From contig OZ244881.1 of NCBI GenBank assembly GCA_965221305.1, forward strand, positions 749,159 through 813,158: 64,000 nt of DNA, in the 5' to 3' direction. The first letter of the stretch is position 1; the number at the start of each line of letters is the position of its first letter. The notes under the pieces were generated by a model. It had not been told where the DNA came from and ran no database searches. It worked only from the letters and a program-made list of their open reading frames with translations. This document shows, in pieces, positions 1 through 64,000 of this stretch. The position numbers and the translations under genes were made by a program. The stretch comes from Vicinamibacterales bacterium (GTDB lineage Bacteria > Acidobacteriota > Vicinamibacteria > Vicinamibacterales > UBA8438).

Positions 1-464
1 ACCACATCGTGCAGGCGGCCGACCACGTGATGATCCTGTCCGAGATGATCCACGACGCGCGGATCATCCCGCTCGTCGACGCGGACGCGCCCCCGGCCGG
101 CGTGCAGCAGTGGATCGGTCTGTCGCGGGGGCGTTGGGACGGTGACACCCTCGTCGTGGAGACCACCAACTTCAACGGCAAGAACCCGTTCCAGGGGTCC
201 GGCGACCGGATGAAGGTGACCGAACGCCTGACGCGGGTGTCGGAGGACGTGATCGAGTACCGGTTCACGGTGGACGATCCGGGGACCTGGGACCGCCCGT
301 GGACGGCCGTGAACCTGATGCAGAAGACGCGGGGGCCGCTGTTCGAGTTCGCCTGCCACGAGGGCAACTACGGGCTCTACAACACGCTGGTCGGCGCCCG
401 CCTGGAAGAGCGGCTTGCGGCCGAGGCGGCGGCGGAGCAGGCCGAGCGGGGCAGGGACAGGTGA
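1..464 (+). CDS. Hypothetical secreted-family protein, 5' truncated
   Basis: GRWDGDTLVVETTNF and FEFACHEGN motifs; paralog of the next ORF. Confidence 0.8.
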   Translation, partial: HIVQAADHVMILSEMIHDARIIPLVDADAPPAGVQQWIGLSRGRWDGDTLVVETTNFNGKNPFQGSGDRMKVTERLTRVSEDVIEYRFTVDDPGTWDRPWTAVNLMQKTRGPLFEFACHEGNYGLYNTLVGARLEERLAAEAAAEQAERGRDR

Positions 465-471
465 CGTGGCG

Positions 472-1287
472 ATGCGCATTCTCGCGGCGACGATGACGTT
501 GGCGGTTGCGGCGGCGGTCGCCGCAGCTCCCGCGGCGGGTCAGACCTCGGAGTACCAGGCGCCCCGGACGCCGGACGGCCGCCCCGATCTCAACGGGATC
601 TGGCAGGCGATGAACTCGGCTCACTGGGACGTCGAGCCCCATTCGGCGGGGCCGAGCGTGGTGCGCGAGCTGGGGGCGCTCTCGGCCGTGCCGGGCGGCC
701 TCGGGGTCATCGTCGACGGCGGCACCATCCCGTACACGCCGGAGGCGCTGGCCGAGCGCGACGCCAACCGGGCCGACCGGCTCGCGCGCGACCCCGCCAT
801 CAAGTGCTACCTCCCGGGCACGCCCCGCGGCATGTACATGCCGTTCCCGTTCCAGATCATCCAGAGCCGGGCCCACGTCATGATGGTCTTCGAGTTCGCC
901 GGCGCCGTGCGCACGGTGTACATGGAAGACCAGATGGACGCCCCCGCCGACAGCTGGATGGGGTGGTCGAACGGGCACTGGGAGGGCGACACCCTCGTCA
1001 TCGAGACGACCGGGTTCTACGGCCGGACCTGGTTCGACCAGTCCGGCAACCATCACTCCGAGGCGATGCGCGTCGTGGAGCGCATCACCCCGCGGAGCCC
1101 CGACACGCTCTGGTACGAGGCCACCATGGAGGACCCGAACGTCTTCACGCGGCCCTGGACGATGCGGATGCCCCTGTATCGGCGCGTGGAGGAGAACGCC
1201 CGCATTCTCGAGTTCCGTTGCGTCGAGTTCGTAGAGGATCTGATCTACGGGCACCTCCGCAAGCAGCCTCAGGAGCCTGCACGGTAG
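472..1287 (+). CDS. Hypothetical secreted protein (PRTPDGRPDLNGIW / GHWEGDTLVIET family)
   Basis: Signal peptide MRILAATMTLAVAAAVAAAPAAGQ; family motifs; ATG at 472 just after the upstream stop. Confidence 0.85.
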   Translation: MRILAATMTLAVAAAVAAAPAAGQTSEYQAPRTPDGRPDLNGIWQAMNSAHWDVEPHSAGPSVVRELGALSAVPGGLGVIVDGGTIPYTPEALAERDANRADRLARDPAIKCYLPGTPRGMYMPFPFQIIQSRAHVMMVFEFAGAVRTVYMEDQMDAPADSWMGWSNGHWEGDTLVIETTGFYGRTWFDQSGNHHSEAMRVVERITPRSPDTLWYEATMEDPNVFTRPWTMRMPLYRRVEENARILEFRCVEFVEDLIYGHLRKQPQEPAR

Positions 1288-1418
1288 AACGGCGCAGGCT
1301 CCGGGGGGGCGGTCGGGCGCCCAGTGGAGCCGAGGCGACGATTGGACGGGCTGGTGCGGCGCCACCGCCGAGAGTTCGGAGTATTCGGTGCTGGGAAGTC
1401 GTCGACGATGGGACCGAC

Positions 1419-1472
1419 AGGGCGAAGGCCGCACCCGAAGATGATAGGGCGAAGGCCGCACCCGAAGATGAT
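1419..1472. repeat. Perfect 27-bp tandem duplication AGGGCGAAGGCCGCACCCGAAGATGAT x2
   Basis: Copies at 1419-1445 and 1446-1472. Confidence 0.9.
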
Positions 1473-1492
1473 GGCGTGACGAACCGCTGGGA

Positions 1493-1573
1493 GAGTCTGC
1501 GCCGTGGAACGGCGCGGACTCGGTAGGATCGGTTGGGCGCTCAGCGGAGCCGAAGGCGGCGGTGGGCGGCTGG
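1493..1573 (+). repeat. Dispersed ~80-bp intergenic element (GCGCCGT-GGA-ACGGCGC hairpin ... GGAGCCGAAGGCG ... TGGGCGG)
   Basis: GAGTCTGCGCCGTGGAACGGCGC is identical at 1493 and 25166; related copies at 1284, 2122, 3826, 21667, 34225 and 54247. Confidence 0.75.
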
Positions 1574-1601
1574 GATGCCGGTCACGGTTCAGGGAGGAAC
1601 C

Positions 1602-2012
1602 ATGCGCACGAAGCTCGCTTGCGTCGTCGTCGTTGCGGGAGCGTTGCTCGCGGCCGCGCCGGTGTCGACCCATCACGCGTTCTCCGCGGAGTTCGACATC
1701 GAGAGGCCGCTGACCCTGACCGGCAAGCTCGTCCGGTGGGAGATGATCAACCCCCACTCCTGGTTCCACATGGACATCGAGAACGAAGAGGGCGAGCTGG
1801 TGCGGTGGATGATCGAGGGGGGCAGCCCCAACGAACTCATCCGCAACGGGGTCACCAAGAACACCCTCGACGTCGGTATCGAGTTGACCGTCGAGGGCTA
1901 CTACGCCAAGGACGGCACGCCCAAGGGCGTGGGCCGGAACTTCCTGCTCGCCAACGGCGAGCGGCTCTTTCTCGGGGGGTCGGCTCCGCCCGTCGCGCCC
2001 GCCGCCCGCTAG
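1602..2012 (+). CDS. DUF6152-family secreted protein
   Basis: RBS GGAGG; signal peptide followed by HHAFSAEFD; INPHSW and WMIEGGSPN motifs. Confidence 0.85.
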   Translation: MRTKLACVVVVAGALLAAAPVSTHHAFSAEFDIERPLTLTGKLVRWEMINPHSWFHMDIENEEGELVRWMIEGGSPNELIRNGVTKNTLDVGIELTVEGYYAKDGTPKGVGRNFLLANGERLFLGGSAPPVAPAAR

Positions 2013-2335
2013 GACCGTGACGAGAGTTGCGTCGTCGCGCCGCGCGCGCAGGAACCGCAGGCAAGCCGGGCAGTTCCGAAGGTAGTTGGCAGGGTTATAC
2101 CGAGCACTGCCCCTAAGGGCCTGCGGCGTGGAACGGAGCGGGTGACTGGAGGGTTGGTGGGACGGCCCAGCCACGATGGGCGGGCTAGTCGGGTAATCGT
2201 CTCGTGGCGGTTCCGGCGCGGGGTTGCGGCGCAGCCGCCCCCGGCCGGTCGTACAGCGGAGTCGGCGCCTCCGGCGGATGGTGTGCTCCGCGACTCGGGT
2301 TCCGGAACGTGAGCGTCAAGAGGGAGACGTCGATC

Positions 2336-3823
2336 ATGCGATCAACCATCGTGGCGGCGGGTGTCATCGCGCTGTCGCTGGCCGGCGCGGCCGGTGCGGC
2401 GGCCCAGGGTGCGGGGGCGGCGGAAGTCCCGACCTACAACGAGCACGTCGGCCCCATCCTGCTCGAGAGCTGCGGGAGCTGTCACCGGCCGAACCAAGTG
2501 GCGCCGATGTCGCTGCTGTCGTACCGGGACGTGCGGCCGTGGGCGCGCGCCATCAAGGCCAAGGTCGAGGCGCGCGAGATGCCGCCGTGGTTCGCCGACC
2601 CCCGGTTCGGCCGGTTCTCGAACGACACGAGCCTGAGCGACGAGCAGATCGAGACGATCGTCGCGTGGGCCGACGGCGGGGCCCCCGAGGGGGCGGGCCC
2701 GGCTCCCGAGGCCCCGCGCTTCTCGTCCGCGGGCTGGAGCCATCCGGAAGGGATCGAGCCCGACTACGTCATCGAGTTCCCCATCGCGTGGCAGATCGAC
2801 GCGGAGGGGGAGACGCCCAACTTCAACCTCTACACCCCCTTGCCGTTCGACGACGTGATGACGGTGTCGGCGACCCAGGTGCGGCCCGGCAACTACGCCG
2901 CGACCCACCACATCACCACCGGCCTCGTCAACCTGCCCGCGGGCATGGTGCTCGGCCGAGGGGCGGCGTGGGCCGGCGGCCCCGAGGTCGACTACGTGCC
3001 GGTGCGGGATCCGGAGGTCGACCCCGAGGACGTGGCGCGCCTGACCGCGGACGGGCGGGCCCAGCGCCGCGAGCTGACCCCCGAGCAGCGCGAGGAGGCC
3101 GCCGCCCAGCGCGCGGGCTTCGGCCCCTACATTCCCGGCGTCGGCGCCGACGTGGCCCGGCCCGGTCAGGTGCGCGAGATCCGCGGCGACCTCTTCGATT
3201 ACATCATCTGGAACCTGCACTACCAGGCCACGGGCAAGCCCGAGACGTCACGGCCCTCGATCGGGGCTTGGCTGGCCACCGAGGAGCGGTCGCAGCGGGT
3301 GCGCAGCCTCAGTCTCAACGAGACCACCTCCGAGAACGAGCAGTTGGTCGCGCCGCCGCCGCTGACGCCCGAGGAGCGCCGCGCCAGGGCCGCCTCCCGT
3401 CAGGTGGGGCAGGGGCTGAACCCCCTCCTCGCGCCGATTCCGCCGAACGACGGGAGCTGGACGGTGACGGGCATCGGGGGCTTCCAGAACGACGCCGTCA
3501 TCCAGTCGATGTTCGTTCACGCCCACGTCCGGGGCAAGGACTTCACCTGGGTGGTGACGTATCCCGACGGCCGCGAGGAGATACTGCTGCGGGTCCCCGA
3601 CTACGACTTCGACTGGCAGTTCGAGTACGAGCTGGCCGAACCGATCCGGGTGCCGGCGGGCAGCACTGTGAAGTCGATCGCCCGCTACGACAACTCGCGC
3701 AACAACCGGCGCAACCCGGCTCCGCACAAGGAGGTCTACTGGTCGGAGCAGAGCTGGGACGACATGTACCTGACCAACGTGAGGTACACGCTGGCCGACG
3801 AGACCCCGGCCGACGACGACTAG
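2336..3823 (+). CDS. Secreted cytochrome c (CxxCH) + copper type II monooxygenase-like protein
   Basis: Signal peptide; CGSCH; REMPPW; THH; HAH; YDFDWQ; WDDM. Confidence 0.8.
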   Translation: MRSTIVAAGVIALSLAGAAGAAAQGAGAAEVPTYNEHVGPILLESCGSCHRPNQVAPMSLLSYRDVRPWARAIKAKVEAREMPPWFADPRFGRFSNDTSLSDEQIETIVAWADGGAPEGAGPAPEAPRFSSAGWSHPEGIEPDYVIEFPIAWQIDAEGETPNFNLYTPLPFDDVMTVSATQVRPGNYAATHHITTGLVNLPAGMVLGRGAAWAGGPEVDYVPVRDPEVDPEDVARLTADGRAQRRELTPEQREEAAAQRAGFGPYIPGVGADVARPGQVREIRGDLFDYIIWNLHYQATGKPETSRPSIGAWLATEERSQRVRSLSLNETTSENEQLVAPPPLTPEERRARAASRQVGQGLNPLLAPIPPNDGSWTVTGIGGFQNDAVIQSMFVHAHVRGKDFTWVVTYPDGREEILLRVPDYDFDWQFEYELAEPIRVPAGSTVKSIARYDNSRNNRRNPAPHKEVYWSEQSWDDMYLTNVRYTLADETPADDD

Positions 3824-4079
3824 TTTCGAGCGGCGCGGGCGGCCAACGGGTCGGCTGGGCGGCAAGCGGACGCCGCGACGCGACTCCGCGGTCGCGTTCG
3901 GCGGCGATTGGCGGGCGGGGCCCGACCGGTCGGCGCCGCCTCCTGTGAGGCGGGCGGCGCCGGCTCCCTGCGACGTGCGTGGCGGGGAGCCGCTCCGCCT
4001 CGTCGCAGGGCCGCCCCGCGCGTTCCTGCCTCGGCTTCCCCATTCCCCGCCGCTCTCGCCGGAGGCGACAGGAGACATC

Positions 4080-4772
4080 ATGCGGAACGCGGTCCTCTCG
4101 GTGTGCGTTCTTCTGGCTGTCGCGGCGATGGCGGCGGCGCAGACGCCCGCGGAGCTCGAGGCCGAGCCCATCGTCAAGCTGCAGCCCGGCGAAACCGAGG
4201 TCGAGGGCCAGTGCCTGACCGAGCAGGAGCTCGATCTCATCGCCCGGCTCAACGCTCTGCGACGCCCAACCCTCGGGGTCGAGGGCGATGCCGAGGGCGA
4301 CGACCCCGCCCCGTTCGATCCCCACTATTTCGTCGGGAGGTGGGAGGTCGAGGGGGTGCTGCCCGATTCACCCCTGGCCGAGTCGAGCGAGTTCGTGGGG
4401 ACCGAGACGGTGCGGCACGTGGTGGGGTGCACGTACGCCAGCACGATCGAGGCGACCACGTTCGACGGCGCCGTGACGGTCGAATCCACGCTGGTGTACG
4501 ACCGGCGCATCCGGTACCTGGTGCGTCTCGAGAAGGACAGCCGCGGCTGGGAGCTCCTCAAGGTCGGCCGGCTCGGGGGCGACCCCGGCGGCTACTTCTC
4601 CCACCACTGGGAGGCAGCGCCGATCGAGCGCGGGGGAAGCCGGGTCAGGCTCGCCGGCCGCACGTTCATGCTGTCGCCGTTCCACTACGACGTCCGCATG
4701 CGCATGTCGGTCGACGGGGAGCCGTTCGTGAACTACGGCACCCTGCGCTGGCGGCGCCTCGACGAGCCGTGA
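4080..4772 (+). CDS. Hypothetical secreted protein
   Basis: RBS AGGAGA; signal peptide MRNAVLSVCVLLAVAAMAAAQ; typical codon use. Confidence 0.75.
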   Translation: MRNAVLSVCVLLAVAAMAAAQTPAELEAEPIVKLQPGETEVEGQCLTEQELDLIARLNALRRPTLGVEGDAEGDDPAPFDPHYFVGRWEVEGVLPDSPLAESSEFVGTETVRHVVGCTYASTIEATTFDGAVTVESTLVYDRRIRYLVRLEKDSRGWELLKVGRLGGDPGGYFSHHWEAAPIERGGSRVRLAGRTFMLSPFHYDVRMRMSVDGEPFVNYGTLRWRRLDEP

Positions 4773-5084
4773 AGGCACGGCGCGGTCTTTCCGAGCATCG
4801 GCTGCGCAGGGCGTGGGTCGTTCCGTCTTGGGGCCGGGCCATGCTTGGGGGCTTGGTCGAATGGTCAAGGCTGTCGCGGCCGTGGTCGGCGCCCCTGTCG
4901 GCCTCTTGAGCGCGTGGCGAATTGCCCGGTCGACCGGCCGCGTCGACTCCATTGAACAGACGCACCGCGTCCTCGGGGCGTTGATGCACGGCGCCCCGAG
5001 ACGGGACTGACCATCCGCACGGATACCGTCGAGCAGGGGTGACGCGCGGACGCTGACCCGTCGTCCGTGGTGGCGGCCCGCGCC

Positions 5085-5798
5085 TCAAGCGCTGCTGCGC
5101 GACCGAGCTTCCTCTCTCCGGCGCTCGAAGAGCCAGCGGACGTCCACTGCGAACGAGCCGACCAGCAGGACCAGGGTGACCGCCGCCCCGGTGGCGGCGA
5201 GGCCGGCGGGGACGATGGGGGCGAGGCAGACGACGAGGGCGACGCCCTGGGCGACGCACCCCGCCTTGCGGCGCAGCCGCTGCGGCAGGGGAGCCCGCAG
5301 CCACGGCATCAGCCGGCCGGCCGCCACGAACAGGTAGCGGGGCGCGCCGAGCAGCAGAACCCAGGCGTCGAGCCTTCCGCTCCACCATACCAGCGCGGCC
5401 AGCACCAGCATCAGGACCGAGTCGAGCTCCATGTCGAATCGGGCGCCGAAGTCCGTGCCGGTGCCGGTGCGCCGCGCCACGAGCCCGTCGACGCCGTCGA
5501 GGCAAAGGGCGGCGGCGGCCATGCCGATGATCCACCAGAGGCTGGCGTCGGAGAAGGCCTGCGCGTGCGGCACGGCCGCGGCGAGCGAGAGGACCAGCGC
5601 GGCGCGGCCCACCGTGACCCGGTTGGCCGCGCCCAAACCGGGCCAGGGCTGAGGCGGCAGGAAACCCTGAACGGCCGCCGCGAACAGGCCGTAGGCGGCC
5701 ACCGCGGTCGGAAGATAGTCGCGCGGCAGTTCGATCCGCCGGGCGGTGGCCCCGGCGACGAGCAGCAGCGGCGCCAAACCGAGCGCCAGCTCCGCCAT
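5085..5798 (-). CDS. CDP-alcohol phosphatidyltransferase family protein
   Basis: Signature DGVDGLVARR-x-GARFDMELD; multiple TM helices; start could be as far up as 5858. Confidence 0.9.
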   Translation of the reverse strand: MAELALGLAPLLLVAGATARRIELPRDYLPTAVAAYGLFAAAVQGFLPPQPWPGLGAANRVTVGRAALVLSLAAAVPHAQAFSDASLWWIIGMAAAALCLDGVDGLVARRTGTGTDFGARFDMELDSVLMLVLAALVWWSGRLDAWVLLLGAPRYLFVAAGRLMPWLRAPLPQRLRRKAGCVAQGVALVVCLAPIVPAGLAATGAAVTLVLLVGSFAVDVRWLFERRREEARSRSSA

Positions 5799-5869
5799 CA
5801 CGCGGCCCCGCCCGTGGACGGGGGGACCGGCCGGGGCGCGAAGGCGGGTCGCGGGCATGGTCTGATAAG

Positions 5870-6868
5870 GTGTCCGGCGCTGGACTCGCGATGGCGGAGC
5901 CGATCACCGCACGTCAGTTCTGGATCGAGGCGCCCGGCCGCGGCGTCATTCTGGACGCGCGTCTGCCTCCGCGCCGGGACCACGAGGTGTCGATCCGCAC
6001 GCTCTACTCGGGCATCAGCCGTGGCACCGAGGCGCTGGTGTATCGCGGCGGGGTGCCTTCATCACAGTATCAGGCGATGCGGGCGCCGTTCCAGGAGGGG
6101 GAGTTCCCCGGCCCCGTGAAGTACGGCTACAGCAGCGTTGGCCGGGTGGTCGAGGGCCCCGAGGACCTCGACGGGCAGGTGATCTTCTGCCTCCATCCCC
6201 ACCAGGACCGCTACACGGTCCCGCGGAGTGCGGTGACGCGGGTGCCGGCCGGAGTGCCGCCGGGCCGCGCCGTCCTGGCCGCCAATCTCGAGACCGCCGT
6301 GAACGTGCTGTGGGACGCCCGCCCGGTCGTCGGCGACCGCATCGTCGTCGTGGGCGGGGGGGTGGTGGGGCTGCTCTGCGCCTGGCTCTGCCGGCCGACG
6401 CCCGGGGCCGAGCTGACCCTCGTCGATCCGAACCCCGCGCGGGCGTCGGTCGCCGACGCCCTGGAGATCCCGTTTCGCACGACGGCGCCCGCCGGCGCCG
6501 ACGCCGACCTCGTCATCCACGCCAGCGGCCATCCCGAGGGACTCGCCGCGGCCCTCGCCGTGGCGGGCGTGGAGGGGACCATCGTCGAGGCGAGCTGGTT
6601 CGGCGACCGGCCGGCGCCGCTGCCGCTCGGCGAGGCCTTTCACGCCCGCCGGCTGACGGTGCGGAGCAGCCAGGTCGGACGCCTTCCCCCCGCCCGCACC
6701 CCGCGGTGGGACCACGCGCGCCGGTTGGCGCTGGCCATGACGTTGCTCGGCGACGCGCGTCTCGATGCGCTGATTACGGGCGAGGACCGGTTCGAGGAGC
6801 TGCCGGACGTCATGGCCCGCGTGAGCCGCGCGCCGGGGGACACCCTCTGCCATCGCATCCGCTATTGA
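5870..6868 (+). CDS. Zinc-binding alcohol dehydrogenase (MDR)-like protein
   Basis: [15 protein letters not shown] and Rossmann motif VVGGGVVG. Confidence 0.9.
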
Positions 6869-6887
6869 CTCCTGCGACGACGGAACC

Positions 6888-7286
6888 ATGTATAGCCTCA
6901 ACGTTCGCGACCACTTCATGATCGCCCACAGCTTCGAGGGCGAGGTCTTCGGTCCCGCCCAACGCCTGCACGGGGCCACCTACGTCGTCGACGCCACCTT
7001 CCGTCGCGCGGAGCTGGACGACGACGGCTTGGTGGTGGACATCGGGTTGGCGGGCCGGCGCCTCGGCGAGGTTCTCGCGGACCTCAACTACCGCAACCTG
7101 GACGAGGAGCCGGCGTTCGCGGGGCGGAACACGTCGACGGAGTTCCTCGCCCGGCACATCTTCGACCGGCTCGCGGAGGCCGCGCGGCACGGCCGTCTGG
7201 GAGTGGGCGCGCGCGGCCTCGCCTCCATCCGCGTCACCCTGCGCGAGTCGCACGTCGCCTGGGGCAGCTACGAGGGTCCCGTGTGA
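6888..7286 (+). CDS. 6-pyruvoyl-tetrahydropterin synthase / QueD-like protein (COG0720), Cys-less variant
   Basis: [26 protein letters not shown] and VTLRES motifs. Confidence 0.9.
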
Positions 7287-8362
7287 CCTCGACACGCCTG
7301 CACGTCGTCGTGCCCGGCCGGCTCGACCAGCAGACCGGGGGCTACATCTACGACCGCCGGATGGTCGAGGGGCTGCGCGCCCGGGGCTGGCGGGTCGACG
7401 TGCACAGCGTGGCGGGTGCATTCCCCACGGACGACGCCGGCGCCGGCGCCCGGATGGCGGCGGTGCTGGCCGGCCTCCCCGACGGCGCGCGGGTGCTCGT
7501 CGACGGGCTGGCCCTCGGGGGGTTGCCGGGGCCCGTCGAGGCCGAGGGGGCCCGACTGCGCGTTCTTGCCCTGGTTCATCATCCGCTCGCCGACGAAACG
7601 GGGCTCGCCGCGCCCCGGCGCGCCCGGTTCGAGGTCCTCGAGCGGGCGGCCCTGGCCGCCTGCGCCGGCGTGGTCGTCACGAGCGGGTTCACCGCCCGGC
7701 GGATCGAGGCCTATGGCGTGGATCCGGCGCGCGTGCGTGCGGTCCGCCCCGGCACCGACCCTGTGCCCCTCGCCGACGGCCCGGAATCGGGAGAACCCCC
7801 GCTGCTGCTGTCGGTGGCGGCGGTGACGCCCCGGAAGGGCCAACGGGTGCTGGCGGCGGCCCTGGCCCGGCTCGCCGATCTGCCGTGGCGCTGCGTCTGC
7901 GCCGGCAGCCTCGACCGGCATCCGGGTTACGCGGCCGAGGTGACCGCGTTCGCACGCGAGGCGGGCTTCGGCGACCGAGTGCGGTTCGCCGGCGAGTGCG
8001 GCGCGGCCGAGCTCGACCGTCTGTATCATCGGGCCTCGCTGTTCGTGCTGCCCTCGTACTACGAGGGGTACGGCATGGCGCTGGCCGATGCGCTGGCGCG
8101 AGGGCTCCCGGTGGTCAGCACCACCGGGGGCGCGATTCCTCACACCGTGCCGGCCGACGCGGGTGTGCTCGTGGCCCCCGGCGACGAGGCGGCGCTGGCC
8201 GATGCCCTGCACCGCCTGCTCGTCGAGCCGGGGGGCGCCGAGCGCCGTGAGGTGCTCGCGGCGGCGGCCCGCCGTCATGCCGGGACGTTGCCGGACTGGT
8301 CGGGGGCGGCCCGCCGGTTCGCGGAAGCGGTACTGGCATTGACCGGCGACCGAGAAGTCTGA
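7283..8362 (+). CDS. Glycosyltransferase family 4
   Basis: TGGYIYD, PRKG and [22 protein letters not shown]; GTGA overlap with the upstream stop. Confidence 0.92.
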
Positions 8363-8666
8363 CGCCGACGGCAGGCTCGGGCAGCGCGACGCTGGATCGG
8401 AAAGAACGGGCACGTGCATGACGACGGTGACCCTCGAAGGCACCCAGGAGGGCTCGGGCTTCGTGACGCTGGATCGGAAGAACGGGCGGGAAGCGGCCGG
8501 AGCGGCCACACGGAGACGTTGACGCCGATTGGCGGGCCGAAACACCGCCGGCGGCGAGGCTGCGCCCTCGCCCGCGCAGGTTGGCGGCCGCAGGTTCCGA
8601 CCCGGGAAGGGCGCAGCTGCCTTGCGTGAGCCGGTGAGCGGGACGGGAGGCGGCCGGAGCGGCCCC

Positions 8667-9503
8667 ATGGAGACGTTCGACGCCGACTGGCTGGCGTTGC
8701 GCGAGCCGGCGGACCGGCGGGCGCGGGACGCGAGGCTGCCGGAGCGCTTGCGCGTGGCGTGGAGGCGGCTCGGCTGGAGCCGGGTGGTCGACCTGGGCAG
8801 CGGGACCGGCGCCAACCTGCGGTACCTCGCCCCGCGGCTGCCGCCCGGCCAGCGGTGGACCCTAGTCGATCACGATCCGCGGCACGTGGGATTGCTGCGG
8901 CGCTTCGACGGGCCGCCGGAGGTCGACGCGGTCGCCGCCGAGCGCCGCGATCTCGCGGCGGGCGGGCTGACCGTCGTCGAGGGAGCGGATCTGGTTACCG
9001 CGTCGGCCCTGCTGGATCTGGTCTCCGAGCCGTGGCTCTCGGAAATGGTGGGCCGGTGCGCGGACGCCGCCGCCGGCGCGTACTTCGCGCTGACCTACGA
9101 CGGCGAGGTGCAGTGGATGACGGAATCGGCGGCGGGATGGCGGGTCGACCACGACCCGGACGACGGCCTGGTTCGGGAAGCCGTCAACCGGCACCAACAG
9201 GGTGACAAGGGCTTCGGCCGGGCCCTGGGGCCGGCGGCCGCTTCCCTCGCCGCGCGTCTCTTCCGGGAGGCCGGGTACCGCACCTGGCTCGCCGAGAGCA
9301 GCTGGCGGCTCGAGGCCGCCGACCACCGGCTGGCCGACCGGCTTCTCGAGGGATGGGCGGCGGCCGCGGCCGAGTCGCAGCCGGACGCGGCGGCTCGGGT
9401 GGCGGCGTGGGCGGTCCGCCGCCGGGCCACCCTCGGCCGCGGGTCGTTCCGGGTGACGGTCGGGCATCGCGATCTCCTCGCGCTGCCGGGTGGCGCCGCA
9501 TGA
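8667..9503 (+). CDS. Class I SAM-dependent methyltransferase-like protein
   Basis: FDADWLALREPAD, VVDLGSGTGANLRYL and VTASALLDL. Confidence 0.85.
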   Translation: METFDADWLALREPADRRARDARLPERLRVAWRRLGWSRVVDLGSGTGANLRYLAPRLPPGQRWTLVDHDPRHVGLLRRFDGPPEVDAVAAERRDLAAGGLTVVEGADLVTASALLDLVSEPWLSEMVGRCADAAAGAYFALTYDGEVQWMTESAAGWRVDHDPDDGLVREAVNRHQQGDKGFGRALGPAAASLAARLFREAGYRTWLAESSWRLEAADHRLADRLLEGWAAAAAESQPDAAARVAAWAVRRRATLGRGSFRVTVGHRDLLALPGGAA

Positions 9504-10516
9504 GCGGACACGAACGGCGGGCGGCCGAGCTCCCGCGGCGCGGTGCGGGGCGCCTTCCCCTCCTCCTGCGGGCGGCGGTCAGCCTGGGCCTGCTCGGCGG
9601 TCTCGCGGTGTGGCTCGATGCCGGTGCGTTGACGTCGCGGCTGGCGTCCATGCGACCGTCCTGGGTGCTGGCCGCGCTCGCTCTCTCCGCGGTGCAGGTG
9701 GCGGTGCTCGCGTGGCGGTGGAGCTTCACCGCCCGCCGGCTCGGCGTCGACCTCCCGTGGCCGGTCGCGTGGCGCGAGTACTACCTGTCGATCTTCCTCA
9801 ACCAGGTCCTGCCCGGCGGCGTCCTCGGCGACGTGGCCCGGGCTTGGCGTCAGGCGAGGTCGCAGATCCGGGTACGGGCGCCGGGAGGGCCCGCGGTGCG
9901 GGCGGTGGTGTTCGAGCGCCTGTCGGCCCAGGTGGTCATGACCACCGCGGCCGGCGTCTCGCTGCTCTTCCTGCCCGTCACCGTGGCCCCGGGCTCCCGG
10001 CCGGTCATGATCGCGGCGGGACTGCTGGCGGGCGGGCTCGTCGTCGCGACGGTCGTTTGGATGCGGCGCCAGTCGTCCGAGTGGTCACTGTTCGGGCCCA
10101 TCCTGGCCGAGGTCGGGGCCGCCCACCTGCCGCCGGGCGCGTTCGTGGCGCAGCTCGCGAGCGCCACCGTGGTCGTGGCGACGTACCTGGCGACCTATCT
10201 CCTGGCCGCGAGGGCGGTGGGGGTGGAGACGCCGCTGCCGGTTCTGCTTCCCCTCGTCGCCCCGGTCCTGATGTCGATGCTGATTCCGGTGACGGTGGCG
10301 GGATGGGGCCTGCGCGAGGGGGCGGCCGCGGTGCTCTGGGGCGCGGTGGGGTTGACCGCGGCCGACGGCGTCGTGGTGTCCGTCGCCTATGGGCTCCTGG
10401 TGCTGGCCGGCAGCGCGCCCGGCGCCCTGTTCCTGGCCCTTGGTCTCCGACGCGGGCGCTCCCGCGCCGGCGCGGCGGACGGACCGCCGGCGGATCGGAG
10501 TCGAGCCGCACGGTGA
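9500..10516 (+). CDS. Lysylphosphatidylglycerol synthase TM-domain / flippase-like membrane protein
   Basis: FLNQVLPGGVLGDVAR and IPVTVAGWGLRE; ATGA overlap. Confidence 0.88.
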   Translation: MSGHERRAAELPRRGAGRLPLLLRAAVSLGLLGGLAVWLDAGALTSRLASMRPSWVLAALALSAVQVAVLAWRWSFTARRLGVDLPWPVAWREYYLSIFLNQVLPGGVLGDVARAWRQARSQIRVRAPGGPAVRAVVFERLSAQVVMTTAAGVSLLFLPVTVAPGSRPVMIAAGLLAGGLVVATVVWMRRQSSEWSLFGPILAEVGAAHLPPGAFVAQLASATVVVATYLATYLLAARAVGVETPLPVLLPLVAPVLMSMLIPVTVAGWGLREGAAAVLWGAVGLTAADGVVVSVAYGLLVLAGSAPGALFLALGLRRGRSRAGAADGPPADRSRAAR

Positions 10517-10758
10517 CGCTGCCCTCACCCCGTCAGACGTGCGGGCGCCGGGCGGGAGACGCCGCTCGAAGTCGAGCCGCACGGCGACGCCACGCTCGCG
10601 CGGTCCGACGTACGGTCGTCGGGCGAGCCGCGGCCGATCGAGCCGAGCAGAGCCTTGTCGCGGTTCCGGACGACCCGATGACGCCGGGGCGGCGGGCGAG
10701 CCGGCGCCGGCCGAGTCGAACCGCCCGCTGACGCCGCGCTCGCGCGGTTCGACGCGCA
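10499..10758. repeat. Degenerate ~71-bp-period repeat (AGTCGAGCCGCACGG...)
   Basis: Clear units at 10499, 10570 and 10714; weak unit near 10637. Confidence 0.6.
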
Positions 10759-10772
10759 GAGAAGCGCAGGAG

Positions 10773-11615
10773 TCAGCGCAGATCCAGGTCGAACAGCAGG
10801 TCGTCGCCGAGCGAGAACCGCCGGCACCGCGGGCGCAGGGCGTGGTCGAGGGACGGGACGGGCGGCAGGGTGAGGGCGTGGCGGCCCGATCCGATCAGCA
10901 GCGGCGCGACGGCGACGTGCAGGCGGGTCAGCACGCCGGCGCCGAGGAAGCGCGAGACCGTCACCCCGCCCCCCTCGACGAGAATCCGTGACAGGCCCCG
11001 GGCGCGCAAGCCGGCGACGATCGCGGACGGGGCGAGGCTGCCATCGGCGGACGCCGGGTCGGCGGGAAGCTCCAGGAGGTCCGGCTTCGACCAGCCGCCG
11101 GGGCGTCCCGGCGGGGCGCGGCGAACGATCACGGTGCGCGCCGCGCCGTCCCGGAACACGGCCCGGTCGCGGCCGAGGCGCCCGTCGGGGTCGAGGACGA
11201 CGCGGACGGGGTTCTCGCCCTCCACCTCCCGCACCGTCAGGCGGGGGTCGTCGGCCGCGACGGTGCCGGCCCCGACGACGACGGCGTCGACGAGGGCCCG
11301 AAGCCGGTGCAGGCGGCGGATGTCGGCGGGGCCGGTGATGTAGTGTGAATGCCCCTGCTCGGTCGCGATGCGGCCGTCCAGGCTCTGGCCGACTTGGCCG
11401 ACGACGGGATCGGGATCGAGCTGCAGGGGCAGGTACAGATCCAGGAGATCCCGCGCCGCGTCGCTCGGCGGAGGCGAGGTTCGCCAGGCGCCTCCGCGGC
11501 CTACGTGCAGCCGCGCCTCGCCGCTTGCATTATGATCGTCTGTAACGGTGCGTTTCGTCGCACTCCCGTCGTGAGGCGCCGTACGCAGCAGTCTCCAGGC
11601 GGTGTCTTCGGTCAT
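10773..11615 (-). CDS. RibD C-terminal (pyrimidine reductase) family protein
   Basis: GQSLDGRIAT, HRLRALVDAVVVGAGTV, DDPRLTVR and VEGGG; no deaminase domain. Confidence 0.9.
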   Translation of the reverse strand: MTEDTAWRLLRTAPHDGSATKRTVTDDHNASGEARLHVGRGGAWRTSPPPSDAARDLLDLYLPLQLDPDPVVGQVGQSLDGRIATEQGHSHYITGPADIRRLHRLRALVDAVVVGAGTVAADDPRLTVREVEGENPVRVVLDPDGRLGRDRAVFRDGAARTVIVRRAPPGRPGGWSKPDLLELPADPASADGSLAPSAIVAGLRARGLSRILVEGGGVTVSRFLGAGVLTRLHVAVAPLLIGSGRHALTLPPVPSLDHALRPRCRRFSLGDDLLFDLDLR

Positions 11616-11704
11616 GAGTGGCGGCACCGGTCCGGTCCTCCAACGTCACCCGAGGTCCGTCGCTGCCTCTGGCGTGGGCGACAAGACAAGAAGTGGTTCG
11701 AAGC

Positions 11705-12832
11705 ATGTACGACGCGGAACGCGGGTTGTTCGACCTTCGACAGGGACGGCCTCTCTACGTCAGCGGATCGCCCGACGCCGCCGGCGAGCCGGGCGTCCTG
11801 CTGGCGACGGTGGACACGCTGAGCCAGCGGACCCTCGAGACCCTGCGCCGGCTCGACACCGGGCCGCGCCTCGTGGTGACCCACCACCGGGCGCACGCGA
11901 TGGGCCTCGGCGACGGCGGCCCTTCCCGGGACGTGAGCCTCGGGCTGAACGGGGCGACGCAGCCGGAGCAGATCCTCCGTCTCTGCATGGCGGCCGGCCG
12001 GTTCGACGCGCCGGATCTCGATCCCCGGCCGGCCACCACGCCGGAGTCGAGCGGGCTGATGCTGGCCCGGCTGGCGGGGCTGCTGCCTGCCGTCGTCGGC
12101 GTGTCGGTGAGCGGCCGGGGAGGCGGCGGGCTCGATGCGGGGTTGGCCAGCGGCGAGATTCTCTCCGTGACCACGGCGCAGGTCGAGGCCCTCGCCGCCG
12201 ACGAGCGCGTCGAGGTCACCCACGTGAGCGACGGACCCGTGCCCCTGGAGCACGCCGAGGACGCCCGCTTCATGGTGTTCCGCGAGGGGAACAGCTTCCG
12301 CGAGCACGTCGCGGTCCTGATCGGCGAACCCGCGAAGTGGCCCGACCCGGTACCGGTACGCCTGCATTCCGCCTGCCTCACCGGCGATCTCTTCGGCAGC
12401 CTCCGCTGCGACTGCGGCGAGCAACTGCGCGGAAGCCTGCGTGTCTTCACGGCCGGCGGCGGCGGCGTGCTGCTCTACCTCGCCCAGGAGGGGCGCGGTA
12501 TCGGGCTCGGCAACAAGATGCGGGCCTATTCCCTGCAGCATACCGGCCTTGACACCGTGGACGCCGACGGCGTGCTGGGGTTCGGCGACGATGAGCGGGG
12601 CTACCGCGCCGCGGTCGAGATGCTCCGGCACATGGGCGTCGAGCGGGTCCTGCTGCTGACCAACAACCCGCACAAGGTCGCGGCACTGCGCGACGAGGGC
12701 ATCGACGTGGTCGAGCGCAAGCCGCTGTTCGGCACTCTGAACCGACACAATCTCCCCTACGTCAAGGCCAAGGTCGACCGGGCCGGCCATTGGCTTACCG
12801 ACATGCTCGCCGGCGCGCGGGGGCAGGAGTAG
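11705..12832 (+). CDS. ribA: GTP cyclohydrolase II with a degenerate N-terminal domain
   Basis: VRLHSACLTGDLFGSLRCDCGEQL, QEGRGIGLGNK and LLTNNPHK. Confidence 0.93.
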   Translation: MYDAERGLFDLRQGRPLYVSGSPDAAGEPGVLLATVDTLSQRTLETLRRLDTGPRLVVTHHRAHAMGLGDGGPSRDVSLGLNGATQPEQILRLCMAAGRFDAPDLDPRPATTPESSGLMLARLAGLLPAVVGVSVSGRGGGGLDAGLASGEILSVTTAQVEALAADERVEVTHVSDGPVPLEHAEDARFMVFREGNSFREHVAVLIGEPAKWPDPVPVRLHSACLTGDLFGSLRCDCGEQLRGSLRVFTAGGGGVLLYLAQEGRGIGLGNKMRAYSLQHTGLDTVDADGVLGFGDDERGYRAAVEMLRHMGVERVLLLTNNPHKVAALRDEGIDVVERKPLFGTLNRHNLPYVKAKVDRAGHWLTDMLAGARGQE

Positions 12833-12964
12833 CCGGGCCGGGCTCCGACGTCGGCCCGTGCTGGTGGGCGCGGTCGGCGGCGAGGTGCGAGGAACGTCCG
12901 CGCCGGTTCCGATCCGCGCCGTCGCGGCTGCCCCCCCGCGGTCCTCCCGGTGCTCGCGGCGCGG

Positions 12965-13432
12965 CTACCCGTCCCCCGCGAACAAGTCCTGCATGACCAG
13001 ATAGCCGGCCATCCGCATGCCCAGTCCGGTGTAGGCGGCCTGGGCGACCGCGTTCTCGCGTTCCACGTAGAGCCTCAGCCCCACCACGCCGGGATCCGCA
13101 GCGGACCGGGCCTTCAGATGCTCGTACAACGCGCGGCAGATTCCCCGTCGCCGATGGTCGGGGTGCACGTACACGCTTTGGATCCACCAGATGTCCCCGT
13201 TGCGCCAGTCGCTCCACTCGTGCGTGTGCATCATCTGGCCGACGACCACGCCGTCCGCGCAAGCGACGTGATAGGCGCCGCGCGCCGGGTCCGACAGCAG
13301 CCCCCGTACCCCGTGGCGCAGGATCCCGCGATCCAGGAGCACGCCTTCGCTCTCGTCGGCGAGGCGGGCGTTGAAGTCGACGATCGTGTTCAGGTCGTCG
13401 AGAGTCGCCTTCCGGATCGACAGCTCATTCAT
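12965..13432 (-). CDS. GNAT family N-acetyltransferase
   Basis: EWSDWRNG, SVYVHPDHRRRGI and RLYVERENAVAQAAY. Confidence 0.92.
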   Translation of the reverse strand: MNELSIRKATLDDLNTIVDFNARLADESEGVLLDRGILRHGVRGLLSDPARGAYHVACADGVVVGQMMHTHEWSDWRNGDIWWIQSVYVHPDHRRRGICRALYEHLKARSAADPGVVGLRLYVERENAVAQAAYTGLGMRMAGYLVMQDLFAGDG

Positions 13433-13454
13433 CTTTCGTTCCGGTTCATCGGAG

Positions 13455-13581
13455 TGGGATGTCGCGGTTGGTCACGCCAGCCGGTCCAGCGGAAACCGGC
13501 GGGCGTCCTGCATCGCTTGGGATGTCGCCGTTGGTCACGCCAGCCGGTCCAACGGAAACCGGCGGGCGTCCTGCATCGCTT
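13455..13581. repeat. 63-bp tandem duplication of the creatininase 3' end
   Basis: 13455-13518 and 13518-13581 differ at 2 positions; includes the stop codon. Confidence 0.9.
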
Positions 13582-14335
13582 CCGCGAGCAACTGTCCGTA
13601 GTGCCCGACCAGCCGCGCCCCGAGTTCGGCCGTTCCCAGCGTCGCGTCGCCGGTGACTCCCTGCGGATTGAGGTCGTCGGCGAGCCAGGCGAACGACGCG
13701 CTTCCCTCGGCCGAGACCCGCTGCAGCATACCCCCCAGCTCCTCGTCCAGCGACGGGAACCGCCGCACGGCGTCGAGGTGAACCAGGTCGGGCCGGAGAT
13801 GCCGCATCATCGCCGTCTCGACGGCGCCGCCGTGCAGCCCGTAGCGCCATTCCTCGTCCGGTAGCCCGGCGTCGCGCGGGTGCGGGCCGTGGAACCAGCT
13901 CGTCTTGACCACCAGCAGGCCGTGCTCTTCCCGCAGGCGGGTCGCCGCGATGTCGATCGCCGACCGATTGCCGCCATGGCTGTTCGAGATGACCAGGCGC
14001 CGAACGCCGGCTGACCCGACGGCGCTACCGGTCTGGACCAGGGACTCGACGAGCAGCTCGGGCGCGAGGCTGAGCGTGCCGGCCAACCGGCGGTGCTCGC
14101 CGCTCGTGCCGACCGCCTGCGGCGGCAGCATCCGAACCGGGAGGTCCCGAGGAAGCCGTCGGAACGCCTCGGCCAGCAGGCCGAGGCCGATCACGAGGTC
14201 GGTCGAGAGCGGCAGATGAGGTCCGTGCTGCTCGATCGCGGCCACCGGCAGTACGATTACCGGGTCGCGCGAGACGAGGGCCGCCGCCTCGACGGTGGTG
14301 AGGTCCTGCCAGCGGCGAATGGGATCGTCTGACAT
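13535..14335 (-). CDS. Creatininase / formamide hydrolase family protein
   Basis: AIEQHGPHLPLSTD, NSHGGN and HGGAVET. Confidence 0.93.
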   Translation of the reverse strand: MSDDPIRRWQDLTTVEAAALVSRDPVIVLPVAAIEQHGPHLPLSTDLVIGLGLLAEAFRRLPRDLPVRMLPPQAVGTSGEHRRLAGTLSLAPELLVESLVQTGSAVGSAGVRRLVISNSHGGNRSAIDIAATRLREEHGLLVVKTSWFHGPHPRDAGLPDEEWRYGLHGGAVETAMMRHLRPDLVHLDAVRRFPSLDEELGGMLQRVSAEGSASFAWLADDLNPQGVTGDATLGTAELGARLVGHYGQLLAEAMQDARRFPLDRLA

Positions 14336-15282
14336 CAGGCCGGAGGATTGTCACCGCGGCGGCTTCCGGAAACCGACGGTGTTCCGACCGCCGCGACCGG
14401 AGTCGGTGAATCGGCAGTCCGCCGGAACAGCGCGAGATCGTATCCTATCCATCCCTTCGCGAGGCAGGTCTGCAGGGCGGTCCCGCCCACCAGATGGCCG
14501 AACCGCGTCCGGTCCAGGGGCAGCCATCCGAAGGCGGCGATGAACAGGGCGGCCACGCGGTCGCGGGGGCGTCCCAGCCGCAGGTGCGGCGTGAGGTCGT
14601 CGGTGGAGAGGTGCTCGAACCCGGCCCGGGCCGCAAGCGCGCGCAGCTCGTGCGGATGCAGCAGGGTGTTGAGGCGCCACCCCCGCCGGAACCGGGCGAC
14701 CGTCCGCCGGGCGGCGGGGCCGTCGCCCGGCCGCAGGAAGTCGTCGCAGATCGCCAGCAGCCCCGCCGGGCGGACGATGCGGGCGCACGCGGCGAAGAAG
14801 CGGGCGGGGTCGGGGCCGTGCGCCAGCGACTCGATCGCGTAGGCGAGGTCGGCCGGCGGAAGGTCCGGCGGCGGCTCGCAGTAGTCGGCTTCGAGGCACC
14901 GCACGCGGTCGGACAGCCCCGCCTCGCGGATGCGCCGTTCCGCGTGGCGTACCTGGACCGGGCTCAGGGTGAGCCCGGTGCCGCGGACGGGCAGGCGGGC
15001 GGCGAGGTGGCAGAGGCTGCCGCCGACGCCGCAGCCGAGATCGACGACGTGGGCCGGCGGTTGCCCGATCGGTTGATCGCGCAGGCGGTCGACGAGTCGA
15101 TCCTCGACGTAGTGGAACGCGGCGTCGTGGTCGGCGACTCCCGGGCCCCACACCGCGCGGTGCAGCGCCCCGGCCGCGCCGCCCTCGCCGTGGGCGACGA
15201 AGTTGCCGGTGTGCCGGTCGTAGTAGCGCCGCACGTCCGCCGCGTCGAACGCCGGCGTGTCCGTCTCTCGCGGTCGGCGCAT
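14335..15282 (-). CDS. SAM-dependent methyltransferase (sterol/tocopherol MT-like)
   Basis: VRRYYD, VVDLGCGVGG, TLSPVQ and AIESLAH. Confidence 0.88.
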   Translation of the reverse strand: MRRPRETDTPAFDAADVRRYYDRHTGNFVAHGEGGAAGALHRAVWGPGVADHDAAFHYVEDRLVDRLRDQPIGQPPAHVVDLGCGVGGSLCHLAARLPVRGTGLTLSPVQVRHAERRIREAGLSDRVRCLEADYCEPPPDLPPADLAYAIESLAHGPDPARFFAACARIVRPAGLLAICDDFLRPGDGPAARRTVARFRRGWRLNTLLHPHELRALAARAGFEHLSTDDLTPHLRLGRPRDRVAALFIAAFGWLPLDRTRFGHLVGGTALQTCLAKGWIGYDLALFRRTADSPTPVAAVGTPSVSGSRRGDNPPA

Positions 15283-15285
15283 CGC

Positions 15286-15537
15286 TCAGAGCCCCGGATC
15301 GGCGTCCAGCCGACGGCCCGCCACCGCCCGGACTCCATCCGCCAGTCGGTAGGAGTCGCGGCCGGCGCGGACGACGATGAACGCCGACGAGTTCCGGAGC
15401 TGCCCGCGCCGGTGGGCCGGCAACGTCCGGAATCGGCGCAGGGTCGGCCCCGCCACGCGCACGCCGAGCGCCGGCAGGTCGCGATCGAGAAGCGTCCGCA
15501 CGAAGCTCTCAAGCCATGAAGTGTCGACGGTATGCAT
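15286..15537 (-). CDS. Possible small hypothetical protein or remnant
   Basis: 83-aa ORF filling the gap between co-oriented genes; no motif. Confidence 0.3.
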   Translation of the reverse strand: MHTVDTSWLESFVRTLLDRDLPALGVRVAGPTLRRFRTLPAHRRGQLRNSSAFIVVRAGRDSYRLADGVRAVAGRRLDADPGL

Positions 15538-15620
15538 CGAGATTTTTCATGGTAACTGAATCGCCGGGCGTGGGCTGCGGGTGGGCCGCTGGCCGTCTCA
15601 TCGGTCGGCGACCGGCTCGC

Positions 15621-16376
15621 TCACGTCGTCTCGAGCCGTGCGTAGACATCCCCCGACCGGCGGCGGGCGGGGCCGGTGCGCAGGCCGTCGAGGAGGGCAT
15701 CGCCGTTCACCCATCCGCGGCCGGCGAGCTCGTAGGACTCGCCGACCGACCAGTTGAAGCGGTAGCTTCCCAGGGCCTGCAACCGGTGGACGCACATCCG
15801 CGCGTAGTCGAGCGTGCCCGGCAGGTACTCGAACGACACCGCGGGGATGGGGCGGGTGAGGCCGGCCAGCACCACCGGCTCCGCGCCTTCCACATCGATC
15901 TTCACGAACGCGGGCAGGCCGAAGCGATCGATGAGCGCGTCGAGGGTGACCATCTCCACGTCGATGTCACGGTTCCACCGCACGTCGCTGAATACCGGGT
16001 CATGCTCGCGGGCCGCGCGCCACGCGGCGGCCAGCGTGGTCATGGTCGGGTTCCGATCGCTGATCGACAGGGTCGCGACGCCCGCGCGGTCGCCAGCCGC
16101 GGCTTCGAGAATCGACACCCGCGGGTGGCGGCCGAACAGGAGGCGGAGCAGCCTCGCGAAGTCCGGCTGCGGCTCGAGGGCGACGACCCGGCAGCCGAGG
16201 GCCGCGAGGGCGCGGGTGCGGTTGCCTGCGTGGGCTCCGATGTCGAAGACGAGGTCGCCGGGGCCGGCGAGGGTCGCATAGAGGCGCCGCAGCCGGTGCT
16301 GGCGCCGCGGGATCGCGTGATAGACGGCGAGGGACCGGAACAGACCGTAGAGCCGGCCGGGATGCGTCCGCGCCAT
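15621..16376 (-). CDS. FkbM family methyltransferase
   Basis: VFDIGAHAG, LEPQP, TLDALI and FVKIDVEGAE. Confidence 0.92.
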   Translation of the reverse strand: MARTHPGRLYGLFRSLAVYHAIPRRQHRLRRLYATLAGPGDLVFDIGAHAGNRTRALAALGCRVVALEPQPDFARLLRLLFGRHPRVSILEAAAGDRAGVATLSISDRNPTMTTLAAAWRAAREHDPVFSDVRWNRDIDVEMVTLDALIDRFGLPAFVKIDVEGAEPVVLAGLTRPIPAVSFEYLPGTLDYARMCVHRLQALGSYRFNWSVGESYELAGRGWVNGDALLDGLRTGPARRRSGDVYARLETT

Positions 16377-16423
16377 GAGGGTGAATTCTGCGGTGGGCCG
16401 GACCCGGTTACAATGCCTGCGAG

Positions 16424-16855
16424 ATGCGAGACGCAAGCGCGAACGGACTCCGGCTGCTCTCGGTCGTCCTGGGGATCTTCCTGATCTCCATGGGATACGG
16501 CAAGCTCGACTGGGCGGGCGACAGCAGCTTGCTCGAGAGCGAACTCCGCAACTGGTGGGGACCGGCGCCGGCGATCAGCAAGCTCTACATCGACTGGTTC
16601 GCGATGCCGCTGCGCGCCGTGCTGGCCCGGCTCGTACTGCTGGGCGAACTGACCACCGGCCTCGCCCTGCTCGTCGGATACCGTCCCCGGCTTGCGGCGG
16701 GGGCGGCGTTGTTCATGATCCTCAATTTCCACTTCGCCATGGGTCTCCTGTTCTCGTCCGCGTACCTGACCAACGGTTACGCTCTGCCGGTCGTGGGCGC
16801 GCTGGCGGCGCTCGCCGTCGGCGCGCGGCGGCTGCCGTACGCCGTGACCCCCTAG
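16424..16855 (+). CDS. DoxX family membrane protein
   Basis: GLRLLSVVLGIFLISMGYGK and GELTTGLALLVG; 4 TM helices. Confidence 0.8.
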   Translation: MRDASANGLRLLSVVLGIFLISMGYGKLDWAGDSSLLESELRNWWGPAPAISKLYIDWFAMPLRAVLARLVLLGELTTGLALLVGYRPRLAAGAALFMILNFHFAMGLLFSSAYLTNGYALPVVGALAALAVGARRLPYAVTP

Positions 16856-16917
16856 CAGCAGGAGCGCGAGGTGAGACCGTGCGGGCCTCGCCCGAGGGCT
16901 CCCGGCCCGCGACACCG

Positions 16918-18582
16918 ATGACGACCGACGCAGGGGTACCGGGCGGAACGGGGTTCGCCGCCGTCCGGCGCGCCGCGGCCCCGTGCGCGGCCCTCCTGCT
17001 GGTGAACGTCTCGCTCACCTTCGCCAACGTCTGGCCGACGCTGGGGGTGCGCCTCAGCCGCGATCTGTCGGTGGAGGCGGCGGCGGGCGTCCTCCTACTG
17101 GTGGCGATGCGGACGTGGGGGCGGCGTCCGCCCCGTGCCGCCGTTCGTTGGCTGGCCGTCGCCTGGCTGCTGCTGGCGGCGGGACGGTACGTCGAGGTCA
17201 CCGTCGCCGCCCTCTACGGCCGCGAGGTCAATCTGTACTGGGACATGCAGCACGTGCCGAAGGTCGGCGCGATGTTCGCGGTCGTAGCCGATCCCTGGCT
17301 CAAGGCGGGGTTTCTGGCGGGACTGGTCCTGGTCCCGTTGGTGCTGTTCCTCGTGGCGCGCTGGGCGTGGAGGAGCATCGCGGTCGCCGCCGGCGAGCCG
17401 GCGCCGCGCCGCGCGCTCGCCGGCGTGGCCGGGGCGGTGGTGCTGCTGGGGCTGGCGCAGTGGGGAGGGGTCGAGGCGCCGGCGGGCGTCCGGGTGGCCG
17501 AGCCGGTGACGCCCGCCTTCGCGCGTGAGCTGGGCGAGCTGGCCTACGAGGCGAGCGGGGCCGGGGTGCGCGACCTCGGACCCCCGCCGGTCATGCGCTC
17601 GGACCTGTCGCGCGTCGCCGGCGCCGACGTGTTCGTCATCTTCCTGGAATCCTACGGAGCCGTGAGCTGGGACCGCGCCGACTTCGTCGAGGCCCTGGCC
17701 CCGGTGCGGCGGCGGCTCGAGACGACGGTCGATGAGACCGGACGCCGCATGGCCTCGGCGTTCGTCGAGTCCACCACGTTCGGCGGCGAGTCGTGGCTCG
17801 CCCACATCAGTCTGCTCTCGGGCACCGAGGTGCGGGACCCGGCCACCAACGTGCGCCTCATGGCGCAGGAGCGGGACACCCTGGTGAAGCTGTTCTCGCG
17901 CCGCGGCTACCGCACCGTGGCGATCATGCCGGGGCTTCTCGTGGGTTGGCCCGAGGGCGCGTTCTACGGCTTCGAGGCCATCTACGACCATGCGCGGCTC
18001 GACTACCGGGGGCCGCCGTTCGGTTGGTGGGGGGTCAACGACCAGTACTCGCTCGCACGCGTCGACGCGGCCGAGATCGCCCCCGCGGCGCGCCGGCCTG
18101 CCTTCGTGTTCTTCGCCACCATCAGCACCCACGCGCCCTTCGCGCCGGCTCCTCCGTACCAGCCCGACTGGGCGCGGGTGCTCGGCGACGACCCCTATGA
18201 CCGGGCCGACCTCGATCGCGCGTGGTCCGCGTGGGCCGACTGGACGGACCTCGGACCAAGCTACGTCGAGGCCCTGCGGTACGCGTTCGCCAACGTCGAC
18301 GGCTATCTGCGGCTGCGGGCGGATCGGGACCTCGTGCTGGTGCTGGTGGGCGACCATCAGCCCCCGGCTCTGGTGAGCGGCGCCGGGGCGTCGTGGGAGG
18401 TGCCGGTGCACGTCGTGGCGAGCCGCGGGGAGTCGATAGACCGGCTCGTCGACGCTCACCGGTTCGCGCCGGGGCTGGCGCCGCACGGCCCCGCCGTCGC
18501 GCGCATGGACGGGCTGCTGCCGATCCTGCTGGACGCGTTCGGCGACGACCCTGGGCCCGGCGGGCACGAGGAGTCGCCGTAG
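16918..18582 (+). CDS. Membrane-anchored sulfatase/LTA-synthase-like (alkaline phosphatase superfamily) protein
   Basis: N-terminal TMs; FLESYG, TTFGGESWLAH, STHAPF and VGDHQP. Confidence 0.85.
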   Translation: MTTDAGVPGGTGFAAVRRAAAPCAALLLVNVSLTFANVWPTLGVRLSRDLSVEAAAGVLLLVAMRTWGRRPPRAAVRWLAVAWLLLAAGRYVEVTVAALYGREVNLYWDMQHVPKVGAMFAVVADPWLKAGFLAGLVLVPLVLFLVARWAWRSIAVAAGEPAPRRALAGVAGAVVLLGLAQWGGVEAPAGVRVAEPVTPAFARELGELAYEASGAGVRDLGPPPVMRSDLSRVAGADVFVIFLESYGAVSWDRADFVEALAPVRRRLETTVDETGRRMASAFVESTTFGGESWLAHISLLSGTEVRDPATNVRLMAQERDTLVKLFSRRGYRTVAIMPGLLVGWPEGAFYGFEAIYDHARLDYRGPPFGWWGVNDQYSLARVDAAEIAPAARRPAFVFFATISTHAPFAPAPPYQPDWARVLGDDPYDRADLDRAWSAWADWTDLGPSYVEALRYAFANVDGYLRLRADRDLVLVLVGDHQPPALVSGAGASWEVPVHVVASRGESIDRLVDAHRFAPGLAPHGPAVARMDGLLPILLDAFGDDPGPGGHEESP

Positions 18583-18595
18583 AACGGCGCGCGCG

Positions 18596-19082
18596 CGCGA
18601 GCAGGAGATCGCGGTCGCCGAGCAGACGGCCCTGGCGGTGCAGGGCAAGAAGCGGGCCGGGATGGACCAGCGCGTCAGGGTCGCCTCGCTCGAGGCGTCG
18701 GCGGTCGAGGGCGAGAACGAGTCGAAGGCGAACATCGCCGACTACGAGGCCAACCGCGCCGATTCGCCGGCTACGAGAACCTGTTGCGGGTGTGCGCCGA
18801 GCGGCCCGAGCTGGCCCCGTCGCTGCTGATCGTCGAGAAGCTTCCCGAGCTGGTTGCAGAGCAGGTCAAGGCGATCCAGAATCTCAAGATCGACAGGTCA
18901 CGGTATGGGACTCGGGCGCCAACGGCCGGGACGGCAGCGGGGCGACGGCGGGCTTCCTGCGGGGGCTCATCGGGTCGCTGCCGCTCCTCCACGACCTGGC
19001 CGAGCAGGCCGGCATCGATCTGCCGTCGGCCCTCGGCCGGGTGCAGAAGCCGCAGGCGCGGGATCGGCGGCATTCGTCGTGA
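18596..19082 (+). pseudogene. Flotillin (SPFH) family C-terminal remnant
   Basis: Fragments in three frames: AVEGENESKANIA; LLIVEKLPELVAEQVKAIQNLKID; VTVWDSG...LPLLHDLAEQAGIDLP. No N-terminus or start. Confidence 0.75.
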
Positions 19083-20065
19083 ACGCGGGGCGGGGCGAGG
19101 CCGGCGCGTGCGGCCGGCGCCCCCGTCACGGCGTCCGCACGGCCCTGCGGAGCCGTCGCGGCCCCCGCGCTCTGCGCGCCGGTTGCGCCGCCATCGCCGG
19201 GCTGGTCGCCGCGGCGGTGTCGGGATGGCTGGCGCCGCCGGCCGCCGCCCAGATCAGCCTCGACGTGATGACGTTCAACATCCGGACGTCGAACGTCGAC
19301 GACGGCCCCGACGCGTGGCCGCACCGCCGGCACGTGGTGGCCGAGACGATTACGCGGGCCGCCCCGCACATCCTCGGCCTCCAGGAGGCGCTCGACGAGC
19401 AGATCGAGTATCTGGACGCGATGCTGCCGGACTATCGGTGGATCGGCGTCGACCGCGGCCTCAACGGCGGCGTCGGACTCAGCGAGTACACGCCGATCTT
19501 CTACCGTCACCGCGAGCTGAGCCCCATCGCGTCGGGCAACTTCTGGCTCACCGACACCCCGGACGTCCCGCCGCCGCCGAGAAGCCCGGGGCCGCGGCGA
19601 CGGTTCCGCCGGCCGCGGGGGCGCATCGTCACGTGGGCCCGGTTCCACCACCAGGCGAGCGGCCGCGAGATTCACGCGTTCAACACCCATCTGACGCTGA
19701 GGCAGGGGCCCCGCCAGTACGACTCGGCCCGCTTGATCGCCGATCGTGTCGCCGCGCTGCCGGCCGGCAGCGCCGTCGTCGTGACCGGTGACTTCAACGC
19801 GAGCGCGGGCGATACCGAGACGTGGCGAATCGCCACCGCCCGGGGCCTGCGGGACGCGTGGCTCGCGGCGGACGAACGGATCGGCCCGCCGTTCACGAGC
19901 AACGGCTTCGGACCGCCGCCTCCCCACCACGAGGTGTGGCGCATCGACTGGATCCTAGTCGGGGGGCCGCTCGTCGTGCGGAGCGCGCGGACCGTCCTGT
20001 ACAACGAGGACGGACGATACCCCTCCGATCACTATCCGGTGGCCGCTCGTCTCGACTGGCCCTGA
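19079..20065 (+). CDS. Endonuclease/exonuclease/phosphatase family protein, secreted
   Basis: VMTFNIR, GLQEA, NTHL, TGDFN, IDWI and PSDHYPV; start uncertain. Confidence 0.92.
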   Translation: MNAGRGEAGACGRRPRHGVRTALRSRRGPRALRAGCAAIAGLVAAAVSGWLAPPAAAQISLDVMTFNIRTSNVDDGPDAWPHRRHVVAETITRAAPHILGLQEALDEQIEYLDAMLPDYRWIGVDRGLNGGVGLSEYTPIFYRHRELSPIASGNFWLTDTPDVPPPPRSPGPRRRFRRPRGRIVTWARFHHQASGREIHAFNTHLTLRQGPRQYDSARLIADRVAALPAGSAVVVTGDFNASAGDTETWRIATARGLRDAWLAADERIGPPFTSNGFGPPPPHHEVWRIDWILVGGPLVVRSARTVLYNEDGRYPSDHYPVAARLDWP

Positions 20066-20283
20066 CTTCCCGATACGCGACTTGACCTGCAAGTTGGGCC
20101 TGACTCTACTGGATTCTGGGAGTTGAGCCGAAACGGGCTCTGAGACTTCGGGTTGGGCTTGGTCCGTACGCCAGTCATCATCGGTCGCAACCCAGGGTCT
20201 GCCCGAGGAGCTGCGGATCGCGACTCCCGACGGGGAGACTGCCGCTCTGGGCGCCGACACGATCCGGTAGTTCGACTGGCTGC

Positions 20284-21537
20284 CTATCGAAGCTGCAGAT
20301 AGCGCGGCGGCAGGTCGAGGATCACCCGTCGTCGCCTCAATTCCTCGCAGCGCGGCCCGAGCTGCCGCGGATCGATTCGGCCGCGAACGTCCCCGTCCAC
20401 CGTTAACCGTTCGGGTAGATAGCGCCGGCAGTGGCCGAATTCCTGCTCGTACTCGGGGGTGGGGAATCGGAGGGTCAGGACGGACCGTCCGTCGCGGGCC
20501 TCGACCTGGTAGAGGGGGTTCACGGCGAGGACCCCGGCGACGCCGGCGGGCGTCGGCGCCGGCGCCCGCCGGCGGATGCCGGGCTGGCGGCCCGCGACCA
20601 GGGTCAGGGTCGGCTCGCGTCGGAGCTGAGCCGGCGACCGTTCGTCGGCGAGATCGACGCACGCGTCGTCGAGGAGTCCGTCGAGCAGCCGGGCGTCGCT
20701 GAACAGGGCGGGATCGAACGGCGCGAAGAGACCGCGGTAGGCGGATGGGCTGAGCGGGTCGCCGGCCGCGTAGTTCTCGCCCTCCGAGCTGTGGAGGTGC
20801 GGCAGGGCGATGACGCCGTCGGGATGCGCCACCCGCATCATCTCGTCCGCGCACAGCCGCTTGTGCCAGATATAGGGGAAGGCGTCCATGAGGACGACCA
20901 TCGAGAAGCGGTCGTTCGCGAACGGCAGGGGCGCGTCGGCGCTGCAGCACACCGCGTCGGCCGCGGGCGCGGTGACGCGGGTCGCGAGCCACAGCTTCCA
21001 GAAGTACAGATCGGCGATGACGGTCTCCGCGCGCCCCGGTCCCTCGCCGGCCCCGGCGAGGCCGTGCGCCAAGTGCCCCGTGCCTCCGCAGAGGTCGAGC
21101 CAGGGGCCGCGGGCCGGCGATCCCGCGCTGAGCACCCTCACGAGCGCTTCGGCCGCGACGAACGTCGGGTCCGAGAAACGATGCAGGAAATAGGTGCCCT
21201 CGGCGTCGGGGGCGAGCGTCGCGATCGCGTCGCGATAGGTCAGCGCCGCCGCCTCGGCCGCACGGGCCAGCGCTGCCGCGTCCGCCCGCGGGACGTCGAG
21301 GACGGTCGCCAGCGCTTCGTCCCGCGCCCCGCGCTCCAGAGCGTGCATCGCGGCGCGGGTCGCCTCGTCGGCGAGCAGGACGGGGATGCCGGCGATGACC
21401 GGGAAGGCGCAGCACTCGCAGCCGAGCACCCCGGCCTCGATCCGGGTCTCGTCGCGCGCGAGGGCCGGGTTGTCGACCAACTGCAGCCGGGTGCCGCAGA
21501 AGGGACATCGAATCCAGTCGAGGAGCGTGGCTTGCAT
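20284..21537 (-). CDS. Trm112-like Zn-ribbon + methyltransferase domain protein
   Basis: N-terminal CPFCG...CECC..FPVIAGIP; LDLCGGTGH; PLPF. Confidence 0.8.
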   Translation of the reverse strand: MQATLLDWIRCPFCGTRLQLVDNPALARDETRIEAGVLGCECCAFPVIAGIPVLLADEATRAAMHALERGARDEALATVLDVPRADAAALARAAEAAALTYRDAIATLAPDAEGTYFLHRFSDPTFVAAEALVRVLSAGSPARGPWLDLCGGTGHLAHGLAGAGEGPGRAETVIADLYFWKLWLATRVTAPAADAVCCSADAPLPFANDRFSMVVLMDAFPYIWHKRLCADEMMRVAHPDGVIALPHLHSSEGENYAAGDPLSPSAYRGLFAPFDPALFSDARLLDGLLDDACVDLADERSPAQLRREPTLTLVAGRQPGIRRRAPAPTPAGVAGVLAVNPLYQVEARDGRSVLTLRFPTPEYEQEFGHCRRYLPERLTVDGDVRGRIDPRQLGPRCEELRRRRVILDLPPRYLQLR

Positions 21538-21644
21538 GGTTCCCTCGGGCCGACCCGTCAGCCGGCTCGCCCCGGACGTTCGATTGGGGAGCTCGCGGGT
21601 CGCGCCGTGGCTGCAGTCGGCCGGTTCGTCATCGTTCTCCGCCC

Positions 21645-22598
21645 TCACCGGCGACCAAGAGTCGGGGCCCCAGAGCGGCGCGGACTGCTGGCGGGGTCGG
21701 TTGGCCGCCCGGCGGAGCCGAAGGTGACGATGGGCGGGCCAGGGCCGGCCGCGGTCGCCGCGGCCAGCCGATCGACAATCGTGTCGCCCCGGGCCCCGAC
21801 CTCGGATCGCCGGTAGTGCTCCGTCCCGAGCAGGCGCGGCGCGTCGCCCTCGTCGACGAGCCGCAGGGCGCAGTCGTCGAACTGGGTGCGGTGTCGGCGC
21901 AGCGCCCTCAGCTTCTGCACGGCGTGGTCTCGCGCGTGCAGGACCAGGGTCGGCGGCGGCGCCCCGGCGCCGAACGCGTCTGCGTCGGCCACGCCGAGGA
22001 TGGACCGCACGAACGGGCGCGCCAGCCCACGCGCCTCGCTCACGCGGGCGGCGTGGTCGACGACCGCACGCATCGCGCCGGGGGGGAGACTGACGTGGAA
22101 CAGCGCCGGCGCATCGCGGCCGAGGGCCCCCACCATCGCGGTGGTCCGTTCATGCACGGCCACGTGGTCCGGATGCCAGTACAGCCCGTCCGCGTCGAAC
22201 GTGACCACGACGTCCGGGGCGGTGAGCCGAATCTCGTTCAGGATGTCCGCATGGAGCCGGTCCGGGAGTATCCACGGCAGCATCCCGTCCTCATGGTCGA
22301 GCAGTCGCACGCGGCCGATGCCGAGCTCTCTCGCCGCGGCCCGCAGCTCGGCCGCGCGCACCTGCCGGAGCGCTCGTGTCCCCGGCGCGGGCCCGTCGCG
22401 GCCCGCGCGTCCATGCTCGCCGTGGGTCAGGCAGAGGAGCGAGACCCGCACCCCGATGGCCGCGCACCACGCCAGCAGCCCGCCGCAGGCGAGCGACTCG
22501 TCGTCCGGGTGGGCGAAGACCGCGAGCATCGACGGGCGGCCGTCGTCCGGCGCGGCGGTCGGAGCGACGTCGTCAGGCGGGCGTCGCGATCGTGTCAC
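21645..22598 (-). CDS. PIG-L/LmbE family N-acetyl-sugar deacetylase
   Basis: VFAHPDDE, LTHGEHG, YWHPDH and HRTQF; GTG at 22598 with a GGAGAAAGAGG RBS. Confidence 0.92.
   Translation of the reverse strand: MTRSRRPPDDVAPTAAPDDGRPSMLAVFAHPDDESLACGGLLAWCAAIGVRVSLLCLTHGEHGRAGRDGPAPGTRALRQVRAAELRAAARELGIGRVRLLDHEDGMLPWILPDRLHADILNEIRLTAPDVVVTFDADGLYWHPDHVAVHERTTAMVGALGRDAPALFHVSLPPGAMRAVVDHAARVSEARGLARPFVRSILGVADADAFGAGAPPPTLVLHARDHAVQKLRALRRHRTQFDDCALRLVDEGDAPRLLGTEHYRRSEVGARGDTIVDRLAAATAAGPGPPIVTFGSAGRPTDPASSPRRSGAPTLGRR
21667..21740 (+). repeat. Dispersed ~80-bp element copy inside the PIG-L 3' end
   Basis: GAGCGGCGCGGACT...GGAGCCGAAGGTGACGATGGGCGGGCC. Confidence 0.7.
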
Positions 22599-22614
22599 TG
22601 CCCTCTTTCTCCAT

Positions 22615-22825
22615 GCCTGGTCCTCCCGCGCGTGGGAGCGGGCTCCTCTAGGGGGGCGTCCTGTGGGTCGACGACGCCCGGTCCTCCCGCGCGTGGGAGC
22701 GGGGGTTCGGCTGCGTGTCCCAATCGAACGCTGACGGCCCGGTCCTCCCGCGCGTGGGAGCGGGTGCCAGCACCGAAGATACTGGCCCTGGGTCCGGGCC
22801 CGGTCCTCCCGCGCGTGGGAGCGGG
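22615..22825. CRISPR. Orphan CRISPR-like mini-array: 4 x 28-bp repeat GCCCGGTCCTCCCGCGCGTGGGAGCGGG with 3 unique 33-bp spacers
   Basis: Repeats at 22615, 22676, 22737 and 22798 (exact 61-bp period); one mismatch in the first copy; internal palindrome CTCCC..GGGAG; no cas genes in the window. Confidence 0.7.
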
Positions 22826-22884
22826 ACGGTGGGCGGAGGCCCAACGAGGGATTGTCGACCCCGTTCGCGCGACGAAGGCGGTCC

Positions 22885-24036
22885 TCAAGGCTGCTGCTTC
22901 CTGGCCAGCGGCCCCTCGCCCGCGAGACGGCGGTCCGCCGGTCGCGGGGGCCGGGGCGTGCGGGCGGCGGTCGTTCCCGGTTGCGGCCGATGCGCCGCCA
23001 TGATCCGCCGGTACGCGTCGATATGCGCGTCCACCATCCGCTCCGGTCGGAACCGATCGAGGGCGCGCGCCCGCACCTGCCGCCGGTCGAGGGCCAGCAC
23101 GTCGCCGAGACCGCGGGCCAGGGCGTCGAGCGAAGCATGGACGTGTCCGGTGCGACCCTCGTCGACGAGCTCCCGGACCGCGCCGCGGTCGAGGGCGGCC
23201 ACGGGGGTGCCGCACGTCATCGCCTCGATGAGCACGAGGCCGAACGACTCGGCCGCTTGCAGCGGGTAGAGCAGGGCCCGCGCTCTCTGCAGCAGCGCGA
23301 CCTTGGCCTCGAGGTCCGCTTCGCCGGCGTAGACCACGCGGTCACCGTCCACCAGTGGCGCCACCGCCGCCCGATAGTACTCGTTGTCGGCGGCGGCGAG
23401 GACCAGGCGGTGACCGGTGCGCCGAGCGACCTCGATGGCTTCGATCACGCCCTTCTCCGCGGTGAACCGCCCCAGAAAGAGCAGGTAGTCGTCGGGGTGC
23501 GCGCCGTAGTCGAACAGAGTCGGATCGACGGCGTGATGGATGGCGGCGGCGACGTCGAGGCCGGCCAGCGACCGCGCCTGGGCCTGGGACACGGCCACGA
23601 AGGGCGCCTCCGGATAGCGCGACCAGAGGGCGACCTCGGCCGCGGACGGCGCGTGGTGCACCGTCTGCACGACCGGCACGGGCGCGGTGCGGGTCCACGC
23701 GAGAGAGAGCGGGGCGTACTCGGCTTGGTAGTGGATCAGGTCGAACGCATCGGCGCGCTCGACCGCGGCGGCCAGGTTGAAGAGCTCGCACAGCTCCCAC
23801 GGCCACAGCTCGGTGTCGCGGTGGTAGCCGTCCTCGAACACCGCGTGCAGCCGGGCGGCGGTGGCCGACGAGGCGGTGGCGAACAGGGTGACGTCGTGGC
23901 CGCGGGCCGCAAGCCCGTCGGCGAGCATCGCGGTCACCGTCTCGACCGACCCGGACCGGGCCGGGGGAATGGACTGCGCCACCGGTCCGACGAGGGCGAT
24001 GCGCAAGGGGGGCGGCGTGACGGCGGCGGGGTTCAC
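22885..24036 (-). CDS. Glycosyltransferase family 4
   Basis: RIALVGP, LFLGRFTAEKG and ESFGLVLIEAMTCGTPV; GTGA overlap at 24033-24036. Confidence 0.92.
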   Translation of the reverse strand: MNPAAVTPPPLRIALVGPVAQSIPPARSGSVETVTAMLADGLAARGHDVTLFATASSATAARLHAVFEDGYHRDTELWPWELCELFNLAAAVERADAFDLIHYQAEYAPLSLAWTRTAPVPVVQTVHHAPSAAEVALWSRYPEAPFVAVSQAQARSLAGLDVAAAIHHAVDPTLFDYGAHPDDYLLFLGRFTAEKGVIEAIEVARRTGHRLVLAAADNEYYRAAVAPLVDGDRVVYAGEADLEAKVALLQRARALLYPLQAAESFGLVLIEAMTCGTPVAALDRGAVRELVDEGRTGHVHASLDALARGLGDVLALDRRQVRARALDRFRPERMVDAHIDAYRRIMAAHRPQPGTTAARTPRPPRPADRRLAGEGPLARKQQP

Positions 24037-25154
24037 GAGCCGGCCCTCTCGAGTAGCGGCGGCAGCACGCGCGATGCCTCGAAGTGCTCCCGGGCGACGC
24101 CCGCCGCGCCCCGGGCGTGCGCCGCGTAGTCGGCCTCGATCCGCGCGAGCCCGTCGACGGCCTCCTCCACCGTCGAAAACGCCAGCAGTCCGGACCCCGC
24201 GGGCACGTGGGCGCTCCAGCCGGTGTCCTGCACCAAGGCGGGCCGCCCCGCCGCGAGATAGCACTCGGTGCGGTCGCTGAACCAGCCCGAGCGGTGCGCC
24301 ACGTAGGCGTGCTTGGCCACCCCGAACTCCGCCTTGGAGCCCTGGATGAACGAGCGGTAGGCGTCCGCGGTGCGCGACACCGCCATCGCCGGCACCGGCC
24401 CCCAGCCGTGCTCGGCGAGCAGCCGGTCGGGTCCGTTCACCGCGAGGCCGAAGCGGCTCGGGGTGCGCCGCGGGAGATCGAGGAACCGCAGGAACTCGCG
24501 GTCCTTGTTGCCGTCGACATCCTCGAAGCTCTCGGTGCGCCACGTCATCACCGTCGTGAACCGGTTTCGCGCGGCCGGCGCCTCGGTGCGCCACAGCTCG
24601 GTGACCACCGGCTGCCAGGTCTTCTCCCAGTGGAACTCGCCGGTAGGAACATCGCAGTCGGGCGTTCCGATATTGGCCCCGAAGGTGAAGAGGTGGTCGA
24701 ACTCTCGGAAGAAGTCGACGTACCAGGGCACGCCCTTGGCGATCGCGAGCTGCGTGAAGACGGGGTCGGAGTCGATGAACACCCGCCGGGGGATGCGCGC
24801 GTACTCGTCGCGCCAGAACCACGTGCCGCCGGACAGGTTGATCATCAGATCCGCGCCGGCGCAGTACTCGCGCACCGCCTCCTTCGACAGGCCGTGGTAG
24901 GCGCCGTCGTAGTTGACGAAGCTCCAGTGGTCGCCGAGCCCGTGCGGCGCGAGCGTCTCGTGGATGTGTCGGGTGCCGTAGGCCGGGTCCAGCGAGACCG
25001 CGTCCTGGACCGGGTCGTAGACGCACTCGCCGGTGTCCTCGACGTAGCGGACGTCGTGGCCCAGCGCTCGCAGCCCGACCAGGTACATCAGCGAACACCA
25101 CGCCACGCCCCCGAACGGGTAGCGCCCGATGATGCCCGCGAACAGGATCCGCAT
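24033..25154 (-). CDS. Putative GT-B glycosyltransferase (uncharacterised family)
   Basis: GGVAW..YLVGLRALGHDV, FIDSDPVFTQ and SGWFSDRTECYLAAGRP. Confidence 0.8.
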   Translation of the reverse strand: MRILFAGIIGRYPFGGVAWCSLMYLVGLRALGHDVRYVEDTGECVYDPVQDAVSLDPAYGTRHIHETLAPHGLGDHWSFVNYDGAYHGLSKEAVREYCAGADLMINLSGGTWFWRDEYARIPRRVFIDSDPVFTQLAIAKGVPWYVDFFREFDHLFTFGANIGTPDCDVPTGEFHWEKTWQPVVTELWRTEAPAARNRFTTVMTWRTESFEDVDGNKDREFLRFLDLPRRTPSRFGLAVNGPDRLLAEHGWGPVPAMAVSRTADAYRSFIQGSKAEFGVAKHAYVAHRSGWFSDRTECYLAAGRPALVQDTGWSAHVPAGSGLLAFSTVEEAVDGLARIEADYAAHARGAAGVAREHFEASRVLPPLLERAGS

Positions 25155-25161
25155 GGGGCGA

Positions 25162-27063
25162 CTACGAGTCTGCGCCGTGGAACGGCGCCGACTCCGGGAG
25201 AGGCGGTCGGGCCCCGGGCGGAGCCGAAGGCGACGACCGGTGGGCCAGGCCCTCGATGAGCTCGTCTACCGTCGCCGGCTCGCGCCCCGACCAGCCGAGG
25301 CTGAGGCGGTTGCACATGGTGCGGTACAGCGGGTTCGTCCGCATCAGCTCGTGGTGCGATCCGCTCGCCGCGACCCGCCCCCGCTCCATCACCACGATGC
25401 GCGTGGCGTCGCGGACCGTCGACAGCCGATGGGCGATGACGAGGGTCGTGCGGCCGGCGCGGAGCTGCCGCAGCGCGTCGACTACCGCCGCTTCGGACAT
25501 CGCGTCGAGGGCGGAGGTCGGCTCGTCGAGGAGGAGGATGGGGGCGTCCTTGAGCAGCGCCCGGGCGATGCCGATGCGCTGCCGCTCGCCCCCCGACAGC
25601 GAGGCGCCGTCCTCGGCGACGTCCGTCCGATACCCGCGCGGCAGGCGGACGACGAAATCGTGGACGCGGGCGGCGCGCGCCGCCGCCTCGACGTCGGCGT
25701 CCGAGGCGTCCAGCCGGCCGTAGCGGATGTTGTCGGCGATGGTCCCGGAGAACAGGATGGGCTGCTGCGGGACCAGCGCGACCTGTCGGCGAAGCGACCG
25801 CAGCCCGTAGCGCGCGGCGTCGATTCCGTCGATGAGAATCGCCCCGCCCTGCCTCTCGTACAGGCGCGGGATGAGGTTCGCGACGGTGGTCTTGCCGGCG
25901 CCGGTGGGGCCGACGAGGGCGACAAGCTCGCCGGGGCGGGCCTCGAAACTCACGCCGTCGAGGACGGGCCGGCCCGGCTCGTAGGCGAACTCGACGGCCT
26001 CGAAGCGGATGTGGCCGCGGAGCCCGTCGGCGGCGACGCTGCCGGGCGCATCCGCGGCCTCCGGGGTCAGCGATAGCAGTTCGCGGACGCGGCGCGCGCT
26101 CACCACCGCTTGCTGCAACGTCCCGGCCGTCCGCGCGATCTCCGAGATCGGCGTGTACACCGCGGCGAGATAGGCGACGACGACGAGCAGACTGCCGACC
26201 GTGAGCCGGCCCTCCAGGACGCGCAGGCCGCCGACGCCGAGGACGAGGGCGGTGCCCACGAGGGTCACGCCGGTGACCGTGACCGAAAAGATCGACTCCT
26301 GCCACGTCAGATCGAGGCGGGCGCGCCGGGTCCGGTCGCCGGCGTCGGCGAAGCGATCGAGCTCGTACCGCTCGCGCGTGAAGCTCTTGACGGCGGCGAT
26401 GGACCGCAGCACGTCGAGTATCCGCTCGATGAGCCCCGATTCCAGGTTCTTCACCCGTTCGGCCCGGTCGCTCATCGTCCGTGCGTGGTGCCGCAGGCAC
26501 AGGTACAGGAACGGCGCCACGCTCAGCGACAGGAGGGCCAGGGTGGCGTCCAGGTAGAGGAGCACCCCGAACATCAGGCCCAGGTTCAGCGCCGCGACCG
26601 TCAGCGGGAAGACCCCGCCGATGACGAGGTCGTCCACGCAGTAGGCGTCCGCGTCGAGGCGGTAGACGGCGTCCGCGGTCCGCGACGCGATGTGGTGGCG
26701 GAGGGGCAGCGCCTGCAAGTGATGCAGAAGCTGCTCGCGGAGCCGATAGACGACGCGCTGCGCCATGTCGACCTGCATCTGCGTATGCGTCATGCGCGCT
26801 ACCTCGGCCCCGAGCTGAACGACGACGCCGGCCACGACGACGGTCAGGAGGAGGAGTACCGTGTCTTCGAGGGCGGCCGGCAGCCGGGCCGCCACCGCGG
26901 GGGGGAACGGGGCGCCGCCTAGCACGTTGTCGACCAGGACCTTGAGCGGCCACGGCGCGAGGGCGGTCAGACCGGTCTCGGCGAGGACGAGGAGGAGCAC
27001 CGCGAGCGCGCGTCCGCGATAGGGCCTCAGGTAGCCGAGAATCCAGGCCGCGAGGTTCACCAC
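25162..27063 (-). CDS. ABC exporter, fused permease + ATPase (MsbA-like)
   Basis: TM domain; GPTGAGKT, LSGGERQRI, LLLDEPTS and IAHRLST. Confidence 0.95.
   Translation of the reverse strand: MVNLAAWILGYLRPYRGRALAVLLLVLAETGLTALAPWPLKVLVDNVLGGAPFPPAVAARLPAALEDTVLLLLTVVVAGVVVQLGAEVARMTHTQMQVDMAQRVVYRLREQLLHHLQALPLRHHIASRTADAVYRLDADAYCVDDLVIGGVFPLTVAALNLGLMFGVLLYLDATLALLSLSVAPFLYLCLRHHARTMSDRAERVKNLESGLIERILDVLRSIAAVKSFTRERYELDRFADAGDRTRRARLDLTWQESIFSVTVTGVTLVGTALVLGVGGLRVLEGRLTVGSLLVVVAYLAAVYTPISEIARTAGTLQQAVVSARRVRELLSLTPEAADAPGSVAADGLRGHIRFEAVEFAYEPGRPVLDGVSFEARPGELVALVGPTGAGKTTVANLIPRLYERQGGAILIDGIDAARYGLRSLRRQVALVPQQPILFSGTIADNIRYGRLDASDADVEAAARAARVHDFVVRLPRGYRTDVAEDGASLSGGERQRIGIARALLKDAPILLLDEPTSALDAMSEAAVVDALRQLRAGRTTLVIAHRLSTVRDATRIVVMERGRVAASGSHHELMRTNPLYRTMCNRLSLGWSGREPATVDELIEGLAHRSSPSAPPGARPPLPESAPFHGADS
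25166..25246 (+). repeat. Dispersed ~80-bp element copy inside the ABC exporter 3' end
   Basis: 23-bp identity with 1493-1515, plus GGAGCCGAAGGCGACG. Confidence 0.75.
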
Positions 27064-27066
27064 GGG

Positions 27067-27109
27067 ATTCTACCAGTCTCGTCGCGGGGGGGGGCGGCTC
27101 GGGGGGGGG
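27067..27109 (-). promoter_or_regulatory. Putative extended -10 (TGGTAGAAT) with two 9-nt G/C homopolymer tracts upstream
   Basis: ATTCTA at 27067-27072 lies next to the GTG starts (27063/27060); G9 runs at 27086-27094 and 27101-27109. Confidence 0.45.
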
Positions 27110-27304
27110 CGGCGCCGCGTGCGCGACCGGCGCCGTCCGCGCACGCCTCGACAAGGGCGGACAGCGTCGAGTCGGTGTCCGGACCGCTCGGAATCGGGCC
27201 TTCGGCGTCCCGCGCTCTTCCGGCGGCGCCGGCTCCTGCGTCGTCGCCGGCCCGGGGGTCGAGTGGCCTCGACCCGGCCGAACCGTCAAAGTTGCGTAAA
27301 ACAA

Positions 27305-27356
27305 GTGTCTTTTTTGGTGAAACGGCGTCAAAAAGACGACACCGACAGCGTATAAT
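27305..27356 (+). promoter_or_regulatory. Putative promoter (TATAAT) with an imperfect AT-rich inverted repeat
   Basis: GTCTTTTTTG...CAAAAAGAC at ~27307-27337; TATAAT at 27351-27356, upstream of CBS-korAB. Confidence 0.5.
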
Positions 27357-27628
27357 GAGCGTTGAGAGCGGTTGACGGGCGCCGGTCGGCCCGTGGGCGT
27401 CGATTCCCGATTCAGGTGGAAGCCCCGCCATTACAGGATCACGACGGACGGTCCGACAATCTTCGGCTGGAGAGGATTCGCGCCCGCGGGGAGCTTTCGG
27501 CGCCCCGCGGGCACGCCGATCACGAGGAGCGGCTTACGCAGGTGGGGCGATGCGGAGGCGCGGTGGCGCGGGCACCGCTCGTCGTCTCGACGCGGGCGTC
27601 GGGCGGCCGGACGACCCGAACCGGATCC

Positions 27629-28093
27629 ATGGGTTCCCAGTTGAGTCTGCATTCCGAGACCCTTCGACAGGTCGTGTCGTCGGATCCCATCTGTGTCGAT
27701 CCGCTCACCCCGGTGCGCGAGGCGTTCGCACGGATGAAGGAACAGCAGCGCGGCGCGGTGCTGATCTGGCGCGAGAAAAAGCTGGTCGGCATCTTCACCG
27801 AACGCGACGCATTGGCGTTGATGGCCGATGCCGTCGACCTGAGTCTGCCGATCGAGCGGGTGATGACTCCCGATCCGGTCGCGCTGTCCGAGCACGACAG
27901 CGTCGGCGCCGCCATCACCAGGATGGCGAAAGGGGGGTACCGGCGCCTGCCGATCGTCGACGCCGAGGGCCGGCCCGTCGGCTTCGTCAAGGTCGGCAGC
28001 ATCCTGCACTTCCTGGTCGATCACTTTCCGGCGACGGTGTACAACCTGCCGCCGGCGCCCCACCACGCGACCGAGGCGCGCGAGGGGGCCTAG
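27629..28093 (+). CDS. CBS domain-containing protein
   Basis: LVGIFTERD, VMTPDP and YRRLPIVD. Confidence 0.92.
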   Translation: MGSQLSLHSETLRQVVSSDPICVDPLTPVREAFARMKEQQRGAVLIWREKKLVGIFTERDALALMADAVDLSLPIERVMTPDPVALSEHDSVGAAITRMAKGGYRRLPIVDAEGRPVGFVKVGSILHFLVDHFPATVYNLPPAPHHATEAREGA

Positions 28094-28125
28094 CCCCGGC
28101 CGGGCGCAACTGCGAGTAGCGAGCA

Positions 28126-30030
28126 ATGACGCACGAGTCGACGGCGACGGCGCCCACCGAAGAACCCCCGGTATCCGCGTCTCTGCCGGCCTCCGAGAAG
28201 CGCACCGTCAGGCTCGACGGGGCCACGGTGAGGCTGGCCGGCGATTCCGGGGACGGCATGCAGGTGGTGGGCGGCCAGTTCACCAACACGTCGGCGCTGC
28301 ACGGCAACGACGTCGCCACGTTCCCGGACTTCCCCGCCGAGATCCGCGCGCCGCGCGGCACCCTCGCCGGCGTCAGCGGCTATCAGGTGCAGTTCGCCTC
28401 GCGGGACATCTTCACCCCCGGCGACACCCTGCAGGCCCTCGTCGCCATGAACCCCGCCGCCCTCGTCACCAACATCAAGGACCTCGAGAAGGGCGGGATC
28501 CTGATCGTCAACGACGAGAGCTTCAAGGCGAAGGACCTGAAGCTGGCCCGGCTCGAAACCAATCCTCTCGAGGACGGGACCGTCGACGACTACCGCGTCA
28601 TCAAGGTCCGCCTGGATACGCTGAACCGCGAGGCGGTGAAGGAGGTCGAGGGCCTGAGCTCGAAGCTGCAGGACCGCTGCAAGAACTTCTTCGCCCTCGG
28701 CCTGATCTACTGGCTGTTCGGGCGCGACATCGAGCCGACCCTGCGCTTCGTGCAGGACAAGTTCGGTGGCAAGCCGGAAGTCGCCGAGGCCAACGAGAAG
28801 GCGCTGCGCGCGGGCTGGTATTACGGGGAGACGACCGAGGCGTTCGACCACAGCTACCAGGTCGAGCCGGCCCGGCTCGCCCCCGGCAAGTACCGCAACA
28901 TCATGGGCAACCAGGCCCTGGCCTGGGGGCTGGTCACGGCGGCGCGGCTGAGCGGCAAGGAGCTGTTCTGCGGGTCCTACCCGATCACGCCGGCGAGCCC
29001 CGTCCTCGAGGAGCTGAGCGCCCTGAAGCACTTCGGCGTGCGCACGGTGCAGGCGGAGGACGAGATCGCCGCGATCTGCTCCGCCATCGGGGCCGCGTTC
29101 GGCGGCGCGATGGCGATTACCAGCTCGAGCGGACCGGGTATCGCGCTGAAGGGCGAGGCGATGGGGCTGGGCATGATCCTGGAGCTGCCCATGCTCGTCA
29201 TCAACATCCAGCGCGGCGGGCCCAGCACCGGCCTGCCGACGAAGACGGAGCAGTCGGACCTGTTGCAGGCGATGTTCGGCCGCAACGGCGAGTCGCCGCT
29301 CCCGATCGTCGCGGCGCGCAGCCCGAGCGACTGCTTCGAGGTGGCGATCGAGGCGTGGCGCATCGCCACCCGCTTCATGACCCCCGTCATCCTGCTGTCC
29401 GACGGCTACATCGCCAACGGCTCGGAGCCGTGGGCGATCCCGGACGTGAGGGATCTCCCGAGCATTCCGGTGGAGCATCCCGCCCCGACGGCCAACGGCA
29501 AGCCGTTCCTGCCCTACGAGCGCAACGAGCGGCTGGCCCGACCCTGGGCCCTTCCCGGGACGCCCGGGTTGATGCACCGGGTCGGGGGGCTGGAGAAGGA
29601 AGACGTTACCGGCAACGTCAGCTACGATCCCGAGAACCACCAGCACATGACCAACATCCGCGCCGAGCGGGTGGCCCGTATCGCCGGCGACATCCCGCCC
29701 CAGGCGGTGGACGGGCCGGCGCGCGGGAAGCTGCTGGTGCTCAGTTGGGGGGGAACCTACGGCGCCTGCACGAGCGCCGTGGACGAGTGCCGGAGCGGCG
29801 GGCTCGCGGTGGCGCACGCCCACCTGCGGTATCTGAACCCGTTTCCCGCCAATCTCGACGAAGTGCTCGCCGCCTACGAGCGGATTCTCGTGCCGGAGCT
29901 GAACACGGGGCAGCTCCGCATGCTGGTGCAGTCGCGCTACCTTCGCGAGTGCGTGGGGCTGAACAAGGTCAAGGGCAAGCCTTTCACGGTATCCGATGTC
30001 GTATTCAAAATTAGAGAGCTGGTGGCGTAG
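28126..30030 (+). CDS. korA: 2-oxoacid:ferredoxin oxidoreductase alpha subunit
   Basis: AGDSGDGMQ, YPITPAS, QAEDEIA and QRGGPSTGLPTKTEQSD. Confidence 0.95.
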   Translation: MTHESTATAPTEEPPVSASLPASEKRTVRLDGATVRLAGDSGDGMQVVGGQFTNTSALHGNDVATFPDFPAEIRAPRGTLAGVSGYQVQFASRDIFTPGDTLQALVAMNPAALVTNIKDLEKGGILIVNDESFKAKDLKLARLETNPLEDGTVDDYRVIKVRLDTLNREAVKEVEGLSSKLQDRCKNFFALGLIYWLFGRDIEPTLRFVQDKFGGKPEVAEANEKALRAGWYYGETTEAFDHSYQVEPARLAPGKYRNIMGNQALAWGLVTAARLSGKELFCGSYPITPASPVLEELSALKHFGVRTVQAEDEIAAICSAIGAAFGGAMAITSSSGPGIALKGEAMGLGMILELPMLVINIQRGGPSTGLPTKTEQSDLLQAMFGRNGESPLPIVAARSPSDCFEVAIEAWRIATRFMTPVILLSDGYIANGSEPWAIPDVRDLPSIPVEHPAPTANGKPFLPYERNERLARPWALPGTPGLMHRVGGLEKEDVTGNVSYDPENHQHMTNIRAERVARIAGDIPPQAVDGPARGKLLVLSWGGTYGACTSAVDECRSGGLAVAHAHLRYLNPFPANLDEVLAAYERILVPELNTGQLRMLVQSRYLRECVGLNKVKGKPFTVSDVVFKIRELVA

Positions 30031-30133
30031 GGTTGCCCTCGGGCAGCAGGAGACGGCATCTCCCGGCGACGCGCCGGTCGGGCTCGCCGAGCCCCCGCCG
30101 CCCGGCAACGGGAGCGGCGGGCCGGGCGGGGCG

Positions 30134-31165
30134 GTGACCGCGCCCGCGCCGGTCGAGCTGCCGGTGCTGAAGGCGTCCGACTTCGCGAGCGACCAGGACG
30201 TTCGCTGGTGCCCCGGATGCGGGGACTACGCGATTCTCGCGCAGATGAAGAAGATGCTCCCGTCGCTGGGGGTGCCGCGCGAGAACATCGTGTTCATCTC
30301 CGGAATCGGGTGCTCGAGCCGGTTCCCGTACTACATGAACACCTACGGCATCCACAGCATCCACGGCCGGGCGCCGGCCTTCGCGACCGGCCTCAAGGCG
30401 GCGCGGCCCGAGCTGATGGTCTGGGTCATCACCGGCGACGGCGACGGACTGAGCATCGGCGGCAATCATCTCATGCACGCCATCCGCCGCAACCTGGACA
30501 TCAACATCGTGCTCTTCAACAACCGCATCTACGGGTTGACGAAGGGCCAGTACTCGCCGACGTCGCCGCTCGGCAAGAAGACGAAGACGTCGCCGATGGG
30601 AGCCATCGACAACCCGCTGCACCCTCTATCGATCGCCATCGGTTGCGAGGCCACGTTCGTGGCGCGTTCCATCGACACCCACATCAAGCACTTGGAAGGG
30701 GTGCTGCGGCGCGCCGCCGAGCACCGGGGCACCGCCTTCGTCGAGGTCTACCAGAACTGCAACGTGTTCAACGACCTAGCCTGGCAGTACGCCAGCGACC
30801 GGCAGACCAAGAGCGAGCACACCATCGAGCTCGAGCACGGGGCCCCGCTGGTCTTCGGCCACGACGGCGGAAAGGGCATCCGCCTCAACGGCCTCGAGCC
30901 CGAGGTCGTCGAGCTGGGGAACGGCACGAGCGAAGCCGACCTGCTGGTGCACGACGAGCGGGCGTCCGAGCCCAGCCTGGCCTATCTGCTGAGCCGGCTC
31001 CGCTACGAGGACGGATTCCCGGAGCCGATCGGGGTCTTCCGCGCCATCGACGCGCCGCGCTACGAGGAGGAGCTGGCGACGCAGGTGGATTCCGCCCGCC
31101 GGCGTTCGGGTGAAGGGGACCTGAACGCGCTCTTCAACGCCGGCGAGACCTGGACGGTTTCATGA
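30134..31165 (+). CDS. korB: 2-oxoacid:ferredoxin oxidoreductase beta subunit
   Basis: WCPGCGD, SGIGCSSR, HGR, GDGD and YGLTKGQYSPT; start uncertain (frame open from 29996). Confidence 0.95.
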   Translation: MTAPAPVELPVLKASDFASDQDVRWCPGCGDYAILAQMKKMLPSLGVPRENIVFISGIGCSSRFPYYMNTYGIHSIHGRAPAFATGLKAARPELMVWVITGDGDGLSIGGNHLMHAIRRNLDINIVLFNNRIYGLTKGQYSPTSPLGKKTKTSPMGAIDNPLHPLSIAIGCEATFVARSIDTHIKHLEGVLRRAAEHRGTAFVEVYQNCNVFNDLAWQYASDRQTKSEHTIELEHGAPLVFGHDGGKGIRLNGLEPEVVELGNGTSEADLLVHDERASEPSLAYLLSRLRYEDGFPEPIGVFRAIDAPRYEEELATQVDSARRRSGEGDLNALFNAGETWTVS

Positions 31166-31692
31166 TCTGCCCCTGGTGCGGGGCCGACAATCTCGACGGC
31201 GTCGACGACTGCGCCGAGTGCGGGCAATCGCTGAGCGACGCCCACCTGCCCGACCCTGCGACCCTCGTCGAGCGCAGCCTCCTGGCCGACCACGTGCAGG
31301 TCCTCGACCCGAAGGACCCGGTGGTGGTGGCGGCCGACACGCCCGTCCGCGACGTGCTGCGGGCGATGGTCGACGGCGGCACCGGCTGCGTGGTCGTCGC
31401 CGATGCGAACCGGCCCGTCGGCATCTTCAGCGAGCGCGACGCCCTCCTGGGTCTTGGCGCCGAGGCCTCGGCGCTGGGAGACCGCCCCGTGTCGGGCTTC
31501 ATGACCGCCCCGGCCGAGACCCTCGATCCCGACGCCAAGGTCGCCTTCGCGCTGCAGCGCATGGCGGTGGGCGGCTATCGGCACATCCCGATCGTCGGCG
31601 CCGGCGGAGAGCTGGCGGGCATCATCTCGGTCCGCGACATTCTCCGTTACCTGACCGACCGGATGGGCGAGGGCCGCGGACCGGGGTCGTAA
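31162..31692 (+). CDS. Zinc-ribbon + CBS domain protein
   Basis: CPWCG...CAECG, VGIFSERD and YRHIPIV; ATGA overlap. Confidence 0.9.
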   Translation: MICPWCGADNLDGVDDCAECGQSLSDAHLPDPATLVERSLLADHVQVLDPKDPVVVAADTPVRDVLRAMVDGGTGCVVVADANRPVGIFSERDALLGLGAEASALGDRPVSGFMTAPAETLDPDAKVAFALQRMAVGGYRHIPIVGAGGELAGIISVRDILRYLTDRMGEGRGPGS

Positions 31693-31713
31693 CGACGCAG
31701 GGAGGAGGCGGGC

Positions 31714-32088
31714 ATGGTGGCAGGGTGGTTCGCGGCGGGGGCGGCGATGGCCGGGCTCGGGGTCCTGCTCGGGGCGTTCGGGGCCCACGGGCTGCGCGAG
31801 CGCATCGCGCCCGACCTGCTCGCGGTCTACGACACCGGCATCCGCTACCACCTGATCCATGCGCTGGCCCTGCTGGCCGTCTCCTGGGCGGCGGAGCGCT
31901 GGTCGAACGCGTGGGTCGGCGCGGCCGGCTGGCTGTTCGTGGCCGGTATCGTCGTCTTCTCCGGCAGCCTCTACCTACTCGCGGTCACCGGCGCCCGCTG
32001 GCTCGGCGCCGTCACCCCCATCGGCGGCCTCTGTTTCCTGGTGGCGTGGGCGGTGCTCGCGGTAGGCGTCCTCCGCGCCGGCGGCTGA
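31714..32088 (+). CDS. DUF423 (YgdD/TMEM256) membrane protein
   Basis: GAFGAHGL, YHLIH, FSGSLY and TPIGG. Confidence 0.93.
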   Translation: MVAGWFAAGAAMAGLGVLLGAFGAHGLRERIAPDLLAVYDTGIRYHLIHALALLAVSWAAERWSNAWVGAAGWLFVAGIVVFSGSLYLLAVTGARWLGAVTPIGGLCFLVAWAVLAVGVLRAGG

Positions 32089-32223
32089 CCGCATTCCGTT
32101 CCGGACTCGCCCGCTGAGACCGTCCCCGTCTCGTGGGCGACATCGCGTCGATCGACGTCACCCTTCTTCCTTTCCGCGAACGGCGTTCCGGCGGCGCCGA
32201 GGCGCGCTCCTTCAGGCGTCATC

Positions 32224-33081
32224 TCAGTACACTCTCAGCGGCGCGCCCGGGGCCGCGACACCGGCCCGCCGGGCCTGGCGGTCGAGGGCTTCGAGCGCGG
32301 CGCGTCCGGTGTCGCCGAGGTCGGCCGTCCACTCGTTCACGTACAGGTCGACGTGCTTGAACATGACCTCGTCGGTCAGCTCCTGGGCGTAGCGGCGCAT
32401 GGTGGGGACGGTCTCGGCGCGATGGGCGCGGGCGTGCGCGAGCGAGTCGCGGATGACCGCGATCACGGTGTCAATCGTTTCGGAGCCGAGGGTGTGCCGC
32501 GCGAGGATGCCGCCGAGGGGCAGGGGAGCCCGCGTCCTCTCTTCCCAGATCGTGCCGAGGTCCTCGACGAGAGCGAGCCCGTGCGCGCGCCAGGTGAAGC
32601 GGCCCTCGTGGATGCAGACGCCGAAGTCGGCGGTCCCGGACGCCAGCGCCGGCATGATGTCGGAGAAGACCACCTGCTCGACGGCGCCCTCGCCGGGGTG
32701 GAACAGCTCGTAGAGCAGGGTCGCGGTGGTGTGGGCGCCCGGGCACAGCACGCGGGCGGGTCGCGAGCCGCCGGCGGCGGCGGGGACGAGGCGGCGAGGC
32801 TGGGCGCCGGGGCGCGCCGCGAGCAGCAGGGGCCCGACGCCGAAGCCGAGGGCGGAGCCGACGGGCAGCACGCCGAGGTCCTCGCTCAGCAGTAGCGCGG
32901 CGTGGAAGCTGGCCTTCGCGACGTCGAAGTCGCCCGCGAAGAGCCGCCGGTTCAGCGCTTCGACGTCGAGCAGATCGATGCGGAAGTCGAGCCCGCGCGG
33001 GTCCACCTTCCCTTCCAGGATGCCGTGGAACGCGAACGTGTCGTTCGGGCACGTGGAGATGCCGAGGTGGATCGGGGTCAC
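32224..33081 (-). CDS. mqnD: 1,4-dihydroxy-6-naphthoate synthase (futalosine pathway)
   Basis: STCPNDTF, DVEALN, ALGFGVGP, IHEGRFT, PLPLG and HVDLYVNE. Confidence 0.93.
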   Translation of the reverse strand: MTPIHLGISTCPNDTFAFHGILEGKVDPRGLDFRIDLLDVEALNRRLFAGDFDVAKASFHAALLLSEDLGVLPVGSALGFGVGPLLLAARPGAQPRRLVPAAAGGSRPARVLCPGAHTTATLLYELFHPGEGAVEQVVFSDIMPALASGTADFGVCIHEGRFTWRAHGLALVEDLGTIWEERTRAPLPLGGILARHTLGSETIDTVIAVIRDSLAHARAHRAETVPTMRRYAQELTDEVMFKHVDLYVNEWTADLGDTGRAALEALDRQARRAGVAAPGAPLRVY

Positions 33082-33740
33082 CCGTCGTGGCTCCAGTCGG
33101 GCCGGTCGAGCACGTCGGCCGCGACGAGATAGGCGGCATCGAGCGCCTCCGGAATCCGCCAGCGCTCGAACCGGCGGTCGCCGACCGGGTTCGAGATGCC
33201 GCGGACGATGGCCACCGGCACTTCGGCGAGCCGGCACGCCAAGGCCACCGCGAAGCCCTCCATGTCCTCGGCCGCCGCGTCGGGAAACCGCGCTTGCCGC
33301 TCGCGGGCCTCGCCGTCCGTCGCCGACGCCGTGCATACGGTCAGCAGGGGGCCGGCGGCGGGGGGGACCGGACAGGCGAGAGGCAGCGCGTCGGGCCCGT
33401 CGGCCTCTCCGTCGCCGCTCCGCGGCCAGTGGCGGAAGCCGAGGTCGGTCGCGGGGACGAACGTGGCGACGCCCACCCCGACCCCGTGCATCAGCACCGA
33501 CGGAAACACCGCGGCGGTGCCGACCGGGAGCCCGCCGGGGTCGAACGTGCCGGCGATGCCGACGAGGATCACGCGTTCCGGCTCGTGCACGGCGATGGCG
33601 GCGCGGGCCCGCGCCGCCGCCGCCACCGGCCCGAAGCCGCACAGCTCGCACGGGGCGTCGACGCCGAATCCGCGCTGCCGGGCGAGGTGACGGCGCTCGA
33701 TCTCGGTGGGAACGAGGACGAGGGTGTGGGGAGCGGCCAC
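33078..33740 (-). CDS. mqnB: Futalosine hydrolase
   Basis: GFGPVAAAA, VGIAG, EDMEGFAVA and RGISNPVGDR; overlaps the mqnD start. Confidence 0.88.
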   Translation of the reverse strand: MAAPHTLVLVPTEIERRHLARQRGFGVDAPCELCGFGPVAAAARARAAIAVHEPERVILVGIAGTFDPGGLPVGTAAVFPSVLMHGVGVGVATFVPATDLGFRHWPRSGDGEADGPDALPLACPVPPAAGPLLTVCTASATDGEARERQARFPDAAAEDMEGFAVALACRLAEVPVAIVRGISNPVGDRRFERWRIPEALDAAYLVAADVLDRPDWSHDG

Positions 33741-33747
33741 GGGCCAC

Positions 33748-33859
33748 CTAGTTGACCGTACCAGAGCTCTCCTTGCCGTCCTGTCGCTGGTTTTTCGCCG
33801 GCAGACGCTGCGAAAACGCCCCGCGACATGGGCAGCCTCTCTCAAGAACGCTCAACTAG
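33748..33859 (-). mobile_element. MITE-like 112-bp element with CTAGTTGA(C/G)CGT terminal inverted repeats
   Basis: Reverse complement closely matches 54392-54502 and 54499-54609. Confidence 0.85.
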
Positions 33860-34015
33860 TGTAACGCGGGCGGTGTCGATTTCCGTCGGTCCGCGCGAGG
33901 GCGCTTCGGGAGTGTGGGCGCCGGGGTCCCGAGCCCGAACCGGGCCGCGTGTCGGGCGCGTGGGGGCGCGTGCAGGGCCCCCGGGATCGGCCGGCCGCGA
34001 CGCATCAGGCGCGAC

Positions 34016-34210
34016 CCGCGCCGCGGTCGACCGCCGCGGGACCCTTCGCGCGAATTCGAGCGCCCCGGAGAACGACACGTCTGCCTGGATCGCGCTGGAC
34101 CGCGCCGCGGTCGACCGCCGCGGGACCCTTCGCGCGAATTCGAGCGCCCCGGAGAACGACACGTCTGCCTGGACCGCGCCGCCGTCGACCGGCGCGGGAC
34201 CCTTCGCGCG
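34016..34210. repeat. Tandem repeat, ~2.5 units (84- and 74-bp periods)
   Basis: CCGCGCCGC(G/C)GTCGACC units at 34016, 34100 and 34174. Confidence 0.88.
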
Positions 34211-34291
34211 GGCCGCGAATCAGGGCCGAACGGCAAGGACCGCGTGGGCGGGGCTGGGCGCCGGGCGGCGCCGAACGCGACGATTGGCGGG

Positions 34292-35734
34292 CTACGCCCG
34301 CAGGTCGTAGCACTGCAGACGCGGGGCGGCGCCGGTGAGGAGATCGCGCGAGTTCTGGACGAAGTAGAGCAGGCCGCGGCTGAGCACCGGCAGCGTCCAC
34401 GATTCGTAGGCGGCGGCCAGCCACGTGCGTGAGATCTCGCGGTAGCCGTCCGGGGTGAGATCGAGCCACAGCAGGTGGCCGATCTCGCCGAGGGCGAGGA
34501 AGTGCCCGTCGACCGCGAGCAGCGACCCCCGGGCGGTGCCGAGCTGGACCCGGCGCTCCCGCCCGCCCTGCTCGAACGTCTCGGGCCACAGGGGCACTTC
34601 GCGCCACGCCACCCTCCCGGTCGCGGCGTCGACGCAGGCGAGCGAGGAATCGCCCTGGTTGCGGCCGTCGAAGCCGTACAGGTAGCCGTCCCGGTGGATC
34701 GCGGTGTTCCAGTGGAGGGCGAACTCGCGGGTCGTCCAGACCACCTCGTGGCTGAAGTCGGGAAGGACCCGAACCAGGGCGCCGCCGGTGCGGTAGCTGG
34801 CGGAGACGAACACCTTGTCGTCGAACACGACCGGGCACGAGGCGTTGACCGACTCGTAGGTGCGGCTGCGGAACGGGAACGCGAAGTCGACGGCCCCGTC
34901 TGCGGGGTCGATGGACAGCAGCCCCCCGCTCGGCGGCGACGACTCGCCGCCCGCGAACACGAAGACCCGGCGCTGCCCGTGCACGACGGCGGGCACCGGC
35001 GAAGCGTAGCTCGGACCCCAGTCGCCGGCCCGCCACAGCTCGGCGCCGGTGGCGGCGTCGAAGGCGACCACGCAGGCCCCGCGCGGCGCGCCGACGTTCA
35101 CGATGACTCGGCCGTCTTCGACCAGCGGCGTCGACGAGGCGCCGAAGAAGTCCTGTTGGACGCCGTACTCGGCCCGCAGGTCCCGGCTCCAGAGGCCGCG
35201 GCCGGTCGCGAGGTCGAAGGCGTGCAGGCGGCTCTCGGCCCCGAGGGTGAACACGCGACCGGCGGCGATGACCGGGCTCGATCGTGGCCCGTCGTTGTAG
35301 CCGTAGCGGTCGCGGTAGCGCGTCGGGTAGCGGAAGTCCCAGTGCAGCTCGCCGGTCTCGGGGTGGCGGCACTCGACCACCTCGTTGTCGGCCAGTCGGT
35401 GGAGGAACACGAGCCGGTCTTCCGCGATGGCCGGCGATGTGTAGCCCGTGCCCTTCTCCATCTCCCACACCAGCGGCGGCGGCAGCGACCGGCTGAGGTG
35501 GGTCTCGGTGGACACCGCGTTGTGGGTGGGCCCGAGGAACGAGGCCCAGTCGTGGGTAGCAGCGTCGGGCGACAGGAGGCGCGGCGGGTTCCGCACCACC
35601 GGCGGCACGGCCGCGGCGCTCTCCCCCGGCTGCGCGGCGACCGTCTCCGCCCCCGCGCGTGCGCGGGCCGACCCGGCCAGGACCAGGGGGCCCGCGAACG
35701 CCCGCAGAAGCGTCCGGCGGGAGAGGGCCTTCAT
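34292..35734 (-). CDS. PQQ-binding-like beta-propeller (BamB-like) protein with Tat signal
   Basis: SRRTLL; DWASFLGP, GPRSSP and SYASP repeats. Confidence 0.88.
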   Translation of the reverse strand: MKALSRRTLLRAFAGPLVLAGSARARAGAETVAAQPGESAAAVPPVVRNPPRLLSPDAATHDWASFLGPTHNAVSTETHLSRSLPPPLVWEMEKGTGYTSPAIAEDRLVFLHRLADNEVVECRHPETGELHWDFRYPTRYRDRYGYNDGPRSSPVIAAGRVFTLGAESRLHAFDLATGRGLWSRDLRAEYGVQQDFFGASSTPLVEDGRVIVNVGAPRGACVVAFDAATGAELWRAGDWGPSYASPVPAVVHGQRRVFVFAGGESSPPSGGLLSIDPADGAVDFAFPFRSRTYESVNASCPVVFDDKVFVSASYRTGGALVRVLPDFSHEVVWTTREFALHWNTAIHRDGYLYGFDGRNQGDSSLACVDAATGRVAWREVPLWPETFEQGGRERRVQLGTARGSLLAVDGHFLALGEIGHLLWLDLTPDGYREISRTWLAAAYESWTLPVLSRGLLYFVQNSRDLLTGAAPRLQCYDLRA

Positions 35735-36056
35735 GGGCGGCGATCTTAACAGCCCGTGGAAGACTCCCCGCTGCATTCGAGCGTCGATGCAGCCCGCCTG
35801 ACTGCCTTGTGCCCCTCGGTCGAGTAGGCCCGATGTTCTCGCTCGTCGCGCCTCGTCAGGCCGGCGCCTCAACGTCCTCCGGTGCCTTCCGGGCGCGGGG
35901 GTGCGGGCTTGACCGAGGGAATGTCAATCGTCCGGAAGCCCTTCTTCGGCCCGCGGCGCCGTGGACACGGCCCGAGAGGGAGCGCTGCGCGGGCGATATA
36001 ATTCCGCGGCACGGCCCGAGTGCGCGAAGTCGGGCGCGAGCGAGGAGAGCACCGAC

Positions 36057-36368
36057 GTGGCGGACACCGGACCCAAGAGCGCGGTCGAGCTGGCGATGGA
36101 GCGACTCCGGCAGCGGGACGCCGAGGCCGGCGGCGACACGGCGGGCCAGCCCCTGAGCGACGAGCAGAAGGCGGCGATTGCCGTCGCTCGCCGCGACTAC
36201 GAGGCGAAGGTCGCCGAGGCCGAGATCCTGATGCGTTCGAAGCTCGCGGCCACCATCGACCTCGAGGGCCGGCGCGAGATCGAGGCCAACCATCGCCGCG
36301 ACCTCGGGCAGTTCGCGTCCTCCCGCGACCGGAAGATCGCCGCGATCCGGAAGGGCGACGGGCGGTGA
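36057..36368 (+). CDS. Conserved hypothetical helical protein
   Basis: [12 protein letters not shown] and [10 protein letters not shown]; RBS GAGGAG. Confidence 0.75.
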
Positions 36369-36928
36369 CGAAGGCGGTCGTCGTCGCCCTCACCCTCGTC
36401 AACTTCGTGCTCCTCGTCCCCGGCGTGATCCTGCCGGTCTACAGCGTCGTCATCACCACCGAGGTAACGGCGGCGATCATCCCCGAGCCGGTCGAGGTCA
36501 CCGTCTACGCGCAGACCCGATCCATCCTCGGCACCGTCCGCGAGCTGTGGCTCTCGGCCGACTACCTGGTGTCGTTCTTGATCCTGCTGTTCAGCGTGAT
36601 CGTTCCCGCCACCAAGGCCGGGATGCTGCTGGGATCGATCTACGCGGCCGGCGACGCGATCCGGAGGCGGCTCGTGCTCGCCGTCGACGTCATCGGGAAG
36701 TGGTCGATGGCCGACGTGTTCGTGGTCGCGGTGTTGCTGGCGTTCCTCGCCACCCGCGACCAGGCCCAGGCCAACCGCTTCAGCGTGCCGGTGCTGTTGC
36801 GGCAGGTCGACGTGGACATGCAGACGCGGCTCACGTCGGAACTCGGACCGGGCTTCTACTGCTTTCTCGCCTACTGTCTGTTCTCGGTCGCCTGGACGCA
36901 GGTCCTGAAGTACCGCCGGGGCGCCTGA
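36365..36928 (+). CDS. Paraquat-inducible protein A (PqiA) domain membrane protein
   Basis: [17 protein letters not shown] and [13 protein letters not shown]. Confidence 0.85.
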
Positions 36929-37260
36929 GCCTCGCACGGAACCCGCCCGCTCTCGGTCGCCTGGACGCGGGGGGCCGAGCTGCCGCCGCGGCGACTGAGA
37001 GCCGCCCGCACCGGACGCGGCGGCCGGCCGGCCCCCCCGGCGGCGCCGAGACCGGAGAGGCCGCCGGCGCGGCGGAGTGCGTGAGCCCACCGGGGCGCCG
37101 CGACGGCGAGACCGGGAAGCACCGGGAGCCCGTCGGGTCCCGCGGGGGGGGTGATACCATCCATCGGGTTGCACGCGCCGCATCGCCGCCCGCCCCCCGG
37201 CGCGCCCTCGCCGGGGCTCGCGCAGAGAAAACCGCGGCGGCCTGGAGAAGGGAGAGGTCC

Positions 37261-37809
37261 ATGAAGTTCCGCAGTATCGCGGGCGTGACCGCCGGCATCG
37301 CGATCGCCGCGTTCAGCGTCGCGTCCGCGCAGGACGATCCCGTCGTCGTGATGGAGACCAGCCTGGGTACCATCACCGTCGAGCTCGCCCCCGGCGAGGC
37401 CCCGATCAGCGTCGACAACTTCCTGCAGTACGTGGACGCCGGGCACTACGACAACACCATCTTCCACCGCGTCATCCAGGGGTTCATGATCCAGGGCGGC
37501 GCCTACTCGCCGGAGATGCGCACGCGGCCGACCCGCCCGCCGATCGAGAACGAGGCGGAGAACGGTCTGCTGAACGACCGCTACACGATCGCGATGGCCC
37601 GCACCAGCGAGATCGACAGCGCCACCGACCAGTTCTTCATCAACACCGTCGACAACAACTTCCTCAACAACGGCGTTCGGGACTTCGGCTATGCCGTGTT
37701 CGGGCGGGTGATCGACGGGACCGACGTGGTGGACCGCATCGCCGCGGTGCCGGTGTCGAACACCGTGCCGAACGAGGCGGTGGTGATTCAGTCGGTGCGA
37801 CGGCGGTAG
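37261..37809 (+). CDS. Periplasmic cyclophilin-type peptidyl-prolyl isomerase
   Basis: [24 protein letters not shown] and YAVFGRV. Confidence 0.95.
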
Positions 37810-37849
37810 TCCATGCGGTCGGACCCGTCGGGGCGGGCGGCTGGGCACG

Positions 37850-38443
37850 ATGCGTGACCGTTGGTACGGCGACGACAGGGACGTCGTCAAGTGGGGCGCC
37901 GCGCTGCATCTCGCCCGTCGCGAGGGGCTGGCCGACATCGTCTACGTGGCGATGCATCGGCCCGACGACGACTGGCCGAAGCTCGTGACGGCGCGCGGAC
38001 CGGCGCCCCTGCCCGACGAGGTCGTCCGGCATTTTCGCGATCTCGACGACCTGCGGCGGCTGGAGGCGCGAACCGGGGTGCGCATCGCGACCGTGAGGGA
38101 CCCGTTCGTCGACCGGGCCGCCTACTTCCGCCGCGTGTGCGAGCGGGTCGGGAAGTACGCGGCGCCGGTGCTGGTTCTCCTGGATCCCGATACCGGCCTG
38201 GCTCCCGATGTCGGTGCGGGTCCGCAGCACGTGACGACCGACGAGGTGGCCGCCCTCTTCGCCGCCATGCGGCCCGGTGACCTCCTCGCGTGCTATCAGC
38301 ACGCGCGACGGCAGAAAGACTGGCGCGGCCGGGCCCGGCGCGCCTTCGCGAACGCGCCCGGCGTGCCGTCGTTCGAGGTGGAAGCGCTGCGCTCGGACTT
38401 GGCCAGGGACGTGCTGCTGCTGGCCGTCAGGAAGGGGAAGTAG
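37850..38443 (+). CDS. Hypothetical protein (YGDxxDxxK / LDPDTG family)
   Basis: Intact ORF in a co-oriented gene run. Confidence 0.7.
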   Translation: MRDRWYGDDRDVVKWGAALHLARREGLADIVYVAMHRPDDDWPKLVTARGPAPLPDEVVRHFRDLDDLRRLEARTGVRIATVRDPFVDRAAYFRRVCERVGKYAAPVLVLLDPDTGLAPDVGAGPQHVTTDEVAALFAAMRPGDLLACYQHARRQKDWRGRARRAFANAPGVPSFEVEALRSDLARDVLLLAVRKGK

Positions 38444-38445
38444 GG

Positions 38446-39540
38446 GTGCGCGTCCGGTCGCTGCTTCCGATCGCGGCGTTGACCTGCGCGTCTGCGGCGC
38501 CTGCGCCGGCCGGTCAATCGGACTACTGGTTCACCGACGAGCTCGCCCCCTACCGCGATCTCGTCGGGGAGTACCGCGCCGGCGACACCGGCGCCGCCAT
38601 GGCCGGGGTGCGGGCGATGGCGCCGTCCGCCGTGCACGCGCACCTCGACCGCGTGCGCGAGCCCGACACCCGGCTGACCGGGACCGACGCCGACCCCGCC
38701 CTCAACGAGCGGCTGTTCCGGGCGGCGGCGATGCTGCACCTCGACGTGGCGGGGCTGCTGCGGTCGCGGGGCCTCCACCGCGACGCGGAGGATCAGGTCG
38801 AGCTCGCTATCCGCTGGGTGAACCTGAACGCCCGCGATCCGGAACCCCAGGGCTCGTTCCGCCGCCGTTGGTTCCTGGGGGCGGCGCTCCTCGCCTTCGA
38901 GCACGGCGGGTGGCGGGACGGGGTGACCTTCACGGACCTCGCGTGCGAGTTGCTGCCCGACGACGTGGCCCTGCTGACGGCGGCCGCGTGGTTCAACGAG
39001 GGTCTCGCACTCGCGCCGGTGGACCCGACGGAGCTCGAGTCCGGCCGCCTTCCGCGCCTGCAGGAACGGAAGCGTGGCCGGCTTCTCGCCGCGGCCCGGC
39101 GGGCCGGCGCGGCGCTTCGGGTCGCCCCGGCCGCGTCGGAGGCGGCGCTGCGGCTCGCCCGGGTCCGGATGCTGCTGGGGCAGGGCGAGTCGGTGCGGGA
39201 GCAGTTGACGGCCCTGGCGGACCGCGGCGGCATGCCTCGCGCCCACGCCTACCTGGGCCGGTTGCTGCTCGGCCGGCTGCATCTGGCGGCGGGGGAGACG
39301 GCCGAGGCCGAGGCCCGCTTCCGGGGCGCCCTCGCCCTCGAGCCGCACGGCCAAGCGGCCCGGGTGGCGCTCGGCCGCCTCTTCGAGCAGCGGGGGGATC
39401 GACGCAGTGCGGCGGCGGTGCTCGATCCCGTGCTGCGCGGCGACGGGGGCGTTGCCATCGATCCCTGGGTCGACTACGTGCTGGGCCTCGGCAACGGCCC
39501 GGCGCTGCGGGAGGCCCTGCGCCGGGAGGTGCGGCGGTGA
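38446..39540 (+). CDS. Secreted tetratricopeptide-repeat protein
   Basis: Signal peptide; TPR-like helices EAALRLARV and YLGRLLLGRL; C-terminal DPWVDY. Confidence 0.8.
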   Translation: MRVRSLLPIAALTCASAAPAPAGQSDYWFTDELAPYRDLVGEYRAGDTGAAMAGVRAMAPSAVHAHLDRVREPDTRLTGTDADPALNERLFRAAAMLHLDVAGLLRSRGLHRDAEDQVELAIRWVNLNARDPEPQGSFRRRWFLGAALLAFEHGGWRDGVTFTDLACELLPDDVALLTAAAWFNEGLALAPVDPTELESGRLPRLQERKRGRLLAAARRAGAALRVAPAASEAALRLARVRMLLGQGESVREQLTALADRGGMPRAHAYLGRLLLGRLHLAAGETAEAEARFRGALALEPHGQAARVALGRLFEQRGDRRSAAAVLDPVLRGDGGVAIDPWVDYVLGLGNGPALREALRREVRR

Positions 39541-39627
39541 GCGGGAATCCGCGGCGGCGCCCCGCCCGTGCCGGTGGTCGCGCCGCCCGTCGAGGGGTGC
39601 GGCGGTGAGCGGGAATCCGCGGCGGCG
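39528..39627. repeat. 32-bp direct repeat spanning the TPR stop / VWA start, 68-bp period
   Basis: GGTGCGGCGGTGAGCGGGAATCCGCGGCGGCG at 39528 and 39596. Confidence 0.88.
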
Positions 39628-40663
39628 TCCCGCCCGGAGGGCGTCGCCTTGCGGCTCTGCCGGCCCCCCGACCGCCCCGCCGGGCGGCCGGCCTCCGCGG
39701 TCGGCGGGGCGGCGCGCCCTGGCCGGAAGCGGCGCGGTCCCGCCGCGCGGGCTCGTCGCCGCGGTCGTGGGGCTGGTCCTCGTTGCCGGGGCGGCGCCGG
39801 CGGCGGGGCAGACCTTCCGCACCGAGGTCGATGCGGTGGCCGTCGACGTGCTCGTGACCCGCGGGCGCGACGCGGTGGCGGGACTGACCGCGGACGACTT
39901 CACGGTGCTCGACAACGGCGTGCCGCAGGACGTTGCGGCGGTCCTCGTCGAAGAGGTCCCGGTCACCCTGCTGCTCGTCCTGGATACGAGCGGAAGCGTG
40001 CGAGGCTCGCCTCTCCGCCGACTGCTCGCGGCCGCGGAGACGGCCGGCGAGGCGTTGCGGCCCGACGACCGGGTCGGCCTGGTGACCTTCTCCGACAAGC
40101 TGCGCCTGGCCGTCGAGCCCCCCGCCCCCCCGGCCGCTCTCCCGGAGGCCCTCGATCGGATCAGGGCCGGCGGCGCGACCGCCCTCTACGACGCCACCTT
40201 CGCCGCCCTCGCCCTGCGCGACCGGGCGGTGGGGCGGACGGTGGTGCTCGTGTTCAGCGACGGCTACGACACCACGAGCTGGCTCGATCCCCTCGACGTG
40301 CTCGACGCCGCCCGCCGCAGCGACGTCGTCGTGTACGGCGTCCATCACGACCGGCTCGCCCGGGAGGGTTGGCGGCAGCGCGAGGGCCGCGGGCGGGCGA
40401 GCCGCTGGTTCGCGGACGAGCCGCATCTCTTCCGGCAGGAGTACCTGGCCCAGCTCGCGGCCGACACCGGGGGCTCGGTGTATGTGGCGGCGGACCTCGA
40501 CCGCCTGCGCGACGTCTTCGCCCGGGTCGTGGACGAGTTCCGCAGCCGCTATCTCCTGACCTACACGCCCCAGGGCGTCGAGGCCGGGGGGTGGCACGAG
40601 CTCGACGTGCAGGTGCGCGGGCGCGGCCGGCGCGTGCAGGCCCGCCGCGGCTACCTGCGTTGA
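39605..40663 (+). CDS. VWA domain protein (acidobacterial VWFA-related)
   Basis: QTFRTEVDAV, DTSGS (MIDAS), TALYDA, FSDG, TGG and RSRYLLTY; start uncertain. Confidence 0.88.
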   Translation: MSGNPRRRPARRASPCGSAGPPTAPPGGRPPRSAGRRALAGSGAVPPRGLVAAVVGLVLVAGAAPAAGQTFRTEVDAVAVDVLVTRGRDAVAGLTADDFTVLDNGVPQDVAAVLVEEVPVTLLLVLDTSGSVRGSPLRRLLAAAETAGEALRPDDRVGLVTFSDKLRLAVEPPAPPAALPEALDRIRAGGATALYDATFAALALRDRAVGRTVVLVFSDGYDTTSWLDPLDVLDAARRSDVVVYGVHHDRLAREGWRQREGRGRASRWFADEPHLFRQEYLAQLAADTGGSVYVAADLDRLRDVFARVVDEFRSRYLLTYTPQGVEAGGWHELDVQVRGRGRRVQARRGYLR

Positions 40664-40749
40664 GCGGCGCGCGGCCATTTCCGCGCCACCGGCGTCTACT
40701 CTAGCGCCACGGGTCGCCGCATCGGCGTCGAAGGGAGGTATGCCACCGC

Positions 40750-43293
40750 ATGGATACGCTGCTCCAGGATGCCCGCTCCGCCGTGCGCCGGCTCGCCGGC
40801 CAGCGCGGCTTCACGGTGACCGCGCTGGTCACCCTCGCCCTCGGCATCGGCGCCAACACGGCGATGTTCGGCATCGTCCACGGTCTGTTGCTGCGTCCGC
40901 TGCCCTATCCCGACGCGGATCGCCTCGTGCGCGTCGGCGAGTCGTTCGGGGGGCGCGCCGCGCTCAACCTGTCGAACCAGTCGATGCCTCTGCTCGAGGA
41001 CGCCGAGTCGTTCGAGGGCCTCGCCGTGTACCGGGAGAGTTCGGTGGCGTGGGCGGGCCCGGACGGCGTGGTCACCCTGAGCGGCGCCGCGGTCTCGCCC
41101 GGGATGTTCCCGCTGCTGCGGGCAACGCCCCGCCTCGGTCGACCGTTCACCGAGGACGATGCGCGGGAGGGCGCGGACCAGGTCGTGCTGCTGAGCCACC
41201 GCGCCTGGACGAACCGCTTCTCGTCCGACCCGGGTATCGTGGGTGCGCCCCTCGAACTCGACGGAGACGCCTACACCGTCGTCGGGGTGCTCCCCGAGGG
41301 GTTCTATTTTCCGAACCCCGACGGCGAGTTCTGGACGCCGCTCGTCGTCCCCCCGTTCGCGCCGTCGCCGGCGGCCGTCACGGGACAGCGGCGCATGGTG
41401 ATCGTGGTCGCCTTCAACGGCCTCGGCCGTCTCGCGGAGGGGGTCTCGGCGGAACAGGCGGCGACGGAGGTCCGCACTCGCCTGCAGGCCGATTCGACGT
41501 CGTTCGGGCTGCCCGCCGGGGCGGCTCGGGCCGGCGCGCTCGGTCGGAGCGAGGCGCAGGTCGTGCCGCTGCTCGAGGAGATGGTGGGCGCGTACCGGCC
41601 GGCGCTGACGGCCCTGACCGCGGCGACGGCGCTCGTGCTTCTGATCGCCTGCATCAACGTGGCGGGGCTGCTGCTCGCGCGCGGCGTGACGCGCCGGCGG
41701 GGTTTGGCGGTGAGCGCGGCCCTCGGTGCGAGCCGCGGCCGGCTCGTCCGGCAGCTCCTGACTGAGAGCGTCCTGCTCGGCGCCGGCGGCGGGGTCCTCG
41801 GTCTCGCCGCGGCGGCGGTCGTGCTGCGCGCGGCGCCCGCCCTCGTGCCCGGCGACATCGCGCGGCTCGACCAGGTCGGCATCGACGGCCTGTCGGTGGC
41901 GTTCACGGTGGGGCTGTCGATCGCGGCGGGGCTGTCGTTCGGCGCCGCGCCCGCCTTCCAGTGGTCGCGGGTCGACCTGGCGAGCACCCTGAACGAGGGG
42001 AGCGCGCAGGCCCCCGGCGGCTTCCGGCTGTTGCGCTCCAACCGAGTGCGCGCGGCCCTGGCCGTGGCCCAGGTCGCCCTGGCCATCGTGCTGCTCGTCG
42101 GGGCGGGGCTGCTCCTGCGCAGCTTCGTCGGGCTCGTGACCATCGACCGCGGCTACGACCCGGCCAACGTCATCGCCGCCCGCATCCGGAACCCCGACGC
42201 GACGCTTCGCCCGGACATGACCCCCGACGCGATCGCCGACCTGCGGCCGGCGGGACGGCGCTTCGGGCGCGCCCTCGTGGACGAGCTGGCCCGGCTGGAG
42301 GCCCTCGCCGAGGTCGAAGCGGCGGGGGTGTCGTCGCGCTTTCCCCTCGCGTCCGGCGGGAGCGGCAGCCAGACCACGACGTTACGCGCGGCGGGCGCCC
42401 CGATGCCGGCCGACCCCCGCGCGCTTCCCCGGGCGCCCATCAACTTCGTCAGCCCGGGCTACTTCGACGCGATGCGGCTGCGCCTCCGGAGCGGACGGGC
42501 GATCACCCGTCTCGACGGCGCCGAGAGTCCACCGGTGCTCGTGCTCAGCGAGACGCTCGCCCGTGAGATCTTCGGCGGCGAGTCGGCCGTTGGCCGCCCC
42601 GTGCTGCTCGCCGGCGCCGGCGACGAACCGTGGGAGGTGGTCGGGGTCGCGGCCGACGTTCGCTACGGCGCGCTGTCGATCACCGAGTCGGCGGCCGAGG
42701 CCTACCTGCCGCTCCAGCAGATCGAACGGGCGTCGATGCTGGGCGGCATGTTCTTCTCCTCGTCGGTCGCGGTGCGGACCGTCGGCGACCCGCTGGCCGC
42801 GGTCCCCTTCCTGCGCGAGGCGGTGGCCGCGGCGGCGCCGGCGGCGAGCATCGACGAGGTGGCGACGATGGACGCCCGGCTCTGGGCCGCGGTCGAGCAA
42901 CCCCGCTTCTACGCCGTCTTCGTCGGGTTCTTCGCCGCTCTCGCGCTCTTCCTCGCCGCGTTCGGCATCTACGCCCTGCTCAGCTACACCGTCTCGCAGC
43001 GCCGTCGCGAGATCGGGGTCCGCATGGCCCTCGGCGCCCGGCCCGGCGACGTCGTCGCCCTCGTCGTCCGGCAGGGGGCCGGGCTCGTCGCGGCGGGGGC
43101 GGTCCTCGGCCTCTTGGGGGCGGCCGGCGCGTCGCGGCTCCTCGGGAGCTTCCTGTTCGGCGTCGGCGCCGACGACCCAGTGACCTTCGCCGCGGCGCCC
43201 GTCGCCCTCGTCGGCGTCGCCCTCGTCGCCTGCTGGCTCCCGGGCCGCCGCGCCGCCCGTATCGACCCGATGGACGCCTTGCGCGTAGAGTAG
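40750..43293 (+). CDS. ADOP-type duplicated ABC permease (MacB/FtsX)
   Basis: TLALGIGANTAMF, RPLPY, VSPGYF and RRREIGVRMALGA. Confidence 0.95.
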   Translation: MDTLLQDARSAVRRLAGQRGFTVTALVTLALGIGANTAMFGIVHGLLLRPLPYPDADRLVRVGESFGGRAALNLSNQSMPLLEDAESFEGLAVYRESSVAWAGPDGVVTLSGAAVSPGMFPLLRATPRLGRPFTEDDAREGADQVVLLSHRAWTNRFSSDPGIVGAPLELDGDAYTVVGVLPEGFYFPNPDGEFWTPLVVPPFAPSPAAVTGQRRMVIVVAFNGLGRLAEGVSAEQAATEVRTRLQADSTSFGLPAGAARAGALGRSEAQVVPLLEEMVGAYRPALTALTAATALVLLIACINVAGLLLARGVTRRRGLAVSAALGASRGRLVRQLLTESVLLGAGGGVLGLAAAAVVLRAAPALVPGDIARLDQVGIDGLSVAFTVGLSIAAGLSFGAAPAFQWSRVDLASTLNEGSAQAPGGFRLLRSNRVRAALAVAQVALAIVLLVGAGLLLRSFVGLVTIDRGYDPANVIAARIRNPDATLRPDMTPDAIADLRPAGRRFGRALVDELARLEALAEVEAAGVSSRFPLASGGSGSQTTTLRAAGAPMPADPRALPRAPINFVSPGYFDAMRLRLRSGRAITRLDGAESPPVLVLSETLAREIFGGESAVGRPVLLAGAGDEPWEVVGVAADVRYGALSITESAAEAYLPLQQIERASMLGGMFFSSSVAVRTVGDPLAAVPFLREAVAAAAPAASIDEVATMDARLWAAVEQPRFYAVFVGFFAALALFLAAFGIYALLSYTVSQRRREIGVRMALGARPGDVVALVVRQGAGLVAAGAVLGLLGAAGASRLLGSFLFGVGADDPVTFAAAPVALVGVALVACWLPGRRAARIDPMDALRVE

Positions 43294-43400
43294 GCGGTCT
43301 TCCGCGAGTGTGCCGCCACGCGGGAGCTCCTCACCTGGGTCGGCTCCCAACTAACCAACTACTGAGACACGGCACACTTGGCGAGTAAGGGCTGCACGGG

Positions 43401-45764
43401 ATGATGGTGGATGTCGCACATGCTCTGCGACATTGGCGTCGGCGGCCAGCGGAGGCGTGCTGCGTCGTGTTGCTGCTGGTCGTGGGAATCGGTGCGAACG
43501 CGGTCGTGTTCGGCATCATCGAGCGGTTGCTGATCTCGCCCTTGGCGGTGCGGGATGGCGAGACGCTGGTTTCCCTTGGACGGCAATCGTATCCGAACTA
43601 CCGATCCCTGGCCGCGCGCTTGGAGGGCGTAGACGGAGTGGCCGCGTTCGTAAACCGACAGCTCACGCTGACGGCGGGGGCGCGGCAGGCGACACGCGGG
43701 ACGTTCGTGACGCGCAATTACTTCAGGGTGCTCGGCGTGGAGGCGCTGCGGGGCCGAATGTTGTCGGCCGACGATGATGCGCGTACGGCGGTCATCAGCG
43801 AGTACTTCTGGCGTTCCGCTTGGGCCGGCGATCCGAAGGTGGTGGGGCGCACGTTGTGGCTGAACGACGTCGCGGTGCGGGTCGTCGGCGTCGTGCCCGG
43901 GAGCTTTCGAGGCGCGACCTTGGAGTATGTTCCTCACATATGGGTGCCGATCGAACTTCAGACGGAAGTTCGGCCTGGGTTGGTGGATCTGCGCGAAAAC
44001 CGACGAAACCCGTGGGTGACGGTGGTCGCGCGGCGGATGGAGAATACATCGCTGTCGACGCTGAAGCTGACGGCGACGCGTTTGGCGACGGCGCTGACGT
44101 CGGAGTATCCGGAGGACAACGCAGGCTGGTCGGTTGACGTGATACCCCTGGCGCAGGCGGCGTTGCCGGCGGAACGGCGGCGCACCTTCGTTCTGGTGCT
44201 GTTCCTGCTGCAACTTGCGGCGCTGTCGGTGTTCGTTGTCGGCGCGGCGAACATCGGGATTCTCAGGTTGGCGTCGATGGAGTCGCGGCGTCGTGAGTGT
44301 GGCGTTCGGATGGCGTGCGGCGCGTCGGGATGGCGACTGATTGGGCAGGAGGCGATTCGGCACGGCATGCTGGGGGTGATCGGCGCCGCGTGCGGAATTG
44401 CGACGGCGTGGCTGGGGTTGAGGGTGCTGACGGGGTTGGCGGTGATTCCACCGACCGGAGTCGGAGCGGCTACCGGCGGTGTCGTCGGCGTCTTGACGGT
44501 GGCCGTGCCGCTGGTGGTGGGCAGTCTCTTGGTCGTCGACGTGCGGCGATGGGAACGAGAGGGCGTTGGGCGAACCGTCGAAGGGCGCGGCGGGGGGGCG
44601 ACGGGCGTGGCGGCGATGCACGTGGTCGTGGCCGCGCAAGTTGCGGTGTCGCTGAGTGTCGCCTGCGCCGCACTGCTGCTGGCGGAGGACGTTCGGCGAA
44701 AGGTGGCGATCGACAACGGGTTCGAGGCGGAGGGCGTCGTTCGTATGTCGCTGTCGTTTCCGGCGGATTACACGGAAGCGTCGAGAAGGTCGTTTCGGCT
44801 TGCGCTCGTGAGCCTGGCGTCGGCGGCGCCGGGTATCGACGGTGCAGGCTGGGGCGTCTCGGTCCCATTCGGCGGAGTCACGTTCCTGGCGGAAGTGTCA
44901 GCGGATGGACGGCCGGAGACGCGGATGGACGTGGTCACCAACTACGTGGACTCCGGCTTTTTCTCGGTGCTGGGCATTCCGCTGATTCGTGGGAGAGGAT
45001 GGTTGGGTGATGGAGAAGGACCGTTGGAGGTCGTCGTAAGTCAAGCTCTCGCGACCCGCTTGTGGCCGGACGGTGAGGCCGTGGGGCGACGAATGCGTAC
45101 AACGGACGACGGCGCTGCTTTTGAGGTCGTCGGGGTGGTGGGGAACACTCGATACCGGAGCGTGGACGGGGCTCTGGCGCCGGTGGCCTATTTTCGACCG
45201 AGCGACGCGTTTGGCATGGGACACTTGATATTCGGGGCGGAGCACGGGGTTGGGGCGGCGGCCGTGCGGGAGCTGGTAACATCGCTGGATGGGCGGGTGC
45301 TCACGCATGATGTTCGCGGTATGGAGGACATCTTGGCGGACGTGTTCCGGCGGGACCGGCTCGTGGCGACCGGTGTCGGAGGTTTCGGTGTTCTGGCTCT
45401 TGCGCTGATGGGGCTGGGTCTGGGCGGGACGGCGAGTAGGGTGGTTGGATTGCGAAAGCAGGAGATCGGCCTGCGGATGGCGTTGGGAGGCCGACGATGG
45501 GACGTGTTCATGCTGCTGATGGGGGATAGCGGCTTCGTGGTGGCGAGCGGGATTGTGGTGGGGACGGGGATCTTCGTTGGGGGTTGGCGCCTTCTGGCGA
45601 GCCGAGTGCCGGAGCTCGGGGTTGGTGGGGTGGTCGGCGCACTGGGTGAAGCGGTGATCGTCGTGGTCGCGGTCGGTGTTCTCGCCGTGGCGATTCCGGT
45701 TTGGCGGGCGGTGACCGTGGATCCGGGAAGGGTCCTGCGGACACAGCCGGGGGCGGCTGAATGA
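43401..45764 (+). CDS. Divergent ADOP-type duplicated ABC permease
   Basis: GIGANAVVF, RRRECGVRMACGA and RKQEIGLRMALG; atypical G/T-rich codon use. Confidence 0.88.
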   Translation: MMVDVAHALRHWRRRPAEACCVVLLLVVGIGANAVVFGIIERLLISPLAVRDGETLVSLGRQSYPNYRSLAARLEGVDGVAAFVNRQLTLTAGARQATRGTFVTRNYFRVLGVEALRGRMLSADDDARTAVISEYFWRSAWAGDPKVVGRTLWLNDVAVRVVGVVPGSFRGATLEYVPHIWVPIELQTEVRPGLVDLRENRRNPWVTVVARRMENTSLSTLKLTATRLATALTSEYPEDNAGWSVDVIPLAQAALPAERRRTFVLVLFLLQLAALSVFVVGAANIGILRLASMESRRRECGVRMACGASGWRLIGQEAIRHGMLGVIGAACGIATAWLGLRVLTGLAVIPPTGVGAATGGVVGVLTVAVPLVVGSLLVVDVRRWEREGVGRTVEGRGGGATGVAAMHVVVAAQVAVSLSVACAALLLAEDVRRKVAIDNGFEAEGVVRMSLSFPADYTEASRRSFRLALVSLASAAPGIDGAGWGVSVPFGGVTFLAEVSADGRPETRMDVVTNYVDSGFFSVLGIPLIRGRGWLGDGEGPLEVVVSQALATRLWPDGEAVGRRMRTTDDGAAFEVVGVVGNTRYRSVDGALAPVAYFRPSDAFGMGHLIFGAEHGVGAAAVRELVTSLDGRVLTHDVRGMEDILADVFRRDRLVATGVGGFGVLALALMGLGLGGTASRVVGLRKQEIGLRMALGGRRWDVFMLLMGDSGFVVASGIVVGTGIFVGGWRLLASRVPELGVGGVVGALGEAVIVVVAVGVLAVAIPVWRAVTVDPGRVLRTQPGAAE

Positions 45765-45954
45765 GGAGGACGACGGTTACCGCGGGGATTCGGCGCGTGT
45801 GGGGTGCGCTGGCTGTGCGGCTGACGGGAGCCCCGCGGAGTTGGTGTTTTCGCCGAGGCGCGGCACGACCGAACTCGTGTCGACCGTCGTGATGTCGCCG
45901 GTCGCCTCGCTTACGAATTCGCCGTTCTGTCGATCTCAGTCGAGTCGAGTTGGG

Positions 45955-46728
45955 TCAGTGCCGGGGTGCGAATGGTGCTGCGCGGACGCTGAGGCCGTCC
46001 CGGGTTGCGTTCACGCGAGGCGTCGGCTCCGGCTCGGCGCCGGCTGCGACGGTCAACAGATACTGCGCCGCCAGCTCCCGGCCGATGTCGGCGAGGGTGT
46101 CGGCGAGCGCCGCGGGATCGTCGATGCGCTCGAAGCGGCCGCCGGTGGCGGCGGCCAGGCGCTCGAGGTTGGGGAGCGGTACGTCAGTGACGGACACGCC
46201 GGCGAACAGCATCCCGTGGGCGGTGACCAGGTCCACGAGCTCCTGGACGTCCCCCGGCAGGTCGGCCGCGCGCCGTCGGCCGCGCACCTGCGAGGACTGA
46301 AGCTCGGAGCGGGCCATCTCGCTGGCCTGGCCCAGCAACACGATGACGGGGCGGGGCGCGCCGCGGGCGTGCAGGTCGTTCACTGCCTCGACGATGGCGG
46401 CGTCCAGCTCGCCGTCGACGCTCTGCATGTCGAGTATGCTCTCGTCGTCGAGTGCGCCGATCAGTCGCGCGATGCCGGCGTTGAGTTGACGCTGGGTCAC
46501 CGCGAGGTTGTCGAAGACGGCGACGATCTGCACGGCCGGGGGCATGGGCTCCGCGTTCACCACCTCGAGCTCGACCTCACCGGCGCGGACGCTGAAGTCC
46601 TCGCGCGTGAGGTTCGCCACCGGCGCGCCGTCGCCGTCCGTCACCGTCACGATCATTCGGACCGGCGATTGGGCGAGTGACGCCTGCGCGATGAGGGCGA
46701 GCAACAGAGTCAGTGCCCATCGATGCAT
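45955..46728 (-). CDS. Secreted degenerate VWA-like protein
   Basis: VTVTDGDGAPVANLTREDF, LAAATGGR and ELAAQYLLT. Confidence 0.75.
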   Translation of the reverse strand: MHRWALTLLLALIAQASLAQSPVRMIVTVTDGDGAPVANLTREDFSVRAGEVELEVVNAEPMPPAVQIVAVFDNLAVTQRQLNAGIARLIGALDDESILDMQSVDGELDAAIVEAVNDLHARGAPRPVIVLLGQASEMARSELQSSQVRGRRRAADLPGDVQELVDLVTAHGMLFAGVSVTDVPLPNLERLAAATGGRFERIDDPAALADTLADIGRELAAQYLLTVAAGAEPEPTPRVNATRDGLSVRAAPFAPRH

Positions 46729-47039
46729 GGGATCATCCAACCGCGTCGCGGCCAGCCTCATGCCGCGACGACCTTGTCGCGTACGGGATGCAGTCTGAAT
46801 CATCTCATCCTCGGCGCGTCGTCCTTCTGCTCATCTCGTCCTCGGCGCGTCGTCCTTCTGGAGCTGACGGAGCACGCGTCCCCATTCTCCTTCAGGTCGC
46901 TCCGGTTCCCATGTAGGCCGCTCCGGTCTCCCCTGCGTGAAGGCGCAGCGCCTCGGCGCCTCCTCACGAGACCGGCCTCGGCGCCTCGGCGACCTCGAAG
47001 ATCTCGACGAGTCTCATGGCGAATCCCTCGTGGGCGTCG

Positions 47040-49934
47040 TCAGGCCTGCGGCAACAGCTCCGCGAGCAGCTGAGCCGGGTGCACGGCCCGGGCAGCGGCG
47101 AGGTCGTGCACCTGATGCCGGCAGGAGACCCCCGCCGCGACCAGGCGTTCGTTCGGCCCGAGGGCGCGGGCGGCGGGCAGAAGACGGCGTTCGCCGATGC
47201 GGCGGGAGAGGTCGAAGTGCTCGCGGGCGTAGCCGAACGACCCCGCCATGCCGCAGCAGCCGGCGTCGAGGTCGACCACCTCGGCGCCGGGAATGCGGGA
47301 CAGCAGGGCCCGGGCCGGTGGCAGGAGGCCCAGCGCCTTCTGATGGCAGTGCCCGTGCAGTAGCAGCCGCTCGGGGCCGGTCTGCAGGTCGAGGCTGATG
47401 GTCCCGGCGCCCAGCTCGCGTTCCAGCCATTCCTCGAACAGAACACATGCGCCGGCGACTTCGCGCGCCCGCCGCTGCGCCTCTCCGCGCAGCAGCGACG
47501 GGAGGTCGTCGCGCAGGGAGGACAGGCAGCTCGGCTCGAGGACGACGATCGGCCGCCCCGCCTCGGCGAGGGGACGAAGGCGGGCCACCGCGTCCTCGCC
47601 CCGGCGCCGCGCCTCGCGCAGCAGGCCTTGCGAGATGAGCGGGCGGCCGCAGCAGACGTCCGGCCCGAGGGCGACCCCGATCCCGGCCCGTTCGCAGACC
47701 GTCGCCGCCGCCAGCCCGATCTCCGGGTGGTAGTAGTTGGTGAACGTGTCCGCGAACAGGACGACGGACGCGCCGTCGACGGCGGCGGGACGAGGACGCG
47801 CGCGCCACTGTGCCCGCAGGGTGCGGGTCGCCCACGTCGGCAGCGCCCGCCGGCGGTCGAGGCCGATCAATCGCTCGTTCAGGGCGCGCACCCAGGGCAT
47901 GCCGAGCCACGGGTTGACGAGCCGGGCCAGCGGGCTCGCCACCGCCGACAGCTCCCGGATGTGCCCCAGCAGCCGCGCCCGCAGCGGCGTCCCGTGCCGG
48001 GCGTGGTAGTCGGCGAGGAACTCCGCCTTGAACCGCGCCATGTCCACCCCGACCGGGCACTCCGCCTTGCACGCCCGGCACTCCAGGCACAGGTCGAGGG
48101 CGTCGTGCACCCCCCGGTCGCCAAGTCCCGCCTCGTCGAGGCGACCGGTCATCGCCGACCGCAGGGCGTTGGCCCGCCCCCGGGTGGAGTGCGTCTCGTC
48201 GCGGGTGGCCATGTAGGACGGGCACATGGTGCCGTCCAGCGTCTTCCGGCATGCGCCGACGCCGCTGCACATCTCGACCGCACGCCCGAGGCCGCCGAAC
48301 GCCGCGTAGTCGAAGAAGCCCTCGGGCTGCGGCGTGCGGTAATCGGGGCCGTAGCGGAGGTTGGCGGTCAGGGGCGGCGCGTCGACGATCTTGCCGGGAT
48401 TGAACAACCCCGCCGGGTCGAACGTGCGCTTGACGGTGCGGAACGCCTCGTAGAGCTCCGGGCCGAACATGCGCGCCATGAACGGGCCGCGCACCAGCCC
48501 GTCGCCATGCTCGCCCGAGAGGGCGCCCCCGTACTCCAGCACCAGCTCGGCGATGTCGTCGGCGATGGCCTCGAACTGCCGCACCCCCGCCTCGGTCTTC
48601 ATGTTGACGACGGGGCGCACGTGCAGGCAGCCGACGGAGGCGTGCGCGTAGACCCCGGTGGTGCTGCCGTGGCGCTTCACGATGTCGAGGAAGCGGGCGA
48701 TGTAGTCGCGCAGCCGCGCCGGGGCCACCGCGGTGTCCTCGACGAAGGAGATGCTCTTGGCGTCGCCCTTCATCGCCATCGACAGCCCCAGCGACGACTG
48801 CCGCAGGCGCCAGATGCGAGCCTGGGCGGCGGCGTCGAGGGCCCGGGTCGTGCGGCACGCGATGCCCCGCCCGGCGAGGTCCTGCTCGATGGCCTGGAGG
48901 CGGCCGGGCAGCTCGTCCGCGTCGTCGGCGTAGAGCTCGACGCAGAGGAGGGCGCCCGGCGTCCCGTCGCCCTGCAGCACCGCCCGCCGCAGCGCGTCGA
49001 GGGCTGGGCTCTCGCGGGCGTGGTCGAGGATGAAGCGGTCCATGACTTCGACCGCCGATGGCCGGTGCTCGAGGATCGCGGGAGTCGCCCCGAGGGCGTC
49101 GAGGAGGTCGTCGAACTCGAGGGCGAGCACCGCCTTGGCGTCGGGCAGGGGCACCAGGTTGACCCGCGCCTCGACGACGAGGCCGAGGGTGCCCTCGGAG
49201 CCGACGATCAGCTCGGCGAGGTTGAACGGCCGGGACGGGTCGGTGAACCGATCGAGGTTGTAGCCGCCGACGCGGCGCAGGATCTTGGGGTAGCGGCGGT
49301 CGATCTCGGCCGCGTGGGCCGGCGCCAGCTCGCGAACGGTCCGATAGCAGGCGCCCTCGAGGGTGTCGGCCGCGCAGGCCGCCTCGAGCTCCTCCGGGGC
49401 GAGGGGGCGCAGGTGGGCGACGGACCCGTCGCCGAGCGCCACGTGCAGGTCGAGCACATGGTCGATGGTCTTGCCGTACAGCACCGAGCGCGCCCCGCTC
49501 GAGTTGTTGCTGATCATGCCGCCGACGGTGGCCCGGTTGGCGGTCGAGATGTCGGGGGCGAAGCGCAGTCGATGCGGCGCGAGGTGCGCGTTCAGCTCGT
49601 CGAGGACGATGCCGGGCTCGATGCGCGCCCACCGCTCCTCCGGGTTCACCTCCAGCACCCGGTTGAAGAACCGCGAGGTGTCGAGCTGCAGCCCGTCGCC
49701 GATGGCCTGGCCGGCCTGCGACGTGCCGCCGCCGCGCGCGGTGATCGACACCCCGTGCCGGCGCGCGATCTCGATGGTGCGCAGCACGTCCTCGCGGTTG
49801 CGGACGACCACGACGCCGATGGGCTCGATCTGGTAGACGCTGGCGTCGGTCGAGTAGAGCGAGCGGCTGATGCGGTCGAAGCGCACTTCGCCGTCGATGC
49901 ACGCTTCGAGGTCGCGTTGCAGGCGGTCGCTCAC
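47040..49934 (-). CDS. FAD-binding + 4Fe-4S oxidoreductase (2-hydroxyacid dehydrogenase, GlcD/GlcF-fusion type)
   Basis: RGGGTS, GEHGDG, CSGVGAC, CLECRACKAECP, CCG domains and HGHCH; TATACT 6 nt upstream of the GTG. Confidence 0.93.
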   Translation of the reverse strand: MSDRLQRDLEACIDGEVRFDRISRSLYSTDASVYQIEPIGVVVVRNREDVLRTIEIARRHGVSITARGGGTSQAGQAIGDGLQLDTSRFFNRVLEVNPEERWARIEPGIVLDELNAHLAPHRLRFAPDISTANRATVGGMISNNSSGARSVLYGKTIDHVLDLHVALGDGSVAHLRPLAPEELEAACAADTLEGACYRTVRELAPAHAAEIDRRYPKILRRVGGYNLDRFTDPSRPFNLAELIVGSEGTLGLVVEARVNLVPLPDAKAVLALEFDDLLDALGATPAILEHRPSAVEVMDRFILDHARESPALDALRRAVLQGDGTPGALLCVELYADDADELPGRLQAIEQDLAGRGIACRTTRALDAAAQARIWRLRQSSLGLSMAMKGDAKSISFVEDTAVAPARLRDYIARFLDIVKRHGSTTGVYAHASVGCLHVRPVVNMKTEAGVRQFEAIADDIAELVLEYGGALSGEHGDGLVRGPFMARMFGPELYEAFRTVKRTFDPAGLFNPGKIVDAPPLTANLRYGPDYRTPQPEGFFDYAAFGGLGRAVEMCSGVGACRKTLDGTMCPSYMATRDETHSTRGRANALRSAMTGRLDEAGLGDRGVHDALDLCLECRACKAECPVGVDMARFKAEFLADYHARHGTPLRARLLGHIRELSAVASPLARLVNPWLGMPWVRALNERLIGLDRRRALPTWATRTLRAQWRARPRPAAVDGASVVLFADTFTNYYHPEIGLAAATVCERAGIGVALGPDVCCGRPLISQGLLREARRRGEDAVARLRPLAEAGRPIVVLEPSCLSSLRDDLPSLLRGEAQRRAREVAGACVLFEEWLERELGAGTISLDLQTGPERLLLHGHCHQKALGLLPPARALLSRIPGAEVVDLDAGCCGMAGSFGYAREHFDLSRRIGERRLLPAARALGPNERLVAAGVSCRHQVHDLAAARAVHPAQLLAELLPQA

Positions 49935-50096
49935 GGGGGGAGTATATCCTTGCCCCGCCCCCGGCCCGGGAGCTCCGGAGCGCAAGTCGCCGCCGCGGCG
50001 GACGGCGATGCGCGTCCTCGCTCGACACTTCTCGTTGAGCGAGGCGCATGCGGGGCTCGCTGGGCGCCTGCGGCCCGGGCGTGACGCGCCGGCCCG

Positions 50097-50344
50097 TCCG
50101 ATGGCTGCCGACGCGGCTTCGGTCAGGTTGCCATCAGCGCCGAGTCGGACGGGGGCGAATCGTGGTCCATCCCACGGTTGCCGACGCGGCGTCGGTCAGG
50201 TCGCCATCAGGGCCGAGCTGGAAGGGGCGAGCCGTGGTCCATCCGACGGTTGCCGACGGGGCGTCGGTCAGGTCGCCATCAGCGCCGAGCTGGGCGGGGG
50301 CGAGCCGTGGTGCAGCCGACGGCTGCCGACGCGGCTCCGGTCAG
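50097..50344. repeat. 72-73-bp tandem repeat (~3.3 units) with a CCGACG-CGG-CGTCGG hairpin
   Basis: TGCCGACG units at 50106, 50179, 50251 and 50324. Confidence 0.88.
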
Positions 50345-50472
50345 AGCTTGCGGCCCCGCTCTGTCGGAGCCCGGCGGCCGGGTGTCGGTCGGAAGAGCGA
50401 GGGCGGCGGCCGGGATGATAGATTGTGCGGGCTGCATCCGACCTCCGTGTCGAGAAACGAGAGAGCGCGCGC

Positions 50473-51660
50473 ATGTCCTACCGAGCCGGCCGTCACTTCC
50501 TGCAGATCCCCGGACCCACCAACGTGCCCGACCGGGTGCTGCGGGCGATGTCGCAGCCCACCATCGACCACCGCGGTCCCGAGTTCCAGGCCCTCGGGCG
50601 AGAGCTGCTCGACGGGGTGCGCGAGGTGTTCGGCACGACCCGGCCGGTGGTCATCTTCCCGGCGTCGGGCACCGGCGCGTGGGAGGCGGCCCTCGTCAAC
50701 GTGCTGTCGCCGGGCGATCGCGTCCTCATGTTCGAGACCGGCCACTTCGCGACGCTGTGGAAGCAGATCGCCGAGCGGATGGGCCTCGACGTCGAGTGGG
50801 TCGCCGGCGACTGGCGGCGCGGGGTGGACCCCGCACAGGTCGAGGAGCATCTGCAGGAGGACCGCGAGCACGCCATCAAGGCGGTGTGCGTCGTGCACAA
50901 CGAGACGTCGACGGGGGTCGCGAGCCGCATTCCCCTCGTCCGCCACGCCATCGACCACGCCCGGCACCCCGCCCTCTTCATCGTCGACACCATCTCGTCG
51001 CTGGGGTCCATCGACTACCGGCACGACGAGTGGGGGGTCGACGTCACGGTGGGGGCGTCCCAGAAGGGGTTGATGCTGCCGCCGGGGCTCAGCTTCAACG
51101 CCGTCGGCGAAAAGGCCCTCGCCGCCCACGGCCGCTCGACCCTGCCGCGCGCCTACTGGGACTGGAGCGCGGTCCTCGCGGCCAACGAGAAGGGGTTCTT
51201 CCCGTACACGCCGGCCACCAACCTTCTCTACGGGCTGAAGGAGGCGTTGGCCATGCTGCGCGAGGAGGGGCTGCCGCAGGTGTTCGCCCGGCACGCCCGC
51301 CACGCCGAGGCGACGCGGCGGGCGGTCCGGGCATGGGGCCTCGAGATCCTGTGCGCCGTCCCCGAGGAGTACAGCGACTCGATCACCGCGGTGATGATGC
51401 CCGATGGGCACGACGCGGACCGCGTGCGGGGGGTGGTGCTCGACCGCTTCGACATGTCGCTGGGGGTGGGGCTGACGAAGCTCGCCGGTCGCGTCTTCCG
51501 CATCGGCCACCTCGGCGACCTCAACGACCTGAGCCTGCTCGGCACCCTGGCCGGGGTCGAGATGGGGCTGCGGCTCAGCGAAGTGCCGGTCGCCGCGAGC
51601 GGCATCGAAACGGCAATGGGCTATCTGGCGGAGTGCGCGCCGGCCGCACCGGCGCGGTGA
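50473..51660 (+). CDS. Serine/alanine-glyoxylate aminotransferase (class V PLP)
   Basis: GRHFLQIPGPTN, VHNETSTG, DTISSL, SQKGLMLPPG and FRIGHLG. Confidence 0.93.
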   Translation: MSYRAGRHFLQIPGPTNVPDRVLRAMSQPTIDHRGPEFQALGRELLDGVREVFGTTRPVVIFPASGTGAWEAALVNVLSPGDRVLMFETGHFATLWKQIAERMGLDVEWVAGDWRRGVDPAQVEEHLQEDREHAIKAVCVVHNETSTGVASRIPLVRHAIDHARHPALFIVDTISSLGSIDYRHDEWGVDVTVGASQKGLMLPPGLSFNAVGEKALAAHGRSTLPRAYWDWSAVLAANEKGFFPYTPATNLLYGLKEALAMLREEGLPQVFARHARHAEATRRAVRAWGLEILCAVPEEYSDSITAVMMPDGHDADRVRGVVLDRFDMSLGVGLTKLAGRVFRIGHLGDLNDLSLLGTLAGVEMGLRLSEVPVAASGIETAMGYLAECAPAAPAR

Positions 51661-52045
51661 CGGCGTGCCCCCCAAATATGCACCTGGCTGCGCCGAGCAA
51701 CAGGGCGAGACCGCCCAACAAGCCGCACCGCCTCGGTGACGGCGTGCCCGCCGTATGCACGCCGCGTTACGCCGCGTGCACTCCGCTCGTGAAGGGCAGC
51801 GTCGCATCCCGAGGAGCACGGCTATCGTCTGTCCGCGTCGTTATCCCTCCGATCTGAACGTAGGCCGAGCGCCTCGATATTGCACCCTGCCGGAGCGGAA
51901 CAGGAACCAGGTGACCTTCGGCGCTTGGGGGACATTCCGGTTGATCGGGCGTCGGGCCTGACGGAGAATGCTCCGAGCCGCGACGCCTGCGGGCGGCGGC
52001 GACACAGGCGCCGCTGCAAGCGGCCAGAAGAGTGGGAGAGCAGAG

Positions 52046-53356
52046 ATGAATGGCACGCAGAGTCGGTGGCACGGCGGCTTCGTGACCCGCGCCGGCATGC
52101 TCGCGGTCGTGGCCGGCGCGCTCCTGGCCCCGGCCGTGGCGGCGGCCGGGCAGGCGAGGGGCGGCGACGTGACGTTCACCCGGGACGTGCTGCCGATACT
52201 GCAGCGAGCCTGCCAGCAGTGCCATCGCCCCGGCTCGGTGGCGCCGATGTCGCTGCTGACGTACGAAGAGGTGCGGCCGTGGGCGCGGGCCGTCCGCGAC
52301 AAGACCGCGCAGCGCGAGATGCCGCCGTGGTTCATCGAGCGCAACGTCGGCGTCAAGCGCTTCAAGGAGGATCCGTCGCTGTCGGACGCGGAGATCGCGA
52401 CCATCGGCCGCTGGGTCGACGCCGGCGCCCCGCGCGGGAACCCCGCCGACGCGCCGCCGCCCATCGAGCTCGAGTCGCTCGAAGACTGGCGCATCGGGAC
52501 GCCGGAGTGGATCGTGGAGCTGCCCGAGCCGGTGGTGGTCGGCGCCGTCGACGCGGACCGCTGGCTCGACATCTGGGCCGACTCGCGGTTGACCACCGAC
52601 CGCTACATCAAGGCGGTCGAGACCAAGCCGTCGCCCGGGGCGCACCGCGTGGTGCATCACGTCGCCACGTCCATGACGTGGGAGGAGGAGGACGGCGAGG
52701 AGGGCGGCGGTTTCCTCAACGAGTACGCGATGGGGAAGAACGGCGACATCTTTCCCGACGGCACCGGCCGGCTGATCCGGGCGGGGACGCAGATCCGCTT
52801 CAACATGCACTACAGCTCGGTGGGGGAGGAGATTGCCGACCGCACGCGGGTCGGTTTCCAGTTCTATCCCGAGGGCCACGTGCCCGAGCGGGTGCTGATC
52901 TCGCGGCACGTCGGCGACAGCTTCGACACCATCGACATTCCCGCCGGCGCCGACGACGTGCGCAGCGACGGCTACTACGTGCTGCCCGAGCCCACGCAGG
53001 TCACGGGTTTCCAGCCCCACATGCACATTCGCGGCAAACGCATGTGCGTCGAGGCCATCCACCCCGACGGCCTCATCGAGACGCTGAGCTGCACCGGCCA
53101 CAACTTCGGCTGGCACATCGTCTACAACTACGCCGACGAGGAGGCGCCGCTGCTGCCGGCGGGCACCATCCTCCACGTCATCGGCTGGCACGACAACACC
53201 GCCGCCAATCGCTACAACCCCGACCCGAAGAACTGGGTGGGGTTCGGCAACCGGTCGATCGACGACATGAGCTTCGCGTGGATGAGCTTCTTCCACATGC
53301 CGGAGGACATCTACGAGCAGAGGCTGGCCGAGCGGCGGCTCGCCGGCAGCGAGTAG
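52046..53356 (+). CDS. Secreted cytochrome c + copper type II monooxygenase-like protein
   Basis: CQQCH, REMPPW, VVHH, NMHY, PHMH and DDM; paralog of 2336-3823. Confidence 0.82.
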   Translation: MNGTQSRWHGGFVTRAGMLAVVAGALLAPAVAAAGQARGGDVTFTRDVLPILQRACQQCHRPGSVAPMSLLTYEEVRPWARAVRDKTAQREMPPWFIERNVGVKRFKEDPSLSDAEIATIGRWVDAGAPRGNPADAPPPIELESLEDWRIGTPEWIVELPEPVVVGAVDADRWLDIWADSRLTTDRYIKAVETKPSPGAHRVVHHVATSMTWEEEDGEEGGGFLNEYAMGKNGDIFPDGTGRLIRAGTQIRFNMHYSSVGEEIADRTRVGFQFYPEGHVPERVLISRHVGDSFDTIDIPAGADDVRSDGYYVLPEPTQVTGFQPHMHIRGKRMCVEAIHPDGLIETLSCTGHNFGWHIVYNYADEEAPLLPAGTILHVIGWHDNTAANRYNPDPKNWVGFGNRSIDDMSFAWMSFFHMPEDIYEQRLAERRLAGSE

Positions 53357-53370
53357 TTGGGGAGGGCGCC

Positions 53371-54240
53371 GTGCCGATTCTCCACAGCCGCGATCGGAAG
53401 CCCGGCCTCTCGTTCGGGGTCGTCGTGGCGGCGCTGGCGGGTCTCGGCCTCGCGGCCGCGGCGCCGACCGTGGTCGCGCAGACCTACCACAGCGGTCAGA
53501 ACCTGCAGCCGGTCTTCGAGGGTTGGATGCAGAACCCGGACGGCACGTTCGAGATGCTGTTCGGGTACCTGAACCGGAACTACGAGGAGGAGCTGAACAT
53601 CCCGGTCGGGCCCGACAACTTCCTCGAGCCGGGCGACCTCGACCAGGGGCAGCCGACCTACTTCTACCCACGCCGCCAGCGGTTCGTGTGGCAGGTCACG
53701 GTGCCCGCCGACTGGGGCGACCGGGAGCTGGTGTGGACGGTGACCGCTCACGGCCGGACCGACCGCGCGGTCGGCTGGCTGGTGCCCGAGCAGATCATCG
53801 ACGAGCAGGTCGTCGCCATGAACCGCGCCGGCGGCGGCGCCCCCGAGGTGGAGAACGACCCGCCGACGATCGAGCTGCCGGAGGGCCGCCGGCGCACCGT
53901 CGCGGTGGGAGAAACGCTGTCGCTGACCGCGGTCATCGGCGACGACGGCGTGCCCGCGATGCGCCCCGCCCGCAACAGCCGCCCGCCGGGCCGTCGCAAC
54001 GCGCTCGGCTTGCGGCTGGCCTGGATTCAGTACCGCGGGCCGGGGACGGTGGACTTCGATCCGTTCGTCCCGCCGATGATGGACCACACGCCGGGGTGGA
54101 CCCCGCCGCCGCTTCCCGAGGATGGCCGCATCGTGACCACGGCCGTTTTCAGCGAGCCGGGGACCTACGTGATCAGGGCGATGGCCGACGACGGCTACCT
54201 CTACACCCCGGCCGACGTGACGGTGACGGTGACGCGGTAG
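53371..54240 (+). CDS. Hypothetical secreted protein with a C-terminal Ig/PKD-like segment
   Basis: GQNLQPVFEGW, FGYLNRN, QPTYFYPRR and FSEPGTYVIRAMADDG. Confidence 0.8.
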   Translation: MPILHSRDRKPGLSFGVVVAALAGLGLAAAAPTVVAQTYHSGQNLQPVFEGWMQNPDGTFEMLFGYLNRNYEEELNIPVGPDNFLEPGDLDQGQPTYFYPRRQRFVWQVTVPADWGDRELVWTVTAHGRTDRAVGWLVPEQIIDEQVVAMNRAGGGAPEVENDPPTIELPEGRRRTVAVGETLSLTAVIGDDGVPAMRPARNSRPPGRRNALGLRLAWIQYRGPGTVDFDPFVPPMMDHTPGWTPPPLPEDGRIVTTAVFSEPGTYVIRAMADDGYLYTPADVTVTVTR

Positions 54241-54391
54241 GGGTCCGCGGCGTGGAGCGGCGCGGACTCCTGGCAAGGTGGGCCGGGCGCCAAGCCGGCG
54301 CTGCGGGACGACGATTGGTGGGCCGAGTCGCGTAGGTCGGTGAACCGAGGGGTCGGGCCAGCGGGGCCGTGCCTCGGGCCGTGGCCTCGCG

Positions 54392-54609
54392 CTAGTTGAC
54401 CGTCCTTGAGAAGAGCTGCCCATGTCGCGGGGCGTTTTCGCAGCGCTTGCCAGCGAAAACCAGCGACAGCACGGCGAAGGAAGCTCCGGGACGGTCCACT
54501 AGTTGACCGTCGCTGAGAGAAGCTGCCCGTGTCGCGAGGCGTTTTCGCAGCGTCTGCCAGCGAAAACCAGCGACAGGACGGCTAGGGAAGTTCCGGGGCC
54601 GTCCACTAG
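54392..54609 (+). mobile_element. Two tandem 111-bp MITE copies sharing a central CTAG
   Basis: CTAGTTGACCGT...CGGTCCACTAG / ...CGTCCACTAG; units 54392-54502 and 54499-54609. Confidence 0.88.
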
Positions 54610-54724
54610 TGGTCGAGGGCCGCGCCGCGGGATCGGTCGAGCGAGGCGGTGGCGCGAGTCCGCGATCCGACCGGGGATGGCCGGCGGTTTCGAACTGCGG
54701 CAGACCGTGGGGAAGGAGAGAGCG

Positions 54725-55708
54725 ATGCACAGGGCGCTATTCCGGACGATCGGTGTCGTGGGGCTGATGTTCCTGGCGCCCCTGGCCGGCTGCGACGGCG
54801 AGGGACCGGCGGAGGAGGCGGTCGAGGAGGCGGCCGCGGCCAACCCGATGGACCGTTTCGCCGGCGCGTGGTCGCTCGTGCGCAGCGAGCGTCGTGATGC
54901 GGAGGGCGAGCTGATCGGCGAGCCGCGCGAGGACCGCGTCGGCTACATCATGTACGACGCCACCGGCTACATGGGGGTGACGCTGATGAGCCCCGACCGG
55001 GAGCCGTACGCCGAGGGCGGGCCGACCCCCGACGAGGCGCTGGCCCAGCTCGGCAGCTACGCGTCCTACTTCGGGCGCTACAGCGTGAACGAGGAGGAGG
55101 GCTACGTCACCCACCACCTCGAGGGCAGCCTCAACCCGTCCGGCGCGGGGTCGGACTACCAGCGGTTCTTCACCTTCGAGGGCGACAACTTGATCCTCCA
55201 GCCGCCCGCCGGCGAGGACGGGGCGCGGTCGTACATCACCTGGGAGAGGCTGCCCGACCTGCCGGAGTCGGCGCTCACCGACACCCACCGGCGGCTCTTC
55301 GGCTTCTACCGGGTCGAGTCGGTGACGCGCGAGACCGGCGACGGCGAGTCGGTACCCGCAGACCAGTACGAGACGGCGTACATCGCGTACGCCCCGTCCG
55401 GACACATGTCGGTGCATCTGATGCGGGCCGGTCGCCAGCCCTACGCGGGCGATGAGCCGACGCCGGACGAGGCCCTCGCGGTGGTGGACACCTACGGGAG
55501 CTACTTCGGGCCGTTCTCGGTCAACGAGGAGGAGGGCTACCTCGTGCACCATCGCATCGGCAACGAGAACCCGAACCAGAGCGGCACCGACGCGCAGCGC
55601 TTCTACGAGCTGACCGAGACGCACCTCAATCTGATGCCGCCCCCGGCGACCGACGACGAGGGGCGCGAGGTGCAGAGCACGATACGCTGGGCCCGCATCA
55701 GCGACTGA
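54725..55708 (+). CDS. Lipoprotein with two tandem lipocalin-like domains
   Basis: Lipobox LAGC; duplicated GAW/GYM/SYFG.YSVNEEEGY..HH motifs. Confidence 0.82.
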   Translation: MHRALFRTIGVVGLMFLAPLAGCDGEGPAEEAVEEAAAANPMDRFAGAWSLVRSERRDAEGELIGEPREDRVGYIMYDATGYMGVTLMSPDREPYAEGGPTPDEALAQLGSYASYFGRYSVNEEEGYVTHHLEGSLNPSGAGSDYQRFFTFEGDNLILQPPAGEDGARSYITWERLPDLPESALTDTHRRLFGFYRVESVTRETGDGESVPADQYETAYIAYAPSGHMSVHLMRAGRQPYAGDEPTPDEALAVVDTYGSYFGPFSVNEEEGYLVHHRIGNENPNQSGTDAQRFYELTETHLNLMPPPATDDEGREVQSTIRWARISD

Positions 55709-55956
55709 ACGGGCGTCATCCGCTCGTGGCCTGCATCGAGCTGGCCCGGGGGCGGGGCGCGCGCCGGCAGGGAGATCGCCGCACCAGGATGTCCCGTTCG
55801 CCGGTCATCAATGGCGACGACGAGCGAGGCCGTTGCGTTGCCCTCGTACTCTCGCCTACGACGGCTCCCCGCCGGCGCGGAGGCCGGCGGTCCGGCCTGG
55901 GTCCTCTTCGCGTGGGCGGGGGCCGAGACGCTTCACGGGTAACCGGGAGGATTCGA

Positions 55957-57321
55957 ATGCGCGGCACGTTTCTCACCGGCTTCGTCCTGGTCTCCATGCT
56001 CGCGATGGGCCTCGCCGCCCCGGCTGCGGCCCAGCCGGCCCAGTGGCCGGGGTTCCGCGGCCCGGCCGCCGGCGCCGTCGCCGACGACCCTCGGCTGCCC
56101 GAGACCTGGAGCGAGACCGAGAACGTCGTCTGGGTCGCCGACGTGCCCGGCCTCGGCTGGAGCTCTCCCGTCGTCTGGGACGACCACGTTTTCGTGACCA
56201 CCGCCGTCAGCGCCGGCGACGAGCCGCCGCCGCAGCCGGGGCTCTACGACCCCGGGGCCGACTTCGGGGCCACTCCCGCCGCGGCCGCGCACCGGTGGTT
56301 CGTCTACGACCTCTCCTTCTCGACGGGCGAGGTCCGCTGGGTGCGCGAGCTCTACTCGGCCGTGCCCGCCATCGAGCGGCACATCAAGAACAGCTTCGCG
56401 TCGGAGACTCCCGTTACCGACGGCGAGCGGCTCTACGTCTACTTCGGCACGGTCGGCCTCGTCGCCGCCCTCGACTTCGAGGGGCAGGTGGTCTGGACGA
56501 GGGAGATCGGCGTCTTCAACGGCTGGCAACGGTTCGGCACCGCCGCCTCGCCGGCCCTGCACGACGGGCGGCTCTACATCGTCAACGACAACACCACGGG
56601 GTCGTTCCTGCTCGCCCTCGACGCGAGCACCGGCGACACGGTCTGGCGCATCGAGCGCGACGAGAACGAGAACTGGTCGAGCCCCTTCGTGTGGGAGAAC
56701 GATCTCCGGACCGAGGTCGTGACGGCGGGCCGGCGCCGCGTACGGTCCTACGATCTCGACGGCCGCGAGTTGTGGGAGATCGGCGGCATGACCGTCAACG
56801 TGGTCCCCACGCCGTTCGCCCGCGACGGGCTCGTCTACATCAGCTCGGGCTATCCCGGCGGCATGCCGCGGCCCGTCTACGCCATCCGCGCCGGCGCTTC
56901 GGGAGACATCTCGCTCGCGCCGGGCGACGCCGGCAACGACTACGTCGTCTGGTACCAGCCGATGTTGGGCACCTACAACACGTCGGCGCTGGTCTACCAG
57001 GGCGCCTACTACACGCTGCTCGACCGCGGGTTCCTGCTGAGCCACGACGCCCGCACGGGCCGCGAGATCTACGGCCGCACCCGCATCCGCCCCGGCACCG
57101 GGTTCACCGCCTCGCCGTGGGCCTACAACGGCCGCGTGTTCCTGCTCGGCGAGGACGGCGACACGTTCGTCGTCCGCGCCGGTCCCGAGTTCGAGCTGCT
57201 GCACACCAACTCGCTCAACGAGATGGCCCTCGCCACCCCTGCCGTCGTGCGCGGCAGCCTGATTCTGCGCACGCAGTCCAAGCTCTACCGCATCAGCAAC
57301 GACGTGACGAGTTCGCGCTAG
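55957..57321 (+). CDS. PQQ-binding-like beta-propeller protein
   Basis: QWPGFRGP, GWSSPVVW, ASETPVTDG and ASP repeats. Confidence 0.9.
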   Translation: MRGTFLTGFVLVSMLAMGLAAPAAAQPAQWPGFRGPAAGAVADDPRLPETWSETENVVWVADVPGLGWSSPVVWDDHVFVTTAVSAGDEPPPQPGLYDPGADFGATPAAAAHRWFVYDLSFSTGEVRWVRELYSAVPAIERHIKNSFASETPVTDGERLYVYFGTVGLVAALDFEGQVVWTREIGVFNGWQRFGTAASPALHDGRLYIVNDNTTGSFLLALDASTGDTVWRIERDENENWSSPFVWENDLRTEVVTAGRRRVRSYDLDGRELWEIGGMTVNVVPTPFARDGLVYISSGYPGGMPRPVYAIRAGASGDISLAPGDAGNDYVVWYQPMLGTYNTSALVYQGAYYTLLDRGFLLSHDARTGREIYGRTRIRPGTGFTASPWAYNGRVFLLGEDGDTFVVRAGPEFELLHTNSLNEMALATPAVVRGSLILRTQSKLYRISNDVTSSR

Positions 57322-57536
57322 AGCTGGAGGCTTCGAGGTCGACGCGATTCTCCACCGTTGTGAGGCGTGTCCGCGCAGATCCGTCGACCGGTAACGCCTC
57401 CCCGCGGACGCATCCAAGGCGGACAGTTCCAGCGGGCGGCGGCACCGAAGGGCGTCGACAGCCTGCGGCTGCGCTGGCTACGGGTGGAACGTTCGTAACC
57501 CCGACGGCGCGCGGCCGCGGGCTGTGGAGGGCCGGA

Positions 57537-57737
57537 TCAGGGTTCCTGCCCCAACTCCCGTTTGATCTGCGTCAGCGTGAACGCCCTCCCGGCAGCGTGA
57601 TCGGCGCGTCCCTCGTGGATGGCGCTGATGGCGTCCTCGCTCAAGGTCGTCTCGCTTCTGGACGGTTCGGGCTGCGCCGAAGGCGCCTTCTCTCGCATGC
57701 GGGGGCTCGCAGACGGAGTCTCGTCAATCGTCGGCAT
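57537..57737 (-). CDS. Small antitoxin-like protein
   Basis: RBS GGAGAGG; C-terminal LSEDAISAIHEGRADHAAGRAFTLTQIKRELG resembles antitoxin tails. Confidence 0.55.
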   Translation of the reverse strand: MPTIDETPSASPRMREKAPSAQPEPSRSETTLSEDAISAIHEGRADHAAGRAFTLTQIKRELGQEP

Positions 57738-57832
57738 CGTAAGTTACCTCTCCCTCGGCTTGGGGTCGTTCGGCGGCCGAGCCGGTACACTGTGGAGGGT
57801 CGGGAGCGTCGCGAGGGGCAGGGAGTCGGGCG

Positions 57833-58435
57833 ATGATGGAGCTCGCAAGACACGCATCGGGCGGTGGCGGGGTCGGCGCCGCGAGCCGTCTCCTCGTGAC
57901 GGCGGGGGCGATTCCCCTTGCCGCGGCGGTGACGATGGCGGCCGCGCAACTGCCGGAGGATCTGCGCGAGCGGGCCGAGGGTGGGGAGGTGTCCGCGCAG
58001 GCGGAACTCGGCCGCCGCTACTACGTCGGGGAGGGCGTGCGGCAGGACGACGCGGAGGCCGTTCGCTGGACCCGGCTCGCGGCCGAGCAGGGCCATGCGC
58101 CCGCGCAGTACAGCCTCGGTCTCCTCCACTACCGCGGTCGCGGCGTTGCCGGTGACGACAGGGCGGCGGCGCGCTGGTATCGGGCGGCGGCCGAGCAGGG
58201 CCACGCCCCGGCCCAGGCCGCGCTGAGTTCGCTCTATGCGTACGGCGCCGGGGTCGATGAGGACCCGGTCCTGGCCAGCATGTGGATCGAGCTGGCCTGG
58301 CGGTCGAGCCTCGACGGCGGCGACTGGCGTCTCTATGCCCGCCAGCGCGCCGAGCTGGCGGAGTGGCTGACTCCCGAACAGATGGCGGAGGGCCGCCGTC
58401 TCGCCCGGGAGTGGACGCCGGCGCCTCCACCGTGA
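57833..58435 (+). CDS. Sel1-repeat protein
   Basis: AQAELG..Y..G.GV.QD..EAV.W...AAEQG repeats. Confidence 0.92.
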   Translation: MMELARHASGGGGVGAASRLLVTAGAIPLAAAVTMAAAQLPEDLRERAEGGEVSAQAELGRRYYVGEGVRQDDAEAVRWTRLAAEQGHAPAQYSLGLLHYRGRGVAGDDRAAARWYRAAAEQGHAPAQAALSSLYAYGAGVDEDPVLASMWIELAWRSSLDGGDWRLYARQRAELAEWLTPEQMAEGRRLAREWTPAPPP

Positions 58436-58467
58436 CCCGCTGCGGCTCATCCGGTCACTCCCAACGG

Positions 58468-59232
58468 TCACTCCCAACGGAAGACCCGCGACGCAATCAG
58501 CGTGCACACGCCGAAGACGACGAGAAGCGCGGCGACGTCGCCGACATGGGCCGACCACGGGTCGCCCTGCCAGATGCCCGAGAGCAGGGAGACGGCGTAG
58601 GTCAGGGGAATTACCCTCGATATCGCCTGCATCGCGGGCGGGAGCGCCTCCACCGGGACGAACAGCCCGCAGAACGGCAGCATCGAATAGAGGAAGAGGC
58701 TGCCGAGCGGCGGAGCGAAGCGCGCGGTGCGGACGAGGCTGGCGATGATGAAGCCGATGGACAGGATGCTCCAGGTGCTGAAGAGCAGGGCCACCGTGAA
58801 CGAGAGCAGCGGCACGTCGGCGCCGGCGGGGTAGTAGCGGCGTCCCGCGAGGAACATCAGGAGAACGGTGACGGCGGTCAGGGCGAGCTTGACGAGCACG
58901 TGGGTGACGAGGATGGTGACGGGGCTGAGGGGCGTCGCCCGCAGCCGCTTGAGGATGCCGCCCTCGCGGTAGATGGCGATGATCGCGACCAGCGACAGGA
59001 CGGCGCTGATGGCGATGAACACCGCCACGAAGACGGGGAGGCCCGTGCGCATCGCCATCGCGGTCGGCGACGCGGCCTCGGCGAGCCGCGGGCCGAACGT
59101 GCGCCCCAGCACGAGGAACATCAGCACCGGTATGACGACCGAGCCGATGAGGCCCATCGGCTCGCGCACGAAGATCTTCATCTCGAGCCAGGTGAGCCTG
59201 CCGAGGCCGCGCAGGGGGAGGCGTCGGATCAT
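58468..59232 (-). CDS. ABC-2 type transporter permease
   Basis: YREGGILKRLRATP, LPPAMQ, PLTY and C-terminal FRWE. Confidence 0.93.
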   Translation of the reverse strand: MIRRLPLRGLGRLTWLEMKIFVREPMGLIGSVVIPVLMFLVLGRTFGPRLAEAASPTAMAMRTGLPVFVAVFIAISAVLSLVAIIAIYREGGILKRLRATPLSPVTILVTHVLVKLALTAVTVLLMFLAGRRYYPAGADVPLLSFTVALLFSTWSILSIGFIIASLVRTARFAPPLGSLFLYSMLPFCGLFVPVEALPPAMQAISRVIPLTYAVSLLSGIWQGDPWSAHVGDVAALLVVFGVCTLIASRVFRWE

Positions 59233-59264
59233 GGACATCGACGGTCGCGGTCTTTGCGTTACGG

Positions 59265-60185
59265 TCAGTCGCGGATGGAGTGGCCGGTCAGGGTGAGGAA
59301 GACGTCCTCGAGTGTCGGTTCCTCGGTGCGAAACGCAGTGACTCGCATGCGGTGCTCCGAGAGGCAGTGGATGACCTCGGTCACGAGGTCCTCTCCGCGC
59401 CCGCGGATGGTGTGCCGGTCCCCGTCGCGATCGACGGCGTCCGCCGAGTCGAGGTTAGCGAACCGGGCCGCCGCGCCGTCGTGGGCGGTCGTCACCACGA
59501 CGCTGCGTCGAGGGCAGTGCCGGGCGACGAGTCCGGCCGGGGTGTCGTGGTCGACGATGCGCCCGTGCTCGATGATGGCGACGCGATCGCAGAGCCGTTC
59601 CGCCTCCTCCATCAGGTGGGTGGTAAGGAACACCGTCTGCCCGCGGTCGCGGATGCCGCGCACCAAGTCCCAGATGGCCCGGCGCGCCTGGGGGTCGAGG
59701 CCCGTCGTGAGCTCGTCGAGGAACACCAGCTCAGGTGCGTTGATGAGGGCGAGGGCGATGAACAGCCGCTGCTTCTGTCCCCCCGACAGGGTCATGAACC
59801 ACGCGTCGCGCCGGTCGGTCAGCCCCAGCTGGTCGAGCAGCCGGTCGCCGTCGATTGACGTGTCGTAGAGGGTGGCCCACAGGTCCACCGCCTCCCACAC
59901 CTTGATGCGCTTCTGGAGCTGCGCTTCCTGGAGCTGCACGCCGATGCGCGGTTGCAGGGCGTCCGCGTCCCGGATGGGGTCGAGGCCGAGGACCTCGATG
60001 CGTCCCCGGTCGGGCCGCCGCAGGCCCTCGACGCACTCCATGGTGGTGGTCTTGCCGGCCCCGTTCGGGCCGATCAGGCCGAAGATCTCGCCCGCCTCGA
60101 CCGCGAACGAGACGTCGTCCACGGCCACGGTCGCGCCGTAGGCCTTCCGGATGCCGGAGACGCGGACCACCGGCGTGTCTTCCAT
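59265..60185 (-). CDS. ABC transporter ATP-binding protein (DrrA-like)
   Basis: GPNGAGKTT, LSGGQKQR, FLDELTTGLD and TTH. Confidence 0.95.
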   Translation of the reverse strand: MEDTPVVRVSGIRKAYGATVAVDDVSFAVEAGEIFGLIGPNGAGKTTTMECVEGLRRPDRGRIEVLGLDPIRDADALQPRIGVQLQEAQLQKRIKVWEAVDLWATLYDTSIDGDRLLDQLGLTDRRDAWFMTLSGGQKQRLFIALALINAPELVFLDELTTGLDPQARRAIWDLVRGIRDRGQTVFLTTHLMEEAERLCDRVAIIEHGRIVDHDTPAGLVARHCPRRSVVVTTAHDGAAARFANLDSADAVDRDGDRHTIRGRGEDLVTEVIHCLSEHRMRVTAFRTEEPTLEDVFLTLTGHSIRD

Positions 60186-60216
60186 GCGGGTGAGATCGTA
60201 TCAGTGCGCCGTCGGC

Positions 60217-60245
60217 TTGACACGAGGGACGGAACCGTTTGCAAT
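60217..60245 (+). promoter_or_regulatory. Putative sigma70 promoter TTGACA-N17-TGCAAT
   Basis: Exact 17-bp spacing, ~70 bp upstream of the NIPSNAP ATG. Confidence 0.55.
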
Positions 60246-60317
60246 GACGCAGCACCCCCGCCGGCGATGCGCGGCGGGTCGGCATCGGAGACTGGACCAG
60301 AGACCGGGAGGTTCGTG

Positions 60318-60743
60318 ATGAGGCTTTGGAAGACACTGGCTGCGGTGGGCTTCGCGTTCGGCGTGTGCGGGATGGCGTGGGGCCTGTCGGCCCAGCAGCC
60401 GGAGTCGCGGGTGTTCGAGCTGCGCGTCTACAAGGCGGTCGACGGCAAGCGGGGCGAGCTGTCCGACCGGTTCCGCGACCACACCGCCGCCATGTTCGAG
60501 CGGGCGGGGATGGAGAACATCGGCTACTGGAACGCGGCCACCGGCGACGACACCGACGACACGTTCGTCTACATGCTGGGCTACCCGACGATCGAGGCGC
60601 GGGACGAGATGTGGGCGAGGCTCGGGGAGGACCCGGAGTTCCAGCGCATCATCATCTCGGCCGAACGCTCGGAGGACCGGGCGCTGGTCGACACCATCGA
60701 CGCGCGGATGCTCGTGCCGACCGAGTTCTCGGCCATCCGCTGA
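60318..60743 (+). CDS. NIPSNAP family protein, secreted
   Basis: VFELRVY, GMENIGYW and LVPTEFS. Confidence 0.9.
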   Translation: MRLWKTLAAVGFAFGVCGMAWGLSAQQPESRVFELRVYKAVDGKRGELSDRFRDHTAAMFERAGMENIGYWNAATGDDTDDTFVYMLGYPTIEARDEMWARLGEDPEFQRIIISAERSEDRALVDTIDARMLVPTEFSAIR

Positions 60744-60773
60744 CGGCCGGGCACGCAGGAATCGGAGGACGCG

Positions 60774-62750
60774 ATGGCTGATGAGACGATGGCGAGAACC
60801 GGCCGCGGGCGGGCGGTCGGCGCGATGCTGCCGGCCGCGCTGGCCCTGGCCACGGTCGCGGCGGCCCAGCACGGCGTCGACGGCGAGTGGCGCGTCCACG
60901 GCGGCGACAGCGGGTACACCCGCTACGCGGCGCTCGATCAGATCGACGGGGAGACGGTCCACGATCTCGGGGTCGTGTGGCGCCGCCCCGCCGTCGACGC
61001 GAGCCTGCACGCGCGCTGGGACAACCTGCGCTACTCGAACAACCTGCGGTCGACGCCGCTGATGGTCGATGGCGTGCTCTACGCCTCGAACGGCATCGGC
61101 ATCGTCGAGGCCTTCGACCCCGCCACCGGCGAGACCCGCTGGGTGCAGGAGCTGCCGTTCCTCAGCGAAGACGAGACCCCGCGGGGCGCCGCCAACCGCG
61201 GGGTCGGTTACTGGGAGGACGAGGCCGGGGCGGGCCGCCGCATCCTGTCGGTACGGCCGCCGTACCTGCTGGCGACCGACGTGGACACGGGACGGCTGGT
61301 CTCGGAGTTCGGCGACGCCGGCATGGTGGACCTCCGGGTGTTCGAAGACACCGACGAGCTGGTCGACTTCAACTTCACCTCGCCGCCCCTCGTCGTCCGC
61401 GACGTGGTCGTGGTCGGACAGGCCATGGCCGACCATCCCCTGACCATGGAGAACCGCCCCGGCTACGTCCGTGCCTACGACGTCCGGACCGGCGAGCTGC
61501 GGTGGACCTGGAACCCGATTCCCCGGGCCGGCGAGCCGGGGGTCGAGACCTGGCTCGACGACTCGTGGGAGTACTCGGGCATGGGCAACGTCTGGACGAT
61601 GATGAGCGCAGACGAGGAGCTCGGTCTCGTCTACTTGCCCACCGGCGCCCCCAGCAACGACATGTACGGCGGGCACCGGCCCGGCAACAACCTCTACGCC
61701 AACAGCCTCGTCTGCGTGCGGGCGGAGACCGGCGAGATGGTTTGGCACTTCCAGATGGTGCACCACGACCTCTGGGACTACGACAACAACGTCGCCCCCA
61801 TCCTGATGGACATCGTGGTCGACGGCCGCGAGATCAAGGCGGTGGTGCAGCTCACCAAGCAGGCCATGGCCTACACCTTCGACCGGGTCACCGGCGAGCC
61901 GGTGTGGCCCATCGTCGAGCGTCCCGTGCCCGGTTCGGACACCCCCGGCGAGTGGATCGCGCCGACCCAGCCGTTCCCCACGAAGCCCGAGCCGTTCGAC
62001 GTGCACGGCATCTCCGTCGACACCCTCATCGACTTCACCCCCGAGCTGCGGGCCGAGGCCGAGGAGATCGCCGCGCCGTTCGTGCTGGGTGAGATCTACA
62101 CGCCGCCCTCGATCCGCGGCGACGGTGACGGCGACACCAAGGGGACCCTCCAGCTCCCCGGCTCGGTCGGCGGGGCCGAGTGGGGCGGGGCCGGCTTCGA
62201 TCCCGAGACCGGTATGCTCTACGTGCCGTCGGTGACGGGCACGTTCGCGGCCGACCTGACCCCCGGCAACCCCGACCGCATGAACGTGCGCTACACCCGC
62301 GGCACCCGCGCCTTCCCCGAGGGGCCGCAGGGGCTGCCCCTGCTCAAGCCGCCCTACGGCCGCATCACCGCCATCGACATGAACACCGGCGAGCACGTCT
62401 GGATGGTCGCCAACGGCGACGGTCCGCGAGACCACCCCGCCATCGCCCATCTCGACCTCCCGCCCCTCGGCCAGCCGGGCCGCGCGATGACCTTGTTGAC
62501 GAAGACGTTGCTCTTCGTCAGCGAAGGCGACCCCATCATGGTCCGCACGCCGCCCGGCGCCGGCCCCGACGCCGGCAGAGGCTTCCGCGCCTTCGACAAG
62601 GAGACCGGCGACGTGGTGTGGGAGACGACCCTCCCCGCCGGCAACGTCGGCTCGCCGATCACCTACATGCACGGGGGCAAGCAGTACATCGTGCTGCCCA
62701 TCGGCTCGCTGGACCACCCCGGCGAGTGGATCGCGCTGGCGTTGCCGTAG
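60774..62750 (+). CDS. PQQ-dependent dehydrogenase (glucose/quinate type, soluble)
   Basis: TPLMVDG, NRGV, WHFQMVHHDLWDYD, PTQPFP and KPPYG. Confidence 0.93.
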   Translation: MADETMARTGRGRAVGAMLPAALALATVAAAQHGVDGEWRVHGGDSGYTRYAALDQIDGETVHDLGVVWRRPAVDASLHARWDNLRYSNNLRSTPLMVDGVLYASNGIGIVEAFDPATGETRWVQELPFLSEDETPRGAANRGVGYWEDEAGAGRRILSVRPPYLLATDVDTGRLVSEFGDAGMVDLRVFEDTDELVDFNFTSPPLVVRDVVVVGQAMADHPLTMENRPGYVRAYDVRTGELRWTWNPIPRAGEPGVETWLDDSWEYSGMGNVWTMMSADEELGLVYLPTGAPSNDMYGGHRPGNNLYANSLVCVRAETGEMVWHFQMVHHDLWDYDNNVAPILMDIVVDGREIKAVVQLTKQAMAYTFDRVTGEPVWPIVERPVPGSDTPGEWIAPTQPFPTKPEPFDVHGISVDTLIDFTPELRAEAEEIAAPFVLGEIYTPPSIRGDGDGDTKGTLQLPGSVGGAEWGGAGFDPETGMLYVPSVTGTFAADLTPGNPDRMNVRYTRGTRAFPEGPQGLPLLKPPYGRITAIDMNTGEHVWMVANGDGPRDHPAIAHLDLPPLGQPGRAMTLLTKTLLFVSEGDPIMVRTPPGAGPDAGRGFRAFDKETGDVVWETTLPAGNVGSPITYMHGGKQYIVLPIGSLDHPGEWIALALP

Positions 62751-62784
62751 GGCCGTGCCGCCGACCGCCGAGGAATCCGGCGCA

Positions 62785-62893
62785 CGATGCGCCCTTCATG
62801 GAGCGTTCGGTTCGCGACTTCGCTTATCGACGTTGGGGGGAATTGGCTTAGTAGAAGCCCGATGCGCCCGTTCATGGAGCGTTCGGTTCGTGA
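62785..62893. repeat. ~33-bp direct repeat spanning the vapC stop, 75-bp period
   Basis: CGATGCGCCC(G)TTCATGGAGCGTTCGGTTCG at 62785 and 62860. Confidence 0.85.
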
Positions 62894-63312
62894 GTAGCGC
62901 CGGAACCGGTAACGGACGGATCCAGGCACGGTACGCCGGTCGGTTCGAAGTGCCGGACGTTGCGGGTCACCACCGTCAAGCCGTGCTCGAGAGCGGTGGC
63001 GGCAATCAGCAGGTCCGTGTCTTCATGTCCGAGATCGCCGGACAGGCGGCCCCAGCGCCGGGCGGTCGACGCGTCGACAGGGAGAATCCGGTCGCCGTAC
63101 AGCGAGAGCACGCTGTCCAACCAGGTCGCGAGGGCGCGGGCGAATGCCGGGTCGCGCCCCCGTTGTCGCGTGATTCCGCGCTCGATCTCCGCCACCGTTA
63201 CGACGCTCAAGTAGAGGTCGGTGGTCCGCTGCCCCGCCATCCATCGACTGACGCCGGGGCTGCGTTCCGGTCTGCGGAGCAGCGACAGCACGTCGGTGTC
63301 GACGAGGAACAT
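62872..63312 (-). CDS. vapC: PIN-domain toxin
   Basis: FLVDTDVLS, VAEI, DLLIAATA and VTRNVRHF. Confidence 0.93.
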   Translation of the reverse strand: MFLVDTDVLSLLRRPERSPGVSRWMAGQRTTDLYLSVVTVAEIERGITRQRGRDPAFARALATWLDSVLSLYGDRILPVDASTARRWGRLSGDLGHEDTDLLIAATALEHGLTVVTRNVRHFEPTGVPCLDPSVTGSGATHEPNAP

Positions 63313-63566
63313 CAGAGGTCCACCGGTCGGGAGGGCAGCCGGATGCGCTCGAATTCGCCGCCCCCGTGCGGGATCGCCAGCAACAGATCCGGAAACGTCG
63401 GTGCGCGTGCCTTCTCCAGGTGGATCAGGTGCTCGTATTCCTCTACCGCGAGCACCACGACGGCGGGCCTGCCGCGCCGGGTTACCCGCTGCGGGCCGCC
63501 TGCGAGCGCGGCATCGACGACCGCGCTGAATCGGTTCTTGGCATCGTGCAGGGGCCAATCGGTCAT
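63312..63566 (-). CDS. Phd/YefM family antitoxin
   Basis: DAKNRFSAVV and PQRVTRRGRPAVV; 1-nt overlap with the toxin gene. Confidence 0.93.
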   Translation of the reverse strand: MTDWPLHDAKNRFSAVVDAALAGGPQRVTRRGRPAVVVLAVEEYEHLIHLEKARAPTFPDLLLAIPHGGGEFERIRLPSRPVDL

Positions 63567-63574
63567 GACGCGTC

Positions 63575-63624
63575 CTGGCTAGTTGTCATGTCTAGATTTT
63601 CATTCTGGCTAGATTGCGTGTCAA
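63575..63624 (-). promoter_or_regulatory. Putative TA promoter TTGACA-N17-GAAAAT with repeated CTAG-core operator sites
   Basis: TGTCAA at 63619-63624; CTGGCTAG at 63575 and 63605; TCTAGA at 63591. Confidence 0.55.
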
Positions 63625-63933
63625 GACTGCCGGCGTCTCGTCCCTTCGCCTCGGCGGTGCGCAGACGAGCGTCGGTGGTCCCGTAGACGAAGAGTCCGCG
63701 GGAGTGGCGGTTGTGGGGACGCGAGCCGTCTGCTACGGTTCTCGTAGAGCAGGCTGCGCCCGGCCGGCAAGGCGTGCCGTTCACGACGGGATGCAGCCTC
63801 GTTGGCGTGTCGCGGAGTTGCCGCCCGCGCTGGAATGGATGGGTACCGGCGTCGTTGGCGCGGCCCCGGAGGAGTTCGACGCCGGCGGCGCGGAGAACCC
63901 TTGTCGTGAACCCTTGTCCCGGAGAGAACCGAA

Positions 63934-64000
63934 ATGCGCGTGTCTCATCAGTCTGCGACCACCCTGCTCGCACTGGCGTTGCTGCTGGCCCCGGCCGCCG
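63934..64000 (+). CDS. Start of a secreted protein, 3' truncated
   Basis: RBS GGAGAG; MRVSHQSATTLLALALLLAPAA. Confidence 0.6.
   Translation, partial: MRVSHQSATTLLALALLLAPAA

Follow-up and report, generated by a model that had tools for sequence, protein, structure and literature searches.

A three-spacer array between GT4 and PIG-L genes as a probable natural neo-CRISPR in a Vicinamibacterales genome

The array and its operon

The window (the whole 64-kb stretch of DNA analysed here) carries two minus-strand genes of one operon, coding for a family 4 glycosyltransferase (GT4) and a PIG-L family deacetylase, with a short array of direct repeats between them. The GT4 product has the C-terminus '...ARKQQP*', ending at 22885-22887, and the PIG-L gene has a GTG start at 22598, 16 nt from the nearest repeat, followed by an AHPDDE motif. 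In the order in which the minus strand is read, the features are as follows.

22885..25101, minus strand: GT4 gene (glycosyltransferase family 4), upstream in the operon; PF00534 (E 4.6e-19), PF13692
22826..22884, minus strand: native intergenic DNA on the 'leader' side, from the GT4 stop to the array; aligns without gaps to the relative G013
22798..22825, minus strand: repeat 4, exact copy; first and 'leader'-proximal in the presumed minus-strand orientation; minus strand reads CCCGCTCCCACGCGCGGGAGGACCGGGC
22765..22797, minus strand: spacer 3, 33 nt; newest in the presumed orientation
22737..22764, minus strand: repeat 3, exact copy
22704..22736, minus strand: spacer 2, 33 nt
22676..22703, minus strand: repeat 2, exact copy
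22643..22675, minus strand: spacer 1, 33 nt; oldest in the presumed orientation; resembles a stretch of a DUF4159 gene
22615..22642, minus strand: repeat 1, one mismatch; terminal (trailer) repeat in the presumed orientation
22599..22614, minus strand: array-to-PIG-L gap, 16 nt; purine-rich ribosome-binding stretch, minus strand ATGGAGAAAGAGGGCA, intact
21645..22598, minus strand: PIG-L family deacetylase gene, downstream in the operon; PF02585 (E 1e-29)

The original prediction described four 28-bp repeats at an exact 61-bp period with three unrelated 33-bp spacers, placed between the GT4 stop (22885) and the PIG-L start (22598) and 16 nt from that start. The coordinates bear out the geometry, with repeat starts 61, 61 and 61 nt apart and 3 x 61 = 183 bp of added DNA, and the reading frames and Pfam domains bear out the position. 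Allowing up to three mismatches, the 28-mer has 4 matches, compared with none at all in 100 dinucleotide-preserving shuffles. The bases flanking it vary between copies, so the repeat is exactly 28 nt long. Copies 2-4 are identical and copy 1 carries a single change (C to T at position 4), which puts the mutated copy last on the minus strand, as predicted. Two further claims also stand: there is no AT-rich leader (the 40 nt upstream are 33% A+T), and the repeat is non-canonical, agreeing in register with the type I-E repeat resident in this genome at 15/28 positions on the minus strand and 13 on the plus strand. Tandem Repeats Finder did not report the array, as expected from its unrelated spacers.

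All four matches to the 28-mer in the whole genome are the array itself (4/4, none dispersed), which rules out an element of the REP/BIME type and the genome-wide scatter that the original prediction had proposed to look for. Among 185,579 species genomes the repeat has one unrelated singleton and no array, and 60 genomes of relatives contain 4 single matches with 3 mismatches, against 4 for a reversed control pattern. No CRISPR-DR family of Rfam matched the array, but none matched the canonical I-E arrays of the genome either, so this result is uninformative about the repeat. Searches for promoter-like or terminator-like sites at the array found none. A mini-array carried in by a mobile element does not fit, as the GT4 and PIG-L flanks are syntenic in 21/21 same-genus genomes and the repeat is unlike that of the host. 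Among the sequencing runs listed, X1 alone holds the full stretch and is probably its source, with a contig that spans it with 0 differences; three metagenome runs span only the conserved part of PIG-L and bits beyond 22950, with nothing on the array.

Resident CRISPR-Cas systems and the site in relatives

The array had been described as Cas-less, and this is correct for the 64-kb window, where no cas1, cas6e or cas7e was found, but not for the genome, whose same contig carries an intact I-E operon at a distance of 1.8 Mb. The genome has complete loci of both type I-E and type I-C, the cas1 of the latter with an apparent frameshift. The I-E operon runs Cas3, a 613-aa ORF, Cse2, Cas7e, Cas5, Cas6e, Cas1 and an I-E-type Cas2, with array A directly following; the 613-aa ORF is in the position of Cse1 and has no Pfam match, and the Cse2 profile score (23.9 bits) is just below the cut-off. 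There are two canonical I-E arrays, with 153 repeats in total.

C1:2587514-2589431: canonical I-E array, 31 spacers
C1:2592554-2599904: canonical I-E array, 120 spacers

These arrays have 28-nt repeats, 33-nt spacers in 148/151 cases, and C as the first base of 117/151 spacers. They share with the operon array a 28-nt repeat containing a stem-loop, a 33-nt spacer whose first base is G or C, and the repeat positions C7-G10 and G20-G21. The operon array differs from them in repeat sequence, in lacking an AT-rich leader and adjacent cas genes, and in holding not 31 or 120 spacers but three, one of which looks self-derived.

Both flanks of the array have matches in each of the 21 same-genus genomes searched, and no match listed covers its interior. 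The structure of the unexpanded site is clearest in G013, where the PIG-L-side match enters repeat 1, the GT4-side match enters repeat 4, and the two overlap on the same ~22 nt. Both flank alignments are gapless, and the counterpart of 22826..22884 directly adjoins the single repeat-like copy of that genome, which is identical to our repeat at 19/28 positions (hand count) and has diverged about as far as its flanks. G019, G004 and G008 likewise have a homologous copy, which in G008 retains 17 of the first 18 nt of the repeat. Two or more copies of the repeat core occur in 0 of 60 relatives, and no more than one is present in any of the 14 relatives in which the intergenic region was read. A syntenic site with one repeat-homologous copy in relatives indicates that the array is an in-situ expansion of native DNA by 3 x 61 bp.

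The array is very probably a natural neo-CRISPR, formed through off-target integration by the genome's own I-E system, and its 28 + 33 geometry, being that of the resident I-E arrays, supports this. A type I-E Cas1-Cas2 complex would have inserted a spacer between GT4 and PIG-L, into a GC-rich hairpin of an ordinary kind that was presumably chosen for its likeness to the I-E repeat. The integrase would cut the two strands with a 28-bp stagger, just as it does in a genuine array, and gap repair would duplicate the native 28 bp on either side of the 33-bp insert; two more integrations at the GT4-side copy would then yield four repeats and three spacers. We infer both the agent, Cas1-Cas2, and the order of the insertions. 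Growth of a polarised array would leave its far end uncopied, and that is where the variant repeat lies, in keeping with this scheme. Phages gave no match to spacers of the canonical arrays and the two plasmid matches are repeats of other arrays, so the PAM of the canonical system is not derivable from phage or plasmid protospacers, which counts against the neo-CRISPR reading.

An alternative is that the array is a relic or orphan of some other I-E-like system, older or gained by horizontal transfer, which has been reduced by decay to one repeat in the relatives and persists in this genome alone. The 28 + 33 geometry would fit any I-E system, and I-E repeats are patchy in the genus (1-17 copies in 9/21 same-genus genomes). 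The G013 single-copy core (minus strand CCCGCACTCGCGGGG) also agrees with the canonical I-E core at 14/15 positions when slid by 2 nt (hand comparison) and is readable as an ancient solo repeat. We nevertheless regard such a relic as very improbable. The 14 relatives read have no second copy, the G013 copy is no less diverged than the DNA around it, and no array with this repeat turned up among the 185,579 species genomes. The four copies here are identical but for one base, which points to recent duplication and not to ancient retention, and twelve other loci in the genome (see below), each with a different repeat, could not all be relics of different systems.

Sister loci and a second class of duplications

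The genome was scanned for confined 28-nt direct repeats at all offsets. An offset of 61 gave 19 events, compared with 0-7 at every other offset from 50 to 70, and these events make up 13 loci (the operon array and 12 others) with 34 repeats and 21 spacers, 19 of which are 33 nt long. Every locus has its own 28-nt repeat, and up to four spacers are present per locus. In register with the canonical repeat, the 13 neo-repeats match at a mean of 15.0/28 positions versus 9.8 (sd 2.1) for 200,000 random genomic 28-mers, a mean reached by 0 of 100,000 resamplings of 13. Common positions are C7-C8-C9-G10, C15, C17 and G20-G21, each found in 10-12 of the 13 repeats. Sliding the register by 2 gives 14.1 and 13.6 versus 15.5 at register 0, and odd shifts give ~10; the likeness to the canonical repeat is thus partly compositional, and to that extent counts against the neo-CRISPR reading. 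The orientation call has 15 versus 13 matches behind it at the operon array and is tied or nearly tied at 3/13 loci, which also weighs against that reading. No leader-like motif was seen upstream of the 13 neo-arrays, and a site lacking one leaves the polarised growth of three integrations at the operon array unexplained, a further point on that side.

Three sister loci bear on how they arose. At n3877k the duplicated 28-mer begins in the stop-codon region of a conserved gene that is single-copy in G015, G014 and G008. The n244k spacer is a perfect 33/33 copy of DNA at C1:2687491 within an ankyrin-repeat gene, and this self protospacer is preceded by AA and starts with G, giving an AAG PAM in the predicted orientation. 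The n1745k spacer has a 31/33 match at C1:1013757. At a fourth, n2195k, the intergenic DNA of five relatives is too diverged to show a single copy at the orthologous site. The two AA-flanked cases, the n244k spacer and spacer 1 of the operon array, begin with G, in contrast to the canonical spacers, which mostly begin with C; this counts against the neo-CRISPR reading. The distance from one self protospacer to another insertion site is 165 bp (random P 0.004).

A second class of structure in the genome consists of ~26 duplications of 37 bp around inserts of ~35 bp. The length of 37 bp is that of neither resident CRISPR repeat. Assignment to the type I-C system finds little support: the I-C repeat is 33 nt, the in-register similarity is weak (13.2 vs 11.7), and two near-perfect self protospacers have no TTC-like flank. 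Its existence implies that some process of duplication plus insertion operates here beyond the resident repeat lengths.

These 37-bp duplications, together with the richness of the genome in other short repeats, are grounds for attributing the operon array to something other than CRISPR adaptation, such as replication slippage, tandem duplication with fast-evolving linkers, REP/BIME elements or another repeat-spacer process; the lack of a leader, of adjacent cas genes and of known targets for 2/3 spacers points the same way. We consider a non-CRISPR origin highly unlikely. Duplication and later divergence could not leave identical repeats separated by dissimilar spacers, a period of 61 nt is not divisible by 3, and the 28-mer is not dispersed. 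The excess of events coincides exactly with the host I-E geometry, and one sister spacer reproduces, without a mismatch, part of a far-off gene that has an AAG PAM at that point. Of the origins first proposed, the ectopic neo-array is the one borne out, by the host geometry, the single-copy site in relatives and the 12 sister loci, and a new non-CRISPR repeat-spacer system is not supported.

Spacer sources, possible function and known arrays

Spacer 1 matches DUF4159 genes (PF13709, E 4.4e-32) of nine relatives and two paralogues in its own genome at 25-29/33 positions, in a conserved stretch encoding LLKGGFLWVDD. Its first 12 nt are identical to the paralogue at C1:2142861, where the flank is AA followed by G. 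The best own-genome match of spacer 1 is 27/33, compared with chance-level best matches of 22-27/33 for canonical spacers (30 sampled of 151), which counts against the neo-CRISPR reading, and judged by similarity DUF4159 is a borderline candidate for its true source. A 21-mer of spacer 1 occurs at eight loci in metagenome contigs, all in unrelated genes in which 1-4 of the other 12 bases match, so none is a source. Separately, the repeat core shares a 16-nt identity with the DNA adjoining the spacer 1 look-alike in the DUF4159 genes, which the neo-CRISPR model does not predict and which counts against it.

Spacers 2 and 3 have best matches of 23/33 each in their own genome, not above chance, no match above chance in 401 genomes of the order, and 0 matches each for their 24-mers in viral contigs. 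The original prediction had suggested comparing the spacers with viral and plasmid databases, and there the 19 and 26 records recovered from phages and plasmids have best E values of 2 and 0.6, the level of chance. That spacers 2 and 3 are without a source counts against the neo-CRISPR reading.

The orientation of the array on the minus strand is suggested by the 15 versus 13 matches to the canonical repeat and by the position of the variant copy at the other end. The array thus lies in the sense orientation of the operon and is probably transcribed within a GT4 to PIG-L mRNA. The repeat can form a 5-bp stem followed by exactly 8 nt, as had been predicted, with a folding energy of -13.4 kcal/mol versus -9.4 for the variant copy 1. 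The hairpin is no more stable than shuffled sequence (z -0.98; 25/200 shuffles fold as well), nor is a 301-nt transcript (z -0.61). Cleavage by Cas6e or loading of the products into Cascade appears unlikely, because neither the stem sequence, nor the loop (6 nt here and 4 nt in the canonical repeat), nor the 8-nt 3' tail is that of the canonical repeat.

However it arose, the array could now be a working part, either supplying crRNAs in trans to the I-E Cascade or providing hairpins whose cutting uncouples GT4 from PIG-L, as in the trans-acting, regulatory or mRNA-processing roles originally proposed. Its sense orientation, the ability of every repeat to form the stem and 8-nt tail, and the 12-nt perfect PAM-proximal match of spacer 1, with its AA|G flank, to an own DUF4159 gene would all suit such a role. 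The stem sequence, loop length and 3' tail unlike those of the canonical repeat, the ordinary stability of the hairpin, and the absence of the array from all relatives examined, which gives no sign of selection, argue otherwise; co-orientation with the operon is the one positive point for a trans-acting or regulatory array or an mRNA-processing cassette, and a present function seems to us improbable. Similarly improbable is a broader reading that joins these elements, in which the genome would be a natural fossil record of the birth of CRISPR arrays, with 13 I-E-type neo-arrays and the ~26 37-bp duplications around ~35-bp inserts made by a second integrase. Under it the operon array would be cut by Cas6e within the GT4 to PIG-L mRNA, uncoupling both genes and yielding crRNAs, one of which would pair with an own DUF4159 gene through a perfect 12-nt seed beside an AAG PAM. 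Prespacers might also be generated beside integrase target sites, a notion drawn from the self protospacer 165 bp from an insertion site and from the spacer 1 look-alike, which abuts repeat-like sequence.

For the neo-CRISPR reading the closest precedent is the formation of neo-CRISPRs by off-target integration in E. coli type I-E (Nivala, Shipman & Church 2018, Nat Microbiol), as reported in 10.1101/148544, PMC7054753, PMC6546382 and PMC6698737. According to section 16 of 10.1101/148544 and to PMC7054753, both citing Nivala 2018, off-target integration in E. coli can spawn arrays; PMC6698737 states that off-target sites have repeat features in common, and the same section 16 describes evidence from nature, for two other species, as 'circumstantial'. 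As these accounts describe it, the E. coli case resembles ours in that a type I-E integrase acts outside the array, native DNA of repeat length is duplicated around an insert of spacer length, and further growth is possible. It arose in cultures overproducing Cas1-Cas2, whereas the arrays described here have become fixed at 13 loci of a wild genome and hold as many as four spacers; the orthologous empty site in relatives and the PAM-flanked self protospacer are likewise, by these accounts, features of the present case.

Isolated arrays are attributed to three origins, namely transfer by mobile elements, loss of cas genes and off-target spacer acquisition, in a 2020 CRISPR J paper (Shmakov 2020) as cited in PMC13142298. 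Going by that citing paper, they are like ours in lying far from cas genes and in having off-target acquisition among their proposed origins, but most keep the repeat and often the leader of cas-adjacent arrays (as does CR3 of P. aeruginosa, PMC13142298), whereas the repeat here matches at 15/28 and is locally derived. Mini-arrays and solitary repeat units borne by viruses and proviruses, as portrayed in PMC8616872, also hold 1-3 spacers away from cas genes; those have host-like repeats and sit in mobile elements, in contrast to a local repeat between conserved, syntenic chromosomal genes. A search of full-text literature, with Nivala 2018 and Shmakov 2020 outside its scope, found no description of natural multi-locus neo-arrays, and similar natural cases may already be contained in Nivala 2018 or its supplements. 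The kind of event is known from the E. coli experiments, and what is new is the natural multi-locus record.

The origin of CRISPR arrays and of their very diverse repeats is an open question. Three things come together in this genome: the ancestral site is found empty in relatives, a neo-array has grown to three spacers, and a dozen sister events, independent of one another, define the sites acceptable to the integrase by C7-G10, a central CG run, and G20-G21. Scars of neo-arrays can sit inside operons and carry self-derived spacers. This matters for the annotation of arrays, where a small array whose repeat is unfamiliar is usually discarded as a false positive or assigned to an orphan system, and for estimates of what an active adaptation module costs in mutations.

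The array between the GT4 and PIG-L genes

The array (window 22615–22825) contains four copies of a 28-nt repeat (GCCCGGTCCTCCCGCGCGTGGGAGCGGG on the + strand) at a start-to-start spacing of exactly 61 nt. The bases directly flanking the 28-mer vary among the copies, which fixes the repeat at exactly 28 nt and each of the three unrelated spacers at exactly 33 nt. Copies 2–4 are identical and copy 1 (22615–22642) differs by one change. Allowing up to 3 mismatches, the pattern gives four matches and none in 100 dinucleotide-preserving shuffles; coordinates and shuffle test thus agree with the original prediction of four 28-bp repeats with a 61-bp period and three unrelated 33-bp spacers. Its placement between the GT4 stop (22885) and the PIG-L start (22598) is likewise borne out by the Pfam matches and the two codons:

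22885..25101, minus strand: GT4 glycosyltransferase gene (PF00534), whose stop borders the array
GTG start at 22598: PIG-L deacetylase gene (PF02585, AHPDDE motif), the other border of the array

A ribosome-binding stretch sits in the 16 nt separating the array from the PIG-L start, and neither promoter-like nor terminator-like sites were seen at the array. Given its sense orientation in the operon and the intact PIG-L ribosome-binding stretch, the array is probably carried on the operon mRNA. The polarity we infer is that of the minus strand, which fits the canonical repeat of the genome's own type I-E CRISPR better (15 versus 13 matching positions), in agreement with the variant copy standing last on that strand. 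The sole sequencing run that holds the window, probably the source of the assembly, agrees with the contig at every base.

Two other repetitive segments were observed in the window. A ~44-nt stretch (21700–21745) immediately downstream of the PIG-L gene has many copies in this and same-genus genomes at 86–96% identity, often in tandem at 81–84-nt spacing (e.g. contig C1:482085/482252 and 2406014/2406097), and looks like a dispersed REP-like element. At 34035–34200 (C1:783193–783358) a short word, CGCGGGACCCT..., occurs three times at ~80-nt spacing and was flagged by a crude array finder.

The corresponding site in related genomes

All four matches of the 24-nt repeat core in the genome lie inside the array, so the 28-mer is not scattered genome-wide in the manner of REP/BIME elements, a check proposed with the original prediction. 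The core has four single hits in 60 relatives, all with 3 mismatches and each at another locus, and a reversed control pattern also has four. A search of 185,579 species genomes (one genome per species) for the 20-nt core yields a single occurrence, in an unrelated genome.

The GT4 and PIG-L genes are side by side in 21 of 21 same-genus genomes, and none of the matches listed for these genomes covers the array interior. In one relative, G013, the match on the PIG-L side reaches into repeat 1, the one on the GT4 side reaches into repeat 4, and both overlap on the same ~22 nt; in pairwise alignment both array junctions are gap-free against one G013 sequence, whose single copy agrees with the repeat at 19/28 positions (hand count). 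G019 and G004 have the same single-copy arrangement, less clearly, and the closest relative, G008 (89% identity), retains 17 of the repeat's first 18 nt, beyond which it has a deletion. With a single copy at the syntenic site in relatives, the array is an expansion in situ of 3 x 61 = 183 bp, in which three 33-bp inserts lie between duplicates of a native 28-mer.

Resident CRISPR-Cas systems and sister mini-arrays

The window corresponds to C1:749159–813158 of a 4.59-Mb genome with 71% G+C. The original description of the array as Cas-less does not extend to this genome, which carries a complete type I-E operon plus a type I-C system. Cas1 family matches are present at two places, and Cas6e and Cas7e matches at C1:2.58 Mb. 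ORF-by-ORF Pfam scans of the I-E operon identified Cas3 (HD and helicase domains), Cse2 (23.9 bits, slightly below cut-off), Cas7e, Cas5, Cas6e, Cas1, and an I-E-type Cas2, with a 613-aa ORF without a Pfam hit at the Cse1 position. Array A, with 32 copies of the 28-nt canonical repeat (GGCTCCCCCGCACACGCGGGGATGGACC), directly adjoins the end of the operon, and array B has 121 copies. Their spacers are 33 nt in 148 of 151 cases and begin with C (117), G (23), T (10), or A (1). The focal array therefore shares the exact unit of the resident I-E system, with a different repeat. Canonical-array protospacer searches yielded no PAM for this system.

The 153 I-E repeats, compared with 0–17 among 21 same-genus genomes, are by far the most in the genus sample and fit a very active adaptation module. 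Variants of the canonical repeat with 1–3 mismatches are present in 10 of 40 relatives (G006, G007, G008, G009, G011, G015, G019, G020, G021, and G050), mostly in 1–3 copies; G015 has 17 and G011 has 8.

The type I-C system includes Cas3, Csd1, Cas7, Cas4, and a Cas1 read in two frames that cover model positions 1–203 and 216–282, reflecting a frameshift or else an error in the assembly. Here and below, L numbers denote excerpts of C1 with local coordinates.

L042:1707–9960, with C1:578463–581349 and 584445–584814: type I-C locus, 43 + 6 repeats of 33 nt, period 65–72 nt

We scanned for 28-nt windows repeated at 26 or more of 28 positions at a fixed offset around a non-repeated interval, excluding the four canonical arrays. 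The scan covered this genome alone, with other offsets serving as the control in place of genomes lacking I-E. Offset 61 has 19 events and each other offset from 50 to 70 has 0–7; a cleaned table of offset by length has a cluster at offset 61 and lengths 28–31. These events form 13 loci on C1, the focal array included, with 2, 4, 2, 4, 2, 2, 2, 5, 2, 2, 2, 3, and 2 repeats (34 repeats and 21 spacers in total). Every locus has its own 28-nt repeat, and spacers are 33 nt in 19 of 21 cases, with one of 32 and one of 34. The twelve sister loci have 2–5 copies each and spacers of ~33 nt:

L043:978–1066; L044:1029–1117; L045:1017–1226; L046:977–1065; L047:1002–1090; L048:1016–1104: sister mini-arrays, first six
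L049:1024–1296; L050:1000–1088; L051:1031–1119; L052:1006–1094; L053:1005–1154; L054:1029–1117: sister mini-arrays, last six

Spacers 1 and 3 of L045 are identical, indicating that part of this array was duplicated as a block. At sister locus n3877k the start of the repeat falls in the stop-codon region of an upstream gene that is conserved; G015, G014, and G008 have one copy of this region and this genome has three. No single-copy site is discernible for locus n2195k, where the intergenic DNA of five relatives is too diverged.

A second scan cluster consists of direct repeats of 35–41 nt (mode 37; up to 1 mismatch) lying 31–40 nt apart (mode 35) at offsets 71–75. Six of its 32 events are parts of longer tandem repeats, and the 26 left are two-copy duplications of ~37 bp around unique ~35-bp inserts, for example:

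L078:1018–1126; L081:1002–1110; C1:161515, 362954, 414660, 1639659, 2687656, 3429295, 4369126: 37-bp duplications

At both of two loci tested, the flank matches of G013, G014, and G015 overlap by 21–39 nt, so these relatives hold one copy. The 37-bp length is unlike either resident repeat (28 nt for I-E, 33 nt for I-C), and the class weakly resembles the I-C repeat. It has two near-perfect self protospacers (34/36 and 34/35), between which no common flank was seen. The cause could be a third system since lost, or the I-C integrase cutting at another stagger when it is not on its own repeat.

Target sites, spacer sources, and origin

Similarity of the 13 repeats to the canonical repeat was scored in register, taking the better of two orientations. 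They share a mean of 15.0 of 28 positions (range 11–20), compared with 9.8 (sd 2.1) for 200,000 random genomic 28-mers and 6.9 for the reversed canonical repeat; the observed mean was reached in 0 of 100,000 resamplings of 13. Positions C7, C8, C9, G10, C15, C17, G20, and G21 are each shared by 10–12 of the 13 repeats and make up both arms of the canonical stem and an alternating CG centre. Register shifts of 2 nt still score 14.1 and 13.6, and odd shifts ~10, showing that much of the resemblance is an in-phase CG run. Upstream of the 13 loci there is no leader-like motif. Off-target sites with repeat-like features are described in vitro for another Cas1-Cas2 (PMC6698737).

The spacer of sister locus n244k is 33/33 identical to C1:2687491–2687523 (L068:992–1024), inside an ankyrin-repeat gene. 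AA lies immediately before this protospacer, whose first base is G; this gives a candidate AAG PAM in the orientation that the repeat predicts. Type I-E systems usually have AAG as their PAM, and its last base, G, is carried into the array. The n1745k spacer matches C1:1013757 at 31/33, without an AA|G-type flank. Focal spacers 2 and 3 have no above-chance match in their own genome (best 23/33), phages, plasmids, 401 genomes of the order, or viral contigs.

Focal spacer 1 resembles a conserved DUF4159 (PF13709) stretch at 25–29/33 in nine relatives and two of the genome's own paralogues. Read in minus orientation, it opens with 12 nt identical to an own paralogue, where the flank is again AA and then G. 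BLAST against the 401 genomes gives DUF4159 hits of up to 56 bits, with best hits of 43 bits to the rest of the array, and a tail estimate puts the chance probability of the match at ~0.01–0.1; a 27/33 match falls within the canonical-spacer background (22–27/33; 30 sampled of 151). A metagenome scan with a 21-mer of spacer 1 found eight loci, none of them the source. Spacer 1 and the next repeat (22643–22703) resemble, in a single frame, 'LLKGGFLWVDDFWGSRAWE' of DUF4159 genes, and the likeness runs on into the repeat core.

On the PAM side, the DNA beside the DUF4159 look-alike shares 16–19 of 28 positions, up to 16 of them consecutive, with the adjacent focal repeat in register. This is outside the predictions of an integration model. 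It could be a coincidence of two repeat-like CG-rich stretches, or could hint that prespacers arise beside integrase-nicked sites. Two post hoc distances point the same way as the latter: 165 bp between the n244k protospacer and the 37-bp duplication site C1:2687656 (random P 0.004), and 4.4 kb between the n1745k protospacer and locus n1018k (P 0.09).

The account with the best support is that the resident I-E Cas1-Cas2 built the focal array by off-target integration. The enzyme would integrate at a hairpin mimicking its repeat and set the 28-bp spacing of the two cuts as at a genuine repeat; two more integrations would then follow at the GT4-side copy. The unit geometry, the I-E system, the empty site, and the family of loci are observed, and from there the enzyme, the order of insertions, and the polarity are inferred. 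The focal repeat RNA is predicted to fold into a 5-bp stem with a loop of 6 nt and 8 nt after the stem (-13.4 kcal/mol), and the canonical repeat RNA a 6-bp stem and a 4-nt loop (-13.6 kcal/mol). Since the focal hairpin does not exceed shuffles in stability (z -0.98) and its tail sequence differs from the canonical one, processing of the array RNA and its use by Cascade is possible but unlikely.

Rare off-target integration occurs in E. coli overproducing Cas1-Cas2 (Nivala et al. 2018), and such events can spawn 'neo-CRISPR' arrays, for which the natural evidence is circumstantial and from two other species, according to section 16 of 10.1101/148544 and passages of PMC7054753 and PMC6546382. 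A passage of PMC13142298, citing Shmakov et al. 2020, lists off-target spacer acquisition as one of three proposed origins of isolated arrays. The focal array would thus belong to a known kind, neo-CRISPR, and natural cases like it may have been published already. Its unusual side seems to be the combination of the empty-site proof, expansion to three spacers within an operon, and a dozen sister loci in one genome.
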